From NCBI RefSeq assembly GCF_902464545.1, contig NZ_CABQJR010000011.1, forward strand, positions 3,001-67,000: a stretch of 64,000 nucleotides of DNA, written 5' to 3'. This DNA comes from an uncultured Senegalimassilia sp. (GTDB lineage: Bacteria; Actinomycetota; Coriobacteriia; Coriobacteriales; Eggerthellaceae). The notes under the pieces were generated by a model that saw only the letters and a program-made list of their open reading frames with translations, ran no database searches and was not told the origin of the DNA. A program made the translations under genes and the position numbers. Below are positions 1 to 64,000 of this stretch, piece after piece; positions within the stretch are counted from its first letter, which is position 1; each line of letters opens with the position of its first letter.

Positions 1-88
1 ACAACGGGCGATTGTGGCGGCGGGTATGATGGGCGCCGCATTCATCGTGCTCACGCTCATCGGCATCCTGTTTTTGCGCGAATCCTAG
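1..88 (+). CDS. 3' end of an upstream membrane-protein gene (partial, start outside window)
   Basis: Frame 2 is open from the window edge (...QRAIVAAGMMGAAFIVLTLIGILFLRES*) to TAG at 86-88. The tail is hydrophobic and helix-like. 28 aa is too short for a family call. Confidence 0.3.
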   Translation, partial: QRAIVAAGMMGAAFIVLTLIGILFLRES

Positions 89-191
89 TATTTGTTACTG
101 CTATCCAACCATTTTTTGGAAATATCGCACCGTTTATCGAATGGGGCCGCATCAGATTACGGTTCGGGTACAATCAATGATGAAATCACGT

Positions 192-288
192 GGAGATGGA
201 TGGGTCCTGGTGGGCCCCGCGGCCTTCAAAGCCGTTGTGAGGCGCGCAGAACGTCTCGGGTGTGTTCGATTCGCACGTGTCTCCGCCA
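192..288 (+). tRNA. selC: tRNA-Sec (anticodon UCA), selenocysteine tRNA
   Basis: 97-nt cloverleaf folded by eye. Acceptor GGAGATG/TGTCTCC, discriminator G and encoded CCA. 6-bp D stem GGGTCC/GGGCCC with a 4-nt loop, a bacterial tRNA-Sec hallmark. Anticodon stem GCGGC/GCCGT with loop CTTCAAA (TCA at 226-228). Long variable arm GAGGCG/CGTCTC. T arm GTGTG-TTCGATT-CGCAC. Lies beside selB/selA. Confidence 0.9.
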
Positions 289-299
289 TATAAGACGCA

Positions 300-326
300 A
301 AAGGAGCCCTTTGGGGCTTCTTTTTA
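300..326 (+). terminator. rho-independent terminator after tRNA-Sec
   Basis: Stem AAAGGAGCCC / GGGCTTCTTT with a 4-nt loop TTTG, running into a T tract (cttctttttat). Confidence 0.6.
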
Positions 327-403
327 TATGTACTGGTTTTACTTGAGGAGCATTGCGGGTTTATGTGTTGCATAGCCTGTTCCCCTTCGGGCTTGAAAAC
401 GGC

Positions 404-440
404 AACGCCTCCCTTCCATGCTATAGGGAAGGGAGGCGTT
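404..440 (-). terminator. intrinsic terminator downstream of selB (bidirectional hairpin)
   Basis: Perfect 14-bp stem AACGCCTCCCTTCC / GGAAGGGAGGCGTT with a 9-nt loop. On the minus strand it is followed by GCCGTTTTC, on the plus strand by TTG. Lies about 95 nt past the selB stop. Confidence 0.6.
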
Positions 441-534
441 TTGCGTATGTCTACCCTGTGCTCGAGTAGAGGGTAGGCTTGGCGACGGGTGGCCGCCGAA
501 TCGGTTTGCTGCGACCCTGATGGGCGCCTTCGGC

Positions 535-2469
<1,935 letters not shown>

Positions 2470-2475
2470 GGCGCG

Positions 2476-3939
2476 CTACGACTCCTTTCGCCCTTCGATG
2501 GCCGCGAAATAGCCGGCTACGGCACAGGCGATCTCGGGGATATCCTCTTCGGTGATGGTGCGCGCGTCGAACAGCACGCATTCGCGCTTGATGCGCGCGA
2601 TCACGGGTACGTCGCGGTTGCGCTGCAGATGCTCCTCGCAGCCCTGCGCGTCGCCGGCCTCGAAGCGCATGCGCACGCAGAACGTGGGGATGTCGCACAT
2701 GGGAAGCGACCCTCCGCCTGCACGCCCCGTCTCCTCCACGATCTCCAGCTGCGCCTGCTTGGGCGTCACGCGCTTGGCCAAGGCCTCCATCAATGCTTCG
2801 GCACGTTCGCGAACCGTTTCGGCATCTTCGGTGAGCATGCGCAGCGTGGGGATGCGGGCAAGCGCATCCTCGGGGTCCAGATACAGGCGCAGCGTGGCCT
2901 CCAAGGCGGCGAGCGTCATCTTGTCCAGGCGCAGCGCGCGGGCCAGCGGATGCTTCTTCAGGCGGTCGATGTAGTCCTTGCGGCCCACCACGATGCCGGC
3001 CTGTGGCCCGCCGAGCAGCTTATCGCCCGAGAAGCTGACCAGGTCGCATCCCTCGGCAAGCGATTCGCGCACCGTGGGCTCGGCGTATTCACCGAACACG
3101 TCCAGGTGCATGAACGCGCCCGAGCCCTGGTCCTCGTAGACGAGCACTTCGGGCCAGGCGGCGCCCGCAGCGCCGCGGCGGGCGTTTTCCGCATCGGCGA
3201 TGCGGCGCAGGTCGGTCTTCGAGACGCTTTCAGTGAACCCGATCATGCGGTAGTTGGAGGGGTGCACCTTGAGCAGCATGGCCGTGTCGGGCGTGATGGC
3301 GCGTTCGTAATCGAAGGCGTGCGTCTTGTTCGTGGCGCCCACCTCCACCATGCGGGCGTTTGACTGGGCCATGATGTCGGGGACGCGGAAGCTGCCGCCG
3401 ATCTCGACGAGCTCGCCTCGGCTGACGATGGCCTCGTGGCCGGCAGCGAACTCGGCGAGCACCATCATGACGGCTGCCGCGTTGTTGTTCACGGCGATGG
3501 CCGCCTCTGCGCCGGTGAGCGCGCAGATCAGATGCTCCACGTGATCATGACGGCTGCCGCGCGCCATGATCTCGATGCTGTATTCCAGCGTGGAGTAGCC
3601 GCGCGCCGCCTCCACCACCGCCTGCACGGCGGGCTCTGCCAGCACGCTGCGGCCGAGGTTGGTGTGGATGACCACGCCGGTCGCGTTGATGACGCGCCTG
3701 AGGCTTGGGCGCAGCGTTGCGAGCGCGCCGTTGACGGCATCGGTCAAGATGGCCTCGCCATCGACTGCATCCGCCTCGCCCGCCAAGATGAGCCGACGTT
3801 GCGCATCCACGGCCGCGCGGGCGCGGTCGACGAGCATGGAGCGGGGGACGATGGCTTCGAGCGCCTTCATGGGTGCGGCTTGCATCAGCTCTTCGACCTG
3901 GGGCAATGCGCGTAACAGATCGGTACGTGGTTCGGGCAT
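2476..3939 (-). CDS. selA: L-seryl-tRNA(Sec) selenium transferase SelA
   Basis: Frame of ORF 2476-4041. Start placed at ATG 3939 (MPEPRTDLLRALPQVEEL...), preceded by AAGAGGA. PLP-lysine motif FSGDKLLGGPQAG is typical of SelA. Confidence 0.92.
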   Translation of the reverse strand: MPEPRTDLLRALPQVEELMQAAPMKALEAIVPRSMLVDRARAAVDAQRRLILAGEADAVDGEAILTDAVNGALATLRPSLRRVINATGVVIHTNLGRSVLAEPAVQAVVEAARGYSTLEYSIEIMARGSRHDHVEHLICALTGAEAAIAVNNNAAAVMMVLAEFAAGHEAIVSRGELVEIGGSFRVPDIMAQSNARMVEVGATNKTHAFDYERAITPDTAMLLKVHPSNYRMIGFTESVSKTDLRRIADAENARRGAAGAAWPEVLVYEDQGSGAFMHLDVFGEYAEPTVRESLAEGCDLVSFSGDKLLGGPQAGIVVGRKDYIDRLKKHPLARALRLDKMTLAALEATLRLYLDPEDALARIPTLRMLTEDAETVRERAEALMEALAKRVTPKQAQLEIVEETGRAGGGSLPMCDIPTFCVRMRFEAGDAQGCEEHLQRNRDVPVIARIKRECVLFDARTITEEDIPEIACAVAGYFAAIEGRKES

Positions 3940-4192
3940 GGGTCCTCTTTCCCTATAGCGTGCGGCGGCGCCCCGCATGCGGGGCGCCGCGGGTTTTCCG
4001 TAGCTCAATATAGCAGTCATGGCATATGCGGCCCCGGGCAAGGCGGCGAGTGCGCCAAATGTCCGGCAAATGTTATCGCAGGCGGGTCAATTCGCGCCGT
4101 TCACGCCAACGCGGGCGTTTCACGCGTGCAGCCATGCAAAAATTACCGTGTTTTTCCAAAAGACGAGAGATCGCGAACAGGGGGAGGTTTCC

Positions 4193-5035
4193 ATGGCAAT
4201 GGATCAATCGGATGTGAAGGCGCTGCGACCCGATGCGCTCGGCCCCGCCGAGATCGAGGCGAAGGCCGAGACGCTGGCCGAGGGCAAGGCCGGCATGGCG
4301 GGCGCGAAGTGCTTCGTGCTGGCGATGCTCGCCGGTGCGTTCATCGCGTTCGGCGCAACGTATTTCCTGGTGTTCCTGGGCGACTCGGCCGTGCCGTTCG
4401 CCGCTCAGCGCATGGTCGGCGGCATCTGCTTCAGCCTGGGCCTGGTGCTTGTGCTGTGCTGCGGCGCCGAGCTGTTCACCGGCAACATGCTCATGGTCAC
4501 GGGCTTGGCTTCGGGCAAGATCAAACTTGGCGGCCTGGTGCGCAACTGGGTCATCGTGTGGCTGGGCAACCTGGTCGGGTCGCTGATCGTGGTGGCGCTC
4601 ATCTACTGGTGCGGCGTCGGCTCGATGAACGGCGGCGCCGTGGGCGACGCCATGGTGTCGGTGGCCGTCGGCAAGGTCACCCCCGATTGGCTCGTGCTCA
4701 TGGCCAAGGGCATCATGTGCAACGTCATGGTGTGCCTGGCGGTGTGGATCGGCTTTTCCGCGCGCACCGTGGTGGACAAGGTGCTCGGCATCATGCTCCC
4801 CATCAGCTTCTTCGTGGCAGCCGGCTTCGAGCACTGCGTGGCGAACATGTTCTTTTTGCCTACGGGCCTGCTCATGAAGTCCGCCGGGTTCGGCGCTGCG
4901 GTCGCCAATGCCGGCGCGCTTGATGTCACGGCCATCCTGTACAACCTTTCGGCCGCCACGGTCGGCAACATCATCGGCGGCGTCCTGGTCGGTCTGGCCT
5001 ACTGGTTCGCGTATGCCAGGAAGAGCGCGAAGTAG
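4193..5035 (+). CDS. formate/nitrite transporter (FNT) family anion channel, substrate unassigned
   Basis: Frame of ORF 4019-5035. Start placed at ATG 4193 (MAMDQSD...) behind GGGGAGG. FNT signatures GAELFTGN and GFEHCVANMF, with multiple TM helices. Confidence 0.85.
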   Translation: MAMDQSDVKALRPDALGPAEIEAKAETLAEGKAGMAGAKCFVLAMLAGAFIAFGATYFLVFLGDSAVPFAAQRMVGGICFSLGLVLVLCCGAELFTGNMLMVTGLASGKIKLGGLVRNWVIVWLGNLVGSLIVVALIYWCGVGSMNGGAVGDAMVSVAVGKVTPDWLVLMAKGIMCNVMVCLAVWIGFSARTVVDKVLGIMLPISFFVAAGFEHCVANMFFLPTGLLMKSAGFGAAVANAGALDVTAILYNLSAATVGNIIGGVLVGLAYWFAYARKSAK

Positions 5036-5071
5036 CGCGAAGCCCGGTGTTCCGGCCCAAACGATTTTGCG

Positions 5072-5108
5072 AACGGCACTTGCGGATTGCAGGTGCCGTT
5101 TTCTTTTT
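5072..5108 (+). terminator. rho-independent terminator after the FNT gene
   Basis: Stem AACGGCACTTGC / GCAGGTGCCGTT followed by TTTTCTTTTT. Confidence 0.65.
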
Positions 5109-5193
5109 GCGCGGCGGCGCGGTTGGGCGGCGGTGCTATAGTCGGTTAAAAGACGCGCCGTTTTCTGCCATCGGGCGCGCTGGATTCTGCACG

Positions 5194-5234
5194 CGCAAGC
5201 ATGCTTGCGTCACTTGCGCATATCCTTTTGCGCA
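5194..5234. promoter_or_regulatory. candidate operator: perfect 16-bp palindrome plus two TTGCGCA direct repeats
   Basis: CGCAAGCATGCTTGCG (5194-5209) is its own reverse complement. TTGCGCA recurs at 5214-5220 and 5228-5234 (14-bp spacing). Lies 37-77 bp upstream of the ATG at 5271. Confidence 0.3.
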
Positions 5235-5270
5235 CGCATCATCACAGACGAGAAACGAATAGAGGCTTCC

Positions 5271-6449
5271 ATGTTCGAACCCGCAAACGAACCGGCGGTG
5301 CCCGTCGACCTGCCCGGCATCTACGATACCTTCGACGAGGCGCGCCGCGCCAGCTTCGTCAACGCCATGAACTACAAGCAGGAGGGCGGCAACCTGTGCG
5401 GTTACCTGTGCTCGTACAGCCCGCTTGAGCTGGTGGACGCCGCGGGCGCCGGCGCGGTGGGCCTGTGCGGCATGAACAACGAGACCATCCCCGATGCCGA
5501 GACGGTGCTGCCCAAAAACCTCTGCCCGCTCATCAAGGGCACGTACGGCTTCGCGCTCACCGACAAATGCCCTTTCACCTACTTCAGCGACATAATCTTG
5601 GGCGAGACCACGTGCGACGGCAAGAAGAAGATGTACGAGCTGCTCGCCGACATCAAGCCGGTGCACGTCATGCAGCTGCCCCAGGCGCGTAACCGCAGCT
5701 ACGCCGGCGATATCTGGTATGAGGAATGCAAGCTGCTCAAAGAGGAGCTCGAGCAGCGCTTCGACGTCCAGATCACTGACGAGGCCCTGCGCGAGGCGGT
5801 CTGCAAGCGCAACCGCGTCCGCCGCGCCATGATGGATCTGTACAACCTGCAGCAAAACGAGCCCCCCGCGATGAGCGGCGTGGAGCTTATGGCCACCTTG
5901 CTGCGCGCCACGTTCGGCTTTGATGTGGATTCCTATGCTCAAACCCTTGAGGACCTGGCGCAGAAGCGCCGCAGCGCCTACGAGGCGGGGGAGCGTCCGG
6001 TGCCCGCAAGCGCCAAGCGCATCATGATCACGGGCTGCCCCACGGGCGGCGTCATCCAGAAGGTGGGCATGACCGCCGAGCGTGCCGGCGGCGTGATCGT
6101 CTGCATCGACGACTGCTCCGGCGAGCGCACGCAGGGCATGCTCGTCGACGAGGACGCGCCCGATATCCTGCGCGCCATCTCCGATCGTTATCTGCAGATC
6201 AATTGCTCGGTCATGTCGCCCAACGAGGGCCGAGTCGAGCATATGATGGACATGGTGGGGAAATACAAGGTGGATGGCGTCGTTGAGGTGGTGTTGCAAG
6301 CTTGCCACACCTTCAACATCGAGGCGGTGCGCGTGCAGCGCGCCTGCGAGCAGGCCGGCGTGCCTTACATGAAGCTTGAAACCGATTACTCCACCAACGA
6401 TGCCGGCCAGGTGGAAACCCGCCTGGGCGCGTTCATCGAGATGCTGTAG
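5271..6449 (+). CDS. HgdB/BcrC/BadD-family Fe-S protein (2-hydroxyacyl-CoA dehydratase D-component fold), single-subunit, double-cubane-cluster reductase (DCCP/YjiM)-like
   Basis: Frame of ORF 5205-6449, start ATG 5271 (MFEPANEP...). Conserved Cys contexts [36 protein letters not shown] and LQACHTF are typical of the HGD-D family. Only one such subunit is present, with no HgdA/HgdB pair and no CoA-transferase gene. Confidence 0.8.
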
Positions 6450-6497
6450 CCGATCGTTTATGCACATGCGGCGCTGCGCCGCGGAAAGGAAACGCTC

Positions 6498-7097
6498 ATG
6501 GAGAAGCTCGATTGCAAGGGGCAGGCGTGCCCGTTGCCCGTGGTGAACGCGAAGAAGGCCCTTGCCGGCATGGGCGAGGGCGCCCTTGAGGTGGTGGTGG
6601 ACAACAAGACCGCTATGCACAACCTGGAAAACCTGGGCAAGTCGCTCAAGATCGAAACCGCCTCCGAGCAGCGCGGCGAAGCGGAGTTCGCGGTGACCTT
6701 CACGAAGGGCGCTCAGGCTGCCGCCGAGACATGCGAGGAGTGCCAGCCGCTCGTGCCGGCGGGGCAGAAGGTGGTCGTGTTGTCCAGCGAGCTGATGGGC
6801 TCGGGCGACGACGAGCTGGGCGCCACGCTCATGAAGGCGTTCGTGTTCGCGCTCACCCAGCAAGACGAGCTGCCGGCGGCCATCCTGGCCTACAACGGCG
6901 GCGTGCATCTGACCGTCGAGGGCAGCCCTGTGCTCGAGGACCTGAAAAAGCTCGCCGAAGCCGGCGTGGAGATCTTCAGCTGCGGAACCTGCCTCAACCA
7001 TTTCGGGATTGCCGACAAGCTTGCGGTGGGCGAGGTGACCAACATGTACGTCATCGTCCAGAAGCAGCTTGAGGCCGGCGTCGTCGTACGCCCCTAG
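6498..7097 (+). CDS. yedF: selenium metabolism protein YedF (TusA/SirA-like N-domain plus DsrE-like C-domain)
   Basis: 199 aa. N-terminus MEKLDCKGQACPLPVV carries the TusA-type CPxP motif. The C-terminal half (...FSCGTCLNHFG...) is as in the ~200-aa YedF family found next to selD. RBS GAAAGGA. Confidence 0.85.
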   Translation: MEKLDCKGQACPLPVVNAKKALAGMGEGALEVVVDNKTAMHNLENLGKSLKIETASEQRGEAEFAVTFTKGAQAAAETCEECQPLVPAGQKVVVLSSELMGSGDDELGATLMKAFVFALTQQDELPAAILAYNGGVHLTVEGSPVLEDLKKLAEAGVEIFSCGTCLNHFGIADKLAVGEVTNMYVIVQKQLEAGVVVRP

Positions 7098-7115
7098 CCG
7101 TTGGCGGTATGTAAG

Positions 7116-7358
7116 ATGCAGCGATGCAAAACGCCGCATGCGGTGGTGACGTTTCATAGCACGGCCGACGCGATGGCCGTGCAGGCCGCCGCGGCCGGCG
7201 GCGGCCTGCCGGGGCGGGTTATCCCGGTGCCCTCCGAGATCTCCGCGGGCTGCGGCCTGGCCTGGAGCGTTCCCGCCGAGCAGCGCGAAACGCTCGAGGA
7301 AGCGCTCGCGCACCGGGGGCTTGCCTTCGAGGACATCACCGTTGTGGATCTGTACTGA
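7116..7358 (+). CDS. DUF3343 (putative Se/S carrier protein-like) small protein
   Basis: Frame of ORF 7101-7358 (TTG); ATG at 7116 preferred. ~80 aa with the pattern FHSTADAMAV...VIPVPSEISAGCGLAW, typical of DUF3343 (single conserved Cys in xCGxA). Confidence 0.75.
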   Translation: MQRCKTPHAVVTFHSTADAMAVQAAAAGGGLPGRVIPVPSEISAGCGLAWSVPAEQRETLEEALAHRGLAFEDITVVDLY

Positions 7359-7467
7359 ACGCAAGGGGAGCCGTCGTCCGACGGCTCCCCTTGTTTTGCG
7401 TATGGCTTATTGCGACCATGGATGGCAACGGTTCGGCCGGTGCCCTGCGATGCGCCGGTCTGCGCGC

Positions 7468-8559
7468 TTACCAGTTCACGAAGATCTTGCCTGCCGGCCC
7501 GGCTTCGAAGGCTCCGATGCGGGAGGGTTTGCGTCCCTGGCGCTGCTCGCACTCCGCCTCGAAGCGGCTTGCGTTTTCCGGCGGGATGGCCACGAGCAAG
7601 CCGCCGGAGGTCTGCGGGTCGCACAGCACGCCCATGCGGTCGTCGAACTCGAAGTCGTCGATTTCGCCCTGCTCCACGAACGAGCTTGCCCAGTCGATGA
7701 TGCCGAACGTCTTGCCGGGGCGGCAGTAGTCGCACGACAGCTCGTAGACACCGTCGAACAGGGGCAATGCGTCCCAGTCCAGCCGCGCCGCGCATCCGGA
7801 CGCGTCGAGCATCTCGTGCAGATGCCCGGCAAGGCCGAAGCCGGTGACGTCGGTGCAGGCATGCACATCGCATTGCAGCATGGCCTCGGCGGCGGCGCGG
7901 TTGAGCTCCATCATGCCGTCGATGACCGGGCGAAGGTCCTCGTCGCTGCGCAGCTTCGCCCGCAGCGCGGCGTTCATGATGCCCGTGCCGAGCGTTTTCG
8001 TGTAGTACAGCGCATCCCCCGGCAGCGCCCCGCCGTTTCGTACCATGCGCTCAGGGTGCACCAGGCCGAACACGGAAAGGCCGTATTTGGGCTCGTCGTC
8101 TTCGATGGAATGGCCGCCCACCACGAACGCCCCGGCCTCGCGCACCTTGTCCGCGCCGCCGCGCAGCACGTCTCCCACCACATCGGTGCCCATGCAGCTG
8201 GGGAAGGCCAGGATGTTGAGCGCCGTGACGGGCCTGCCGCCCATCGCGAACACGTCGGACAGGGCGTTTGCCGCGGCCACGGCGCCGAACTCGTACGGGT
8301 CGTCGACCACGGGCGTGAAGAAGTCAAGCGTCAGCACGGCGGCGTTGTTTTCGTCCACCTGCCAAACCGCCGCGTCGTCTGCGGTGTCGAAGCCAAGCAA
8401 CAGGTTCGGGTCTGGCACGGCTGGCGCGATATCGCGCAGAATCTCGGAGAGGTCTCCCGGACCCCATTTAGCCGCTCAACCGCCTTTATCGGTGAGCGTG
8501 GTCAGGCGAATGCGATCGCCGTCGCACATGGCGCCGCTCGCGGGGTTGTCCGTGCTCAT
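7468..8559 (-). CDS. selD: selenide, water dikinase (selenophosphate synthetase) SelD, selenocysteine-containing; in-frame UGA at 8476-8478 = codon 28
   Basis: ORF track stops at 8418. Reading the same frame upstream gives ATG 8559: MSTDNPASGAMCDGDRIRLTTLTDKGG-U-AAKWGPGDLSEILRDIAPAVPDPNLL... The TGA sits where E. coli SelD has the catalytic Cys of the G-x-G-C/U-x-x-K loop. The rest of the protein is an AIR-synthase-like SelD body. Confidence 0.9.
8449..8465 (-). promoter_or_regulatory. candidate SECIS hairpin for the selD UGA
   Basis: On the mRNA the stem GGGGUC / GACCUC (6 bp including one G-U) with loop CGGGA begins 11 nt after the UGA. This spacing fits bacterial SECIS elements. The stem is short and not validated. 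Confidence 0.35.
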
Positions 8560-8706
8560 GCGCGGTCCTTTCTTATGGGGTCGGGTCGGTATCATTGCCA
8601 GTATAGTATAGTCGCAAGTAGGTATGCATCTTTTTGCATCAGGCGCGAAAGCGTTTGATAGGGTGCGGTTTCATGGGCTTGCAACGAAAGGCAGGGAGCA
8701 TCGGGT

Positions 8707-9474
8707 ATGGCGGGCATCGGCATCGACATCGGTTCCACGGCTACGAAGGCCGTCGTGACGGATTCTTCGGGCGCCATCGCGTTCAAGCTGGTCATCCCCA
8801 CCGGCTTTTCAAGCGTCGAGGTTGCCGAACAGGTGCGCAGCGCGCTTGCCTGCGAGGGGTTCGATGCGGGCGGGATGCCGGTGGTGGCCACAGGGTACGG
8901 CCGTGTGGCCGTGCCGTACGCGGACAAGGTGGTCACCGAGATTACCTGCCACGCCCGCGGCGCCTCGGCGCTGTTTCGCGAAGACGGCACCGTCATCGAT
9001 ATCGGCGGGCAGGATACCAAGGCCATCGGCCTTGCTGGCGGCAAGGTGCGCAAGTTCGTCATGAACGACAAATGCTCTGCGGGCACCGGGCGCTTCTTGG
9101 AGATCATGGCCGACCGTTTGGGCGTCAGCCAAGCCGAGCTCGCGCGCTTGGCGGCCGCCGGGCAGCCCACCGTCATCTCCAACATGTGCACCGTGTTCGC
9201 CGAATCCGAGGTCATCTCCTTGGTGGGCAAGGGCGAGCCGCGCGAGAACATCGCCCGCGGGGTCATCGATTCGGTCGTGGCGCGCGTGTGCACGCTCGTG
9301 GGGCAGGTTCCCGCGGCGCGATATCACCTTACCGGCGGGTTGTGCGACAACGATTACGTCCGCGCGCGTTTGGAGGCCGAGCTGGGCGCGCCGGTGGGTT
9401 CTTGCCCCGATGCGCGTTTCGCGGGAGCCTTGGGCGCGGCCGTCATCGCAGCCGAGATAGAGGCTGCGGAATAG
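8707..9474 (+). CDS. HgdC/BcrA/BadF-type ATPase, activator (archerase) of 2-hydroxyacyl-CoA dehydratase/DCCP-type enzymes
   Basis: 255 aa. GIDIGSTATK (ASKHA phosphate-1), DIGGQDTK, and NDKCSAGTGRFLE plus CTVFAESEVIS (cluster-bridging Cys motifs) are collinear with HgdC as I recall it. Divergent from selD. Confidence 0.85.
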   Translation: MAGIGIDIGSTATKAVVTDSSGAIAFKLVIPTGFSSVEVAEQVRSALACEGFDAGGMPVVATGYGRVAVPYADKVVTEITCHARGASALFREDGTVIDIGGQDTKAIGLAGGKVRKFVMNDKCSAGTGRFLEIMADRLGVSQAELARLAAAGQPTVISNMCTVFAESEVISLVGKGEPRENIARGVIDSVVARVCTLVGQVPAARYHLTGGLCDNDYVRARLEAELGAPVGSCPDARFAGALGAAVIAAEIEAAE

Positions 9475-9509
9475 CGGTTTGCGCCTTCGCCGCCATTGTC
9501 TTTGCGGAT

Positions 9510-9543
9510 GGGCCGTTCGGCTTTCTCCATACGGCCCGCTTTT
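9510..9543 (+). terminator. putative terminator after the activase gene
   Basis: GGGCCGT / ACGGCCC stem with a 14-nt loop, followed by GCTTTT. Confidence 0.5.
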
Positions 9544-9648
9544 CGCCGCTTTGAGGGCATATCTTCCCTTCATCTATTCCCCGTACGCATTCACGGTGCC
9601 GGTGAAAATCGGTGACCGTCATCATCTTCGAACGATTGGGTACAAGCC

Positions 9649-10782
9649 ATGATCTATCTGGACAACGCAGCCACCACCATGCACAAGCCCCAGGCCGTCA
9701 TCGATGCGGTGTGCGGGGCCATGACGTCGTTCGGCGGCCCTGGACGCGGCTCGCACCAGGCCGCGCTCGATGCGAGCATGGCGGTGTTCGGGGCGCGCAA
9801 GGCGGTTTCGGACCTGGTCGGGGCCTGGGGCGCCGGCAGCGTGTCGTTCGCCTTGAACGCCACCATGGCCCTCAACATCGCCATCGACGGCCTGTTGCCC
9901 GCAGGCGGCGTTGCCGTCACCACGGCCGCCTCGCACAACTCCGTGCTGCGCCCGCTCAACCGCGCGCGCGACGAGCGCGGATGCCAGGTGCGCGTGGCCG
10001 GCATCCTACCTGATGGCTCGCTAGATTGGGAATCCTACGAGCAGGCCCTTGCCGGTGCCAGCCTGGTCACGGTCACGCACGCCTCCAACGTCACCGGCGA
10101 CGTCTACGACATCGAGCGCATGGCGGCCGCCGCGCATAACGCAGGCGCGCTGTTCATCCTCGATGCCGCCCAGACGGCCGGCGCGTGGGCGTTCTCGGCT
10201 TCGGCCATCGGCGCAGACGTCGTGTGCTTCACGGGCCACAAAAGCCTGTATGGGCCGCAGGGCACCGGCGGGCTGTGCGTTCGCCCGGGCCTTGATATCG
10301 CCCCGCTGGTGGAAGGCGGATCGGGCGTGCACAGCTTCGATGAGCGCCATCCACGCTTCATGCCCGAGGCGCTCGAGGCCGGTACGGCAAACGCGCACGG
10401 CTTGGTGGGCCTTGCGGCAGGGTGCGCCTGGCTTGCAAAGTGCGGCGTGGCCGATGTGCAAGCGCATATCGAGGGGCTGGTGGCGCGCTTCCTGGAAAGG
10501 GTCGCCGACATCGATGGCGTGCGGGTGCTCGGCGGCGGCTCCGGTCGACGCTGCGGCATCGTCGCCGTCAACGTCGGCGATGCCGATTCCGGCGAGATCG
10601 CCGATCGGCTGGCGCAGGGGTGGGGCGTGTGCGTCCGTCCGGGCGCGCATTGCGCCCCGCTCATGCACACGGCGCTCGGCACGCAGCAGCAGGGCGTCGT
10701 GCGCTTCAGCTTCGGGGCTATGAACTCGTCGCAGGATTGCGATGCGGCTCTTGAGGCCCTGCGCGAAATCGCCTGCTCGTGA
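9649..10782 (+). CDS. class V aminotransferase-fold PLP enzyme, NifS/CsdB-like cysteine desulfurase / selenocysteine lyase
   Basis: 377 aa. Starts MIYLDNAATT; PLP-lysine context FTGHKSLYGPQG; active-site Cys context RPGAHCAP. Small NifS-like enzymes of this kind commonly sit next to selD. Confidence 0.85.
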   Translation: MIYLDNAATTMHKPQAVIDAVCGAMTSFGGPGRGSHQAALDASMAVFGARKAVSDLVGAWGAGSVSFALNATMALNIAIDGLLPAGGVAVTTAASHNSVLRPLNRARDERGCQVRVAGILPDGSLDWESYEQALAGASLVTVTHASNVTGDVYDIERMAAAAHNAGALFILDAAQTAGAWAFSASAIGADVVCFTGHKSLYGPQGTGGLCVRPGLDIAPLVEGGSGVHSFDERHPRFMPEALEAGTANAHGLVGLAAGCAWLAKCGVADVQAHIEGLVARFLERVADIDGVRVLGGGSGRRCGIVAVNVGDADSGEIADRLAQGWGVCVRPGAHCAPLMHTALGTQQQGVVRFSFGAMNSSQDCDAALEALREIACS

Positions 10783-10836
10783 CCCGTTTCGTATGCTTCC
10801 GTAACCCAACGCCATCCAGATCCCGAAAGGACCTCC

Positions 10837-12108
10837 ATGCGCATCCTCTGCATCTCCGCCCAAAAGCCCGATAGCACCGGCAGCGGCGTGTACCTGGCCG
10901 AAACGGTGGCCTCTATGGCCGCCGCCGGCCACCAGGTGGCCGTCATCGCCGGCATCGACAAGGATGACTCCCCGCAGCTTGCCAGCGGCGTCGAGTTCCT
11001 TCCGGTGCGCTTTCGCACACCTGAGCTGCCGTTTCCCGTGTGCGGCATGAGCGACGTGATGCCTTACCAGGCCACACGGTATCGCGACATGACGCCGGAG
11101 ATGGTCCAGGCGTTCCGCGCTGCGTTCGGGAAGCGCATTCGCGAGGCGGTGCTGGGCTTCCGGCCCGATGCGATCATCTGCCATCACCTGTATCTGGTGT
11201 GCTCGACGGCTTGCGATGTGCTCGATGCTTTTGCCGGTGAAAATCGGTTACCGGACGTGAATGGGGAAGTGGCGGGCCGAAAGGGGCGCCCGTGCCCGAT
11301 CTGGGCGGTTTGCCACTCCACCGACCTTCGCCAGCTACGCAACCACAGCCTGGAGAAGGAGCGCATCACCGACGCCGTCCGCTCGCTCGATGGGGTCATG
11401 GCGCTGCACGAGGCGCAGAAGGCCGAGATCGCCGAGCTGTTCGGGCTGCCCGCCGAACGCATCCGCGTCGTGGGGACCGGCTACAACTCCCAAGAGTTCG
11501 CTCCTCGCGCCGGTTTGCGCCCATCCCGTCCGTTGCGCGTGCTGTACGTGGGCAAGCTCTGTCGCGCAAAGGGCGTGGAAAGCCTTGTTCGCGCCATGGA
11601 CCTGCTGCCCTTCGACCCGCAAGACGTCGAGCTGCGCCTGGTCGGCGGCTATAGCGACCAGGCGCAGTACGACCGAATCGTCGAGCTGGCCGGCCGTTGC
11701 CGGTTCCCGGTGGCGTTTCGCGGCCGCGTCTCGCAGGATGACCTGGTGCTTTCGTATAACGCAAGCCATGTGTTCGTGTTGCCCTCGTTTTTCGAGGGGC
11801 TGCCGCTCGTCACGGTGGAGGCGCTTGCAAGCGGCTGCCGGGCGGTCGTCACAAGCCTTCCCGGCGTCAAGCCCTGGCTTGACGCGTGCCTTCCCGATGC
11901 CCCCGTCTCGTTCGTGGAGCCGCCGCGCATCGAGGGCGTCGACGTGCCCGTGTCCGAGGATCTGCCGGCTTTCGAGCAGCGCCTTTCTGATGCGCTGCTC
12001 GAACAGCTTCAAGCGGCGGCGGAGCGACCCCTTGAGGGGACCGGGTTCGACGCCACCGCCGTGTCTTGGGATTCACTGGCCGCCCGCATGACCGAGCTGA
12101 TCGGCTAG
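10837..12108 (+). CDS. GT-B fold glycosyltransferase, family 4-like
   Basis: 423 aa. N-terminus MRILCISAQKPDSTGSGVY; E-x7-E motif FFEGLPLVTVEALASG; RBS GAAAGGA. Lies 54 nt after the aminotransferase gene. Confidence 0.8.
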   Translation: MRILCISAQKPDSTGSGVYLAETVASMAAAGHQVAVIAGIDKDDSPQLASGVEFLPVRFRTPELPFPVCGMSDVMPYQATRYRDMTPEMVQAFRAAFGKRIREAVLGFRPDAIICHHLYLVCSTACDVLDAFAGENRLPDVNGEVAGRKGRPCPIWAVCHSTDLRQLRNHSLEKERITDAVRSLDGVMALHEAQKAEIAELFGLPAERIRVVGTGYNSQEFAPRAGLRPSRPLRVLYVGKLCRAKGVESLVRAMDLLPFDPQDVELRLVGGYSDQAQYDRIVELAGRCRFPVAFRGRVSQDDLVLSYNASHVFVLPSFFEGLPLVTVEALASGCRAVVTSLPGVKPWLDACLPDAPVSFVEPPRIEGVDVPVSEDLPAFEQRLSDALLEQLQAAAERPLEGTGFDATAVSWDSLAARMTELIG

Positions 12109-12149
12109 AATCTGCGCGAATCGCATCGGCGGGCGGGGAATGTGGAACC

Positions 12150-12233
12150 TGAACAGGGGACGGAGGTGTGTTCGCGCTGCGTTGCCAAAGGTGCGGAGAT
12201 TGGCTACGTGAACGCACCTCCGTCCCCTGTTCA
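12150..12233. repeat. long inverted repeat / RNA hairpin (27-bp stem, 30-nt loop)
   Basis: 12150-12176 (TGAACAGGGGACGGAGGTGTGTTCGCG) pairs with 12207-12233 (CGTGAACGCACCTCCGTCCCCTGTTCA), with two G-U pairs. Lies in the 3' region of the glycosyltransferase gene. Confidence 0.6.
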
Positions 12234-12280
12234 CCGTCCAAGGCTTCAACGTGGTCGTCAAGTTTCATGACGAGTAAAGC

Positions 12281-12308
12281 AAAGCCCCGCCGAAGCGGGG
12301 CTTTTTGC
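12281..12308 (+). terminator. rho-independent terminator
   Basis: AAAGCCCCGC-cgaa-GCGGGGCTTT followed by TTGCTG. Confidence 0.7.
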
Positions 12309-12514
12309 TGTCCATGCACGGGACATTTCGCTCGACTACCTTATCCCAGCTGTATCCCAAGTGCCGAGTTTTCACGGATTATGTGGGAGCTACGGGCGTT
12401 ACGAGTGCATAAAATGCCTGTTCTAAGCGTTGTGGGCGTTACAAGACGCTATTTCATTTAGTTTTTCGATATTCGGGGTTGTCAAACCGCGCCGGTCCGC
12501 ATAAACTGCGAACA

Positions 12515-12553
12515 GTTCCTTTAAATGCGGTACAGAGAGACCGACAAGGTAAC
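12515..12553 (+). promoter_or_regulatory. PyrR-binding RNA motif (pyr leader anti-antiterminator)
   Basis: GTTCCTTTAAATGCGGTACAGAGAGACCGACAAGGTAAC: outer stem TTCCTT/AAGGTAA and inner CGGT-ACAGAGAG-ACCG. This resembles the UCCUUUAA...CAGAGAGGC PyrR-binding loop as I recall it. Upstream of pyrR. Confidence 0.7.
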
Positions 12554-12593
12554 ACCCGAATCGCTCACATTCACAAGAGCGGATCTGAGATGA

Positions 12594-13313
<720 letters not shown>

Positions 13314-13316
13314 GGA

Positions 13317-14261
13317 ATGGCTTTCAACCATAAGCATCTTATCGACATCACGGAGTATTCCGCCGATGACATCATGGCCATCCTGGAAACGGCCGTGAAG
13401 TTCAAGGAGGTCAACGAGCGCCGCATCAAGCAGGTGCCCACGCTCAAGGGCTTCACCGTGGTCAACATGTTCAACGAGCCGTCCACCCGCACGCGCTCGA
13501 GCTTCGAGATGGCCGAGAAGCGCCTGTCCGCTGCAAGTCTGAACTTCGGCGGCAGCTCCACCTCCTCGGTCAAGGGCGAGAGCCTGGTGGACACGGTGGA
13601 AACGCTGTGCTCCTACAAGATCGACATGATCGTCGTGCGCGACAAGCACGCCGGCGTGCCGCGCAAGATCGCCGACGTGTCCGGCGTCCACGTCATCGAC
13701 GCAGGCGACGGCAAGCATCAGCATCCCACGCAGGCGTTGCTCGACCTGTACACCATCTGGCAGACCAAGGGCCGTCTCGACGGCTTGAAGGTCGGCGTCG
13801 TCGGCGACATCGGGCACTCCCGCGTGTGCGGCAGCCTCATCCCGGCCCTGAAGATCATGGGCTGCGAGGTCACCGCCATCGCTCCGCCCACGCTGCTGCC
13901 CGCACGCCCCGAGGTGCTCGGCGTCGATCACATCTCGCACAACATCGACGAGGTGCTCCCCGAACTTGACGTCGTGTACATGCTGCGCATCCAGCGCGAG
14001 CGCCTCGAGGGCGCGCCGTACCCCAGCCTGCGCGAGTACAACATGCTCTACGGCCTCACCGAGAAGCGCAACAAGCTCATGCGCCCCGACTGCATTGTGT
14101 GCCATCCCGGCCCCATCAACCGTGGCGTCGAGCTGGATTCCTTTATGGCCGACCACCCGGAGCGTTCGGTCATCCTTGACCAGGTCTATGCCGGCATCCT
14201 GACCCGCATGGCCGCCCTGTACCTGCTGCTTGGAGGGAGCGAAGATGGCATTACTGCTTAA
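13317..14261 (+). CDS. pyrB: aspartate carbamoyltransferase catalytic subunit
   Basis: 314 aa. Motifs STRTR and HQHPTQALLD. Confidence 0.95.
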   Translation: MAFNHKHLIDITEYSADDIMAILETAVKFKEVNERRIKQVPTLKGFTVVNMFNEPSTRTRSSFEMAEKRLSAASLNFGGSSTSSVKGESLVDTVETLCSYKIDMIVVRDKHAGVPRKIADVSGVHVIDAGDGKHQHPTQALLDLYTIWQTKGRLDGLKVGVVGDIGHSRVCGSLIPALKIMGCEVTAIAPPTLLPARPEVLGVDHISHNIDEVLPELDVVYMLRIQRERLEGAPYPSLREYNMLYGLTEKRNKLMRPDCIVCHPGPINRGVELDSFMADHPERSVILDQVYAGILTRMAALYLLLGGSEDGITA

Positions 14262-15537
14262 GAACGCGCATGTGATCGACCCGCAGGTCGGTCTGAACGA
14301 AACCGCCGACATCCTCATCCGCGACGGTAAGATCGTCGAGATCGGCCAGGGCATTTCCCTGGAGAAGGGCGTTGAGCGCGACTTGGCCGGCAAGATCGTC
14401 GTCCCGGGCCTGGTTGACATGCATGTGCATCTGCGCGAGCCGGGTTTCGAGCAGAAGGAAGACATCGCCAGCGGCACCCGCGCCGCAGCCCATGGCGGCT
14501 TCACGGCGGTTTGCGCCATGCCCAACACCAACCCGGTCGTCGACAACGCCGTCGCCGTCGAGTATGTGAAATCCATCGCCCTTCAGGCCGGTAAATGCCG
14601 CGTGCACGTGTCGGGTTCCTGCTCGCAGGGCCTGAAGGGCGAGACGCTCTCCGAGATGGGCGACATGGCCGCACACGGCGCCGTCGCGTTCACCGATGAC
14701 GGCCGTGGCATCCAGGCTGCCGGCATGATGCGCCGCGTCATGGATTACGCCAGCCAGTTCGGTCGCGTGGTCATGAGCCACTGCCAGGACGAGGATCTGG
14801 TCGGCGACGGCCAGGTCAACGAGGGCGTCGCCTCCACGCGCCTTGGTCTTCTGGGTTGGCCGGCGGAAGGCGAGGAACTGCAGATCGCTCGCGACATCGC
14901 CCTGTGTCGCCTGACCGGCTGCAAGCTGCACATCCAGCACATCTCCACCGCGCGCGGCCTTGATATGGTGCGCGCCGCCAAGGCCGAGGGCCTGCCGGTT
15001 ACCTGCGAGGTCACCCCGCATCACCTGTTCCTCACTGAGGACAACATCGGCGACGATTACTCCACGGCCCTCAAGGTCAACCCGCCGCTGCGCACGGCTG
15101 CCGATGCCGAGGCCCTTATCGCCGGTGTGATCGACGGCACCGTCGACGCCATCGTCACCGACCATGCCCCGCACACCGCATGGGAGAAGGACCGCGAGTT
15201 CGAGCTGGCGCCGTTCGGCATGATCGGCCTGGAGACCAGCCTGGGCCTGGTCATCACCAACCTGGTCGCCACCGGCAAGATCTCCTGGGAGCGCATGACC
15301 GAGCTCATGGGAGCCAACCAGCGCACTATTCTGGGTGTGGAGCGCGTGGCCCTCGAGGCCGGCAGCACCGCTGACCTGACGGTCATCGATCCTGAGGCCG
15401 CCTGGACCGTCGATGCCGCTGATTTCTGCAGCAAGGCGAAGAACTCCGGCTTCATCGGTGCCCAGCTCACCGGCCGTGCAACCGACGTGTACGTCGGCGG
15501 CTACGCTACCATGGAAGACGGCAAGATCGTCGAATAG
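14245..15537 (+). CDS. pyrC: dihydroorotase
   Basis: Frame of ORF 14230-15537, ATG 14245 behind GGAGGGA (MALLLKNAHVIDP...). Metal-binding DMHVHLREPG. Overlaps the pyrB end by 17 nt. Confidence 0.93.
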   Translation: MALLLKNAHVIDPQVGLNETADILIRDGKIVEIGQGISLEKGVERDLAGKIVVPGLVDMHVHLREPGFEQKEDIASGTRAAAHGGFTAVCAMPNTNPVVDNAVAVEYVKSIALQAGKCRVHVSGSCSQGLKGETLSEMGDMAAHGAVAFTDDGRGIQAAGMMRRVMDYASQFGRVVMSHCQDEDLVGDGQVNEGVASTRLGLLGWPAEGEELQIARDIALCRLTGCKLHIQHISTARGLDMVRAAKAEGLPVTCEVTPHHLFLTEDNIGDDYSTALKVNPPLRTAADAEALIAGVIDGTVDAIVTDHAPHTAWEKDREFELAPFGMIGLETSLGLVITNLVATGKISWERMTELMGANQRTILGVERVALEAGSTADLTVIDPEAAWTVDAADFCSKAKNSGFIGAQLTGRATDVYVGGYATMEDGKIVE

Positions 15538-15566
15538 CGACGAGCTTTACCAGCGCATATAACGAA

Positions 15567-15602
15567 GGGATGCCTCGGATTCGATCCGGGGCATCCCTTT
15601 TT
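15567..15602. terminator. terminator between convergent pyrC and MFS genes
   Basis: GGGATGCC...GGCATCCC stem followed by TTTTT. Confidence 0.6.
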
Positions 15603-15649
15603 GCATTCGCGGTGGTCAATTTGTCTTTGGCGGGTGCCGTGTATTCGCG

Positions 15650-16837
15650 CTACTTGCGCAGCGCCTTCGTTGCGAAACCGGGGATCATGAACACCATCGA
15701 GATGGCGAAACCGACCATAAGAACGGTGCTCAAAGCCAAGGTGTTGGCGATGGTGCTCATGGCGATGCTCACTACCGTGGAGCCCACATAGCCGGTGAAG
15801 TTGATGAGCGATACCACGCTGGCGCTGTCGGCGGGGTCGCTGTAGCTGATGAGCATATGCATGCTGGCGGACAGGAGGATGCCGGTGGAAACGCTGAACA
15901 CGCCGTCGGCGATCAGGAACGGCACCGTCATGCCCTTCGTGAGCGTAACCCACAAGATCGCGTAGCTGACGCACAGCAGCGCCGTGCCGCCGTATACGGC
16001 GAATCGCGTGGTGGTGCGGGCGGACATGGGGCCGCCCAACGCGCTCGGTGCCATGGCCAGCGCGAACATGAGCGCGGGGATTAACGGGTCGGTCGATTTG
16101 AAGTACGCCACAGCGGCAGGGGTTGACAGCGATTGGAAAAACACGCCGGTGCCCCAAGCCGCGATATAGCATCCTGCGGCAAGCGGGAATACCGGGCGAA
16201 GGTTCTTCGGGATATGCACGAGCGGTTTGATGGCCTTGCGGATGGTGATCCGCTGCGTGACCGTTTCCTGCGCAAGCGGAAGAAGGACGGCATTGAGCAT
16301 CATCAGCACGATGAGCACGGCGAACATGGGGATATAGTTGCGCGAGAACGTGGCGTAGATACCGATGCCCAAAGACCCGATCATCATGCCGATCAAGCAG
16401 CCGGTGCTGGCGATGGTGGTGCCGAAGGTGCGATAGCGCTGCGAGGTGCAATCAAGCATGAAAGCCGAGGTCGCGCTCATGGTGAGGCCGCACGAAACGC
16501 CTTGCACCATACGGGCGATCTGCAAGGCGGCTCCGTTTGGCAGCCAGATATACAGCGCGCAGGCTAGCGAGCCGAACAGCAGGGCGGCGGCCACGAGCGG
16601 CCTGCGACCGAGCGCGTCCGAGAGCGAACCTCCTACGAACAACGTGGTCAGAACGCCGGTGAGATAGGAAACCATGGTCAGCGAGATGTCGGCATCGGTC
16701 AGCCCCAGGGCTACCTTGTACTCGGCGTACAACGGCACGGGCACCGCCACCGCGGCGAAGGTCAGCAGCATGGCGCACGCCGCGATGATGGCGCTTCTCA
16801 GGTCTTTCGCATTCGATGCGTGGCAGTTTTCGGTCAT
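15650..16837 (-). CDS. MFS transporter (paralog 1)
   Basis: 395 aa, about 12 predicted TM helices, with GRRP-type loop LSDALGRRP. Collinear with the neighbouring paralog. Confidence 0.85.
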   Translation of the reverse strand: MTENCHASNAKDLRSAIIAACAMLLTFAAVAVPVPLYAEYKVALGLTDADISLTMVSYLTGVLTTLFVGGSLSDALGRRPLVAAALLFGSLACALYIWLPNGAALQIARMVQGVSCGLTMSATSAFMLDCTSQRYRTFGTTIASTGCLIGMMIGSLGIGIYATFSRNYIPMFAVLIVLMMLNAVLLPLAQETVTQRITIRKAIKPLVHIPKNLRPVFPLAAGCYIAAWGTGVFFQSLSTPAAVAYFKSTDPLIPALMFALAMAPSALGGPMSARTTTRFAVYGGTALLCVSYAILWVTLTKGMTVPFLIADGVFSVSTGILLSASMHMLISYSDPADSASVVSLINFTGYVGSTVVSIAMSTIANTLALSTVLMVGFAISMVFMIPGFATKALRK

Positions 16838-16928
16838 GTCCCCTCCTCGTCATTGCAAGCTCGTCGCGTTGCATCGGGGTAGCGTCAAGGCGCGTGCGCC
16901 CCGGAAACGACGTGCTGTTCGCTAACTG

Positions 16929-18125
16929 TTATCGTTGATGTTTAGCCATCGATATGCATCCCGGTACGATCGAGATGGCGGCGAGAAGCGCGATGAAGGC
17001 GTACACCGTTGCCAGGTCGAATGTGGCGGTGAGCCCTGTTTGAATGGTCGACACCACGGTCGACCCTACGTAACCGGTCAGGTTGGCAAGCGTTACCACG
17101 CTGGCGTTTTCCTGCGGGGTGGATGCGCTGATGAGCATATGCAGACTCGAGGATAGGATCATGCCCGTGGTGACTGCGAACACCACCTCGAGCACCAGAT
17201 AGGGGACCAAAAGCCCCAAAACCATGCACACCCCTAGTGCGATGATCGTGTCGAACATGATGATGTAGCCGACGATCATAGAAGATCGCGTTCCCATGCG
17301 CGCCGAAACAGGCCCTCCTAGCGCACTCGGTGCCATGGCCAAAGCCAGCACCAAAGACGGGATGAGCGGATCGGTTGCCCCGAAGTAGTCCACCGATGCC
17401 GGCGTGGAAAGCGATTGGAAGAAGAAGCCGACCGACCAGGTGGAGATATAGCCGCCGGCCACGATAGGGAGCAGCTTTCGAAGATGGGGCGGCACGTGCA
17501 CCATCGGCTTCACGGCTTTTTTCCAGGTGATGCGGTTGTGCACCGTTTCAGGCGTGAAGGGAAGGGCGAGCATCGTTGCGAGCATGATTACGGCCATCAC
17601 GGCGAATACCTGCCAATAGGCGGTGGAAACGGTGGCGAAAAACCCGATGCCTAGCGATCCCACGGTAAGCCCGATCAGATACCCTGTGCTTGCGATGGTC
17701 ATACCGAACGTGCGATGGCGCTCCGAGGTGCAGTCGATTACGAACGCAGAGGTGGCGCTCATGGAGAGTGCACAGGAAACGCCCTGCACGAAACGGGCGA
17801 ATTGCAGCATAGGGCCGCTTGACAGACCGATGAACAGCAGGCAGCCGGCAACGCCGCAGGCAAGCGCGGCGCCCACTGTGGGCCTGCGCCCGGATGCGTC
17901 CGACAGCGATCCGGCGAAGAACAGGACGGAAAGCACGCCGAACAGGTACATGACGATGGTCATGGAAACGTCGGAGGCGGAAAGACCCAGCTGTTGCTGC
18001 CACGTGGCGTAAAGCGGGATGGGCGCGGAGGCTGCCGCGAACACCGTTACCAAAGCCACCGTTCCCACGATGGCGCCGCGCATCGCACCTGGAGGTTGGC
18101 TTGTCGCCTGTTCATCGATTCCCAT
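16929..18125 (-). CDS. MFS transporter (paralog 2)
   Basis: 398 aa. Shares long near-identical runs with paralog 1, e.g. ARFVQGVSCALSMSATSAFVIDCTSERHRTFGMTIASTG versus ARMVQGVSCGLTMSATSAFMLDCTSQRYRTFGTTIASTG. Confidence 0.85.
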   Translation of the reverse strand: MGIDEQATSQPPGAMRGAIVGTVALVTVFAAASAPIPLYATWQQQLGLSASDVSMTIVMYLFGVLSVLFFAGSLSDASGRRPTVGAALACGVAGCLLFIGLSSGPMLQFARFVQGVSCALSMSATSAFVIDCTSERHRTFGMTIASTGYLIGLTVGSLGIGFFATVSTAYWQVFAVMAVIMLATMLALPFTPETVHNRITWKKAVKPMVHVPPHLRKLLPIVAGGYISTWSVGFFFQSLSTPASVDYFGATDPLIPSLVLALAMAPSALGGPVSARMGTRSSMIVGYIIMFDTIIALGVCMVLGLLVPYLVLEVVFAVTTGMILSSSLHMLISASTPQENASVVTLANLTGYVGSTVVSTIQTGLTATFDLATVYAFIALLAAISIVPGCISMAKHQR

Positions 18126-18350
18126 CGGTTTCCCCTTCCCGATTCCGGAATATTTCCCCGTATAGCAGACATCCTACTACGTATGGGAGGTTCCCCTCAA
18201 TGGGAAAGCGGGCCGAAATCCGCGTCCCACCAGGGGTTTATGTGCGCCTGCACAAAATCGGCAGCCGATTTCAATGCATATTACGTTAACAACAGGTAAT
18301 AAAACTGCATAACACAAAGTAAAACAGCTATTCAGTTGTATACTCCTCCA

Positions 18351-18387
18351 AGTCCTTTAAGGGCGGTACGGAGAGACCGAAAAGGAA
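18351..18387 (+). promoter_or_regulatory. second PyrR-binding RNA motif (carA leader)
   Basis: AGTCCTTTAAGGGCGGTACGGAGAGACCGAAAAGGA: outer stem TCCTTT/AAAGGA and inner CGGT-ACGGAGAG-ACCG. Near-duplicate of the motif at 12515. Confidence 0.65.
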
Positions 18388-18492
18388 TATGGCGGGCGAT
18401 GGCCGGCTTTGATTGCATAGTGTTCGGCCCACGAGGTCGGGATTCGGCCTTACGGAGTCGGTGCGCGCTTGCCATCACGAAAGGAGTTGCAT

Positions 18493-19851
18493 GTGAGCAA
18501 CATCACAGAACAGCTGCTACGCGGGACCTCGAAGGGGGTTGGCGCGAAGGCGGCTTTAGCTTTAGAAGATGGCACCGTGTTCTTCGGCACGGCGTGCGGC
18601 GCTGCGGGGGAGGCTTTCGGCGAGATATGCTTCAACACCTCGCTCGAGGGGTATCTCGAGGTGATCAGCGACCCCAGCTATGCGGGCCAGATCATCACGC
18701 TGACGTATCCTCAAATCGGCAACTATGGCGTGAATCTACAGGATGCGCAATCGGGCAAGCCCGCACTGCGAGGGCTGGTGGTGCGCGATATGTGCGCAAC
18801 GCCGAGCAATTGGCGCAGCGGCATGTCTGTTGGCGAGTACTTGCAACGCAACGGCGTGGCGGCCATCGAGGGCGTGGACACGCGCGCGCTCGTGCGCCAC
18901 GTGCGCGACCATGGTGCCCAGCGCGCGATCATCTCCACCGTCGATGATGACGTGGAAAGCCTGGTCGCGAAAGTGCGCGCGAGCGAGAGCATCGTGGGGC
19001 AAAACCTTGCCGCCACGGTGTCTCGCGAACGCCCTTATGAACATACTGCCGACGATGTGCCGAATAGCGTGCTTTTCGCTTTGACCGAGGCCCCCTCAGC
19101 CCGTTTCAACGTCATTGCCTACGATTGCGGCGTGAAGCGCTCCATCCTCGACGGGCTCGTGCGCGCTGGATGCTCGGTCACGTGCGTGCCGTGGGATACG
19201 CCTGCCGAGGACGTTCTTGCGCAGCATCCCGATGGCGTGTTCTTAAGCAACGGACCCGGCGATCCAGATGCGGTCTCGGGCACGTATTCCCAGGTTGAGA
19301 AGCTGCTCGGTAAGGTGCCGATGTTCGGTATCTGCCTGGGTCATCAGATGATGGGCAAAGCTGCCGGCGCCGATATCGAGAAGCTCAAGTTCGGTCATCG
19401 AGGCGGCAACCATCCCGTGATGAACCTCCTCACGCGCCGCGTGGAGATCACGGCGCAAAACCATGGGTTCGGGGTGCTGTTCCCCAGCATGGGCGAGCTT
19501 GTGCCGGAGCTGTCGGGCGGGCATACCGAGCATCATGACGACCTGCGCTTTTGGGTACGCGCCGGCATCGCTCCCGTCGTGCAAAACGACCGCTTCGGGC
19601 GTATCCGGCTAACCCATGTCAACCTCAACGACGGCACGGTGGAGGGCGTGGCGTTTCTGGACGTGCCCGCGTTTTGCGTGCAGTACCATCCCGAGGCCGC
19701 GCCGGGCCCGACCGATGCGCACTATCTGTTCACGGCGTTCGTGCGCTTGATGGAAGGACGCAAGGATTATCTGGACATCGACATCGCTGCCGACCGCTTG
19801 GCGGGTTGGCGGTTCGGCGCCGAAGCAGCGAAGGAGCTCACGAATGCCTAA
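18493..19851 (+). CDS. carA: carbamoyl-phosphate synthase small (glutaminase) subunit
   Basis: Frame of ORF 18469-19851. GTG 18493 lies 6 nt after GAAAGGAG. Motifs [11 protein letters not shown], catalytic GICLGHQ and YHPEA. Confidence 0.92.
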
Positions 19852-22800
19852 ACGCAACGATATCGAAACCATTCTGGTCATCGGCTCCGGTCCCATCGTC
19901 ATCGGTCAGGCGTGCGAATTCGATTACTCCGGCACGCAGGCGTGCAAGGTGCTCAAGGACGAGGGTTTTCGCGTGGTGCTGGTCAACTCCAACCCGGCGA
20001 CCATCATGACCGATCCCGCCATGGCCGATCGCACCTACGTCGAGCCCATCACCGCCGAGTTCATCGAACGGGTCATCGCTCGCGAGCATCCGGATGCGCT
20101 TCTGCCCACCTTGGGCGGGCAAACCGGTTTGAACGCCGCGGTTGAGCTGGCTGAATCCGGCATTCTGGAGAAATACGGCGTTGTGATGATCGGCTGCGAC
20201 CTTGATGCCATCAACCGCGGCGAGGACCGTAAGCTGTTCAACGAGTGCATGGCAGAGCTTGGCATCGAAACGGCCCGCAGCGATTATGCGTATCGCGTCG
20301 AGGATGCGCTGGCCATCGTGGAAAAGCTCGGATATCCGGTGGTTTTGCGCCCGAGCTTCACCATGGGCGGCGCCGGCGGCGGTATCGCGCACAACGAGGA
20401 TGAGCTGCGCCTGATCGTGTCGCAGGGCCTTGAGTTGTCGCCAGCCGGCGAGGTGCTCGTTGAAGAATCCATCGAAGGCTGGAAAGAATACGAGATGGAG
20501 GTCATGCGCGATAAGGCCGGAAACGGCATCATCGTCTGCTCCATCGAGAACCTCGACGCCATGGGCGTGCACACGGGCGATTCCATCACCGTCGCCCCTG
20601 CTCAAACGCTTAGCGACGTGGAATACCAGCGCATGCGCGCGGCAAGCCTCGCCATTCTCGAAAAGGTGGGTGTGGAGACGGGCGGGTCGAACGTGCAGTT
20701 CGCCGTGAACCCGCAAAACGGCCGCATGGTGGTCATCGAGATGAACCCGCGCGTATCGCGCTCGTCGGCGCTTGCTTCCAAGGCCACCGGTTTCCCCATC
20801 GCCAAGGCCGCGGCGCGCCTTGCCGTCGGGTATACGCTTGACGAAATCGTCAACGATATCACGAAGGCCACGCCTGCATGCTTCGAGCCTTCCATAGACT
20901 ACTGCGTGGTGAAGGTTCCTCGCTTCGCGTTCGAGAAGTTCCAGGGCGCTGACGACGTGCTGTCCACGCGCATGAAGGCCGTCGGCGAGGTCATGGGGAT
21001 CGGGCGTACGTTCGAGGAAGCGCTCGGCAAGGCCATGCGCTCGCTGGAAAACGGGCGCGCCGGCCTGAACGCCGACGGTAAATGCAAGGATGTGCTCGAG
21101 CAGGACGGCTTCGATGAGCTGGTCGGGCGCCCCACGCAAGACCGCATCTTCTATATGGCCGAGGCGCTTCGCCGCGGGTGGAGTACGCAGCGGTTGCACG
21201 AGGCCACGGGCATCGATCCGTGGTTCATCGACCGCATGCGCGATATCGTCGTCATCGAGGAGAACCTTCGCGGCATGTCCCTTGAGCAGCTCGATGCGGA
21301 CGCCTTCCGCCTGCTGAAACGCATGGGCCTGTCAGATATGCAGATCGGACACCTCGTCGGCGCCGATGAGCTTGAGGTACGTGCTCAGCGCAAGCGCCTC
21401 GGCGTCGTGCCGGCGTTCAAGACGGTCGACACCTGCGCCGCCGAGTTCCCCGGCACCACGGCATACCACTACAAAACCTATGATGCGGATGAGAACGAGG
21501 CCGTTCCCACGCCGGGTCGCAAGAGCGTCATGATCTTGGGCGCCGGGCCGAATCGTATCGGGCAGGGCATCGAGTTCGATTACTGTTGCGTGCACGCCAG
21601 CTATGCGCTTCGGGACGCTGGCTACGAGACGATCATGGTCAACTGCAACCCCGAGACCGTGTCGACCGACTACGATACCTCCGACAAGCTGTATTTCGAG
21701 CCGCTGACCTTCGAGGACGTTATGGACATCGTCGATGTCGAGCAGCCCGAGGGCGTGGTGGTCACGTTGGGCGGGCAGACCCCGTTGAAGCTGGCGGCTG
21801 CCCTGCAAGAAGCCGGCGTCAACATCATGGGCACGAAGCCCGAGGCCATCGACCTTGCCGAGGACCGCGACCGGTTCCGTGCCGTATGCGACGAGCTCGA
21901 CATCGCCTATCCTGCCGCTGGTCAGGCGACCACCTTCGAGCAGGCGCGAAAGGTTGCGGCAGACATCGGCTTCCCGCTGCTCGTGCGCCCGAGCTACGTG
22001 CTCGGCGGGCGCGGTATGGGCATCGTCTACGACGATGCCCAGCTCAAGCGCTATATGGCGGAGGCGGCCAAGATCACGCCGGATCACCCGGTATATCTCG
22101 ATCGCTTCCTCGAGGGGGCCGTGGAGCTTGACCTTGACGCCCTGTGCGACGGCACCGAAACCTACGTCGGGGCCATCATGGAGCATATCGAGATGGCCGG
22201 CATCCATTCCGGCGACTCGGCCTGCTGCACGCCACCGTTCTCGCTCTCCGATGCCATCCAGGCGCAGCTGCGCTCCATCGCGCGCCGCCTGGCGCTTCGC
22301 TTGGGCGTGGTCGGTTTGCTCAACATACAGTTCGCCATCAAGGACCAGGTCATCTACATGATCGAGGCCAATCCGCGAGCCAGTCGCACCGTGCCGTTCG
22401 CCTCGAAGGCCACCGGGGTTCCCTTAGCGCAGGCCGCTGCACGCATCATGGCGGGCGAGAGCATCGCCGAACTTCGCCTGCCAAGCGACGAGCGGCGCTT
22501 GGACCGCTTCAGCGTCAAGGAGGCCGTTATGCCTTTCGGCCGCTTCCCGGGTGCGGACACCATCCTCGGTCCCGAGATGAAATCGACCGGCGAGGTCATG
22601 GGCATCGCGGAGAACTTCCCGTGCGCGTTCGCCAAGACCCAGCTTGCCATCAGCTATAAGCTTCCCGAGGGCGGTACGGTGTTCGTGAGCGTGTGCGACC
22701 GCGATAAACGCGGCATCGTGCCCATTGCGCGCGACATCGTGCGTCTCGGCTTCCGTATCGTGGCTACCGCGGGAACGGCGCGTACGCTGGGAGCTGCCGG

Positions 22801-23098
22801 TGTAGACTGTACACCGGTCAAGAAGATCAGCGAAGGCGAGCCCAACGTGCTCGACATGCTGGTTGCCGGCGAGATCGCGTTGATGATCAACACGCCGTTC
22901 GGTCATGCCACCCGCGACGATGGCTACGAGCTGCGAACCGAGGCGGTCAAGCACGGCGTCACGCAGATCACCACGCTTGCAGGCGCCCAGGCCATGGCGG
23001 CAGGTTTGGAGGCCATGCGCGCGAACGGGTTGACGGTGATTGCGCTGCAAGATCTTCCGCAGCATCCTTTGCCGCTAGAGGGGGATCCGGTCAAGTAA
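19844..23098 (+). CDS. carB: carbamoyl-phosphate synthase large subunit
   Basis: 1084 aa with duplicated ATP-grasp halves and an MGS-like C-terminus. Overlaps the carA stop by 8 nt. Confidence 0.97.
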
Positions 23099-23370
23099 GG
23101 CGTATCGCCCTGCCGGTGCGAACCCGCGGGGGATAGGCGACGGGAGCGCGTTTCGCGCGGCGGCGGTTCGCATGCTGCGCGAGGCGCCGTCCCCGTCGCC
23201 GTTATTTCGCCCGTTGCATCCTTTCTGCCCTTGCGTAGGGTATCTCGGGCGCGCTCGTGGGCCGTTTGCGTTCGAACTGTCGGCATTTGCCCCTGCTAGC
23301 TGCTGCAATGGTACAATCGCTCCCAACGTAGCAAGGGCCGCATCGCGGCCATCGTGACGGAAGGAGCCCT

Positions 23371-24177
23371 GTGGCGCTTGTGAACGAGCGGGTCCGCATT
23401 CTGGAGAACGAGTGCGTCGGCCTGAATCTGTATCTCATGACGCTTTCCTCGCCGGCCATCGCGGCCGCGATCGAACCCGGTCAGTTCGTGCATATGAAGA
23501 TCCCCGGAATGGAGGGCCACGTGCTGCGCCGTCCGTTCTCGGTGTATGCGGCCGATGCGGCTGGCGGTACGCTCGATGTGCTGTATCAAACGGTGGGTTT
23601 CGGCACGAACCATCTTGCCGCGCTCGCACCTGATGTGGCCAACGAAATCGAATCCGCCGAGCTCATCGGGCCCGTCGGCCGCCGCTGGCAGGCGCCTGCC
23701 GGTACGCAGCGCGCACTGCTCGTGGGCGGCGGCGTGGGCGCGGCCCCGCTGTTCATGCTGTGCCAGGAGCTTGTCGGTTCGGGCGTGCACGTGGACGTGG
23801 TGCTCGGCGCGCAGACCGCCGATGCGCTCGTGTGCCTGAAGCGCTACGAGCAGCTCCTGTCGCGCGATGTTCGCGTGGCAACCGACGATGGCACGCTCGG
23901 TCGTGAAGGCTTCTGCACCTCTTTGGTCGAAGAGGCCCTTGCCGCCGGCGTCGACGGGAAGCCGTATCAGTACGTGGCGTGCTGCGGCCCCGAGCCCCTC
24001 ATGAAGATCGTGGCGGGCCAGGCGGCCGGTGCCGGCGTGCCGTGCCAGATCTCCCTGGAAAAGCGCATGGCCTGCGGCGTGGGCGCGTGCCTGTCGTGCG
24101 TGGTCGACACGGTCGACGGCAAGAAGCGCTCATGCGTCGACGGCCCGGTTTTCGATGCTGAAAAGGTGGTGTGGTAG
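23371..24177 (+). CDS. pyrK: dihydroorotate dehydrogenase B electron-transfer subunit
   Basis: GTG start behind GGAAGGAG. FAD/NAD-binding fold and C-terminal 2Fe-2S motif CGVGACLSCV. Confidence 0.9.
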   Translation: MALVNERVRILENECVGLNLYLMTLSSPAIAAAIEPGQFVHMKIPGMEGHVLRRPFSVYAADAAGGTLDVLYQTVGFGTNHLAALAPDVANEIESAELIGPVGRRWQAPAGTQRALLVGGGVGAAPLFMLCQELVGSGVHVDVVLGAQTADALVCLKRYEQLLSRDVRVATDDGTLGREGFCTSLVEEALAAGVDGKPYQYVACCGPEPLMKIVAGQAAGAGVPCQISLEKRMACGVGACLSCVVDTVDGKKRSCVDGPVFDAEKVVW

Positions 24178-25128
24178 ATGACTGCAATCCCCATGCTTCC
24201 CGCAACCGCGGCCCCCACGAACGTGAACATGGCCGTCAACCTCGGCGGGCTTTCCATGAAAAACCCCGTGACCACGGCATCCGGCACCTTCGCTGCCGGC
24301 CGCGAATACTCCGACTTCGTGGACGTCTCCGCCCTGGGCGCCGTCACCACCAAAGGCGTCTCGCTTAACGGGTGGGAGGGCAACGCCTCCCCGCGCATCG
24401 CAGAGGTTCCTTCGGGCATGCTCAACTCCATCGGCCTGCAAAACCCCGGCGTCGAGCACCTGAAGGCCTGCGAGCTGCCGTGGCTTGCCGAGGTCGGCGC
24501 AACCACCATCGTCAACGTCTCAGGCCATAGCTTCGACGAATATGTGCAGGTCATCGAAGCGCTAGAAGCTGCTCCCGTCGATGCGTACGAGGTCAACATC
24601 TCATGCCCGAACGTCGATGCCGGCGGCATGACCATTGGCACGCACGTGGAGTCCGTCGAGAAGGTGGTGGGCATGTGCCGCCAGGCCACTGCCCGTCCGC
24701 TCATCGTGAAGCTCACGCCCAACGTCACCGATATCTCCGAGATCGCCCGCGCCGCCGAATCCGCCGGCGCCGACGCCATCTCGCTCATCAACACGCTCAT
24801 GGGCATGGCCATCGACGCCGATCGCCGCTGCACGCTCACGTCGCGTCCCTTCGCCGGCTTCTCCGGTCCCGCCATCAAGCCCGTGGCGCTGCGCTGCGTG
24901 TGGCAGTGCCACAACGCGGTGAAGGTGCCGCTTCTGGGCATGGGCGGCATCTCCAACGGCACCGATGCCGTGGAGTTCATGCTCGCCGGCGCCACCGCCG
25001 TGGCGGTGGGCACCGCGAACTTCGTCAACCCCCAGGCAACCATCGACGTCATCGACGGCATCGCCGAGTATTGCGAGCGTCATGGCGTCAAAGGCGTAAA
25101 CGAACTGATTGGAGCGCTGCAATGCTAA
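24178..25128 (+). CDS. pyrD: dihydroorotate dehydrogenase B catalytic subunit
   Basis: 316 aa. Motifs NSIGLQNPG and GGISNGTDAVEFMLAGATAVAVGTA. ATG immediately follows the pyrK stop. Confidence 0.95.
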   Translation: MTAIPMLPATAAPTNVNMAVNLGGLSMKNPVTTASGTFAAGREYSDFVDVSALGAVTTKGVSLNGWEGNASPRIAEVPSGMLNSIGLQNPGVEHLKACELPWLAEVGATTIVNVSGHSFDEYVQVIEALEAAPVDAYEVNISCPNVDAGGMTIGTHVESVEKVVGMCRQATARPLIVKLTPNVTDISEIARAAESAGADAISLINTLMGMAIDADRRCTLTSRPFAGFSGPAIKPVALRCVWQCHNAVKVPLLGMGGISNGTDAVEFMLAGATAVAVGTANFVNPQATIDVIDGIAEYCERHGVKGVNELIGALQC

Positions 25129-25850
25129 CCACGTTTTCCGATATCCCCGAGCGCGACCGCGTCATCGTCGCCCTGGACTGCGACATCGAGGAGGCCTTTG
25201 AGCTGGCCGACAAGCTGCAGGGCAAGGCCACGTGGATGAAGATCGGCATGACGCTGTTCTACGCCAACGGCCCCGCGGTGGTGTACGCCCTGAAAGAGCG
25301 CGGGTTCAAGGTGTTCTTGGACCTGAAGTTCCACGACATCCCGCATCAGGTCGAGGGCGCGGCGTATTCGGCGGCCGCTAGCGGCGCGGACATGATGACG
25401 ATGCATACCATCGGCGGCGTCGCCATGATGAGCGCGGCGCAAAAGGGCGCCGAGCGCGCGGCTGCAGAGTACGGCTTCGACGTGCCCATCACCTTGGGTA
25501 TCACCGTGCTCACCTCCATGAGCCAGGCCGCCCTCGCCGACACCGGCGTCACCCGTCCCATGTCCGAGCAGGTCAACGTGCTTGCCGAGCAGGCCAAGCG
25601 CTCCGGCATCTCCGGCGTCGTGGCATCCCCGCAGGAAGCCGCCATGCTCCGCGAGGTGCTCGGCCCCGAGGGCTATATCGTCACGCCGGGCGTGCGTCCC
25701 GCCGGCAGCGCCCTGGGCGATCAGTCCCGTGTCGCCACGCCCAAGCAGGCCTTCGAAAACGGCGCATCGCACATCGTCATCGGCCGCCCCATCACGCAGG
25801 CCGCCGACCCGGCTGCTGCCTTCGATGCCATCGTGGCCGAGCTGGACTAG
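25122..25850 (+). CDS. pyrF: orotidine 5'-phosphate decarboxylase
   Basis: Frame of ORF 24603-25850, start ATG 25122 (MLTTFSDIPERDRVIVALD...). Motif DLKFHDIP. Overlaps the pyrD stop by 7 nt. Confidence 0.92.
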   Translation: MLTTFSDIPERDRVIVALDCDIEEAFELADKLQGKATWMKIGMTLFYANGPAVVYALKERGFKVFLDLKFHDIPHQVEGAAYSAAASGADMMTMHTIGGVAMMSAAQKGAERAAAEYGFDVPITLGITVLTSMSQAALADTGVTRPMSEQVNVLAEQAKRSGISGVVASPQEAAMLREVLGPEGYIVTPGVRPAGSALGDQSRVATPKQAFENGASHIVIGRPITQAADPAAAFDAIVAELD

Positions 25851-26065
25851 TGGGAATTTCGCGCGTTCGTGGCATAGCTGGCATCGTTCGTGCATAATGT
25901 GTTGTCGCTGAAGAAGGGCGCTTTTGCGTTGGATTCGAAAGAATCCCAGGTGCAGGGCCATTTTTCCGCGAAAACTTTTTTGTGATTTGGGTAACTGGTT
26001 GTTGTCGATGTCGGTTGACGTGCTAGTATCACGACAACGCTTGATTTACACGAAGGAGATTACTG

Positions 26066-26374
26066 ATGGCTATTCCCCAACTCAGCCCTGAAGATCGTCA
26101 GGCGGCCCTTGAAAAGGCCAAGGCCGCTCGCATCAAGCGCGCGCAGGTCCGCGATGATCTCAAGGCCGGCAAGCTCACGCTTGCCCAGGTGGTCGACATG
26201 AAAGACGACCCGGTCATCGGCCGCATGAAGGTCTCCACGCTCATCGAAACGCTTCCCGGCTACGGCAAGGCCAAGGCCGAGAAGGTCATGAAGGAGCTGC
26301 AGATCGCCGAAAGCCGCCGCCTGCGCGGTCTTGGCGAGCGTCAGCAGGTCGCGCTCCTCGAGCGTCTGGGCTAG
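26066..26374 (+). CDS. mihF: actinobacterial integration host factor
   Basis: 102 aa, basic. Conserved position immediately upstream of gmk-rpoZ, as in Actinomycetota. RBS GAAGGAG. Confidence 0.8.
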   Translation: MAIPQLSPEDRQAALEKAKAARIKRAQVRDDLKAGKLTLAQVVDMKDDPVIGRMKVSTLIETLPGYGKAKAEKVMKELQIAESRRLRGLGERQQVALLERLG

Positions 26375-26377
26375 GCA

Positions 26378-26950
26378 GTGCGTCGCGGCAATCTGTTCGT
26401 CATCTCCGGGCCATCAGGTGCTGGCAAAGGCACGCTGGTGGCCCGACTTGTGCAGGCGGTTCCCGATGCGTGGGTTTCGGTTTCGGCCACCACGCGCAGC
26501 CCCCGCGCAGGCGAGGTCGACGGCGTTCATTACCAGTTCAAAACCAAGGAGCAGTTCCAGCAGCTCATCGAGTCCGACGGCTTGCTCGAATGGGCGGTCT
26601 ACGGGTCCAACCATTATGGTACGCCCAAGGCCAGCGTTCTGCAGCATATGGCCGCAGGCCAGCAGGTCATCCTTGAAATCGATGTGCAGGGGGCGTTCCA
26701 GATCAGGGAAAAGGTGCCCGAAGCCCACCTGATCTTCATCGAGCCGCCTTCCATGGAGGTGCTCGAACAGCGCCTTCGCGGACGCGATACTGAAACCGAG
26801 GAAGTCATCCAGCAGCGTCTTGCGGCTGCTAGGGTGGAGCTTTCCCGCAAAATGGAGTATGATATACAGCTTGTGAACGATAATCTTGACGAAGCTGTTT
26901 CGCAGCTCGTCTCATACGTGAACGAACAAGCCGAGAAAACGCGAGGTTAA
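26378..26950 (+). CDS. gmk: guanylate kinase
   Basis: P-loop GPSGAGKGT. Confidence 0.93.
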   Translation: MRRGNLFVISGPSGAGKGTLVARLVQAVPDAWVSVSATTRSPRAGEVDGVHYQFKTKEQFQQLIESDGLLEWAVYGSNHYGTPKASVLQHMAAGQQVILEIDVQGAFQIREKVPEAHLIFIEPPSMEVLEQRLRGRDTETEEVIQQRLAAARVELSRKMEYDIQLVNDNLDEAVSQLVSYVNEQAEKTRG

Positions 26951-26957
26951 CTACCCT

Positions 26958-27218
26958 ATGAGCATCATCGAACCCAGGATCACCGACCTTCTGGACGCAA
27001 CCGATAACGACCGTTTCCTGCTGTGCGCCCTGGCATCCAAGCGCGCCCATGACATCAACGACATGATGCGTGGCCAACGCGATCGCGCCATCCAGCTGCA
27101 AACCGCCGTCGAGATCGCTAAAGCTGCAGATAAGAAGCCGCTTTCCATGGCCTTCTCCGAAATCGCCCGCGGCGACGTTTCCTACGATCCGGAAACCATC
27201 GACGCCGAGAACCACTAA
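26958..27218 (+). CDS. rpoZ: DNA-directed RNA polymerase subunit omega
   Basis: 86 aa, ...NDRFLLCALASKRAHDIN..., following gmk. Confidence 0.88.
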   Translation: MSIIEPRITDLLDATDNDRFLLCALASKRAHDINDMMRGQRDRAIQLQTAVEIAKAADKKPLSMAFSEIARGDVSYDPETIDAENH

Positions 27219-27254
27219 ACCTTTCTACGCCAAGCAGTTTTCGTTTGACGTGTG

Positions 27255-27349
27255 AACCCTCTGGCGTCCTGCGCCTGTCTACGCTGATTATTTGCCGCAT
27301 TGTTCGTGCGATGCAAGCAGCGTAAAGGCTTGCAGGACGGCAGAGGGTT
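27255..27349 (+). other. long-stem RNA structure in the rpoZ-thiI spacer (terminator or leader element)
   Basis: AACCCTCTGGCGTCCTGC (27255-27272) pairs 17/18 with GCAGGACGGCAGAGGGTT (27332-27349). The 59-nt interior contains further short stems. Followed by TGTTCCGTTT. Confidence 0.5.
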
Positions 27350-27393
27350 TGTTCCGTTTACCCGCTTACCGTATGTTTCGAAGGGTTGTTCAT

Positions 27394-28611
27394 ATGACCG
27401 AATTCCAGCGCATTTGCCTGGTCCACTATCACGAAATCGGGCTGAAGGGCCACAACCGCTCCACGTTCGAGATGCGCCTGCTCAAAAACCTTGAGGCGCT
27501 GCTCTCCGATTTCGATGTGGTGACTATTCATCGCATCTCCGGCCGCCTTTGCGTGTTTCTGCGCGAGGGCACTGATTGGGAGACCGAGAAACGTTGCGCC
27601 GACTTCATCCGCAAGGTGCCCGGTGTTGCCCGCGTATCCTCCGGTTACAAGTGCGAGCGCGATTTGGCGCAAATGGAGCAAGCAGCGCTGGCGGCCATGG
27701 CCGACGTCGATGATTTCACCAGCTTCAAGGTGCAGGCTCGTCGCAACCACACCGACTTCGAAGTCGGTTCCATGGATATGAACCGCATCATCGGCGCTGC
27801 GCTGTGCGAGGCGCACCCCGAAAAGCAGGTTCAGATGAAGAATCCCGACGTGGTGGTGGGCGTTGAAGTGGTGCAGAACGCTGCTTACGTGTACGCTCGC
27901 AGCGTGCGCGGCGTCGGCGGCCTTCCGGTTGGAAGCTCGGGCAAGGTTGCCTGTCTGTTATCCAGCGGCATCGACTCGCCGGTGGCAACGTGGCGCATGG
28001 CGCGTCGCGGCGCCGTGTGCATCGGCATGCACTTCTCCGGCCGCCCGCAAACCAGCGACACCAGCGAGTACCTGGTCGACGATATCGCGCATGTGCTCGA
28101 GAGGACCGGGTGCATAGGCCGCGTGTATGTCGTGCCGTTCGGCGATTACCAGCGCGAGATCTCGCTGACGGTGCCTCCTCAGCTGCGCGTCATCATGTAT
28201 CGCCGCCTCATGTTCAAGGTTGCGCAGGAGATCGCCCGTCGGGAAGGGGCGAAGGCCCTCGTAACCGGCGAGTCGCTCGGCCAGGTGGCCTCGCAAACCT
28301 TGGATAACATCCGCTGCACCGATGCGGCGGTGGATATGCCGGTGTTCCGCCCCCTCATCGGCACCGATAAGCTGGAGATCATCGATATGGCGCAGCAGGT
28401 CGGCACCTTCGAGATCTCGTCTCAGGATGCCCCCGATTGCTGCACGCTGTTCATGCCGCGCAATCCCGAGACGCATGCGCAGCTCGAAGACGTGCTTGAG
28501 TCCGAATCGGCGCTTCCCGTCGATCAATGGGTGTCCGAGCTCGCCGACGCCGCGGAGCCGCACGACTACAAGTGCCCGGGCTACAAGAAGAAAAAGCCGC
28601 GCAAGGAATAG
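27394..28611 (+). CDS. thiI: tRNA 4-thiouridine(8) synthase ThiI
   Basis: Frame of ORF 27292-28611, start ATG 27394 (MTEFQRICLVHYHEIGLKG...). THUMP-type N-terminus and PP-loop SSGIDSPVA. Confidence 0.9.
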   Translation: MTEFQRICLVHYHEIGLKGHNRSTFEMRLLKNLEALLSDFDVVTIHRISGRLCVFLREGTDWETEKRCADFIRKVPGVARVSSGYKCERDLAQMEQAALAAMADVDDFTSFKVQARRNHTDFEVGSMDMNRIIGAALCEAHPEKQVQMKNPDVVVGVEVVQNAAYVYARSVRGVGGLPVGSSGKVACLLSSGIDSPVATWRMARRGAVCIGMHFSGRPQTSDTSEYLVDDIAHVLERTGCIGRVYVVPFGDYQREISLTVPPQLRVIMYRRLMFKVAQEIARREGAKALVTGESLGQVASQTLDNIRCTDAAVDMPVFRPLIGTDKLEIIDMAQQVGTFEISSQDAPDCCTLFMPRNPETHAQLEDVLESESALPVDQWVSELADAAEPHDYKCPGYKKKKPRKE

Positions 28612-28674
28612 CGTTTCCTGCGGATATCGCGCTGGGTCGACACCCTATTCTCGGGTGCAACATGAGATTCAAAC

Positions 28675-28704
28675 GAGAAGGCCGCGCTTTTGCACGGCCT
28701 TCTC
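28675..28704 (+). terminator. hairpin after thiI (no U tract)
   Basis: GAGAAGGCCG / CGGCCTTCTC, 10-bp perfect stem with a 10-nt loop. Confidence 0.45.
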
Positions 28705-29034
28705 GCGTGTTCGGCTATACGAAAACGGGGCCTGGTTGTGCTGTGTGGCTTTCGACTTCGCTGAAAGGCGCTTATCGAGTTGAGTTTATTTCCGAGTGTC
28801 GATCGGCCTATCAACTTTGCGTCTCTTTGGCTTTTTGGCTCAAGGAACGATTTCTCGGCGATGCTTGGAGACGCTCTCTAGCTCTCAACGACTTTTCTTG
28901 GTGCTTGGAAGGTCTGCGACCCGGGTTGCTGTTCCCTCATCTTGCAAGGTTTATGGGACTCGCATCGGTCTTGTCGACAAGGGTTCTGCAAGATGGCGGA
29001 GCTATGCTTTCCGAAATCAAGGAAAGGGGCTTTT

Positions 29035-29715
29035 ATGGATTTCGTTCGGTACGCCGATTCGGTTCGCGCCAAGCTGCATATGGGCGGGGTGCGCCTTCCC
29101 GTTGTGATAGGCATTACAGCTGTTGCGATTTGCGTTTTGGTCGCAGGCGGTGTGGGCCTGGCTTCGGTGGTCGCGCCGGATTCCGGCTTCACCGTTGAGA
29201 AGGCCGATGCTTCGCATGGTGAATCGGGGCAGGTGGATCCTTCGCAAAGCGAGAGCACTTCTCTGTTCGTGCATGTTGGAGGGTCGGTGGTCGATCCTGG
29301 GTTATATGAGCTTGCCGGCGATGCGCGAGTGCAGCAGGCCGTCGATGCGGCAGGCGGTTTTGCCGAGGACGCTGCCGTCGATGCGCTCAACCTTGCCCGT
29401 CAGGTGCAGGATGGGGAGCAGATCATCGTTCCCAGCATGCAGCAAGCTAGCGGCTCTGAGGCGCCTGCCGCAGCGGATTCCGGTGCGTCTGCGGCGTCAT
29501 CGGGTGGGGCTCTCGTAAACGGGAAGGTCGACATCAACGCGGCAACGGTCGATCAGCTGCAGCAGCTCAACGGGGTGGGTCCCGCATTGGCGCAGCGCAT
29601 CGTTGCGGATAGGCAGGCCAATGGCCCGTTTAAAACCGTCGAGGACCTTAAACGGGTGTCCGGAATCGGAGACAAGAAGTACGCATCGTTGGCGGATTCG
29701 ATTTGCGTCGGGTAG
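29035..29715 (+). CDS. comEA: ComEA-family DNA-binding competence protein (TM anchor plus helix-hairpin-helix)
   Basis: Frame of ORF 28942-29715, ATG 29035 behind GGAAAGGGG. TM helix VVIGITAVAICVLVAGGVG. C-terminal HhH region VDINAATVDQLQQLNGVGPALAQRIV...VSGIGDKKY. Confidence 0.8.
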   Translation: MDFVRYADSVRAKLHMGGVRLPVVIGITAVAICVLVAGGVGLASVVAPDSGFTVEKADASHGESGQVDPSQSESTSLFVHVGGSVVDPGLYELAGDARVQQAVDAAGGFAEDAAVDALNLARQVQDGEQIIVPSMQQASGSEAPAAADSGASAASSGGALVNGKVDINAATVDQLQQLNGVGPALAQRIVADRQANGPFKTVEDLKRVSGIGDKKYASLADSICVG

Positions 29716-32105
29716 GCGCTGCCCAAAGCGAGTTGCTTCGGGATACGGTTGTTCCTGGGAACCGGACCGTTGAGGACGAGGCCTCGTTTCCCTTGCGCCC
29801 GGCGATTCCTCCTGTGCTGGCATTTGCGCTAGGCGTTTGGGCGGGGTCCGTTGTCGCGTTGCTGTCTGCGCGTTCGCTTTCGGTCGTCGTGTGTGCTGCG
29901 TTATGTGCGAGCGGGCTTGTCGCGTGCGTATGCTGTCTCTGCCTGCTTTGGCGCCGTCGAAGGCACCTTCTTGCGTTGGTGCTTGTAGTGGGCTTGTTGT
30001 GCGGCGGTGCTTTAGGCTTCGCGCAAGGGGCGCGACTTCATCAAGCTCAACAGGTGGCTCTCGGGTCGCAGGGCCTGTTGCGCATCACCGCGTTATCGGA
30101 TGGTGTGCAAGGCGAATTCGGCGTTTCCTGTACAGCTCGAGTGCAGGCGGAGGGGTCTGACCGATCGTTCACGGCGAAAATCTCCTTTCCCTGCGACTAC
30201 GCTCTGCCTATGTATGGCCAGCGGTTTACCGGCTACGGCACGATATCGGAATTTTCCGAAGATCGCGCACCGCGGGGTTGGCAACGCGGCATCGTCGCAA
30301 ACGTCAAATTGAGAACCTGCGAGCGTGTTGAGCTTCGGGGTCCAGGTGCTGCGCTCCTATCGTTTCGGGAGCGCGCCGTGCGGGCGCTTACGGAGCCGTT
30401 ACGTGGCGATATGGGCCTTGCAGCCGCTATCTCCTGCGGATGGAGGGCTGGTTTGCCAGAGTCGGTATACCGGCAATTCCAGGTCAGCGGGCTTGCGCAT
30501 GTGGTTGCGGTCTCCGGTGCGCATCTCTCCATCGTAGCAGCGCTCATGGCCTCGATACTTGGCGCGTTGCGCGTTCCCAAGCCGATTTCGGTAGCTGCTC
30601 AAATCATGTTGCTCGCGGCATACCTGGCGCTTACCGCTATGCCGGCTTCCGCCATTCGAGCTACGCTTATGACATTAGCTGGAATGACGTCGTGGACGGC
30701 TCGACGCCGGGCCTCGTCGTTATCCGCGCTTGGATGCTGCATCGTCGTTATGATCGCCCTTGATGCCCAGGCGGCGTTGTCGTCCTCGTTCGCGCTGTCG
30801 GTTTTGGCCACGCTCGGGATCGTCGTGTTCGGCGGTTTGGCTAACTCGTGGTTGAAGGCTTGTTTGGGATGGTTGCCGGCTTTTGTACGTGAGGCGTTGG
30901 CGTTGACGTTCGCCTCATCGGTGCTCGCGACGCCGTTTTCTGCGGCCTTGTTCAGCCAGCTTCCTTTAGCGGCTCCGGTTGCCAACATCGCCATCGCGCC
31001 GCTGTTCGGCCCGGTCTGCGCAGCCGGCATCATAGGGGCGTTCGTATGTGCGATGCTTCCGTTGCCTGGCGTCGTCGCTTCCATTACGTGCGCAAGCGCG
31101 TCGTTGCTATTAAAGGTGGTCCAGGCATGCGCATCGATTCCCTACGCGAGCATCCCGATCGTTGCCCCGGCTTTCGTTGCGTTACTAGCAGGTTTCGTGT
31201 TGGCCTGCGCGCTATGGCTTTGGTGGCCAAAGCCGGATTCTCGTTCGGCGTATCGGTTGCTGTCGGTAACCGGTATCGCCTGCGCGATCATGTTCGCCCT
31301 GTTGAAAGCATCGAGTTCGTATGGAGGATGCGAGATCGTCGCGCTTGATGTCGGACAAGGCGATGCCATTCTTATCCGTAGCGGCAAGCATTCGGTGCTG
31401 GTGGACACGGGCAATCAAGACGCCTTGCTCCGTCAAGCGTTGGCGCGGCATCATATCACCCGTCTTGATGCCCTTGTCGTCACGCACCCCGACGATGATC
31501 ACATGGGATCGTTGGCGTCGCTTGATGGCGTGGTGCAGGTTGATCGCGTTCTCCTTGCCCGTGATGGCCTTGCGTGCTCTTGTGTCTCGTGCGCCAAGCT
31601 TCGGCAGCATGCGAATATGCTGGTGGGGAAGGAACGGATCGAGGGTTTATCGCAAGGGGATAAGCTTCGGTTCGGTGCTTTTAAATTCACCTGCGTGTGG
31701 CCGGTTGCGTTTCAGGACGAAGGCGGCAATGGAGATAGTCTCTGCTTTACCGTGGATACCGATATCGATGGAGACGGCAACCGGGAGTGGCGAAGCTTGT
31801 TGGTGGGGGATGCCGAGCATGAGGAGGTTTCGCAGATGCTATCCGCCGGGTTGATCGACGGGGTCGACGTGTACAAGGTCGGCCATCACGGGTCGAAAAA
31901 CGCGCTGACGCAAGAACAAGCAGCTGCATTGTCTCCAGAGATTTCCCTCTGTTCGGTGGGGGCAAGGAACCGCTATGGGCATCCTGCCGCATCGACGATG
32001 GAGTCCCTTGAACGTGCGGGAAGCGCGGTGATGCGCACCGATGAGCACGGGGATGTGGCATGCAGATTCGCTAAGGACCATATCAGCGTGGAAACGCTGC
32101 GGTAA
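29703..32105 (+). CDS. comEC: DNA internalization competence protein ComEC/Rec2 with metallo-beta-lactamase domain
   Basis: 800-aa polytopic membrane protein with C-terminal THPDDDHMGS and VGHHGS motifs. Start uncertain (TTG 29703 overlaps the comEA stop). Confidence 0.85.
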   Translation: MRRVGAAQSELLRDTVVPGNRTVEDEASFPLRPAIPPVLAFALGVWAGSVVALLSARSLSVVVCAALCASGLVACVCCLCLLWRRRRHLLALVLVVGLLCGGALGFAQGARLHQAQQVALGSQGLLRITALSDGVQGEFGVSCTARVQAEGSDRSFTAKISFPCDYALPMYGQRFTGYGTISEFSEDRAPRGWQRGIVANVKLRTCERVELRGPGAALLSFRERAVRALTEPLRGDMGLAAAISCGWRAGLPESVYRQFQVSGLAHVVAVSGAHLSIVAALMASILGALRVPKPISVAAQIMLLAAYLALTAMPASAIRATLMTLAGMTSWTARRRASSLSALGCCIVVMIALDAQAALSSSFALSVLATLGIVVFGGLANSWLKACLGWLPAFVREALALTFASSVLATPFSAALFSQLPLAAPVANIAIAPLFGPVCAAGIIGAFVCAMLPLPGVVASITCASASLLLKVVQACASIPYASIPIVAPAFVALLAGFVLACALWLWWPKPDSRSAYRLLSVTGIACAIMFALLKASSSYGGCEIVALDVGQGDAILIRSGKHSVLVDTGNQDALLRQALARHHITRLDALVVTHPDDDHMGSLASLDGVVQVDRVLLARDGLACSCVSCAKLRQHANMLVGKERIEGLSQGDKLRFGAFKFTCVWPVAFQDEGGNGDSLCFTVDTDIDGDGNREWRSLLVGDAEHEEVSQMLSAGLIDGVDVYKVGHHGSKNALTQEQAAALSPEISLCSVGARNRYGHPAASTMESLERAGSAVMRTDEHGDVACRFAKDHISVETLR

Positions 32106-32114
32106 AATGGGGCT

Positions 32115-33092
32115 ATGACTGATTCGAAGAACAACCAATCCCTGCTTCCCGTGTACCTCATCACCGGTGAGGATGCCTTGAAGCGCGATGCCGTTATGAA
32201 GCGGCTTCGCACGCGTCTGTCAAGCATGGGCGATTTATCGTTCAACTCCGATGTGTTCGAAGGGGCTGAATTCACTGGCGACGATGTGGTCAACGCATGC
32301 AATACCATTCCGTTTGCATCCCCTGTCCGCTTGGTGGAGGTTCGCGAGGCCGATAAGCTGAAGAAGGCCGATTCGGAACCTATCGTCAGCTATTTGGATG
32401 CGCCTTGCGAGACCACCGTGCTCGCCCTCGTTGCCGAGAAGCTTGCGAAGAACACCCGCCTGTATAAAGCGGTTGCAAAGCACGGCAAAACCGCGGTGAT
32501 CGACTGCGCCCCGCCGAAGGCCCGCGACCTGCCTAAACTGGTGCGCTCCATGGCGGTTGGCCACGGGGTCACGTTTTCGGAAGGTGCCGCCATCGCTCTT
32601 GTGAACCTGGTGGGTGAGGATACCGTTCATCTTGATGCCGAAATCAAGAAGGTTGCCCTTGCTCATTCCGGCACCGCGGCGGTCGGGGAGCAAGAGGTGC
32701 GATCGCTTGTCAGCCGTACTGCCGAGGTCAAGCCTTGGGAGTTCACAAACGCGTTCGCGGCACGCGACACGGCGAAGTGCCTGCTCGACCTGCAGCGCAT
32801 GAAATCGGTATCGCCCCATGCGCTGCTCCCCATGTGCGTCACGCGCATCCGCGAGCTTATGTGCGCGCAAAGCCTTGCCGCCCGCGGGCAGGGGCGAGGG
32901 ATAGCCGCCGCGCTCAAGCAGCCCGACTGGCGTGTGAAAAACCATGCGGCATGGGCGCGGAAGTACACTCCGCAGGAGTTGCGGCAAGCGCTTATCACCG
33001 CTCGCGATACCGAGCAAGCTATGAAAAGCGGCGCCGACCCTGATGCGGCATTCCGCGAGTGGGTGGTGAACGTCACCGCGAAGCGGGGGTAG
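32115..33092 (+). CDS. holA: DNA polymerase III delta subunit
   Basis: 325 aa in the conserved comEC-holA / rpsT arrangement. The N-terminus LPVYLITGED is typical of HolA. Confidence 0.85.
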   Translation: MTDSKNNQSLLPVYLITGEDALKRDAVMKRLRTRLSSMGDLSFNSDVFEGAEFTGDDVVNACNTIPFASPVRLVEVREADKLKKADSEPIVSYLDAPCETTVLALVAEKLAKNTRLYKAVAKHGKTAVIDCAPPKARDLPKLVRSMAVGHGVTFSEGAAIALVNLVGEDTVHLDAEIKKVALAHSGTAAVGEQEVRSLVSRTAEVKPWEFTNAFAARDTAKCLLDLQRMKSVSPHALLPMCVTRIRELMCAQSLAARGQGRGIAAALKQPDWRVKNHAAWARKYTPQELRQALITARDTEQAMKSGADPDAAFREWVVNVTAKRG

Positions 33093-33251
33093 CGGTGCGA
33101 TTCGAGCCCGTTTTGCGACATCGGTTCGTGTTCAAGTGCTTGGTTGGTCGGGTGGGATGTGCGCGTCCGATTCGGCCCCAGCTCGCCCGATCATCGCGTT
33201 GGATGCGCGTTTGTGTAAAAGGCATCAACGTAGGTCGGCGCCTGTTTCATA

Positions 33252-33290
33252 TAAAAAAGAACGGCTCCGGGAATCCGGAGCCGTTCTTGG
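33252..33290. terminator. bidirectional terminator between holA and rpsT
   Basis: AAGAACGGCTCCGG-gaat-CCGGAGCCGTTCTT (14-bp stem), flanked by an A run on one side and a T-rich tract on the other. Confidence 0.7.
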
Positions 33291-33309
33291 TTCACTAGCA
33301 GATGAGATG

Positions 33310-33828
33310 CTATTCAGCAGCCTCTTCGCCCTCGGCGGCCTCAGCCTCAGCGGCAGCCTCGGCAGCGGCGGCCGCTGAGGCCTCCTTTGCCTTGCGCTCG
33401 GCGGCAGCGGCCTCGAGCTTCTGCTGCTCGGCAACACGCTTGGCCTTCTCCTCGGCGGCAGCCTTGTAAGCGGCAGCCTTCTCAGCCTTGCGAGCGGCCT
33501 TCTTGGAGCCGGTGGCCTCCTGCTTCTTGGCCTCGGGCTTCACGTAAGCAGCGCGCACCTCATCGGTGACGATGGTGTTGACGAGCGCCATCACGCCGGA
33601 CTTGCGGTTTGCGGCCTGGTTCTTGTGGATAACGCCCTTGGAGACGGCCTTGTCGAGCAGACGGCAAGCGTACAGGCCCTTGGCGTAAGCAGCGGTTGCG
33701 TCGCCGGCGGCAACGGCCTCGCGTGCAGCGCGGATGGCGGTCTTCAGCTCGGACTTGATGGCGCGGTTGCGCTGGCGGGACTTCTCGTTGGTGATGTTGC
33801 GCTTCTTCTGGCTCTTGATGTTTGCCAT
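33310..33828 (-). CDS. rpsT: 30S ribosomal protein S20 with a long Ala/Glu/Lys-rich C-terminal extension
   Basis: Frame of ORF 33310-33966, ATG 33828 behind AAGGAG ([21 protein letters not shown]...). The S20 core covers about the first 85 aa; about 85 further aa are low complexity (...[20 protein letters not shown]). Confidence 0.9.
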
Positions 33829-34143
33829 TGTGAAACTCCTTCGCTCTAACGTGGTTTGCCGGTTTCGGCTTGCTTTGCGCCTTCGGCGCGGCTGCGAAGG
33901 AGTGGGTGAGATGCACAGGTGACGGATTGGCATATGGCTTCGAGCGCAAAGCGCGAAAGCATTCATATGCGGGAATGGACAGGATTTCCCATTCAGCTAG
34001 CCAATCGGCCACCCGGCACCACGGTGATCCTTCATGCAGCCTTGTCTGCGGATGCCCTGCGAATATTGCAGGAGCGCGCATATGCCGGATACGCAATGAG
34101 CTAGAATAGCCGATATCGCACGGTTTTGCACCTGTTTATTTGC

Positions 34144-34167
34144 AGTTGTGCAGAACAATGCACAACT
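34144..34167. promoter_or_regulatory. candidate transcription-factor site (9-6-9 perfect palindrome)
   Basis: AGTTGTGCA-gaacaa-TGCACAACT, ending 35 bp upstream of the lipoprotein ATG. The TGTGCA-N6-TGCACA core resembles CRP/FNR-class sites. Confidence 0.3.
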
Positions 34168-34201
34168 TTATCCGGGATTTCCTCTTGAAGGGGGGTTCAA
34201 C

Positions 34202-34630
34202 ATGGGTGTTCGAAGGGTCGCCGTTTCGGCAGGTATGGCCTTTGCGCTCGCAGCGGCGTTTGGGCTTGCAGGCTGCGGCTCGGGTCAGCATGAGGTCATC
34301 GACCAGGGGCAGGACTGCTCCAGCTGCCATTCGGGCGGCAAGCAGGTCTTCGATGACGCCGCTCCCGCGTCTGCCGTTCAGTCAAACGGAACCGTTTCGG
34401 TGAAAACCTCCGCCGAGCAGGTTTTGGTCTGCAAGCCCATCTTCGTCTCAGAAGACGGCTCCAAGTTCGTTCCCGAGCAGGTTTCTTCGGTGAAAGCGGA
34501 AGACGGCTCGGCTCAGGTGCAGCTCTCCGAAGGCACCTGGGCGCTTTGCGCGCAGGTGCAGGGCTCCGTGAAGGCCCAGCTGGTCACGGTGTCATCGGAG
34601 AGCACCGGGACCGCTGACGTGGAATTGTAG
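34202..34630 (+). CDS. lipoprotein with a single CXXCH motif (possible monohaem c-type cytochrome)
   Basis: Frame of ORF 34148-34630, ATG 34202. Signal peptide with lipobox FGLAGC, and CSSCH at mature residues about 14-18. Confidence 0.6.
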   Translation: MGVRRVAVSAGMAFALAAAFGLAGCGSGQHEVIDQGQDCSSCHSGGKQVFDDAAPASAVQSNGTVSVKTSAEQVLVCKPIFVSEDGSKFVPEQVSSVKAEDGSAQVQLSEGTWALCAQVQGSVKAQLVTVSSESTGTADVEL

Positions 34631-34791
34631 TGCTATGGCGGTAAGGACGGCCACCAGCTGGTAAAATCCGTTCTTATGCAATCATCGCGGTGCACGTCGA
34701 AACCGCATCGTGCGCAGCGCAGGGAAACCTGTTGCCCGGCCTTGCCGTGCAACCGTCGCATCCATACGGCATCAGAAAGCAAGAGGGGGAC

Positions 34792-36594
34792 ATGACCGAC
34801 CCATCCCATATCCGAAATTTCAGCATCATCGCCCATATCGACCATGGCAAGTCCACGCTCTCCGACCGCGTCTTGGAGATGACCGGCACCGTGGCGCATC
34901 GCGATATGCAGGCCCAGCTGCTTGACAGCATGGACATCGAGCGCGAACGCGGCATCACCATCAAAAGCCAGGCCGTTCGCGTCAACTATACCGCCGATGA
35001 TGGCGAGACGTACCAGTTCAACCTCATCGACACCCCTGGTCATGTCGATTTCACTTACGAGGTCAGCCGCAGTCTGGCTGCATGCGAAGGCGCCGTGCTC
35101 GTGGTCGATGCCACCCAGGGCGTCGAGGCGCAAACGGTGGCTAACGCCATGATGGCCATGAACGCCAACCTTGAGATCATCCCGCTCATCAATAAGATCG
35201 ACCTTCCCAGTGCCGAGCCCGAGCGCGTCAAGGCCGAGATCGAGGATGGCCTTGCGATCCCGGCTGACGACGCCGTGCTGGCAAGCGGCAAAACCGGCGT
35301 GGGCGTCCACGACCTGCTCGAGGCCGTGGTGTACAACATCCCCGCGCCGCAGGGCGACGCCGATGCGCCCCTGCGCGCGCTCATCTTCGACAGCTACTTC
35401 GATCCGTACCGCGGCGTTGTGGCTCTGGTGCGCGTGGTGGACGGCGCCATGCGCAAGGGCCAGAAACTCAAGCTCATGGCCAGCGGCAAGATTATCCTGG
35501 CCGAAGAGGTGGGAGCGCGTCATCCTGCCGAGGAGCCGCTGCCGCAGCTCGGCGTGGGCGAGGTCGGTTACCTGGTCACCGGCCTGAAGGACCTTTCCCA
35601 GGTTAAGGTGGGCGATACGCTCACGTTGGCCGAGGGCGGCGTCGACGAGCCCCTGCCGGGTTATCGTGAGGCCAAGCCCATGGTCTACACGGGCCTGTTC
35701 CCCATCGATTCCGATCAGTACGAGCCGCTCAAAGAGGCGCTCGAGAAGCTGTCGCTCAACGACCCTGCGCTCATCTGGGAACCCGAGAAGTCCCATGCGC
35801 TTGGCTTCGGCTTCCGTGTGGGCTTTTTGGGCCTGCTGCATATGGAAGTGGTCAAGGAGCGCCTGGAACGCGAGTTCAACCTGGACCTGCTCGCCACCGC
35901 GCCTTCGGTGGAGTATCACGTGTTTCGTCAAGGCGGCGAGATGATCAGCCTGCATTCCCCGCAGGAGATGCCCGACCCCGGCGAGATCGAGCGCATCGAG
36001 GAGCCTTACTTGAAGGCGAAGATCCTCATCCCGCCCGATTACGTCGGCGCGGTCATGGACCTGACCGTGGCGCGTCGCGGCACGTTCGTCACCATGAACT
36101 ACCTGTCGCAGCACACGGTGGAAATGCTGTGGGAGATTCCGCTCTCGGAGCTGATCATGGACTACTTCGACAAGCTCAAGTCCAACACAAAAGGCTACGC
36201 CAGCCTTGACTACGACTTCGACGGATACAAGCCATCGAACCTGGTCAAGCTTGATATCCTGCTTTCCGGTAAGCCTATCGACGCGCTCAGCTTCATCGTG
36301 CATCGCGATAAAGCTTACGATCGCGGCCGCGTGCTTACCGAAAAGCTCAAGGAGATCATACCTCGCCAGATGTTCGAGGTTCCTATCCAGGCCGCCATCG
36401 GTGGACGCGTGCTTGCGCGCGAGACGGTGAAGGCCAAGCGCAAGGACGTGCTAGCGAAGTGCTACGGCGGCGACATCAGCCGCAAGCGCAAGCTGCTCGA
36501 GAAGCAGAAGCAGGGCAAGAAGCGCATGAAGGCCATCGGCAACGTCGAGGTGCCGCAGGAAGCGTTCATGGCTATTTTGAAGGTCGACGATTAG
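34792..36594 (+). CDS. lepA: translation elongation factor 4 (LepA)
   Basis: Frame of ORF 34690-36594, ATG 34792 ([23 protein letters not shown]...). Confidence 0.96.
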
Positions 36595-36609
36595 GGGCTG
36601 TTGCGAAAT

Positions 36610-36804
36610 ATGGGCGCAAAGCGCGACGATTACAACTGGTTGGACGATGCGTTCGACGATAAGAAGGCTCGCGAAGAGCTCGAGCGGGCTCAGCGCGGCG
36701 GTACGAAGGCCGCAGGTCTTGGCTGCATCGTGGTGGTCATAGCCCTTATCGTATTGCTCGGGTTCACGCTGGTCTCCGGTGTGAACATCCTGTCTGCGAT
36801 GTAG
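36610..36804 (+). CDS. small single-pass membrane protein, hypothetical
   Basis: 64 aa: charged N-terminus then [25 protein letters not shown]. Tightly packed between lepA and dus. No family recognised. Confidence 0.4.
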
Positions 36805-36813
36805 GGCGGGCGC

Positions 36814-37785
36814 ATGTACGATTTCTTTAATCGCCATCGCCTGCTGCTTGCGCCCATGGCGGGCGTTTCGGACATGGCGTTTCGCACGCTGTGCCGCGAG
36901 CAAGGCGCCGATTTGACGTATACCGAAATGGTTTCCGCCAAGGGCCTTTCCTATGCCAACGAGAAAACGCGTCATCTACTCGACCTGGCGCAAGGCGAGG
37001 ATATGGTCGCTGTGCAGCTTTTCGGCCACGAGCCCGACACCATGGCGTCCCAAGCAGCTTGGATCGAGCAGGTCATGGGCGAAAATCTCGCCTATATCGA
37101 TATCAACATGGGATGCCCTGCGCGCAAGATCGTCACGAAAGGCGACGGCAGCGCGCTTATGCGCGATCCGGACCTGGCCGCCTCCATCGTGTCTGCGGTA
37201 AGCCGGGCGGTGGAACATCCCGTTACCGTTAAGTTCCGCCGTGGATGGGCCATGGGGTGCGAAACCGCCCCTGAATTCGCGGTTCGTATGCAGGATGCCG
37301 GGGCCGCTGCGGTCGCGGTGCACGGCCGTTACGCCGAGCAGCTGTATCGCGGGTGCGCCGATTGGGGCGTCGTTGCGCGCGTTAAGCAGGCGGTGGATGT
37401 GCCCGTGGTCGGCAACGGCGACGTCAAATGCGGCGCAGATGCCGTGGCCATTACCCGGGAGACCGGATGCGATGCCGTTATGATCGCACGTGCCGCTGAA
37501 GGCAACCCGTGGATATTCTCCCAGGCCGCTGCAGCGCTTGCAGGCTCGCCGGAGCCTTGCGCGCCCACCGTGCAACAGCGAATCGCCATGGCTCGACGCC
37601 ATGCACGGCTGCTCGCGCAGCGCGAAGGGCGCAACATCGTGCGCATGCGCAAGCACGCCATGTGGTATATGACGGGCCTTCCCGGTGCCGCTGCGGCGCG
37701 CGGGAAGATCAACGCCTGCGTGGGTGTGGACGATTTCGACGCCGTGTTTGACGAGCTGCTCGAGATAGCGGGAAGCCATGCATGA
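36814..37785 (+). CDS. dus: tRNA-dihydrouridine synthase
   Basis: 323 aa. Motifs LAPMAGVSD and DINMGCP. Confidence 0.9.
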
Positions 37786-38884
37786 TCCTTATCGCGCGCT
37801 GTACCTGCATCTGCCGTTCTGCGTGAAGCGTTGCAGCTATTGCGACTTCGCCACTGCCGCCGTGCCCGCCGAAAGCCCGCAAATCGACGAATACGTGGAA
37901 GACCTGTGCCTGCAGATTCGCCGCAAGTCTAAGGAAGGCGAGCTTGGAAGCATTTCGACGGTGTATCTTGGCGGCGGCACTCCTTCCCATGTGGGCATGC
38001 CGCGGCTGTCCATGTTGCTTTACACCCTGGGGCTTTCCATACGTCTGGAACCCGATGTGGAATGCACTATGGAGGCGAACCCCGAAAGCCTGACCTCTTC
38101 CATGGTCCGTGACATATGGGCGCTTGGCGTGAACAGGCTCTCCATCGGCGTGCAAAGCTTCGATGACCATGTGCTCGGCATCTTGGGGCGCGCCCATGAT
38201 GCGCAAGGGGCGAAGCGGGCCATCGCATGTGCGCGGGAACGGTTCGAAAACGTCAGCGTCGACCTTATGTGCGGCATTCCCGGGCAAAGCATCGAGTCGT
38301 TCGAGGACAGCGTTAAAACCGCCATCGATTGCGGGGTTCCCCACGTCAGCGTGTATCCGCTTACCATCGAGCCGCATACACCCTTCGACGCTATGGTTTT
38401 GTCCGGCCAGCTTGCAGAGCCCGATGACGATGTCGAAGCCGAGCATATGCAGGCGGCGGAGCACATCCTCTCCCAGGCTGGATATGAGCGCTACGAAGTG
38501 GCAAGCTATGCGAAACCCGGGTTCGAGTGCCGTCACAACATCGCGTACTGGACCGGCGTTTCCTACCTTGGCCTGGGGCGTAGCGCGGCTAGCATGACGC
38601 AGAACGCCGAGCGGCGCATGCGCGTCCAAGATGGTCAGGTCACCGATGACCTCGACGCTGGGGAAATGGTTGCCGAGGATATGATGCTGGGCATGCGCAT
38701 GTCGCGCGGTATTTCCGATGACCTGGTGCAGCGGGCCGCGCAGCTGCTGCCGAAAACCCGGGAGACGCTCGACGCGCTCGCCGAGCAAGGGCTGTGCGAG
38801 CACGTCGACGGACGCTGGCGCCCCACTGAACGTGGTTGGCTGTGCGGCAATCAGCTGTACGGCGCCTTGTTCGATTTAGCATAA
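37778..38884 (+). CDS. hemW: radical SAM haem chaperone HemW (HemN-like, oxygen-independent coproporphyrinogen oxidase family)
   Basis: CVKRCSYCDF radical-SAM motif. Overlaps dus by 8 nt. Lies in the lepA-hemW-hrcA-dnaJ neighbourhood. Confidence 0.88.
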   Translation: MHDPYRALYLHLPFCVKRCSYCDFATAAVPAESPQIDEYVEDLCLQIRRKSKEGELGSISTVYLGGGTPSHVGMPRLSMLLYTLGLSIRLEPDVECTMEANPESLTSSMVRDIWALGVNRLSIGVQSFDDHVLGILGRAHDAQGAKRAIACARERFENVSVDLMCGIPGQSIESFEDSVKTAIDCGVPHVSVYPLTIEPHTPFDAMVLSGQLAEPDDDVEAEHMQAAEHILSQAGYERYEVASYAKPGFECRHNIAYWTGVSYLGLGRSAASMTQNAERRMRVQDGQVTDDLDAGEMVAEDMMLGMRMSRGISDDLVQRAAQLLPKTRETLDALAEQGLCEHVDGRWRPTERGWLCGNQLYGALFDLA

Positions 38885-38917
38885 GGAGTGTCCGTTTCTT
38901 ACGATTCGGTGCAATAT

Positions 38918-38944
38918 TTAGCACTCCCACCATCTCGCTGCTAA
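38918..38944. promoter_or_regulatory. CIRCE-like HrcA operator (degenerate right arm)
   Basis: TTAGCACTC-N9-CGCTGCTAA versus consensus TTAGCACTC-N9-GAGTGCTAA: left arm 9/9, right arm 6/9. Lies 35-55 bp upstream of hrcA. Confidence 0.45.
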
Positions 38945-38978
38945 TATTAGCTGTTACGAATTGGTTATACCGTAGTGG

Positions 38979-40016
38979 GTGAAAGGATGGTGGGGAAGCG
39001 TGCTTTCGGATAGGCGTCAAAAAGTGCTCGCAGCGCTCATTGAGGAATACGTCGCGCGCGCTCTGCCGGTAGGTTCGCGCACGCTTACCGAACGTTATCA
39101 GCTCGGCGTAAGCCCTGCGACCGTGCGCAACGAGCTTTCGGTTCTCGAGGACGGGGGCTATATTGCCCAGCCCCACACCTCTGCGGGCAGGATTCCCACT
39201 GATCAAGGCTACCGCGCCTTCGTCGACGACCTGCTCTCCCAGGAAGGCGGCGAACAAGAGGACGAGCGTTGCCAAGAAGCGGCTGACAAGCTCAGGCAAA
39301 GCGCTTCGGAACTTGATGACCTGGTCGAGCAGACCTCCGAAGCCCTAACGCGCCTTACCGACTGCCTGTCCATCGTGCTCGCCCCGTCGGTGCTCGATCT
39401 GCACATCAAGCAGCTTTCGCTTATCTCTCTAACGCCCACCAACGCGCTTGTCGTTGTGGTCACCGAAGACGGCCAAGTGTTTAACCGCCATATGGATTTT
39501 GCCGAAGAGGTGTCCAGCGACGAGCTGGCCCGCGTGCAACATCTGCTCAACGAGGTGTTCGGTGGCAACACGCTTCACGATATCGAACACGGCTTGGGCC
39601 GGGGCATGTCGGAGGCGTTTGCCGACCCGCTCGTGCGCATGACGCTCGACGAGGTTCTCTCATGCCTGCGGGAGGGCGAGGGATCGCGTGCCCACAGCCT
39701 TGGGTTCAGCTCGCTTTTGTCTCAGCCCGAGTTCAGCCAATCGCAGGCGGTGCTTCCCGTCATGCAGGTGCTCGAGGATGATACGGTGCTGCTGCACATC
39801 CTTGACGACACGGCATGCCAAACCGACGGCAGGCCCACGGTGCGCATCGGCTCGGAGAACCAGGCCTCCGAGCTGTCCGGCGTATCGGTTGTGGCCAGCC
39901 GCTACGGTCGCGGCGATTCCGCCGGTGTGGTGGCGGTCATCGGCCCTACGCGCATGGACTATTCGAAGGTATTACGCGCGGTCCGCATCGCGGGCACCGC
40001 GCTCGGTGATTTGTAG
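38979..40016 (+). CDS. hrcA: heat-inducible transcription repressor HrcA
   Basis: 345 aa. GTG 38979, or in-frame GTG 39000 ([17 protein letters not shown]...), which fits typical HrcA N-termini better. Confidence 0.9.
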
Positions 40017-40066
40017 GAACCTGGCGGGGTGCCCTGCTGGGAAATGGAAAGGTGGATACGGCCAAC

Positions 40067-41188
40067 ATGGCGAAGGACTTGTACGAAGTTCTCGGCGTCT
40101 CCCGTGATGCCACGGAGGCGGATATCAAGAAGGCGTTTCGCCGCAAGGCGCGCGAGCTGCATCCTGATGTGAACAAGGCCCCCGATGCCGAGGACCAGTT
40201 CAAAGAGCTCAACGAAGCCTACGACGTGCTCAGCGATGCGAACAAGCGCGCGCAGTACGACCGGTTCGGCACCGTTTCCGGCGCGGCTGGCGGCGGTAGC
40301 GGCTATGTCGACTTCGACGACCTGTTCGGCGGTGGGTTCGGCGATATCTTCAGCAGTTTCTTCGGCGGCGGTGGCGCTGGCGGTGCCCGTCAGCAGCGCA
40401 CCGATGGGCGCGATATGGGCGTCGGCCTGCGTTTGACGCTCGAGGAAGTGGCAACCGGTGCCAAGAAGGAGATCGTCTACGATCGCTTGGCTCCGTGCGC
40501 TGATTGCGACGGTACGGGCATGGCCGAAGGTGGCAAGCAGGTCACCTGCCCCGAATGTGGCGGCAAAGGCCGTGTGGTTACCGTGCAGCATACGTTCTTG
40601 GGCGATATGCAGACGGCAACCACCTGCAGCAAATGCAACGGCACCGGTCAAACCATCGACAATCCGTGCCCCGAATGCGGCGGTCAAGGGCGCGTGCCCG
40701 ATCGTCAGCGTGTCACCGTGGAGGTTCCCGTCGGCATTCGCGATTCTCAGCAGCTGCGCCTTACCGGTTTCGGCGAGGCGGGTTTGCGCGGGGCGGCCTC
40801 CGGCGACCTTATCGTCACGTGCCGCATTCAGCCGCATGAGTTCTTCGAGCGCGATGGCGATGACCTGCATTGTCGCGCCAACGTGTCCATCGTCCAGGCA
40901 ACGCTCGGGTCCGAAATCGAGGTCGACGGCATCTTCGAAGACGAGAAGGTCAAGGTCCGTATCCCCGAAGGACTGCAGAACGATCAAATCGTGCGCGTGA
41001 AGGGCTTCGGCATGCCGCGTTTCCGAAGCGAGGCACGTGGTGATATGTACGTCCACGTTACCGTCGCGGTGCCGAAGAAGGTCACTAAGAAGCAGCGAGA
41101 GCTTCTCGAGCAGCTCGCCCACGAAATGGGAGAGGACGTTGCCGAGGCCCGCACGCCGCTGCAGAAACTGCGCGACAAGTTCAATTAG
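40067..41188 (+). CDS. dnaJ: molecular chaperone DnaJ
   Basis: [11 protein letters not shown]..., HPD motif, G/F-rich region and four CxxCxGxG repeats ([32 protein letters not shown]). Confidence 0.95.
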
Positions 41189-41191
41189 TCC

Positions 41192-41222
41192 GCTTTCCCG
41201 CTCAGCGTTCGAGCGGGAAAGC
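41192..41222 (+). terminator. hairpin after dnaJ (no U tract)
   Basis: GCTTTCCCGCTC / GAGCGGGAAAGC, 12-bp perfect stem. Confidence 0.45.
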
Positions 41223-41231
41223 TCGTGCTCG

Positions 41232-41278
41232 ACGCTTTGCGCAATCGTGTATCGAACGGTTGCGCAAAGCGTTTTCGT
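41232..41278 (+). terminator. second hairpin with T-rich tail after dnaJ
   Basis: ACGCTTTGCGCAA / TTGCGCAAAGCGT (13 bp, 15-nt loop) followed by TTTCGTT. Confidence 0.55.
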
Positions 41279-41425
41279 TCCGGTTCGCGTTTCGTTCAAC
41301 CATTCAACCGTCGGCAACTTTCGAGTGCTGGCCGTTGCGCTGCCCGTCATGCAGGGTTTCGGACAACCGGACCGGAAGTGCTCGCATTCGTTCAATAAGC
41401 CCTATGCTCGCAGATAAGGATTCCC

Positions 41426-42223
41426 GTGTCGCTTCCTCAGTTTTTCCTCGATGAACAGGTTTTGGCCGATGAGGTCCAGGAACAGTTCCCGTTGGCGCTT
41501 TCGCGCGATGATGCGAAGCATGCCAAGGTATTGCGCCTTGACCCCGGAGAGCATATCGCCGTGGTGGATGCGGCGCAGGACTATTTCGAATGCGAGATCA
41601 TGTCTTTTGATGGCGCTTTGCCTATCGTCGCCATCTCGGGCCATCTTGATGGCAAGCCGATCGCCGCGCATGTTTGCCTAGTGCAGGGCCTTGCCAAGGG
41701 CGACAAAATGGAAACAGTCCTCCGCCATGCCACCGAGCTGGGCGTGTCCGAGTTCATTCCCTTCGCTGCCTCAAGAAGCATTATGAAGGTCGATGCAAAG
41801 AAAGCGGCGTCCAAAACCGAGCGATGGCAAGCTATCGCGAAAAGCGCCGCCATGCAATCAGGGCAAACCCACCTTGCTCATGTGCATCATCCCATGAAGC
41901 TTGCTCAGCTGAAAGAGGTGCTTGCAGCCTTCGACGCCGTCGTCGTGTGCTGGGAGGAAGCGCCCGGCACCGCACTGCTGCGCAATGCTCTTCGTCCGGC
42001 TGTTCTCAACGCATCAGAAGGTCATCTTGCGCGGATCGCGGTTGTGGTGGGCCCTGAAGGCGGCCTTGCCCAAGAAGAGGTTGACGCAATCCTTGCAAGC
42101 AACGCAAACGCGAGCATGGTTTCGCTCGGGTCCTCGATCTTGCGCACCGAAACCGCCGGTATCGTGGCGCCTGCTTTGGTGCTGTATGAAATGGGCGGCA
42201 TGGGGGCAGGTGAGCGCGCATGA
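41426..42223 (+). CDS. rsmE: 16S rRNA (uracil1498-N3)-methyltransferase RsmE
   Basis: 265 aa, GTG start behind AAGGA. C-terminal SPOUT motif SLGSSILRTETA. Confidence 0.88.
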   Translation: MSLPQFFLDEQVLADEVQEQFPLALSRDDAKHAKVLRLDPGEHIAVVDAAQDYFECEIMSFDGALPIVAISGHLDGKPIAAHVCLVQGLAKGDKMETVLRHATELGVSEFIPFAASRSIMKVDAKKAASKTERWQAIAKSAAMQSGQTHLAHVHHPMKLAQLKEVLAAFDAVVVCWEEAPGTALLRNALRPAVLNASEGHLARIAVVVGPEGGLAQEEVDAILASNANASMVSLGSSILRTETAGIVAPALVLYEMGGMGAGERA

Positions 42224-43443
42224 ACTTCGCCATCGTCAATCTCGGGTGCAAGGTGAATCGTGTGGAATCCGATTCGTTCGCCTCCGGTCTGCTTGCGCGC
42301 GGCGGTTTGGAAACTGGCCCCGATGCCGCCGATGTGGTGGTTGTCAATACGTGCACCGTCACCGGGGAGGCGGAGAAGAAAACGCGAAAGGCCGTCAGGC
42401 AGGTTTTGCGCGCCAACGCCAACTCGGATGTGGTGGTCACGGGTTGCGCCGCCGCCATCGATGCCGATGCATTCACGTCCATGGACCCCGCACGCGTGCA
42501 CATCGCGGGAAAGTTGCAAGTCGATGACGTGCTCGACTGCCTCGTCGGCCCTATCGGCCACGGGGTTATGCCGCTTGCGGTTGGCGAGGGCTTTAGAACG
42601 CGCGTCGGTGTGAAGGTGCAAGACGGATGCAACAACGCATGCACGTATTGCATCGTGCACGTTGCTCGTGGTCGAGCTTCCAGCCGCCCTGCTCAGGCGA
42701 TCATCTCCGAGTGCGTCGCCCTTGCGCGCGAAGGCGTTCGGGAGATCGTGCTCACCGGCATCAATTTGGGTTCTTGGCACGAGCAGGGCGAAAACGGCAG
42801 GGAACGCCTTGACGTGCTGCTTGAGCGCTTGCTTGCCGAAACTGCCGATATTCACGAGGTTGGCGAGCCCCCTTGCCGGTTCCGTATCTCCAGCATCGAG
42901 CCCCGCGATGTCTCTGATGAGCTGATCGACTTGATGGCCCGGTCGGAAGGGCGTATTTGCCGTCATCTGCACCTGCCATTGCAGTCGGGCAACTCGAAGG
43001 TGCTGCGAGAAATGCATCGTCCTTACAGCGCCGAGTACTTCGAAGAGCTTGTCGAAAAGCTGTATGCCGCTATGCCCATGCTCTCGCTTTCCACCGACAT
43101 CATCTGCGGATTCCCGGGCGAAACCGACCAGGAGTTCAACGATACCGTGGAGCTGGCTAAACGATGCAGGTTCACGAAGATTCACGTGTTCCCATACTCT
43201 AAGCGCCAGGGAACCCCTGCCGCCGAACGCGTCGACCAGGTGGAGCCTGCGGTACGTACGGCGCGTGCGAAGCGTTTGCGCGAGGTCGCCGACGCCCTTC
43301 GCGCCCAGCAGCTGTCGGGTCGTGCCGGAACGACGGAGCTCGCATTGGTGGAGGAGGCCGGGCAGGCGATGACCGAAAGCTATTTCGAGGTGCCGGCTCC
43401 CCAAAACGCTTGCATCGGGCAATTGGTTGCCGTCAGCCTGTAG
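42220..43443 (+). CDS. mtaB: tRNA (t6A37) methylthiotransferase MtaB (radical SAM)
   Basis: N-terminus NLGCKVNRVES, radical-SAM CNNACTYC. ATGA overlap with rsmE. Confidence 0.88.
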   Translation: MNFAIVNLGCKVNRVESDSFASGLLARGGLETGPDAADVVVVNTCTVTGEAEKKTRKAVRQVLRANANSDVVVTGCAAAIDADAFTSMDPARVHIAGKLQVDDVLDCLVGPIGHGVMPLAVGEGFRTRVGVKVQDGCNNACTYCIVHVARGRASSRPAQAIISECVALAREGVREIVLTGINLGSWHEQGENGRERLDVLLERLLAETADIHEVGEPPCRFRISSIEPRDVSDELIDLMARSEGRICRHLHLPLQSGNSKVLREMHRPYSAEYFEELVEKLYAAMPMLSLSTDIICGFPGETDQEFNDTVELAKRCRFTKIHVFPYSKRQGTPAAERVDQVEPAVRTARAKRLREVADALRAQQLSGRAGTTELALVEEAGQAMTESYFEVPAPQNACIGQLVAVSL

Positions 43444-43512
43444 CTTGTGCGCTACATGTGCGCCCTTCGCGTGCGCGAGGCAACCGCGAACGGGCGTGCT
43501 ATACTTGCTGGC

Positions 43513-44508
43513 ATGACAGATTCAACGGATATCACGCTCACCGCGCCGCCAACCGTGAACATGGCGCTTGTGGTGGGAGCTGGCGATTGCCTGCTCCATT
43601 TAATCGAAGAGGCGTTCGATGCGCGTATCACGGTACGCGGCGATTCGGTTGTGCTCGAAGGTGATCCAGTCGAGGTGCAATCCCTCATGGCGCTCTTCTC
43701 CGAGCTTTTCAAATTCGTTGAAGGCGGTGGAACCCCTGATCATGGGTTCATCCAGCGCGCGCTCGATCTTCTGCGCACGGCCGAGTTCACCCCGTCTATG
43801 CTTCGCGAGGACATCCTGCTCACGTATCGTGGGCGTGCGATCAGGCCGAAAACCGCCGGGCAGAAGCATTATGTGGACGCCATACGTAAAAACACCATCA
43901 CCTTCGGCATTGGGCCGGCGGGCACCGGTAAAACCTACCTTGCCATGGCTATGGCCGTTGCCGCGCTCAAGCGCAAGGAAGTTGGACGCATCATCCTCAC
44001 GCGTCCCGTTGTCGAGGCGGGGGAGAACCTGGGTTTTCTTCCCGGTTCCTTGAACGAGAAGGTGGATCCCTACATCCGCCCGCTCTACGACGCCTTGTTC
44101 GACATGACCGATATGGAGCGCGCGCAGCAGTTCATCGAGAGTAACGTCATCGAGATCGCACCTTTGGCTTTCATGCGCGGGCGAACGCTCAACGACAGCT
44201 TCGTCATCCTGGACGAAGCGCAGAACACCACGCCCGAGCAGATGAAAATGTTTCTCACGCGCCTTGGGTTCGGGTCGAAGATGGTCATCACCGGCGATAT
44301 CACCCAGCTCGACTTGCCGCGCGGCGTTTCGGGCTTGAAGGGAATTGAAGATATCCTCGGCGGCATCGAGGGCGTGTCGTTTTGCAGATTCTCGGGTAAG
44401 GATGTGGTTCGCCACTCGCTGGTGGCGGCCATCGTTTCGGCGTATGACCGCACACAGGCCAACGCCATGCAGAAGAAGGGCAGCAATGGACGTTCAAATC
44501 AACTATGA
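43513..44508 (+). CDS. phoH: PhoH-family ATPase
   Basis: Frame of ORF 43447-44508, ATG 43513. Walker A GPAGTGKTYLA. Confidence 0.9.
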   Translation: MTDSTDITLTAPPTVNMALVVGAGDCLLHLIEEAFDARITVRGDSVVLEGDPVEVQSLMALFSELFKFVEGGGTPDHGFIQRALDLLRTAEFTPSMLREDILLTYRGRAIRPKTAGQKHYVDAIRKNTITFGIGPAGTGKTYLAMAMAVAALKRKEVGRIILTRPVVEAGENLGFLPGSLNEKVDPYIRPLYDALFDMTDMERAQQFIESNVIEIAPLAFMRGRTLNDSFVILDEAQNTTPEQMKMFLTRLGFGSKMVITGDITQLDLPRGVSGLKGIEDILGGIEGVSFCRFSGKDVVRHSLVAAIVSAYDRTQANAMQKKGSNGRSNQL

Positions 44509-44950
44509 TTACCGCGGCGATGACCTGAAGGACATGCCGCTTGTCGAACTCGCTCAGTTCGTGCTCGATCATCAGGAGAAGCCCCAGAACACCGAGGTGT
44601 CCTTGAGCTTTGTGACCGACGAGGAGATCGCCCGCCTCAACGAGCAGTATCGCGGAAAGGAAGGACCCACCGATGTCCTGTCCTTCGAATGCGACGGCGT
44701 TGAGGATGAGCTTTCCGATATGGTTCCCGCAGGCTTCGGTGATGTCTACGAACTGGGAGACGTCGTCATCGCGCCGGATGTGGCCGAGCGCCAAACCCAT
44801 GAGTTCGGCACCACATTCGAGCAGGAGGTCAGCCTGCTGTTCGTTCACGGTCTGCTGCATCTGTGCGGTTACGATCACATCGTCGAGGAGGACGCCAAGG
44901 TCATGGAGGCCTTAGAGGATGAGATCTTGGCCGCCTGGAATGCGCGATAA
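44486..44950 (+). CDS. ybeY: rRNA maturation endoribonuclease YbeY
   Basis: Frame of ORF 44345-44950, ATG 44486 (MDVQINYDY...). Zinc motif HGLLHLCGYDH. Confidence 0.92.
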   Translation: MDVQINYDYRGDDLKDMPLVELAQFVLDHQEKPQNTEVSLSFVTDEEIARLNEQYRGKEGPTDVLSFECDGVEDELSDMVPAGFGDVYELGDVVIAPDVAERQTHEFGTTFEQEVSLLFVHGLLHLCGYDHIVEEDAKVMEALEDEILAAWNAR

Positions 44951-44955
44951 CGGCC

Positions 44956-45384
44956 ATGGGCGAAACATCCTCCGACAACAAGGCATTCATCCGTTCCGCC
45001 CAAACGAAGGAAAAGGGGCAGCGCTATAAGCTCACTTCCGCCTTCGCCAACGCCGGGCGCGGCCTTTTCGACGCGGTTCGCAGCGAACGTAACCTGCGCA
45101 TCGACGTATGCATGGCCGTGGTTGCGATAGCGCTCGGCTTCGCGTTGCGCATTGATACCTCTTCATGGCTTGCCGTTATCATATGCGTCGGCATGATGTT
45201 CGCGCTTGAAACGGTTAACACGGCCATTGAGGCCGTGGTCGACCTTGCAAGCCCCGGGTACCATGAACTGGCTCGCCGGGCGAAGGACTGCGCGGCGGGT
45301 GCTGCGCTTGCAGGTGCCTTTGCCTCCCTTGTGGTCGGCTGCATCGTCTTCATCCCACCCTTGCTCGCCCTCATGGCATCGTAA
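44956..45384 (+). CDS. dgkA: diacylglycerol/undecaprenol kinase (DgkA family)
   Basis: 142 aa, three TM helices, motif ETVNTAIEAVVD. Confidence 0.85.
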   Translation: MGETSSDNKAFIRSAQTKEKGQRYKLTSAFANAGRGLFDAVRSERNLRIDVCMAVVAIALGFALRIDTSSWLAVIICVGMMFALETVNTAIEAVVDLASPGYHELARRAKDCAAGAALAGAFASLVVGCIVFIPPLLALMAS

Positions 45385-45409
45385 ACAACCTTTTGAACCT
45401 AGGAGTCTT

Positions 45410-46360
45410 ATGGACCTCGACGCATATTTCGGACATGCCGCGCCCCCTTCGGGCGAAGGCTTCAAATCCGGTTTCGTAACGTTGATCGGCCGCCCCAATG
45501 CGGGAAAATCCACCCTGCTCAACACCATCATGGGCAAGAAAATCGCCATCACCTCGAACACCGCCCAGACCACGCGTCATCGCTTCCGCGCGGTCTACAC
45601 GCGTGACGACATGCAGATGATCATCGTGGACACCCCGGGCTTGCACAAACCCCACGATGCGCTTGGCGAGGAACTCAACACCTCGGCGCTCAAGGCGCTC
45701 GAAGACGTCGACGTCATTGCCATGCTCATCGATGCCAGCAAGCCTGTCGGTCGTGGTGACGAGTGGGTTGCCGCTCAGCTTGACGGCCCGCATTGCAAAC
45801 ACGCGAAGAAGATCTGCGTCCTGTCCAAGGGCGACCTGGTCACCACTGAGCAAATGCACGAGCAGGCCGAGGCCGCCAAGAAGCTGGCGAACTGGGATGC
45901 CATGGTGGGGCTTTCCTCCGAATCCGGCTACAATGTGGACGCTTTCATCGAAGAGGTGCAGTGCTTCTTGCCCGAGGGGCCGGCATGGTTCCCCGCGGAT
46001 ATGGAAACCGACCAGCCCATCGAGGTCATCGTCGCTGAGTTCATCCGCGAGAAGATCTTGCGAACGTTCCGCGACGAGGTCCCTCATTCCATCGGCGTCA
46101 CCATCGAGCACATGGAGTATGAAAAGAAGAAGGACCTCAATCGTATCCTGGCCCGCATTTATGTGGAGCGCGATTCCCAGAAGGGCATCATCATCGGCAA
46201 GGGCGGTAGCGCCATCAAGCGCATCGGCCAGGAGGCCCGAGAAGATCTTGAGCAGCTGCTCGGCACGCGTGTGTACCTTGACCTTATGGTGAAGGTCAAG
46301 AAGAACTGGCGCCGCGATGCCACGCAAATCCGCCGATTCGGATATGGTGAGGGTTTATAG
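45410..46360 (+). CDS. era: GTPase Era
   Basis: Frame of ORF 45206-46360, ATG 45410 behind AGGAG. G1 motif GRPNAGKSTL and a KH domain at the C-terminus. Confidence 0.95.
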   Translation: MDLDAYFGHAAPPSGEGFKSGFVTLIGRPNAGKSTLLNTIMGKKIAITSNTAQTTRHRFRAVYTRDDMQMIIVDTPGLHKPHDALGEELNTSALKALEDVDVIAMLIDASKPVGRGDEWVAAQLDGPHCKHAKKICVLSKGDLVTTEQMHEQAEAAKKLANWDAMVGLSSESGYNVDAFIEEVQCFLPEGPAWFPADMETDQPIEVIVAEFIREKILRTFRDEVPHSIGVTIEHMEYEKKKDLNRILARIYVERDSQKGIIIGKGGSAIKRIGQEAREDLEQLLGTRVYLDLMVKVKKNWRRDATQIRRFGYGEGL

Positions 46361-46393
46361 CAGGTTGTTTTCAGGTTTATAAGATATTTTGCG

Positions 46394-46428
46394 ATTGAGG
46401 TGCCAAGTGGCACCTCAATCCTGTTTTT
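46394..46428 (+). terminator. rho-independent terminator after era
   Basis: ATTGAGGTGCC-aagt-GGCACCTCAAT followed by CCTGTTTTT. Confidence 0.8.
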
Positions 46429-46481
46429 CGGTACAATTTACGGGAATTCATACAGTAAGCACGCGCAAGGGAGTTTCAAGC

Positions 46482-48377
46482 ATGATCTGTCCTTCTTGCC
46501 ACACGGAAAATCGCGAAGGCGCGAAGTTCTGCGACGAGTGCGGGGCCAAGCTGCCTCGTGCCGCCTTCGAGCAGATCGAAGGCGCGGAACCTGCCCAAGC
46601 GTTGAGCATAATCGGTGACGAGGAACCCGCCGAAGACGAAGCCGTCCCCGATGTGTGCGGTGCTGACCTCGAAAGCGCTGAAGCAGCAGATGGCGGTCAG
46701 GATGGCGAAGACGTCGATTCCGAACCCGTTGTGCAGCTCGACGGCGCGTCCGCGTCAGACGATGACGCTGAAGATGCTGGTGATACTGCATACAGCAATG
46801 AAGAGGCAGTAGGAGAGGACGCCATCGATGCCGACAGCTCCGATATCGCCATGCAAGATGACCCTCAATCGCGGCAAGACGTAGCCGAAAGCACCCAGGA
46901 AGCCGAACAGGACGCGGCGAATGAGCTTGGTGAAAGCCACGGCGACGCCGATGATGTTGCGCATCAGCGCACGCACGTGCTCGATCTTCCTGATATCCGC
47001 AATCTTGCCTTCGAGTCCGAGAAAACCCAAACGCTCGGCCCTAAGCCTGCTTCGCCGGCGATCAAATCGGGCTGGGAACCTGACCTGTCCGGCTTCGACG
47101 AGTTCCTCGTGTATCCCGGATATGTGCCTCCTAAGGCCGCCTGGCATTCAGGCGACACCATGCAGATGCCGCGCATCACCGATGCCGATCTGTCGCAGCA
47201 GAAGGATTTCATCGCGCCCGACCCCAACAAGAAGAAGCGCGACCGCAAGAAGAAGAAAGCCGAGAAGGCCAAAGCTTGCGAGTCCCAGCAGCAAAGCATT
47301 GGGCACGTTAAGGAAGCGGAGCAACCTGCAGCCAAGCCTGAGAAGGAGCATCCTAAGCACGCTGAAAAGGAAACCAAGCCCGTCGTTTCCGAAACGAAGT
47401 CGAAAGACGACAAGAAGCCGGAATCGAAGAGCAAGCGGCTTCCCGGGTCGAAGATCGCCGCCATCGTGGCGCTGGTGGTGGTCCTGGCTGCAGGCGTAGC
47501 CGGAGGCGTTACGTATCAGATGGAGCTATGGGGCGGAAAGATCGTTCCCGACGTCACGGGCATGACGCAGGCCGACGCTACATATGTGTTGCAGAACAAG
47601 GGCTTTGCGGTTCGCTCCACAACCGTTCCCTCCGATTCCACTGAGGGCCTTGTCCTGCTCATGGATCCGGGCGCCGGCGCACGCCAGGAGGAGGGCGCCG
47701 AGGTCGTCATCCACGTGTCCACTTCTCGCATGGTTCCCAAGGTGGTTGGTTCCAGCAAGGACAGCGCATTGAAGGCCCTTTCGGACAACGGGTTCGAAAA
47801 CGTCGATGTGCAGCTTGAGCGCTCTGATGAGCCGGAGGGCACCGTCCTTTCCATCAGCCCGGAGGAGGGGGAGAAGGCGAAGGCCTCCACCGGCATCACG
47901 CTCAAGGTGGCGCAGGCTTATACCGTGCCCGACGTTTCGGGCATGAGCTATAACGAGGCAGTGCAGGCGATCAAGGACGCTGGGCTGTCTTCTACAGCGG
48001 TATATGTGTATAGCGAGACCGCAAGCGAAGGGGCCATCATGGGCGTCGAGCCCGCTGCAGGCTCGAAGGTCCCCTCCGACACGGTCGTCGTCGTCTCGCT
48101 TGCGAAGTCCCGCGCCAGCGAGCTGACTGCCGCCGCGCGCTCATACCTCTCCTCGACCACGCTTACCGCATCGGATGGGTCGTCGTTCACCGTATCCTCG
48201 GTCGACAACGTCTCTTATCAGGGCAACGACACGGTTGCCTTCACCGCATCGGGCAAGGCTTCCAAGTCGGTGACGGTTCTGGGGCAGACCATATCGGTCG
48301 CGGGGGATTCGAAACAGGTTTCGGGTACCGTTACCTTCGACTCCTCGAACAACGTCGCGTCGGTATCGTTTAAGTAA
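46482..48377 (+). CDS. zinc-ribbon / disordered linker / TM / triple-PASTA domain protein (no kinase or transpeptidase domain)
   Basis: Frame of ORF 46389-48377, ATG 46482 behind AAGGGAG. N-terminus MICPSCHTENREGAKFCDECG, then an acidic and Lys-rich region of about 330 aa, then TM IAAIVALVVVLAAGVAGGV. Three PASTA-like repeats follow (IVPDVTGM..., MVPKVVGS..., YTVPDVSGM...). Confidence 0.8.
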   Translation: MICPSCHTENREGAKFCDECGAKLPRAAFEQIEGAEPAQALSIIGDEEPAEDEAVPDVCGADLESAEAADGGQDGEDVDSEPVVQLDGASASDDDAEDAGDTAYSNEEAVGEDAIDADSSDIAMQDDPQSRQDVAESTQEAEQDAANELGESHGDADDVAHQRTHVLDLPDIRNLAFESEKTQTLGPKPASPAIKSGWEPDLSGFDEFLVYPGYVPPKAAWHSGDTMQMPRITDADLSQQKDFIAPDPNKKKRDRKKKKAEKAKACESQQQSIGHVKEAEQPAAKPEKEHPKHAEKETKPVVSETKSKDDKKPESKSKRLPGSKIAAIVALVVVLAAGVAGGVTYQMELWGGKIVPDVTGMTQADATYVLQNKGFAVRSTTVPSDSTEGLVLLMDPGAGARQEEGAEVVIHVSTSRMVPKVVGSSKDSALKALSDNGFENVDVQLERSDEPEGTVLSISPEEGEKAKASTGITLKVAQAYTVPDVSGMSYNEAVQAIKDAGLSSTAVYVYSETASEGAIMGVEPAAGSKVPSDTVVVVSLAKSRASELTAAARSYLSSTTLTASDGSSFTVSSVDNVSYQGNDTVAFTASGKASKSVTVLGQTISVAGDSKQVSGTVTFDSSNNVASVSFK

Positions 48378-48380
48378 CCC

Positions 48381-49157
48381 GTGGCGCAAAGCACCTACAA
48401 TGCCCATGTGCTCGTGCTGCGTAAGACCAAGTTGGGGGAGTCGGACCTCATCTTGTCCCTGCTTGCGCAGGATGGCTCGCAGATTCGGGCCGTTGCAAAA
48501 GGGGCTCGAAAACCTACCAGCCAGTTCAGCTCCCGGTTGGAGCTGTATTCGCAGGCGGATGTGCTCTTAGCGCAAGGGCGTTCGCTCGATATCGTCAAGG
48601 AAGCGCGTTTGGTCGCCGGCAATGCCGCGCTACGTGAAAGCATGGAGCTTGCCGCCTGCGCGGCTCCCATCGTCGAGCTGCTCGATCGCATCACGCAGCC
48701 TGGTCTCGAGGTCCCAAAGCTGTTCCCGCTCACGCAAACGGCCCTCGATGTGCTCGCCTCGGCAGATTCCGCGCACGGGCCTGCCATCTGCGCAGCTTGG
48801 TTGCTCAAGGCGTTCGCGTTTCTGGGCATCCGCCCTTCGCTGGATCGTTGCTGCGTTTGCGGCGAGCCTTTGGCCTGTGAAGTGGGGAATTCGGCCCATC
48901 GAACCATAGCGTTCTCGTGCGGCGAGGGCGGTGTGGTGTGCGATGCATGTCGCGTCTCCGACGTTGCCGGCCTTGCCCCGGAAACGCTTTCCTGGGCAAG
49001 CGCGCTGCTGGGGATGCGTTTTTCGGATATCGCTTCGATTCAGCTCGATCAGTCGTGCGTCTTCGATGTGCTTCGCTTATGCCAAACCTGGGCGCAGATG
49101 CACGCCTCCATTCGCTTGAAATCGCTCAACTTCCTATTCACCTGCGGATTGTTTTAG
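48381..49157 (+). CDS. recO: DNA repair protein RecO
   Basis: 258 aa. OB-fold N-terminus and zinc motif CCVCG...CDAC. Conserved position after era. Confidence 0.9.
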   Translation: MAQSTYNAHVLVLRKTKLGESDLILSLLAQDGSQIRAVAKGARKPTSQFSSRLELYSQADVLLAQGRSLDIVKEARLVAGNAALRESMELAACAAPIVELLDRITQPGLEVPKLFPLTQTALDVLASADSAHGPAICAAWLLKAFAFLGIRPSLDRCCVCGEPLACEVGNSAHRTIAFSCGEGGVVCDACRVSDVAGLAPETLSWASALLGMRFSDIASIQLDQSCVFDVLRLCQTWAQMHASIRLKSLNFLFTCGLF

Positions 49158-49231
49158 GTGCTTGTCCAAATAGGGGCCGGTCCGTCTGCCGCTATGGCAT
49201 ACTTTCACCATCCAAGAGAGAGGAAACATAT

Positions 49232-49480
49232 ATGTACACCTATCGAACCAGGGGCGTATGCTCGCGAGAGATCCACGTCGATCTTGACGGCGACACTATC
49301 AAGCATGTTGATTTCGTCGGCGGCTGCGACGGCAACCTCAAGGCCATCGGCAAGCTGGTCAACGGCAAGAACATCGACGATGTTGCTGCCGTGCTCGAGG
49401 GCAATACTTGCGGTCGCCGTTCCACTAGCTGTGCCGACCAACTTGTCCATGCGCTGCGCGAGGCCCGTCAAGCGCAATAA
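49232..49480 (+). CDS. TSCPD-domain small protein (four-Cys family)
   Basis: Frame of ORF 48917-49480, ATG 49232 behind GAGAGGAAA. 82 aa with four Cys in GVCSREI, GGCDGNL, GNTCGRR and STSCADQ. Confidence 0.7.
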   Translation: MYTYRTRGVCSREIHVDLDGDTIKHVDFVGGCDGNLKAIGKLVNGKNIDDVAAVLEGNTCGRRSTSCADQLVHALREARQAQ

Positions 49481-49690
49481 GCGCAGGCGGGGGTTTTGTG
49501 CGCAAGCTGTGCAGGTGGGTCCATTACACTTGCGTGCAAGCGCTCCGTCATCGTATTCTAGACCAGTTGCCGTATCGGCAGCCACTTTCAGCTTGGTCCC
49601 CATCCAGCATGGATCCCAGCGGAAAGCAAGTAGAGCGCAGCAACAGCTGCACGGAAGGCGGGCAAGTCCCGCAGGAAAGGTGGAGTTAGC

Positions 49691-49978
49691 ATGCCTAGCA
49701 AACTCAGCATCACGAAAGAGCGCACCGCAGAGCTGGTGGCCGAGTTCGGCGCCAACGAGCATGACACCGGCAACCCGGACGTGCAGGTCGCCATCCTGTC
49801 CGAGCGTATCCGCAACCTGACCGAGCACCTGAAGACCCACAAGAAGGATAACCATTCCCGCCGTGGCCTGATGATGCTCATCGGTAAGCGTCGTGGTCTG
49901 CTCAAGTACATCAAGGAGCGCGACATCGAGCGTTACCGTGCCCTCATCAAGAAGCTCGGCATTCGCGACAACATCTAG
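49691..49978 (+). CDS. rpsO: 30S ribosomal protein S15
   Basis: 95 aa, ...[28 protein letters not shown]... Confidence 0.95.
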
Positions 49979-49984
49979 TCAACG

Positions 49985-50013
49985 AAAGCCCGCGCAGCGC
50001 TGCGCGGGCTTTT
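49985..50013 (+). terminator. rho-independent terminator after rpsO
   Basis: AAAGCCCGCGCAG / CTGCGCGGGCTTT followed by a T run. Confidence 0.7.
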
Positions 50014-50135
50014 GCATAGCGGTCGGGTATGCAAGGGCATGCCTGCTCGCGGCAAGCGGGAAACGTGAGTACCCCTGGCCGAAGAAGCTTGACCGCACTA
50101 CGGCGGTTAAGGAATAGAGAAGGAAAGAACACCAC

Positions 50136-52370
50136 ATGGAAAAGATCGTCGAGTCCTTCGAGCTGTACGGCAAGACCTACCGCTTCGAAACGGGCGAGCT
50201 GGCCAAGCAGGCTACCGGCGCTGTCCTGGTCACGCAGGGCGAGACCACCGTGCTCGTCACGGCCGTCATCTCCAAGGAGGAGAAGAACTACGACTTCTTC
50301 CCGCTTACCGTCGACTTCATGGAGAAGATGTACTCCGTCGGGCGCATCCCCGGCGGCTACCTCAAGCGTGAAGCGCGTCCGTCCGAGAAGGGCACGCTGA
50401 CCGCCCGCATGATCGACCGTCCCATCCGTCCCGGCTTTGTCGACGGCTTCAAGCGTGAGGTGCATATCGTCGCCACTACGCTCGTGTGCGATGGCAAGAA
50501 CGCTCCTGACTGCATCTGCGTCGGCGGCGCTTCGGCAGCCCTTATGATCGGCAGCGCCCCGTTTGACGGCCCTGCGGCTTGCGTGCGCATCGCCCATAAC
50601 CCCGAGACCGACGAGTTCATCGTGAACCCCACCTACGAGGAGCAGGAGACCTCCGATCTCGAGCTCACCATTGCAGGTACCGCCGACTACATCTCCATGG
50701 TCGAGGCCGGTGCCAACGAGGTTTCCGAGGATCTTATGCTGCGCGCCATGGACTTCGGTCAGCAGGCCATCGCGAAGTTCTGCGAAGCCCAACAGCGCTT
50801 CCTCGATCGTTGCGACATCACCCCGGTCGAGTGGCCTATCCACGTTGCCGACCCGTCCATCGACGAGCGCATCTCCCCGTTCTTCGACGAGATGTCCCAG
50901 GCTCTGAGCGATGCCGATAAGCAGGCTCGCATGGGCAAGGTCGAGGAGCTCAAGACCCGCATCAAGGAAGAGTGCTTCAATGAGGAGGAGCTTGCCGCTT
51001 GGGGCTCCGACATTGCCGCTGCCTTGAAGTCGCTTGAGAAGAAGGCCATGCGCGCCATGGTCATCGAAACCGGCGAGCGCGCCGACGGCCGCCGCGCCGA
51101 CGAGATCCGTCCGCTGCACATCGTGCCCGGTTATCTGCCCCGCGTCCACGGCTCCGGTCTGTTCCAGCGCGGCCAGACCCAGGCGCTTTCCATCGCCACG
51201 CTCGGCATGCTCAACGAGTGGCAGCGTCTTGACACCATCGACCCGGCCGAGGGCAAGCGCTACATGCACCAGTACAACTTCCCGCCGTACTGCACCGGCG
51301 AGACGGGCCGCATGGGCGCTCCGAAGCGTCGCGAGGTCGGCCACGGTGCGCTGGCTGAGCGCGCCCTGCTGCCGGTGATCCCCTCTGAAGACGAGTTCCC
51401 CTACGCCATCCGCGTGGTTTCCGAGATCCTAGAGTCCAACGGCTCTTCGTCCATGGCTTCCACCTGCGGTTCCACGCTGGCGCTGATGGATGCGGGCGTG
51501 CCGATCAAGGCTCCGGTCTCCGGTATCGCCATGGGTCTTATCAAGGAAGGCGACGACATCGTCATCCTCTCCGACATCCAGGGCATCGAGGACTTCCTCG
51601 GAGATATGGACTTCAAGGTCTGCGGTACCGAGAAGGGCATCACCGCTTTGCAGATGGACAACAAGGCCAAGGGCCTGTCCACCGAGATCCTCGGCCGTGC
51701 GCTCAAACAGGCTCACGAAGGCCGTGCGCACATCCTGAAGGCCATGCTCGCCGAGCTGCCCGAGCCCCGCGCAAGCCTGCGCGACACTGCTCCGCGCATC
51801 GAGACCATCCATATCCCCGTAGACAAGATCCGCGACGTCATCGGCTCCGGTGGCAAGGTCGTGCGCGGTATCCAGGACGAAACCGGCGCGCAGATCGACA
51901 TCCAGGAAGATGGCACCATCCATATCGCCGCCATCGAGGGCCCGGCTGGCGAAGCCGCCAAGGCCATGATCCTCGGTATCGTCAAGGAGCCCGAGGTCGG
52001 CGAGATCTTCGAGGGCGAAGTCGTCGGCATCAAGGACTTCGGCGCCTTCGTCAAGCTCACCCCCGGCAAGGACGGCCTGCTGCATATCTCCCGTGTGGCA
52101 AACGGTCGCGTCGGCTCGGTCGAGGACGTGTTGAAGCTCGGCGACACTGTCAAGGTTCAGGTCCTCGAGATCGACCCCAAGACGGGCAAGATCTCGCTCG
52201 ATCGTCTGGACAAGCCGGAAGCTCCCGAAGGCAGCGCACCTGCTCCGCGCGAGCATCGCGGGCATGAGCGCCATGAACGCCACGAGGGAGGCAAGCGCGA
52301 AGGCGGCCAGCGCGACGTGCGCCCCGGTCGTGCCAACCGCACCCCTCGTCGCCGTCATGAATCCCAATAA
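50136..52370 (+). CDS. pnp: polyribonucleotide nucleotidyltransferase (PNPase)
   Basis: 744 aa with two RNase PH domains, KH and S1, and a basic tail. Follows rpsO. Confidence 0.97.
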   Translation: MEKIVESFELYGKTYRFETGELAKQATGAVLVTQGETTVLVTAVISKEEKNYDFFPLTVDFMEKMYSVGRIPGGYLKREARPSEKGTLTARMIDRPIRPGFVDGFKREVHIVATTLVCDGKNAPDCICVGGASAALMIGSAPFDGPAACVRIAHNPETDEFIVNPTYEEQETSDLELTIAGTADYISMVEAGANEVSEDLMLRAMDFGQQAIAKFCEAQQRFLDRCDITPVEWPIHVADPSIDERISPFFDEMSQALSDADKQARMGKVEELKTRIKEECFNEEELAAWGSDIAAALKSLEKKAMRAMVIETGERADGRRADEIRPLHIVPGYLPRVHGSGLFQRGQTQALSIATLGMLNEWQRLDTIDPAEGKRYMHQYNFPPYCTGETGRMGAPKRREVGHGALAERALLPVIPSEDEFPYAIRVVSEILESNGSSSMASTCGSTLALMDAGVPIKAPVSGIAMGLIKEGDDIVILSDIQGIEDFLGDMDFKVCGTEKGITALQMDNKAKGLSTEILGRALKQAHEGRAHILKAMLAELPEPRASLRDTAPRIETIHIPVDKIRDVIGSGGKVVRGIQDETGAQIDIQEDGTIHIAAIEGPAGEAAKAMILGIVKEPEVGEIFEGEVVGIKDFGAFVKLTPGKDGLLHISRVANGRVGSVEDVLKLGDTVKVQVLEIDPKTGKISLDRLDKPEAPEGSAPAPREHRGHERHERHEGGKREGGQRDVRPGRANRTPRRRHESQ

Positions 52371-52390
52371 GCTGTATATAAGATAGCTAG

Positions 52391-52420
52391 CGATGGCGGC
52401 CGCCTTAGGCCGCCATCTTT
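52391..52420 (+). terminator. rho-independent terminator after pnp
   Basis: GATGGCGGCC-gcctta-GGCCGCCATC followed by TTTT. Confidence 0.7.
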
Positions 52421-52439
52421 TCTAAGGAGGAGCTTCAAC

Positions 52440-53207
52440 ATGATCAACGTTGCCGTTTCCGGTTTTGCCGGACGTATGGGTTCAGCCGTGGTCGATGCCG
52501 TCACTGCTGCCGATGATATGCAGGTGACCTGCGGAATCGACCCGCATGGCTCTTCGAAGGTGTTCGCAGTGTATGAAACGGTCGAGCAGGCCGTGCATGC
52601 CGGCGGGTTCGATGTGCTCGTCGATTTTACGCAGCCTTCCGTCGTAGAGGGCAATCTTCGCGTCGCCCTTGCGGCGGGCATCGATTGCGTGGTGGGTACC
52701 ACGGGTCTTGCCAACGACAAACTCGAAGAGCTTGCTGCCCTTGCCCCTGAGGGAACCTGCTTGTTCTATGCCCCGAACTTCACCACCGGCGCCGTGCTCA
52801 TGATGCAGTTCGCAAAAGCCGCTGCGCCGTTCTTTCCTGAAGCGGAAGTGCTCGAGTTCCACCACTGCAACAAGAAGGACGCCCCCTCTGGAACCGCCGT
52901 GCGCACGGCGCAGATCATCTCCGAGGCCCGCGACGGCCGTCAAAGCACCGCTCCTGGCAAGGAAACCGAGATCGCAGGTTGCGAGGGAGCTCGCGGCGCG
53001 TTGGTGGATGGCGTGCCCGTGCACTCGGTGCGCTCTATGGGCTATGTGGCAAGCCAGGAAGTGGTGTTGGGCTCCATGGGCCAGACCCTTACCATCCGCC
53101 ACGATTCATGGGATCGCACCTCGTATATGCCCGGCGTGCTGCTGGGCATCCGAAGCGTCGGCGACCGACAGGGCCTTATCGTCGGGCTTGAGAACTTCAT
53201 GGAATAG
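52440..53207 (+). CDS. dapB: 4-hydroxy-tetrahydrodipicolinate reductase
   Basis: 255 aa. N-terminus VAVSGFAGRMG, and EFHHCNKKDAPSGTA. Confidence 0.93.
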   Translation: MINVAVSGFAGRMGSAVVDAVTAADDMQVTCGIDPHGSSKVFAVYETVEQAVHAGGFDVLVDFTQPSVVEGNLRVALAAGIDCVVGTTGLANDKLEELAALAPEGTCLFYAPNFTTGAVLMMQFAKAAAPFFPEAEVLEFHHCNKKDAPSGTAVRTAQIISEARDGRQSTAPGKETEIAGCEGARGALVDGVPVHSVRSMGYVASQEVVLGSMGQTLTIRHDSWDRTSYMPGVLLGIRSVGDRQGLIVGLENFME

Positions 53208-53398
53208 CCGCACGCCAAGCTAGTCTTTTGCTGCTTATGGCAGGAATTACCACCTAGGCGGCAACATTTGTTTCTTGAGCGTGACAATTTAATGACTTCA
53301 CGGCGCCCTCCGGGGTGCCGTGGCATAATATGGCCAAGTTGCATTTTGCGATTCAGGTGCATGGTGATGAACCATGCTTGTACAGAAAGGTGCCAACG

Positions 53399-54289
53399 AT
53401 GGGAAATCCTCGTTTCGGTCGCATGATTCCGGCCATGGTCACGCCCATGAAGGACAATCTCGATCTCGATCTCGATCGTGCTCAGGAGCTTGCTGACCGT
53501 TTGGTAAAGGGCGGCGCCGACTCGCTGATCATCAACGGCACCACCGGTGAATCTCCCACGGTGTTCTATCCGGACAAGATCGAGCTGTTCAAGGCCGTTG
53601 TGGCTGCGGTCGATGGCCGTATCCCGGTCATCGCCAACGTCGGCGACAACTGCACGGCGGACACGGTCGGCTTCGCAAGCGATGTCGCCAAGCTCGGCGT
53701 CGACGGCTTCATGTGCGTCGTACCGTACTACAACAAGCCTCCGCAAGAGGGCTTGTATCAGCATTTCAGCACTATTGCGCGTTCGGTTGAGCTGCCGATC
53801 ATCCTGTACAACATCCCGGGACGTTGCGCGGTGAACATGACCGCGGAAACCTCGCTGCGTCTTGCGCATGATCTGGATAACGTGGTTGCGATCAAGGAGG
53901 CTTCTGGAGACTTCGATCAGGTGAAGGCCATCGTAGAGGGCGCACCCGAGGGCTTCTGCGTATACTCCGGCGACGATTCGGCAACCTATGACATTATGAA
54001 ACTAGGTGGCGTGGGCGTCATCTCCACCATCGGAAACGTTGCTCCTGCTCGAATGAAGGAGATCGTGGAGCTGTGCGCGGCCGGCAAGTGGGAAGAAGCC
54101 GCTGCCGCCAACGAACGCCTCATGCCCCTCATGGAAGGGCTGTTCAAGACAGCGAACCCCATCCTGGTCAAAGAGGCACTGAAATTGGCCGGTTTCCCGG
54201 TAGGCGGAGTGCGCCTACCGCTGGTCGATGCCACTGCCGAGCAGTCCGCCGAGCTTGAGCGCACTATGCGCGAGGTCGGCGTCCTGTAG
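53399..54289 (+). CDS. dapA: 4-hydroxy-tetrahydrodipicolinate synthase
   Basis: Frame of ORF 53315-54289, ATG 53399. Motifs GTTGES, PYYNKP and IKEASG. Confidence 0.93.
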   Translation: MGNPRFGRMIPAMVTPMKDNLDLDLDRAQELADRLVKGGADSLIINGTTGESPTVFYPDKIELFKAVVAAVDGRIPVIANVGDNCTADTVGFASDVAKLGVDGFMCVVPYYNKPPQEGLYQHFSTIARSVELPIILYNIPGRCAVNMTAETSLRLAHDLDNVVAIKEASGDFDQVKAIVEGAPEGFCVYSGDDSATYDIMKLGGVGVISTIGNVAPARMKEIVELCAAGKWEEAAAANERLMPLMEGLFKTANPILVKEALKLAGFPVGGVRLPLVDATAEQSAELERTMREVGVL

Positions 54290-54299
54290 CCAGGATACG

Positions 54300-54333
54300 C
54301 AGCAGGGTCGCTTCAATCCATGCGGCCCTGCTG
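54300..54333 (+). terminator. possible hairpin terminator after dapA
   Basis: CAGCAGGG / CCCTGCTG 8-bp stem with an 18-nt loop, followed by TATGTTGG. Weak. Confidence 0.35.
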
Positions 54334-54359
54334 TATGTTGGCAGTAAGGAAATCAATAC

Positions 54360-56207
54360 ATGGAACAAAACGAACAGCGCCCGAAGCGCAACGGTGATGT
54401 GCGCCCTGAGAACAGCGGCAAAAGCACGCAGACGGTCAAGCACGTCAAGCTTGACCTTGAGCGTCCCAAGCTCACGAAAGAGGGCAACGCCGATCAGGGC
54501 CGTAAGCGTCCGCGTTCCCGCAAGCGCTCCTTCGACTCCTCGAAAAAAGACCGTGGAGCCACGCTGAAGATCATCCCGCTCGGCGGCCTTGACGCCATCG
54601 GCAAGAACATGACCGTGTTCGAGTGCAAGGGCGACATGGTGCTCGACGATGCTGGCCTCATGTTTCCCGACGACAATCATCCCGGCGTAGATCTTATCCT
54701 TCCGGATTATACCTACGTGCTCCAGCATGCTGATAAACTGCGGGGCATCGTGATCACGCACGGCCATGAGGATCATACGGGTTCCTTGCCTTATCTGATC
54801 AAGGACCTGGATCGTCAGGTGCCCATCTACGGTACGAAGATGACATTGGGCCTGATCGAGGGCAAGTTCAAAGAGCATCGGATCAAAAACGCCAAGCTTG
54901 TGGAAATCAAGCCGGGCGACAAGGTGAACCTCGGCTGCATCACGGCCGAGTTCTTCGCCGTGAACCACTCCATCCCTGGTGCCGTGGGCGTCTTTTTCCG
55001 CAGCCCTGCAGGCAACGTGCTGCACACGGGCGACTTCAAGCTTGACCAAACCCCCATCGACGGCGTACATACCGATTTCGGCGCGCTTGCACGTTTCGCC
55101 GAAGAGGGTGTTGACTTGATGATGTCGGATTCCACGAACGCCACCAACCCAAACTTCACGCCCAGCGAGGCGGAAGTCGGAAAGGAGCTTCAGCGCATCA
55201 TCGCGCAGGCAAAGGGCCGCGTCATCATCGCGTCGTTCGCCAGCCACATCCATCGCCTGCAGCAGATCTGCGATGCCGCCGTGGCAAACGGGCGCAAGGT
55301 GGTCGTCACCGGACGCTCCATGGTGCAGAACACCGATATCGCACGCAAGCTGGGATATTTAAAGATCTCCGACCAGGACATCATCGATGCATACGACCTG
55401 AAGGGAATCCCGCCCGAGCAGGTGGTCATCATGTGCACGGGCAGCCAGGGCGAGCCGCTGTCGGCATTGGCCCGTATCGCAGCAGGCGAGCATAAGACCA
55501 TCGATATGGAAGCGGGAGACACCGTCATCATCTCGGCAACGCCGGTTCCCGGTAACGAAAAGGCCGTCACGAAGGTGGTCAACTCCTTGGCCAAGATCGG
55601 CGCCGATGTGTATGACAAGTCTCGTGCCCGCGTGCATGTGTCGGGTCATGCATCGGCAGAGGAGCTGAAGATCATGTTGACCATCGTGCAGCCCAAGGCT
55701 TTCATGCCGGTGCACGGCGAGGCCACGCATCTTCGCGCTCATGCTCGTTTGGCGGAAGCCGTCGGCGTTCCCGCAGAAAACGTCTTCATTTGCGAGAACG
55801 GTGAGAGCCTGGAACTGTCCACGAAGGGCGTCAAGCATGGCGAGTTCGTTCAGTCCGGCATCGTTTTGGTCGACGGCCTGTCGGTCGGCGATACCTCCGA
55901 GCAGGTGCTCGAAGAGCGCACGGCGCTTTCCGCTCAGGGCTTCGCTGCCATCGCGGCGGCGGTTTCCGGCCGCAAGAAGGCCGTTGCCGGCAATGTTCAA
56001 GTCGAGATGCATGGCATAACCGGCGGAGACGATGGCTATCTGGTCCAGGAGTGCGAGAAGTGCGTCAAAAACGCGCTGACCCGGGCGTTGTCCAAGGGTG
56101 CTTCGGGTAAGGAGCTCAAGAAGGCCGCCCGCGATGCTCTGCTTTCCCTGCTTTGGGAGCGCACGAAAACCCGTCCCATGACGGTGGTGAACCTGCTGGA
56201 CATCTAG
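54360..56207 (+). CDS. rnj: ribonuclease J
   Basis: 615 aa. Basic N-terminal extension, then beta-CASP metallo-beta-lactamase motif HGHEDHTG. Confidence 0.93.
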   Translation: MEQNEQRPKRNGDVRPENSGKSTQTVKHVKLDLERPKLTKEGNADQGRKRPRSRKRSFDSSKKDRGATLKIIPLGGLDAIGKNMTVFECKGDMVLDDAGLMFPDDNHPGVDLILPDYTYVLQHADKLRGIVITHGHEDHTGSLPYLIKDLDRQVPIYGTKMTLGLIEGKFKEHRIKNAKLVEIKPGDKVNLGCITAEFFAVNHSIPGAVGVFFRSPAGNVLHTGDFKLDQTPIDGVHTDFGALARFAEEGVDLMMSDSTNATNPNFTPSEAEVGKELQRIIAQAKGRVIIASFASHIHRLQQICDAAVANGRKVVVTGRSMVQNTDIARKLGYLKISDQDIIDAYDLKGIPPEQVVIMCTGSQGEPLSALARIAAGEHKTIDMEAGDTVIISATPVPGNEKAVTKVVNSLAKIGADVYDKSRARVHVSGHASAEELKIMLTIVQPKAFMPVHGEATHLRAHARLAEAVGVPAENVFICENGESLELSTKGVKHGEFVQSGIVLVDGLSVGDTSEQVLEERTALSAQGFAAIAAAVSGRKKAVAGNVQVEMHGITGGDDGYLVQECEKCVKNALTRALSKGASGKELKKAARDALLSLLWERTKTRPMTVVNLLDI

Positions 56208-56233
56208 CATCGCCGCACACAAGAATCTGTTCA

Positions 56234-56267
56234 CGAGCACCTGCGTTGCATTGCGCGCAGGTGCTCG
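56234..56267 (+). terminator. hairpin after rnj (no U tract)
   Basis: CGAGCACCTGCG / CGCAGGTGCTCG, 12-bp perfect stem. It overlaps the ORF-track 5' extension of ftsK, which supports the later ftsK start. Confidence 0.5.
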
Positions 56268-56313
56268 CTTGCTCGCACAACTGCTGAAACGCTTTAGCAC
56301 GAAAGGGGAGGGC

Positions 56314-58794
56314 GTGGCCCGAACTGCTTCGAACAAATCAACCTCATCTAAAAAGGCCGCCGGCAAATCCAAAGCCGCAAGCCCTGCGCAGAAACGCGCT
56401 GCCAAACAGGCCGCCTCGGCTCCCGCTCAACCGCAGATCCTCGATGAGCGCACCAAGCGCGACATCACCGGTGTTGCCGTAACGTTGTTGGGCATCGTTT
56501 TGTTCGTCGCCGCTGTCGTTCCCACCGATGCGCTCATCACCTCCTTCGTGTCACAGCTTTTGCATCTGTGCTTGGGTATCGGCGCGTACCTGCTGCCGTT
56601 TTTCCTGGTGGCAATCGGGGCAAGCTTTCTCGTACGCATCGACAAGGAGGGCGTCCCTCTGCGTGTTTCAGTGGGTTTGGCCATGTTGTTCGTTGCGGTG
56701 CTTTCCCTGTTAGCGCTGTTCACGCCCGAAGCTGCCCCTGATGCTACGGACAACCTGTTCTTGGCTGATCAGCTTTCCGCGCGCGGGGGCTATATCGGTG
56801 CGGGCATCGCATGGTGCGGCCTGACGTTGTTCGGCAAGGTGATATCGGCAATCGTGTTGTTCGGCCTTGCGATCGCCGGGTTGATCGTCATCGGCTTCTC
56901 CATATCCAGCATCGTAGAGAAGCTGCGCACGCTGGCTGCAGCTCGAGAAGAAGCCGACGAGCGCGAGCATGGCGTGGTCCCGCCGCCAGCCTTCACCAGG
57001 GTTTCCCGCCCGAAGGCGAAAGCCGTTAACGAAGCTGAGCTCGCTGAGCTCGAAACCGCTAAAACCCAAACGCTCAAGCAGTCTGCGCCTTCGAATCGCC
57101 GACACGGCAGCGCCGTCGCATCCGCAGCGGTTGACGCTGCTGGTAAGGACGCGAACAACGCACCTGAAACCATCACGCGTAAACTAGGGCGCCGCAAGCC
57201 TATTGAGCGTGCTGCTGCGCCGACCATGCCGAAAAAGCCTTCTAAGGCGGCCACGCCGGTTGCCACTCCACGCCCCGAGCAGGGTTTCGAACTTCCGCCG
57301 TTCGATCTTCTTGCCACGTCAACCGATCCAGAAAAGGACCTGGCGACCGATTCGGAGCTTCAGGAAACCGGCGCCTGCCTGCAAGAAACGCTTGAAGACT
57401 TCAATATCATGGCCAAGGTGGTGGGCTGGGTTGCCGGTCCGACGGTCACCTTGTTCAAAGTGGACCTTCCGGCAGGCGTGCGCGTCAGCCGCGTGACTGC
57501 GCTTGAAGACGATATCGCGTTGGCGCTCGCCGCGCCCGGCGTGCGCATCTTCGCGCCTATTCCCGGTACCAATTACGTCGGCATCGAGGTGCCTAACCGT
57601 ACTCGCCAGACAGTACTGCTCGGCGATGTCATCAAGGACGCAGCCCCCGGTCCTTTGCAGATCGCTATCGGCAAGGACGTCGAGGGTCACTGCATCGTTT
57701 CCGACCTTGCGAAGATGCCCCATCTGCTTATCGGCGGCACCACTGGTTCCGGTAAGTCGGTCTCCATCAACGCGATGATCATGTCCATCCTCATGCGGGC
57801 AACTCCGTCCGAGGTGCGTTTCATCATGATCGACCCGAAGCGCGTCGAGTTCACGCCCTATAACGGCATCCCGCATCTGTATGTTCCCGTTGTCACCGAG
57901 CCGAAGGAAGCGGCAAGCGCCTTGAGCTGGGGCGTTGCGGAAATGGAACGACGTTTGAAGGTGTTTTCGAAGGTCGGCGCACGAAACATCGGCCAGTACA
58001 ATGCCAAGGTGCAGGCAGCTCAGGCTGAAGCGAAGGCCGCTCAGGAAACAGGGGAGGAGCTGCCTGAAAACGAGCTTGGCGACGAGCTGCCCTATATCGT
58101 CATCATCATCGATGAGCTTGCCGACCTTATGATGAACGTCGGCAAGGAGGTCGAGTTCTCCATCAGCCGCATTGCCCAGTTGGCGCGCGCGGCAGGCATT
58201 CACCTGATCGTTGCCACTCAGCGTCCTTCCACCAACGTGGTCACAGGACTTATCAAGGCAAACATCACGAACCGCATCGCTTTCAACGTGGCAAGCGGCA
58301 TCGACAGCCGCGTTATCTTGGATACGCCGGGCGCGGAAAACCTTATCGGCCTGGGCGACCTGCTTCTCAGCAAGCCCGAATACGCCAAGCCCATGCGTAT
58401 CCAGGGTTGCTATGTGTCCGAAGATGAGATCAACGCGGTTGTGGAGAAGTTGCGCAGTCAGGGCGAGCCGGAGTACCATTCCGAGATCTTATCCACCAAT
58501 CTAATCACATTGGGATCGTGCCCCTCGGATGCCAGCGGCGGCACCTGCGCCGATGACGATCCGCTCATTTGGGAGGCGGCCGAGTTGGTGGTGTCCAGCG
58601 GCTTGGGTTCCACGTCCAATATCCAGCGTCGCCTCAAAGTGGGATACTCCCGCGCCGGGCGTATAATGGATATGTTGGAAGATAAGGGCGTCGTCGGTCC
58701 TCCGAACGGCAGCAAGCCCAGAGAAGTGCTCGTCGATGCCATGGAGCTTGAAACGCTCAAAGCGTTCGAGCAACATGACGGCGACAATCAATAA
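56314..58794 (+). CDS. ftsK: DNA translocase FtsK
   Basis: Frame of ORF 56251-58794; GTG 56314 behind GAAAGGGGAGG preferred. Four N-terminal TM helices, a Pro/Ala-rich linker, Walker A GGTTGSGKS and a gamma domain at the C-terminus. Confidence 0.93.
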   Translation: MARTASNKSTSSKKAAGKSKAASPAQKRAAKQAASAPAQPQILDERTKRDITGVAVTLLGIVLFVAAVVPTDALITSFVSQLLHLCLGIGAYLLPFFLVAIGASFLVRIDKEGVPLRVSVGLAMLFVAVLSLLALFTPEAAPDATDNLFLADQLSARGGYIGAGIAWCGLTLFGKVISAIVLFGLAIAGLIVIGFSISSIVEKLRTLAAAREEADEREHGVVPPPAFTRVSRPKAKAVNEAELAELETAKTQTLKQSAPSNRRHGSAVASAAVDAAGKDANNAPETITRKLGRRKPIERAAAPTMPKKPSKAATPVATPRPEQGFELPPFDLLATSTDPEKDLATDSELQETGACLQETLEDFNIMAKVVGWVAGPTVTLFKVDLPAGVRVSRVTALEDDIALALAAPGVRIFAPIPGTNYVGIEVPNRTRQTVLLGDVIKDAAPGPLQIAIGKDVEGHCIVSDLAKMPHLLIGGTTGSGKSVSINAMIMSILMRATPSEVRFIMIDPKRVEFTPYNGIPHLYVPVVTEPKEAASALSWGVAEMERRLKVFSKVGARNIGQYNAKVQAAQAEAKAAQETGEELPENELGDELPYIVIIIDELADLMMNVGKEVEFSISRIAQLARAAGIHLIVATQRPSTNVVTGLIKANITNRIAFNVASGIDSRVILDTPGAENLIGLGDLLLSKPEYAKPMRIQGCYVSEDEINAVVEKLRSQGEPEYHSEILSTNLITLGSCPSDASGGTCADDDPLIWEAAELVVSSGLGSTSNIQRRLKVGYSRAGRIMDMLEDKGVVGPPNGSKPREVLVDAMELETLKAFEQHDGDNQ

Positions 58795-58803
58795 GGAGAA
58801 GGC

Positions 58804-60189
58804 ATGGGCCAGGTTTCATTCGGCACCGTATTGCGCGAAGCGCGTGAGCGGAAGGGCTACGACGTGCAGTCGGCCGCTCGTCGGCTGCGCATCCGCCCCG
58901 ACATCCTCCGCGCCCTCGAGAATAATGATTTTTCCCGTTTGCCTGCGCGAGGCTATACGCGCAACATGGTGAACGCATATGCGAAGCTGGTCGGTCTCAA
59001 CCCTGCCGACATCACGCGTATGTATCTCGATGATGCATACGCCTACCAGGTTGGACGCACCCGTGGCGAATCCGATTCGCCTGCGCATGTTTCGGGTCGT
59101 AGGTCGGTGTCGCGCGGCGACGGGCGTCATGATGGTCGTGGGCAAGGTTCGCAGCGCTCATCGCGCTACAGTGAAGACCGCTCCGGCGATGGTCGTCGTT
59201 CGCAGCGTACCCAGCGAGGTCAGCGCCAGGGCACCCAACGCATGCCGCGTCGTGAGCAGCAGCCGCAACGAGAATATCGCGAGTTGCTTGCTTCGCGAGC
59301 GGCACGCGCCGAGAACGAAAGCCGTCGCTCCAACCATTTCGGCGGCGCTGTCACCACGCAGTTCACCAATTTCTATTCCGGTTCGCAGAACAATGCGGGT
59401 CGCGGGATGCAAGCGCGATTGCCCTATGTCGCGGTCATCGTGGTCATCTTGCTGCTGCTCGTCATCATCGTGGCGCTTGCATTTGGAAACCGCGGTGCGG
59501 CCTCCACGCAAGACGTGGCGAAGGTCCCCATTACCGGCGTCACCGACACCTCGGCGGATGGCAGCGGCGTCACCCAGGAGAACCCAAACAACAGCAACAG
59601 CGGCAACAACAGCAACGATTCGGAATCCAAGGCATCTTCAACGGAAACCGTGCCTACAAGCGTAAAGGTGGAGTACAAGTTGGCCAAGGGCCAGCAAGCT
59701 TACGTCGTCATCACGGAGGATGGACAGGCGACCGAGCAGATGCTCACCGGACCGGTAGATACAACGGTCGACGTCTCTGGCACCTGGAGCTTGGCTACCT
59801 GGGTCTCGTCCGGCTTTACCGTCACCATGGACGGCAAAGAGGTTGAATTCACCAGCGATGCGACCACGGGCATGCCCACGGCCACGGTGAACTTCAAGGA
59901 TTACCTTGCCTCTTGGGCGAAAGACCATCCTGACGTGAAGGTCGAGGGGCTTGATAGCTCCAGCACCTCCTCGAGCAACACTGGGTCTACCTCGTCCACT
60001 ACGAACTCGGCATCAAGCGGTCTCTCGTCGCAGTCGGCTACCGGCACCGGTTCGTCGGTCGGTTCTTCGACGTCATCGACGGGAACCGGGTCGGCCAGCA
60101 CCTCCGGCACCGGTTCTACCACAACGAGCGGCACCGGATCCGGCACAACGGGAACCCAGTACTCGTCATCAACGTATTCGTCTTACTAG
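58804..60189 (+). CDS. RodZ-like HTH membrane protein with DUF4115-type domain and Ser/Thr/Gly-rich tail
   Basis: N-terminal HTH FGTVLREARERKGYDVQSAARRLRIRPDILRALE. Arg/Gln/Ser-rich linker, TM VAVIVVILLLLVIIVALAF, and a C-terminal tail STSSSNTGSTSSTTNS... Confidence 0.75.
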   Translation: MGQVSFGTVLREARERKGYDVQSAARRLRIRPDILRALENNDFSRLPARGYTRNMVNAYAKLVGLNPADITRMYLDDAYAYQVGRTRGESDSPAHVSGRRSVSRGDGRHDGRGQGSQRSSRYSEDRSGDGRRSQRTQRGQRQGTQRMPRREQQPQREYRELLASRAARAENESRRSNHFGGAVTTQFTNFYSGSQNNAGRGMQARLPYVAVIVVILLLLVIIVALAFGNRGAASTQDVAKVPITGVTDTSADGSGVTQENPNNSNSGNNSNDSESKASSTETVPTSVKVEYKLAKGQQAYVVITEDGQATEQMLTGPVDTTVDVSGTWSLATWVSSGFTVTMDGKEVEFTSDATTGMPTATVNFKDYLASWAKDHPDVKVEGLDSSSTSSSNTGSTSSTTNSASSGLSSQSATGTGSSVGSSTSSTGTGSASTSGTGSTTTSGTGSGTTGTQYSSSTYSSY

Positions 60190-60205
60190 TTGAAAGGCAA
60201 ACATC

Positions 60206-60703
60206 ATGGCCAAGGAATCTAGCTTCGATGTAGTGTCCACCGTCGATATGCAGGAAATCGACAATGCATATCAGCAAGCGAAGAAGGAGCTGACGCAGCG
60301 CTACGACCTGAAAGGCTCCGGCGCCGAGCTGTCGCTCGACAAGCAGAAGAAGACCATCACGGTGGCGGCTCCTGCCGATTTCGTGGCTCGCCAGGTGATC
60401 GATATCATGGGCAGCAAGCTCATCAAGCGAGGCATCGATCTGGCCGCCGTCAAATGGGGCGACCCTCAAGCGGCTACCGGTCAAAGCGTGCGTCAGACGG
60501 CAACCATCGTTGAAGGCATCGACAAGGAAACGGCCGGCAAGATCAACAAGGATATCAAGGCGCAAAAGCTCAAGGTGAAGGTCACCATCGAAGGCGATAA
60601 GCTGCGTGTCTCCTCCGCTTCCCGCGATACGCTTCAAGAGGTTATCGCATTCTTGAAGGGCCAGGATTACGGCCAGCCGCTCCAGTACGTTAACTATCGC
60701 TAA
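60206..60703 (+). CDS. yajQ: YajQ-family nucleotide-binding protein (UPF0234)
   Basis: 165 aa, MAKESSFDVVSTVDMQEIDNAYQQAKKELTQRYDLKGS... Confidence 0.88.
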   Translation: MAKESSFDVVSTVDMQEIDNAYQQAKKELTQRYDLKGSGAELSLDKQKKTITVAAPADFVARQVIDIMGSKLIKRGIDLAAVKWGDPQAATGQSVRQTATIVEGIDKETAGKINKDIKAQKLKVKVTIEGDKLRVSSASRDTLQEVIAFLKGQDYGQPLQYVNYR

Positions 60704-60711
60704 GGATTTCC

Positions 60712-62058
60712 GTGGAAACCGAAAACGTGTTTGAAATCGAGAGCCCTCGCGTCGCATTCGTCACCATGGGCTGCGCGAAAAACGAGGTAGATACCCAGCG
60801 CATGCAATCGCAGCTCAGCCGTCGCGGCTTCGTGATCGAGCAAGATCCTGTAGCCGCCGACGCCGTGGTGGTGAACACCTGCTCGTTCATCCAAAGCGCC
60901 ACCGAGGAAAGCCTTGAAGCCATCTTCGAGGTTGCGGGCATGCCCAACGTGGCTGCGGGCGCTGCGCTCATCGTCGCCGGCTGCATGCCCGCTCGTTACG
61001 GGCAAGACCTGGAATCCGAGCTTTCCGAGGCCTCCGCATTCGTTCCGTGCAGCAAGGAAGACGATATCGTTCAGGTCATCGCCCAGGCGCTTGACATTGA
61101 TGAGGCGCACCTGGAGCGCATGAAGGCCGCCATGCTCGGAGCCGTGCCCGAAGGCGCAATCGCAATCAATGGCTCGCGTGCCGTTTCGGCTTACGTGAAG
61201 ATTTCGGATGGATGCGACCGCTTCTGCTCGTATTGCACCATTCCCTATATTCGCGGCAGGTATCACAGCTTCGACTACGAAACCGTACGCGCGGATGTGG
61301 CCGATCGCGTGTCTGAAGGGGTTAAGGAAATCGTCCTGATCGCTCAGGATACGGGGCGCTGGGGTCAGGACTTCGAGGATGCTTCAAGCCTGGCATGGCT
61401 TGTGGGCACGCTTGCTGATGAATTCGCCGATACCTGGTTCCGCGTCATGTACATCCAGCCCGAGGGAATCACCGACGAGCTGCTGCACACCGTAGCCGAG
61501 CATGACAATATCTGCTCATATTTCGACATCCCGCTTCAGCATGTTCAGCCGAGCATCCTGAAGGCCATGCATCGCAAGGGATCGCGCGAAGAATATGAAT
61601 CGCTGGTGGAACGCATTCGCCGCATCGTCCCCGAGGTAACGCTGCGCACTACGCTTATCGCTGGTTTTCCTGGCGAAACCGAAGAGGACTTCGACGAGCT
61701 TTGCGATTTCGTTGAAGAGGGCTTTTTCGATTACATCGGCGTGTTCGCGTACTCGCGTGAAGAGGGAACCCGTGCATACGATCTGTCTGATCAGATCGAT
61801 GACGATGAGAAGGCTTACCGTGCGCAACGGTTGCGCGACCTTGCGGACGATGTTTGTACGCCGCTTGTCGCCTCCCGCGTCGGGAAAACCATGGACGTGC
61901 TCGTCGAAGGCAGGGAAGAGGATGGCCAGCTGTTCGGCCGCGCGATGTGCCAAGCCCCCGAAGTCGATGGCGTAACCTATGTCGACAACGGCGAGCCGGG
62001 CGATATCGTCCGAGCCACCATAACCGATACGCTGTTGTATGAAATGGAAGGCGAATAG
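60712..62058 (+). CDS. rimO: ribosomal protein S12 methylthiotransferase RimO (radical SAM)
   Basis: GTG start. Motif TMGCAKNEVDTQ, radical-SAM CDRFCSYC and a TRAM C-terminus. Confidence 0.88.
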   Translation: METENVFEIESPRVAFVTMGCAKNEVDTQRMQSQLSRRGFVIEQDPVAADAVVVNTCSFIQSATEESLEAIFEVAGMPNVAAGAALIVAGCMPARYGQDLESELSEASAFVPCSKEDDIVQVIAQALDIDEAHLERMKAAMLGAVPEGAIAINGSRAVSAYVKISDGCDRFCSYCTIPYIRGRYHSFDYETVRADVADRVSEGVKEIVLIAQDTGRWGQDFEDASSLAWLVGTLADEFADTWFRVMYIQPEGITDELLHTVAEHDNICSYFDIPLQHVQPSILKAMHRKGSREEYESLVERIRRIVPEVTLRTTLIAGFPGETEEDFDELCDFVEEGFFDYIGVFAYSREEGTRAYDLSDQIDDDEKAYRAQRLRDLADDVCTPLVASRVGKTMDVLVEGREEDGQLFGRAMCQAPEVDGVTYVDNGEPGDIVRATITDTLLYEMEGE

Positions 62059-62061
62059 CCC

Positions 62062-63285
62062 ATGCACAAGCTGCAAGTGGAAGCCGCGCCGCAAGCTGCT
62101 ACAAATTTGTGGACGCCGGCTAACATCGTCACGCTCATCCGCATATGCTTGGTTCCCGTGTTCGTCGTTGTGCTCTTGAGCCCTTGGCCGCAGTGGTTCC
62201 ATCTGCCTGATCTGGCAGAACACTCCAAAAGCCTCATCGCTGCCGCCATCTTCGTGCTGATTTCTTGCACTGACTGGCTTGATGGGTATTTGGCGCGAAG
62301 CCGCGGCGAAGTCACCGACTTCGGCAAGTTCATGGATCCGCTTGCCGATAAAATCCTGGTCATGGCGGCCCTCTTGGCATTGATTGAACTTGGGTCGCTA
62401 CCAAGCTGGGTCGCGCTCATCATCGCTGCGCGTGAATTCATCGTCTCGGGCGTGCGCATGGTGGCGGCCAGCAAGGGCACCGTCATCTCCGCTAGCTGGT
62501 ACGGCAAGTTCAAGACGGTGTTCCAGATGATCGCTATCGTGTTGTTCACCATCAAGGACAGCTACATGATGGGCACGCTTGTCGAGGCGTTTTCGGATGT
62601 GATGTGGGTTATCAGCTGGATCGTCATGGCGATCGCCTTACTGCTGACGGTCGTATCGATGCTCGATTACATTTCAAAGGCGCGCGAACTTATCGGGTTA
62701 GGTCCCTCAAAGCGAGCAAAGCGCAAGCAGAAGGCCGAAAGCGAGCAAAGCGAAAGCATCGAAGAGCCGCACGTAGGCGTGAGGATTGCAGATATCGAGC
62801 ATCTTGCGGCTCAGGTAATTTCGCATGCCAACGAACGGGGCATCACCATCGGCACCGCCGAAAGCCTTACCGGCGGTATGATCAGCACTGCGTTGACTTC
62901 GGTTTCCGGAAGCTCCGCCGTCGTGCGAGGCGGCATCACCAGTTACGCAACCGGAGTGAAATCCGATGTGCTTGATGTGCCTGAGTCGGTTATCAACGAA
63001 TTCGGCGTGGTCAGCACGCAAGTTGCCCGCCATATGGCGCAGGGCGCGTGTAAGGACCTGACCTGCAACGTAGCCGTTGCCGTCACCGGCATTGCGGGCC
63101 CGTCCGGGGCGGAACCGGGAAAGCCCGTCGGGACCGTCTGCTTCGCCTGTGCAAGTGACGCCGGGATCACTGCTCAGCGGAAGCATTTCGAGGGGGATCG
63201 CAACCAGGTTCGCATGCAAACCACCTTTGAGGCCCTGCGTATGATCGATGCGGCGGTGTGCGGGCAGCAGCAGGCAGAAAGCTAG
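62062..63285 (+). CDS. pgsA: fusion: CDP-diacylglycerol--glycerol-3-phosphate 3-phosphatidyltransferase (PgsA) plus CinA/PncC-type C-terminal domain
   Basis: One uninterrupted 407-aa ORF. CDP-alcohol phosphotransferase motif DWLDGYLARSRGEVTDFGKFMDPLADK in the N-terminal half. A Lys/Glu-rich linker (KRAKRKQKAESEQSES) is followed by the CinA motif GTAESLTGG ... VTGIAGPSG. Confidence 0.85.
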   Translation: MHKLQVEAAPQAATNLWTPANIVTLIRICLVPVFVVVLLSPWPQWFHLPDLAEHSKSLIAAAIFVLISCTDWLDGYLARSRGEVTDFGKFMDPLADKILVMAALLALIELGSLPSWVALIIAAREFIVSGVRMVAASKGTVISASWYGKFKTVFQMIAIVLFTIKDSYMMGTLVEAFSDVMWVISWIVMAIALLLTVVSMLDYISKARELIGLGPSKRAKRKQKAESEQSESIEEPHVGVRIADIEHLAAQVISHANERGITIGTAESLTGGMISTALTSVSGSSAVVRGGITSYATGVKSDVLDVPESVINEFGVVSTQVARHMAQGACKDLTCNVAVAVTGIAGPSGAEPGKPVGTVCFACASDAGITAQRKHFEGDRNQVRMQTTFEALRMIDAAVCGQQQAES

Positions 63286-63348
63286 GCTTGGTCCCTTAGC
63301 GTGCAACGGCGCAGGCCATGCACGGAAGCGTCGATAACAGCAAACAAT

Positions 63349-63396
63349 CGAACAGGTTCACCAGACAACCGTGCAAGGCTCTGGTGAACCTGTTCG
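63349..63396 (+). terminator. 17-bp perfect inverted repeat after pgsA-cinA (probable terminator)
   Basis: CGAACAGGTTCACCAGA (63349-63365) / TCTGGTGAACCTGTTCG (63380-63396) with a 14-nt loop, followed by GTATTTCGGG. Confidence 0.5.
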
Positions 63397-63471
63397 GTAT
63401 TTCGGGCAAGAGTTGTGCAAGAAGCTGGAGCTATGATGGTGACAAGTCGTACCGATGTTTGCATTTGGTAC

Positions 63472-63499
63472 TTGACTATGAAACAGGCGTTCGTATAAT
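63472..63499 (+). promoter_or_regulatory. near-consensus sigma-70-type promoter of recA with an embedded LexA-box-like half site
   Basis: TTGACT (63472-63477), 16-nt spacer, TATAAT (63494-63499). The spacer contains GAAAC-AGGC-GTTCG (63480-63493) versus the Gram-positive SOS box CGAAC-N4-GTTCG. Confidence 0.5.
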
Positions 63500-63541
63500 C
63501 AATAGCGTTGCAAAGCAGCGCAAAGGAAGGGTAACCAGCGC

Positions 63542-64000
63542 ATGAACGAAGAAAAATCCAAGATGCTCAAGGTCACAACCGACCAAATCGAATCTAAGTT
63601 CGGCAAAGGCTCCATCATGAAATACGGTGATGGTGGCCATGACCTGAACATCGGCGCTATACCCACCGGCGCATTGCCGCTTGATGCAGCGCTGGGGATC
63701 GGCGGCGTTCCGAGGGGTCGAATCATCGAGGTGTACGGACCTGAGTCCAGCGGCAAAACCACGCTGGCGCTGCAAATCCTTGCCGAGGCGCAAGCGCTCG
63801 GCGGTGTCGTGGCGTTCATCGACGCGGAACATGCGCTCGACCCGGTCTATGCAGCCCGTTTGGGCGTGGATATCGATGACGTGCTCATATCCCAGCCCGA
63901 TTTCGGAGAGCAAGCGCTTGAAATCTGCGATATGCTCGTCCGATCAGGGGCAATTGATTGCGTCGTCATCGACTCCGTCGCGGCATTGGTTCCCCGAGCC
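63542..64000 (+). CDS. recA: recombinase RecA (5' part, runs off the window)
   Basis: Absent from the ORF track because there is no stop in the window. My translation: [30 protein letters not shown]...[19 protein letters not shown]...[11 protein letters not shown]...[13 protein letters not shown]...[13 protein letters not shown]. 153 codons, in frame to the window end. Confidence 0.95.

Follow-up and report, generated by a model that had tools for sequence, protein, structure and literature searches.

A double-cubane protein within a selenium-utilisation locus

The 64-kb stretch of DNA analysed here (the window) carries the selenium-utilisation locus of a gut Coriobacteriia organism, and embedded in this locus are genes for a double-cubane protein (DCCP) and its ATP-hydrolysing activase. 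This raises the question of what an enzyme described without a known function does among selenium genes, and the pairing itself offers a testable idea for its role. The five genes at the centre of the locus are contiguous from 5271 to 9474, and Pfam and NCBIfam profile searches returned a match at every position at which a sequence-only reading of the open reading frames had placed them. The DCCP gene is followed by yedF after 48 nt and yedF by the DUF3343 gene after 3 nt, while selD and the activase gene are divergently paired, as that reading had it, across a 147-nt spacer. A terminator-like hairpin of 14 bp (5071-5101), located between an upstream formate/nitrite-family (FNT) channel gene and the DCCP gene, sets the DCCP-yedF-DUF3343 unit apart from the channel gene. 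While this core stood, the locus extends further than had been recognised, with tRNA-Sec, selB, selA, the FocA-like channel, a SufS/SclA-like lyase and a GT4 glycosyltransferase all flanking the five genes. The earlier claims that the locus lacks an HgdA partner and CoA-transferase or acyl-CoA genes also held: a tblastn search of the whole 64-kb window turned up no further HGD-D gene, and Pfam and NCBIfam profiling of the genes from 535 to 12108 revealed neither a CoA-transferase nor an acyl-CoA gene.

The protein encoded at 5271-6449 (+ strand; 392-393 aa) belongs to the short, YjiM-like class of DCCPs (NF040772, the model for double-cubane anaerobic reductases, 488 bits, cut-off 350; PF06050 HGD-D, E = 1.4e-108) and shares 39% identity (E = 6e-79) with the Carboxydothermus hydrogenoformans DCCP (PDB 6ENO). 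Its cluster cysteines are complete, with C47, C66, C85, C100, C115, C282, C312 and C345 invariant across alignments, and together these comparisons bear out the earlier assignment to the DCCP/YjiM type rather than to HgdB or a Bcr subunit. Scores as BzdN or HadC (86 and 80) fell far under the respective cut-offs. The ATG at 5271 is preceded, at a distance of 7 nt, by a GAGG Shine-Dalgarno motif. The protein differs from 6ENO in lacking about 29 N-terminal residues (its residue 33 is matched to residue 62 of the 6ENO chain). The C. hydrogenoformans enzyme has been described with an all-sulfur [8Fe-9S] cluster and without a known physiological function, and in class-I DCCPs a narrow channel had suggested small-molecule chemistry. 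The short class is without the N-terminal helices that close this channel, so its site should take a substrate bigger than a small molecule.

The partner protein (8707-9474, + strand) is an activase of the HgdC/DCCP-R type, a family of ATP-dependent electron-transfer proteins or "archerases" (TIGR00241, 221 bits, cut-off 125; PF01869). Among solved relatives it scores 181 bits with MbdQ, 171 bits with HgdC and 147 bits with DCCP-R (7YYL_E). Both motifs holding the [4Fe-4S]-ligand cysteines, NDKC(123)SAGTG and C(161)TVFAESE, are conserved, in keeping with the HgdC-type partner proposed before.

The genes between the pair encode putative selenium carriers and SelD. YedF (6498-7097, + strand; TIGR03527, 212 bits, cut-off 110; PF01206 and PF02635) pairs a TusA-like domain, which has a CPLP cysteine, with a DsrE-like one bearing the motifs CEEC and CGTC. 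The small DUF3343 (Se_S_carrier) protein (7101-7358, + strand; PF11823, 71 bits), which likely starts at the ATG at 7116, has a single invariant cysteine in the motif SAGCGLAW. Its AlphaFold model (pLDDT 89.9) has a ferredoxin-like beta-alpha-beta-beta-alpha-beta fold in which this cysteine is predicted to sit on a long exposed loop; a search for a specific relative in the PDB returned none. The selenophosphate synthetase SelD (7468-8559, - strand; TIGR00476, 365 bits) is itself a selenoprotein, its reading frame containing a TGA codon (8476-8478) within 'DKGG*AAKW', and TGA occupies this site in 89 of the 94 selD genes adjoining DCCP loci. The hairpin found 3' of the selD TGA was no better than in shuffled sequence (z = -0.19).

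The selenocysteine machinery itself is present at the edge of the locus. It comprises tRNA-Sec (selC; 192-288, + strand), called by ARAGORN with anticodon TCA and by Rfam RF01852 at 66.3 bits (gathering score 47), selB (535-2469, - strand; TIGR00475, 348 bits, cut-off 242), encoding an elongation factor with both winged-helix and beta-barrel Pfam domains, and selA (2476-3939, - strand; TIGR00474, 558 bits, cut-off 268; PF03841). A longer selA reading frame, reaching to a TTG at 4041, is possible. Downstream of the activase lies a gene for a class-V PLP enzyme of the SufS/EF2568 (SclA-like) group (9649-10782, + strand; PF00266, 245 bits), whose motif GAHCAP holds Cys335; it scores below the cut-offs of TIGR01977 (330 vs 377) and of the SclA model NF040779 (271 vs 525), and is a candidate selenocysteine lyase or cysteine desulfurase.

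The association recurs in other genomes

A link between DCCPs and selenium, of which the sequence-only reading was not aware, has been described before. Haft & Gwadz 2022 (bioRxiv 10.1101/2022.07.06.499078), in a section entitled 'Double-cubane proteins and selenium', placed 955 of the 970 DCCPs in SelD-positive assemblies, where the background rate is 38%, a distribution far from the similar frequency in selD-less genomes that would have spoken against the link. Lin et al. 2015 (PMC5322559, Table 1) list an 'HGD subunit' and an 'activase' of Slackia as STRING partners of YedE, YedF, DUF3343 and LysR_Se, and PMC10418091 names DCCP and DCCPR in the legend of a figure that classes its genes as known or putative selenium metabolism. 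The link is known but poorly understood, having been noted earlier as a correlation, and the present locus adds a case to it.

Adjacency to selenium genes, in rearranged order, was seen in all six Coriobacteriia DCCP clusters sampled. In Collinsella the order is DCCP2-DCCP-ACT-(GT4)-SelD-YedF-DUF3343-SCL, at a protein identity of only 45-68%, and a Slackia locus (L080) has the same gene set. The adjacency is also not confined to this lineage, as selenium genes lie within 10 kb of the DCCP in 4 of the 31 non-Coriobacteriia clusters. These are from an Anaerovoracaceae genome (L143; SelA-ACT-DCCP-YedF-SCL-DUF3343-SelD-SelB), a Lachnospiraceae genome (L107; SelD-YedF-ACT-DCCP), an Oscillospiraceae genome (L139) and an unassigned low-GC contig (L112). 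The selenium-adjacent DCCPs are spread over at least three clades of the short class, and because the same families recur, reordered, around DCCP homologues in many other loci, the adjacency exceeds what chance would give. Three loci (L112, L087 and L142) have no selD within 10 kb, yet the nearest partners of their DCCPs are YedF, DUF3343 and the lyase. In a Christensenellales locus (L159) and in Escherichia coli, where yjiM-yjiL is followed by ytiA (assigned here as a DUF3343 protein), DCCP and activase occur with DUF3343 alone.

The association has clear bounds. Neither selenium genes nor weaker hints of them were found within 10 kb in 21 of the 31 non-Coriobacteriia clusters, selenium neighbours were seen at none of the seven long class-I DCCP loci sampled, and most SelD-positive genomes are without any DCCP (4.7% versus 38% of genomes). 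Complete clusters of YedF, SelD, SCL, YedE and DUF3343 exist without the pair, and in Johnsonella the activase beside the selenium module has decayed to fragments, with no DCCP gene called within 10 kb. The DCCP-activase pair is therefore not a general need of the selenium module. In the neighbourhoods of 15 DCCP loci without selenium genes (152 Pfam families, 134 proteins) we found no CoA-ester theme, so the CoA-gene neighbourhood that would have argued for a different role is lacking there, and no other recurring functional theme emerged around DCCPs without selenium neighbours. Weak hints of selenium are seen even among such loci: one (L136) has an mlp methyl-selenide cluster and the order RACo-UroD-UroD-DCCP, and another (L104) a LysR gene like that of selenium clusters. 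In a further DCCP locus (L147) an Opp-type ABC importer is found upstream of the DCCP.

Possible roles of the DCCP and its activase

These observations suggest that a short-class DCCP and its activase have been recruited into a selenium-trafficking module (YedF, DUF3343, the SufS/SclA-like lyase and SelD), where they may generate selenide for SelD. We regard the selenide-generating role as a plausible hypothesis from gene context, at a probability of 0.35-0.4 (0.38 for recruitment and mechanism jointly). The PLP lyase or another source would provide Se(0)-level selenium as a cysteine perselenide, to be handed on to the cysteines of YedF (TusA-type CPxP) and DUF3343 (GCG loop). With ferredoxin or flavodoxin as electron donor, the activase would spend ATP to drive an electron into the double-cubane cluster, and the DCCP could then reduce the Se(0)-level species, carrier-bound or free, to selenide, which the Sec-containing loop of SelD would take up to form selenophosphate for SelA and tRNA-Sec. 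From the observed family memberships, layout, multi-lineage recurrence and conservation of cluster and ligand residues, we infer every chemical step, the identity of the substrate and the direction of flow; a place upstream of SelD is suggested by the DCCP's nearest partners, YedF, DUF3343 and the lyase, whose proposed place is ahead of SelD.

Selenide generation would fit the redox potentials involved: at pH 7 the Se(0)/HSe- couple lies at a very low potential (about -0.7 V for bulk selenium), in the range that ATP-coupled archerase systems serve. Thiols readily reduce selenotrisulfides and perselenides, so the need for an ATP-driven reductase is not obvious. Also counting against selenide generation are the SelD genomes and modules without a DCCP, the low share of selenium neighbours outside Coriobacteriia and their absence from the class-I loci sampled, the C. 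hydrogenoformans enzyme's lack of a known physiological function, and the presence in relatives of this locus of at least two DCCP paralogues per locus, which suggests several substrates. In its favour are the completeness of the redox pair, the close spacing of the DCCP gene with yedF and DUF3343 in the window, the published co-occurrence with SelD, recurrence despite rearrangement, the DUF3343-only pairings, the absence of a rival theme and the weak selenium hints at loci without selenium neighbours, as well as the open site expected of short-class DCCPs and the exposed cysteine predicted for DUF3343. On context alone, selenide generation is not distinguished from the presence of selenium in the cofactor or from action on a different selenium substrate.

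One such alternative, which we consider rather unlikely, is that the pair reduces a free selenium metabolite instead of a protein-bound perselenide, for example a methylselenide, selenosugar, selenocyanate-like or organometal(loid) compound, with the selenium released or detoxified and collected by the carriers. This would suit the multiple paralogues, the small-molecule activation attributed to the C. hydrogenoformans DCCP, the recurrence of GT4 in the cluster, the importer and RACo-UroD arrangements noted above, and the location beside DCCPs of SAO organometallic loci (21 of 52 species) and of mlp clusters, which are implicated in methyl-selenide use. Against it, the window has no compound-specific transporter (the FNT channel is FocA-like) and no mlp or SAO genes (locus genes profiled, remaining ORFs judged from translations only), and the narrow channel behind the small-molecule idea is missing in the short class.

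It also seems improbable that the DCCP has no direct selenium chemistry and reduces an unrelated, refractory anaerobic substrate, its neighbourhood reflecting a shared niche, anoxic co-regulation, a selenoenzyme step elsewhere or, in Coriobacteriia, inherited history. The many loci without selenium neighbours, class I among them, fit this explanation, as do the selenium modules that function without a DCCP and E. coli yjiML, which is simply FNR-activated under anoxia. Yet single-copy selenium genes adjoin DCCPs in at least four independent non-Coriobacteriia lineages (below 1% per locus predicted by chance), the cluster has survived wide rearrangement with protein identities falling to about 45%, the pair is joined by DUF3343 in E. 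coli and Christensenellales, and no other functional theme recurs around the DCCP loci sampled that lack selenium neighbours.

Finally, it is quite doubtful that the cluster of this DCCP subfamily itself holds a selenium atom, for instance replacing a bridging sulfide, with carriers and SelD maturing the cofactor and the DCCP downstream of SelD, given that the C. hydrogenoformans DCCP, with its all-sulfur cluster, is reportedly active with acetylene, that no YqeB/YqeC-, SelU- or SenB-type maturase was identified at the locus, that the tightest DCCP neighbours are pre-SelD carriers even where selD is more than 10 kb away, and that the selD genes here are themselves selenoproteins, which shows the Sec trait to be present and leaves no room for an 'orphan SelD' argument. 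The co-localisation with selD that such a selenium-dependent enzyme would show has a precedent in the selenium-dependent molybdenum hydroxylases. A selenium-bearing cofactor would account for DCCPs away from selenium genes, class I included, being almost confined to SelD-positive genomes, and it was named as a formal possibility for the 955/970 distribution by Haft & Gwadz 2022.

Other flanking genes

The FNT channel gene (4193-5035, + strand; PF01226, 226 bits) forms its own transcription unit. Its product scores 222 bits with the FocA model TIGR04060, under the cut-off of 290, and FocA is the nearest solved structure (194 bits, against 98 bits each for the hydrosulfide channel and NirC). Genes past 12108 look like housekeeping genes, judging from their translations. 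The GT4 glycosyltransferase gene (10837-12108, + strand) matches PF00534, PF13439 and PF13692 and no NCBIfam model above cut-off, reaching only 30.6 bits on SenB versus a cut-off of 300; many Collinsella loci carry a homologue inside their selenium cluster, and one further locus (L146) has one immediately 3' of ACT-DCCP.

The double-cubane gene pair lies within a compact selenium locus

The first 12 kb of the window (G+C about 63%) form a compact selenium locus. It begins with the gene for tRNA-Sec (192-288, + strand), followed by selB (535-2469, -), selA (2476-3939, -) and a gene for a FocA-like channel of the FNT family (4193-5035, +), after which there is a strong terminator-like hairpin (5071-5101). 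Next come an HGD-D family gene (5271-6449, +; 392 aa), yedF (6498-7097, +), a DUF3343 gene (7101-7358, +), selD (7468-8559, -) with an in-frame TGA at 8476-8478, and the gene for an HgdC-type activase (8707-9474, +; 255 aa). The locus is completed by a SufS/EF2568-like class-V PLP enzyme (9649-10782, +) and a GT4 glycosyltransferase (10837-12108, +). Gene calls and profile searches agree with the boundaries and identities that the sequence-only reading had assigned to the five genes from the HGD-D protein to the activase, and add selenium genes that it did not list. The redox pair and the selenium genes probably stand side by side in one operon set. A promoter scan returned zero sigma-70-like sites, the host being a high-GC actinobacterium, where such a scan tells little. 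Among named organisms, an uncultured Senegalimassilia is nearest, with a DUF3343 protein 84% identical, and the same locus is present at 96% identity on two MAG contigs labelled Coriobacteriia and Coriobacteriaceae.

The redox protein belongs to the double-cubane family

Profile and alignment identify the 392-aa product as a double-cubane cluster protein (DCCP), for which an [8Fe-9S] cluster and ATP-dependent reduction are predicted. It scores 488.1 bits against NF040772 (cut-off 350) and covers the whole model (1-372). Its best solved relative is the Carboxydothermus hydrogenoformans DCCP (CHY_0487/0488 for DCCP/DCCP-R; 6ENO, 7YYL; E 6e-79, 39% identity), itself an NF040772 protein, with BzdN and HadC far behind. 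All the cluster cysteines are conserved between the two: C47, C66, C85, C115, C282, C312 and C345, together with C100, align with cysteines of 6ENO, and these positions (the published seven-cysteine motif plus an eighth) are invariant across all 44 aligned DCCPs. The spacings in the window protein are X18, X18, X29, X166, X29 and X32; a mismatch to the literal seven-cysteine expression was dropped as an argument against membership, as the 6ENO alignment reduces it to a mere difference in spacing. Because its N-terminus starts about 29 residues later than that of 6ENO, the window protein falls in the short, YjiM-like class; the region absent from it is said to close the substrate channel in the C. 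hydrogenoformans enzyme.

The activase scores 221 bits against TIGR00241 (cut-off 125) and can be aligned from end to end with MbdQ, HgdC, HadI and DCCP-R, the activase of the C. hydrogenoformans DCCP, with which it shares the ASKHA fold family (147 bits to 7YYL_E). Its motifs GIDIGSTATK, DIGGQDTK, NDKC123SAGTG and C161TVFAESE match those of MbdQ and HgdC, and both cysteine motifs for the bridging [4Fe-4S] cluster are kept. The DCCP thus has a dedicated HgdC-like ATPase at the same locus, with yedF, DUF3343 and selD between them. Whereas the activase gene of C. hydrogenoformans is immediately downstream of its DCCP, the one in the window is 2.3 kb away, beyond selD.

The window pair shares the PF06050 and PF01869 superfamilies, and ATP-driven injection of low-potential electrons, with HgdAB/HadBC plus HgdC and with the class-I benzoyl-CoA reductases. 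In contrast to those systems, neither an alpha-subunit partner nor, within the locus, a CoA-transferase or acyl-CoA gene was found for it. A 2-hydroxyacyl-CoA dehydratase (HgdAB/HadBC/FldBC) was rejected on a HadC score of 79.6 bits against a cut-off of 700 and the lack of a second PF06050 subunit, no second HGD-D gene being found within the 64-kb window. A class-I benzoyl-CoA reductase (Bcr/Bzd) was likewise rejected, with BzdN at 86 (cut-off 454), BcrC at 68 (cut-off 421) and a single ATPase gene. The sequence-only reading, which had doubted a dehydratase role and proposed profile searches to place the protein, is borne out here: the protein passes the DCCP equivalog and misses the benzoyl-CoA reductase and dehydratase equivalogs by a wide margin.

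Relatives of the locus have, besides the first DCCP, a paralogue of about 37% identity with all cysteines kept, often together with a second DUF3343 gene. In an 83%-identical relative (L003, 13818-15226) this second DCCP and a DUF3343 gene lie between selD and the activase, and in Collinsella loci the paralogue is found at about 8700-9820. It groups with the long class-I DCCPs, which are related to the crystallised C. hydrogenoformans enzyme, in a neighbour-joining (NJ) tree. As the window has no such paralogue, its cluster is a reduced version.

Selenium carriers and SelD

YedF scores 212.5 bits against TIGR03527 (cut-off 110), joins a TusA-like domain (PF01206) to a DsrE-like one (PF02635), and has the CPxP cysteine in the motif ACPLP at residues 10-14. 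The DUF3343 protein matches PF11823 (Se_S_carrier, a putative carrier) at 71.2 bits (cut-off 25), and a single invariant cysteine, in the motif SAGCGLAW, is common to 33 homologues. Its AlphaFold model (pLDDT 89.9) is a beta-alpha-beta-beta-alpha-beta sandwich in which the cysteine is placed in a long loop between strands two and three. A sequence search found no solved relative, and Foldseek with the model returned only generic ferredoxin-like, ACT, PII or CutA matches (E > 0.02). The modelled fold would suit a small carrier with its ligand displayed on the cysteine.

SelD scores 365 bits against TIGR00476 (cut-off 125), and its TGA falls within GG*AAK. Among the matches listed, 89 of 94 selD genes beside DCCP loci (L001-L163) contain TGA in frame at G-G/S-U-A-A-K. 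SelD at such loci is thus nearly always a predicted selenoprotein, which requires that Sec decoding be present; the other five comprise two with Cys (L007, L118) and three that are apparently frameshifted. The same count led us to reject an 'orphan SelD' test in Collinsella, which might have favoured a selenium-cofactor role. A hairpin 3' of the selD UGA is indistinguishable from shuffled sequence (z = -0.19) and was discarded as evidence for a SECIS element.

Adjacency of DCCP and selenium genes recurs across lineages

Ten window proteins were mapped, by tblastn and then by iterated HMMs, onto the best 80 genome and best 80 metagenome loci with DCCP relatives, and the focal DCCPs were clustered at 80% identity into 37 clusters; with each scan limited to its best 80, most of the loci were from Collinsella. 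Selenium genes lay within 10 kb in all 6 Coriobacteriia clusters among the matches listed, with differing gene orders. The Collinsella order is DCCP2-DCCP-ACT-(GT4)-SelD-YedF-DUF3343-SCL (ACT, activase; SCL, SufS/SclA-like lyase), followed in some species, after another few kb, by FNT-SelA-SelB, and protein identity to the window is only 45-68%.

The sequence-only reading had made its proposal depend on the yedF/selD adjacency extending beyond this lineage, as it does: among the matches listed, bona fide selenium genes accompany the DCCP in 4 of 31 non-Coriobacteriia clusters and DUF3343 only in 2 more, the sample being small and these frequencies rough. Exact-sequence look-ups gave the taxa. 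The four are an Anaerovoracaceae/Eubacteriales locus (L143; SelA-ACT-DCCP-YedF-SCL-DUF3343-SelD-SelB), one from Clostridium sp. CAG:58 / Lachnospiraceae (L107; SelD-YedF-ACT-DCCP), a contig of 35% G+C (L112; ACT-DCCP, then YedF-SCL-DUF3343) and an Oscillospiraceae locus in which YedF adjoins the DCCP (L139); those with DUF3343 only are from Christensenellales (L159) and E. coli (L164). In a 3-Mb genome, a single-copy gene has a chance below 1% of falling within 10 kb of a randomly chosen one, and at least 4 independent adjacencies in 31 clusters therefore represent strong enrichment, though in a minority of clusters. In a rough NJ tree, selenium-adjacent loci occupy at least 3 short-class clades, interleaved with non-adjacent ones.

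In E. coli, YjiM is a short-class DCCP (NF040772, 531 bits; 46% identical to the window protein), yjiL encodes its activase, and yjiML has been reported to be directly activated by FNR under anoxia. In K-12 the end of yjiL overlaps by 4 nt with ytiA (NC_000913.3, 4563668-4563925; L164 11669-11926, -), whose 85-aa product is annotated 'uncharacterized protein YtiA' and matches PF11823 at 48.9 bits (cut-off 25; E 4.4e-13). On this profile match YtiA is assigned to DUF3343, and yjiM-yjiL-ytiA is a DCCP-activase-DUF3343 operon; the literature searched has no mention of either. Unlike the window genes, the E. coli trio is not beside selD, yedF or a lyase. The DCCP-activase-DUF3343 trio is common to Actinomycetota, Bacillota and Pseudomonadota.

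DCCPs without selenium neighbours and selenium modules without DCCPs

Around 15 DCCP loci without selenium genes, 134 neighbour proteins match 152 Pfam families; no CoA-transferase or acyl-CoA theme was found among them, and ABC transporters, rubrerythrin and UroD-like methyltransferases alone occur more than once. At one locus with no other selenium gene within 10 kb (L104), a LysR gene (8107-9009, -) is divergent from the ACT-DCCP pair, and its product matches the LysR of a Mediterraneibacter selenium cluster along the whole protein (38% identity, E 1e-64); this similarity suggests a possible regulator of LysR_Se type for the DCCP operon.

Searches seeded with DUF3343 homologues from outside Coriobacteriia gave the reverse view. 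The Mediterraneibacter cluster (L169/L170, 4734-10237) reads YedF-SelD-LysR-SCL-YedE-TusA-DUF3343, without DCCP or activase. In Johnsonella sp. (L171), YedF-DUF3343-SCL is followed by two ORFs of 104 and 58 aa with BcrAD_BadFG matches (11506-12005), which look like the remnants of an activase gene, and gene calling within 10 kb gave no DCCP; this suggests that the pair was once in the Johnsonella module and has since been lost. Further contexts were YedF-DUF3343 on one contig and one DUF3343 gene alone. From these contexts, the selenium-trafficking module is the constant element and the DCCP/activase pair an accessory, added to it in some lineages and liable to be lost again. Neither the window nor, among the matches listed, the 163 DCCP-recovered loci had a YedE homologue in range. 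Clusters with YedE and clusters with a DCCP may represent alternatives, although the YedE side comprises a single species and Slackia is reported to have both.

Relation to earlier work

The sequence-only reading took a link between DCCPs and selenium to be undescribed, which is wrong: three sources precede it. Haft & Gwadz 2022 (bioRxiv 10.1101/2022.07.06.499078) built NF040772 and reported that SelD-positive assemblies encode 955 of 970 high-scoring DCCPs, compared with 38% of genomes overall; the explanations they offered were processing of compounds that contain selenium, a link through a pathway, or a cluster bridged by selenium. Lin et al. 2015 (PMC5322559, Table 1) listed a '2-hydroxyglutaryl-CoA dehydratase subunit' and a 'CoA-substrate-specific enzyme activase' from Slackia heliotrinireducens among the top STRING partners of YedE, YedF, DUF3343 and LysR_Se, without commenting on these genes or naming them as selenium candidates. 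A 2023 preprint (PMC10418091) labels DCCP and DCCPR in a cluster-figure legend whose gene classes are known or putative selenium metabolism.

The Slackia cluster of Lin et al. is also a close counterpart of the window locus. SelA, SelB, SelD, YedF, DUF3343, the Sec-lyase family, the 'HGD subunit', the 'activase' and a glycosyltransferase are common to both, and a Slackia locus in our set (L080) has the same family set as the window. YedE and LysR_Se are also present in Slackia, together with two DCCPs and three DUF3343 genes, whereas the window has one DCCP, one DUF3343 gene and no YedE.

The locus thus adds a particularly complete case to an association that is known yet unexplained. While the correlation itself is already published, the chemistry here is proposed from gene context. 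What the present analysis adds to these sources is the explicit suggestion that the pair makes selenide for SelD, the position of the pair inside the very locus for Sec synthesis, the data on recurrence and rearrangement, the distinction between short and long DCCP classes, and the link to E. coli YtiA.

A possible ATP-driven route to selenide

Two questions meet at this locus: the physiological role of double-cubane [8Fe-9S] proteins and the in-vivo source of selenide for SelD. We assign a probability of roughly 0.38 to a model in which the DCCP and activase carry out ATP-driven reduction of Se(0)-level selenium, held on YedF, DUF3343 or the lyase, to supply selenide to SelD. This is in essence the interpretation of the sequence-only reading, which gains from the DCCP identity, the recurrent adjacency and the lack of a CoA-ester theme, and loses its claim to an undescribed link. 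We favour it because carriers acting before SelD are the closest and most persistent neighbours of the DCCP, the short-class active site is open, DUF3343 accompanies the pair even where other selenium genes are lacking, and the Se(0)/HSe- couple is very negative (literature searches gave no usable value). The model also has weaknesses: perselenides can be reduced by thiols, most selenium users have no DCCP, and class-I DCCPs correlate with SelD despite showing no adjacency. A narrower formulation, with short-class DCCP, activase and DUF3343 together constituting an ATP-driven Se(0)/perselenide reductase, is more doubtful. In it, the carrier would use its cysteine loop to bring selenium to the open [8Fe-9S] site; reduction there, possibly by way of the cluster's labile bridging position, would yield selenide for release to SelD.

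If this selenide-reductase reading were correct, an [8Fe-9S] enzyme would for the first time have a physiological substrate, and the step that generates selenide, missing so far from bacterial selenophosphate synthesis, would be filled in; the ytiA gene coupled to yjiML would make E. coli a genetically tractable system for the hypothesis. Since the association recurs in gut Coriobacteriia and Clostridia, it also bears on selenium competition among gut bacteria.

An unlikely alternative is that the pair carries out reductive salvage of selenium from small organoselenium or organometal(loid) compounds. At one locus (L136, 6032-11137), RACo and two UroD/MtaA-like methyltransferases form an 'mlp' cluster, a type implicated in methyl-selenide use (PMC10418091), directly upstream of the DCCP, with the nearest activase 4.5 kb downstream. 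DCCPs at SAO loci are NF040772 proteins like that of the window and are likewise tied to selenium-using genomes; they are flanked by an ABC importer, a MerB-like lyase and an efflux pump, whereas the window DCCP is flanked by selenium-delivery and Sec-synthesis genes, with no SAO genes in the window. Equally improbable in our view is that the pair performs no direct selenium chemistry. The long class-I loci (n = 7) are plain DCCP-activase pairs in unrelated contexts, one of them without the activase, and none of the 7 has selenium genes within 10 kb. Less probable still is that selenium is built into the DCCP cofactor, a reading that, speculatively and by analogy with selenium exchange in nitrogenase, may converge with selenide generation if selenium transiently holds the bridging position of the cluster.

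Accessory and flanking genes

The lyase (9649-10782) falls below the cut-offs both for SclA (NF040779, 271 bits against 525) and for the EF2568 family (TIGR01977, 330 bits against 377), and was assigned to neither. By its sequence it is a SufS-like class-V PLP enzyme with an HCA cysteine, a candidate for specificity for Sec over Cys.

For the GT4 protein, a selenosugar synthase of SenB type was rejected, its 30.6 bits (cut-off 300) being a score like that of any GT4, and the protein fits no characterised subfamily, with MshA, BshA and SenB all far below cut-off. It nevertheless travels with the selenium/DCCP cluster. In the window it stands at the cluster edge; among the matches listed, about 40% of the Collinsella loci have it between activase and selD (e.g. 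L049, 12075-13262), and it directly follows ACT-DCCP on an unrelated contig of 52% G+C (L146, 11281-12471). Its role may involve a selenosugar or a low-molecular-weight thiol.

The FNT protein scores below the FocA and fnt NCBIfam cut-offs. It recurs in Coriobacteriia selenium loci, and lies between activase and yedF in two of them (L007, 4682-5515; L118, 12442-13266). A hydroselenide channel was rejected as its assignment: its similarity to FocA is about twice that to the hydrosulfide channel or NirC, which makes a putative formate channel the simplest reading, although movement of HSe- or HSeO3- is possible.

Downstream of the selenium locus are pyrR, pyrB and pyrC and then ordinary housekeeping genes, as judged from their translations alone. 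Between pyrR-pyrB-pyrC and apparent carA and carB lie two adjoining membrane-protein paralogues of about 395 aa (15650-16837, -, and 16929-18125, -), which are transporter-like in sequence appearance only.
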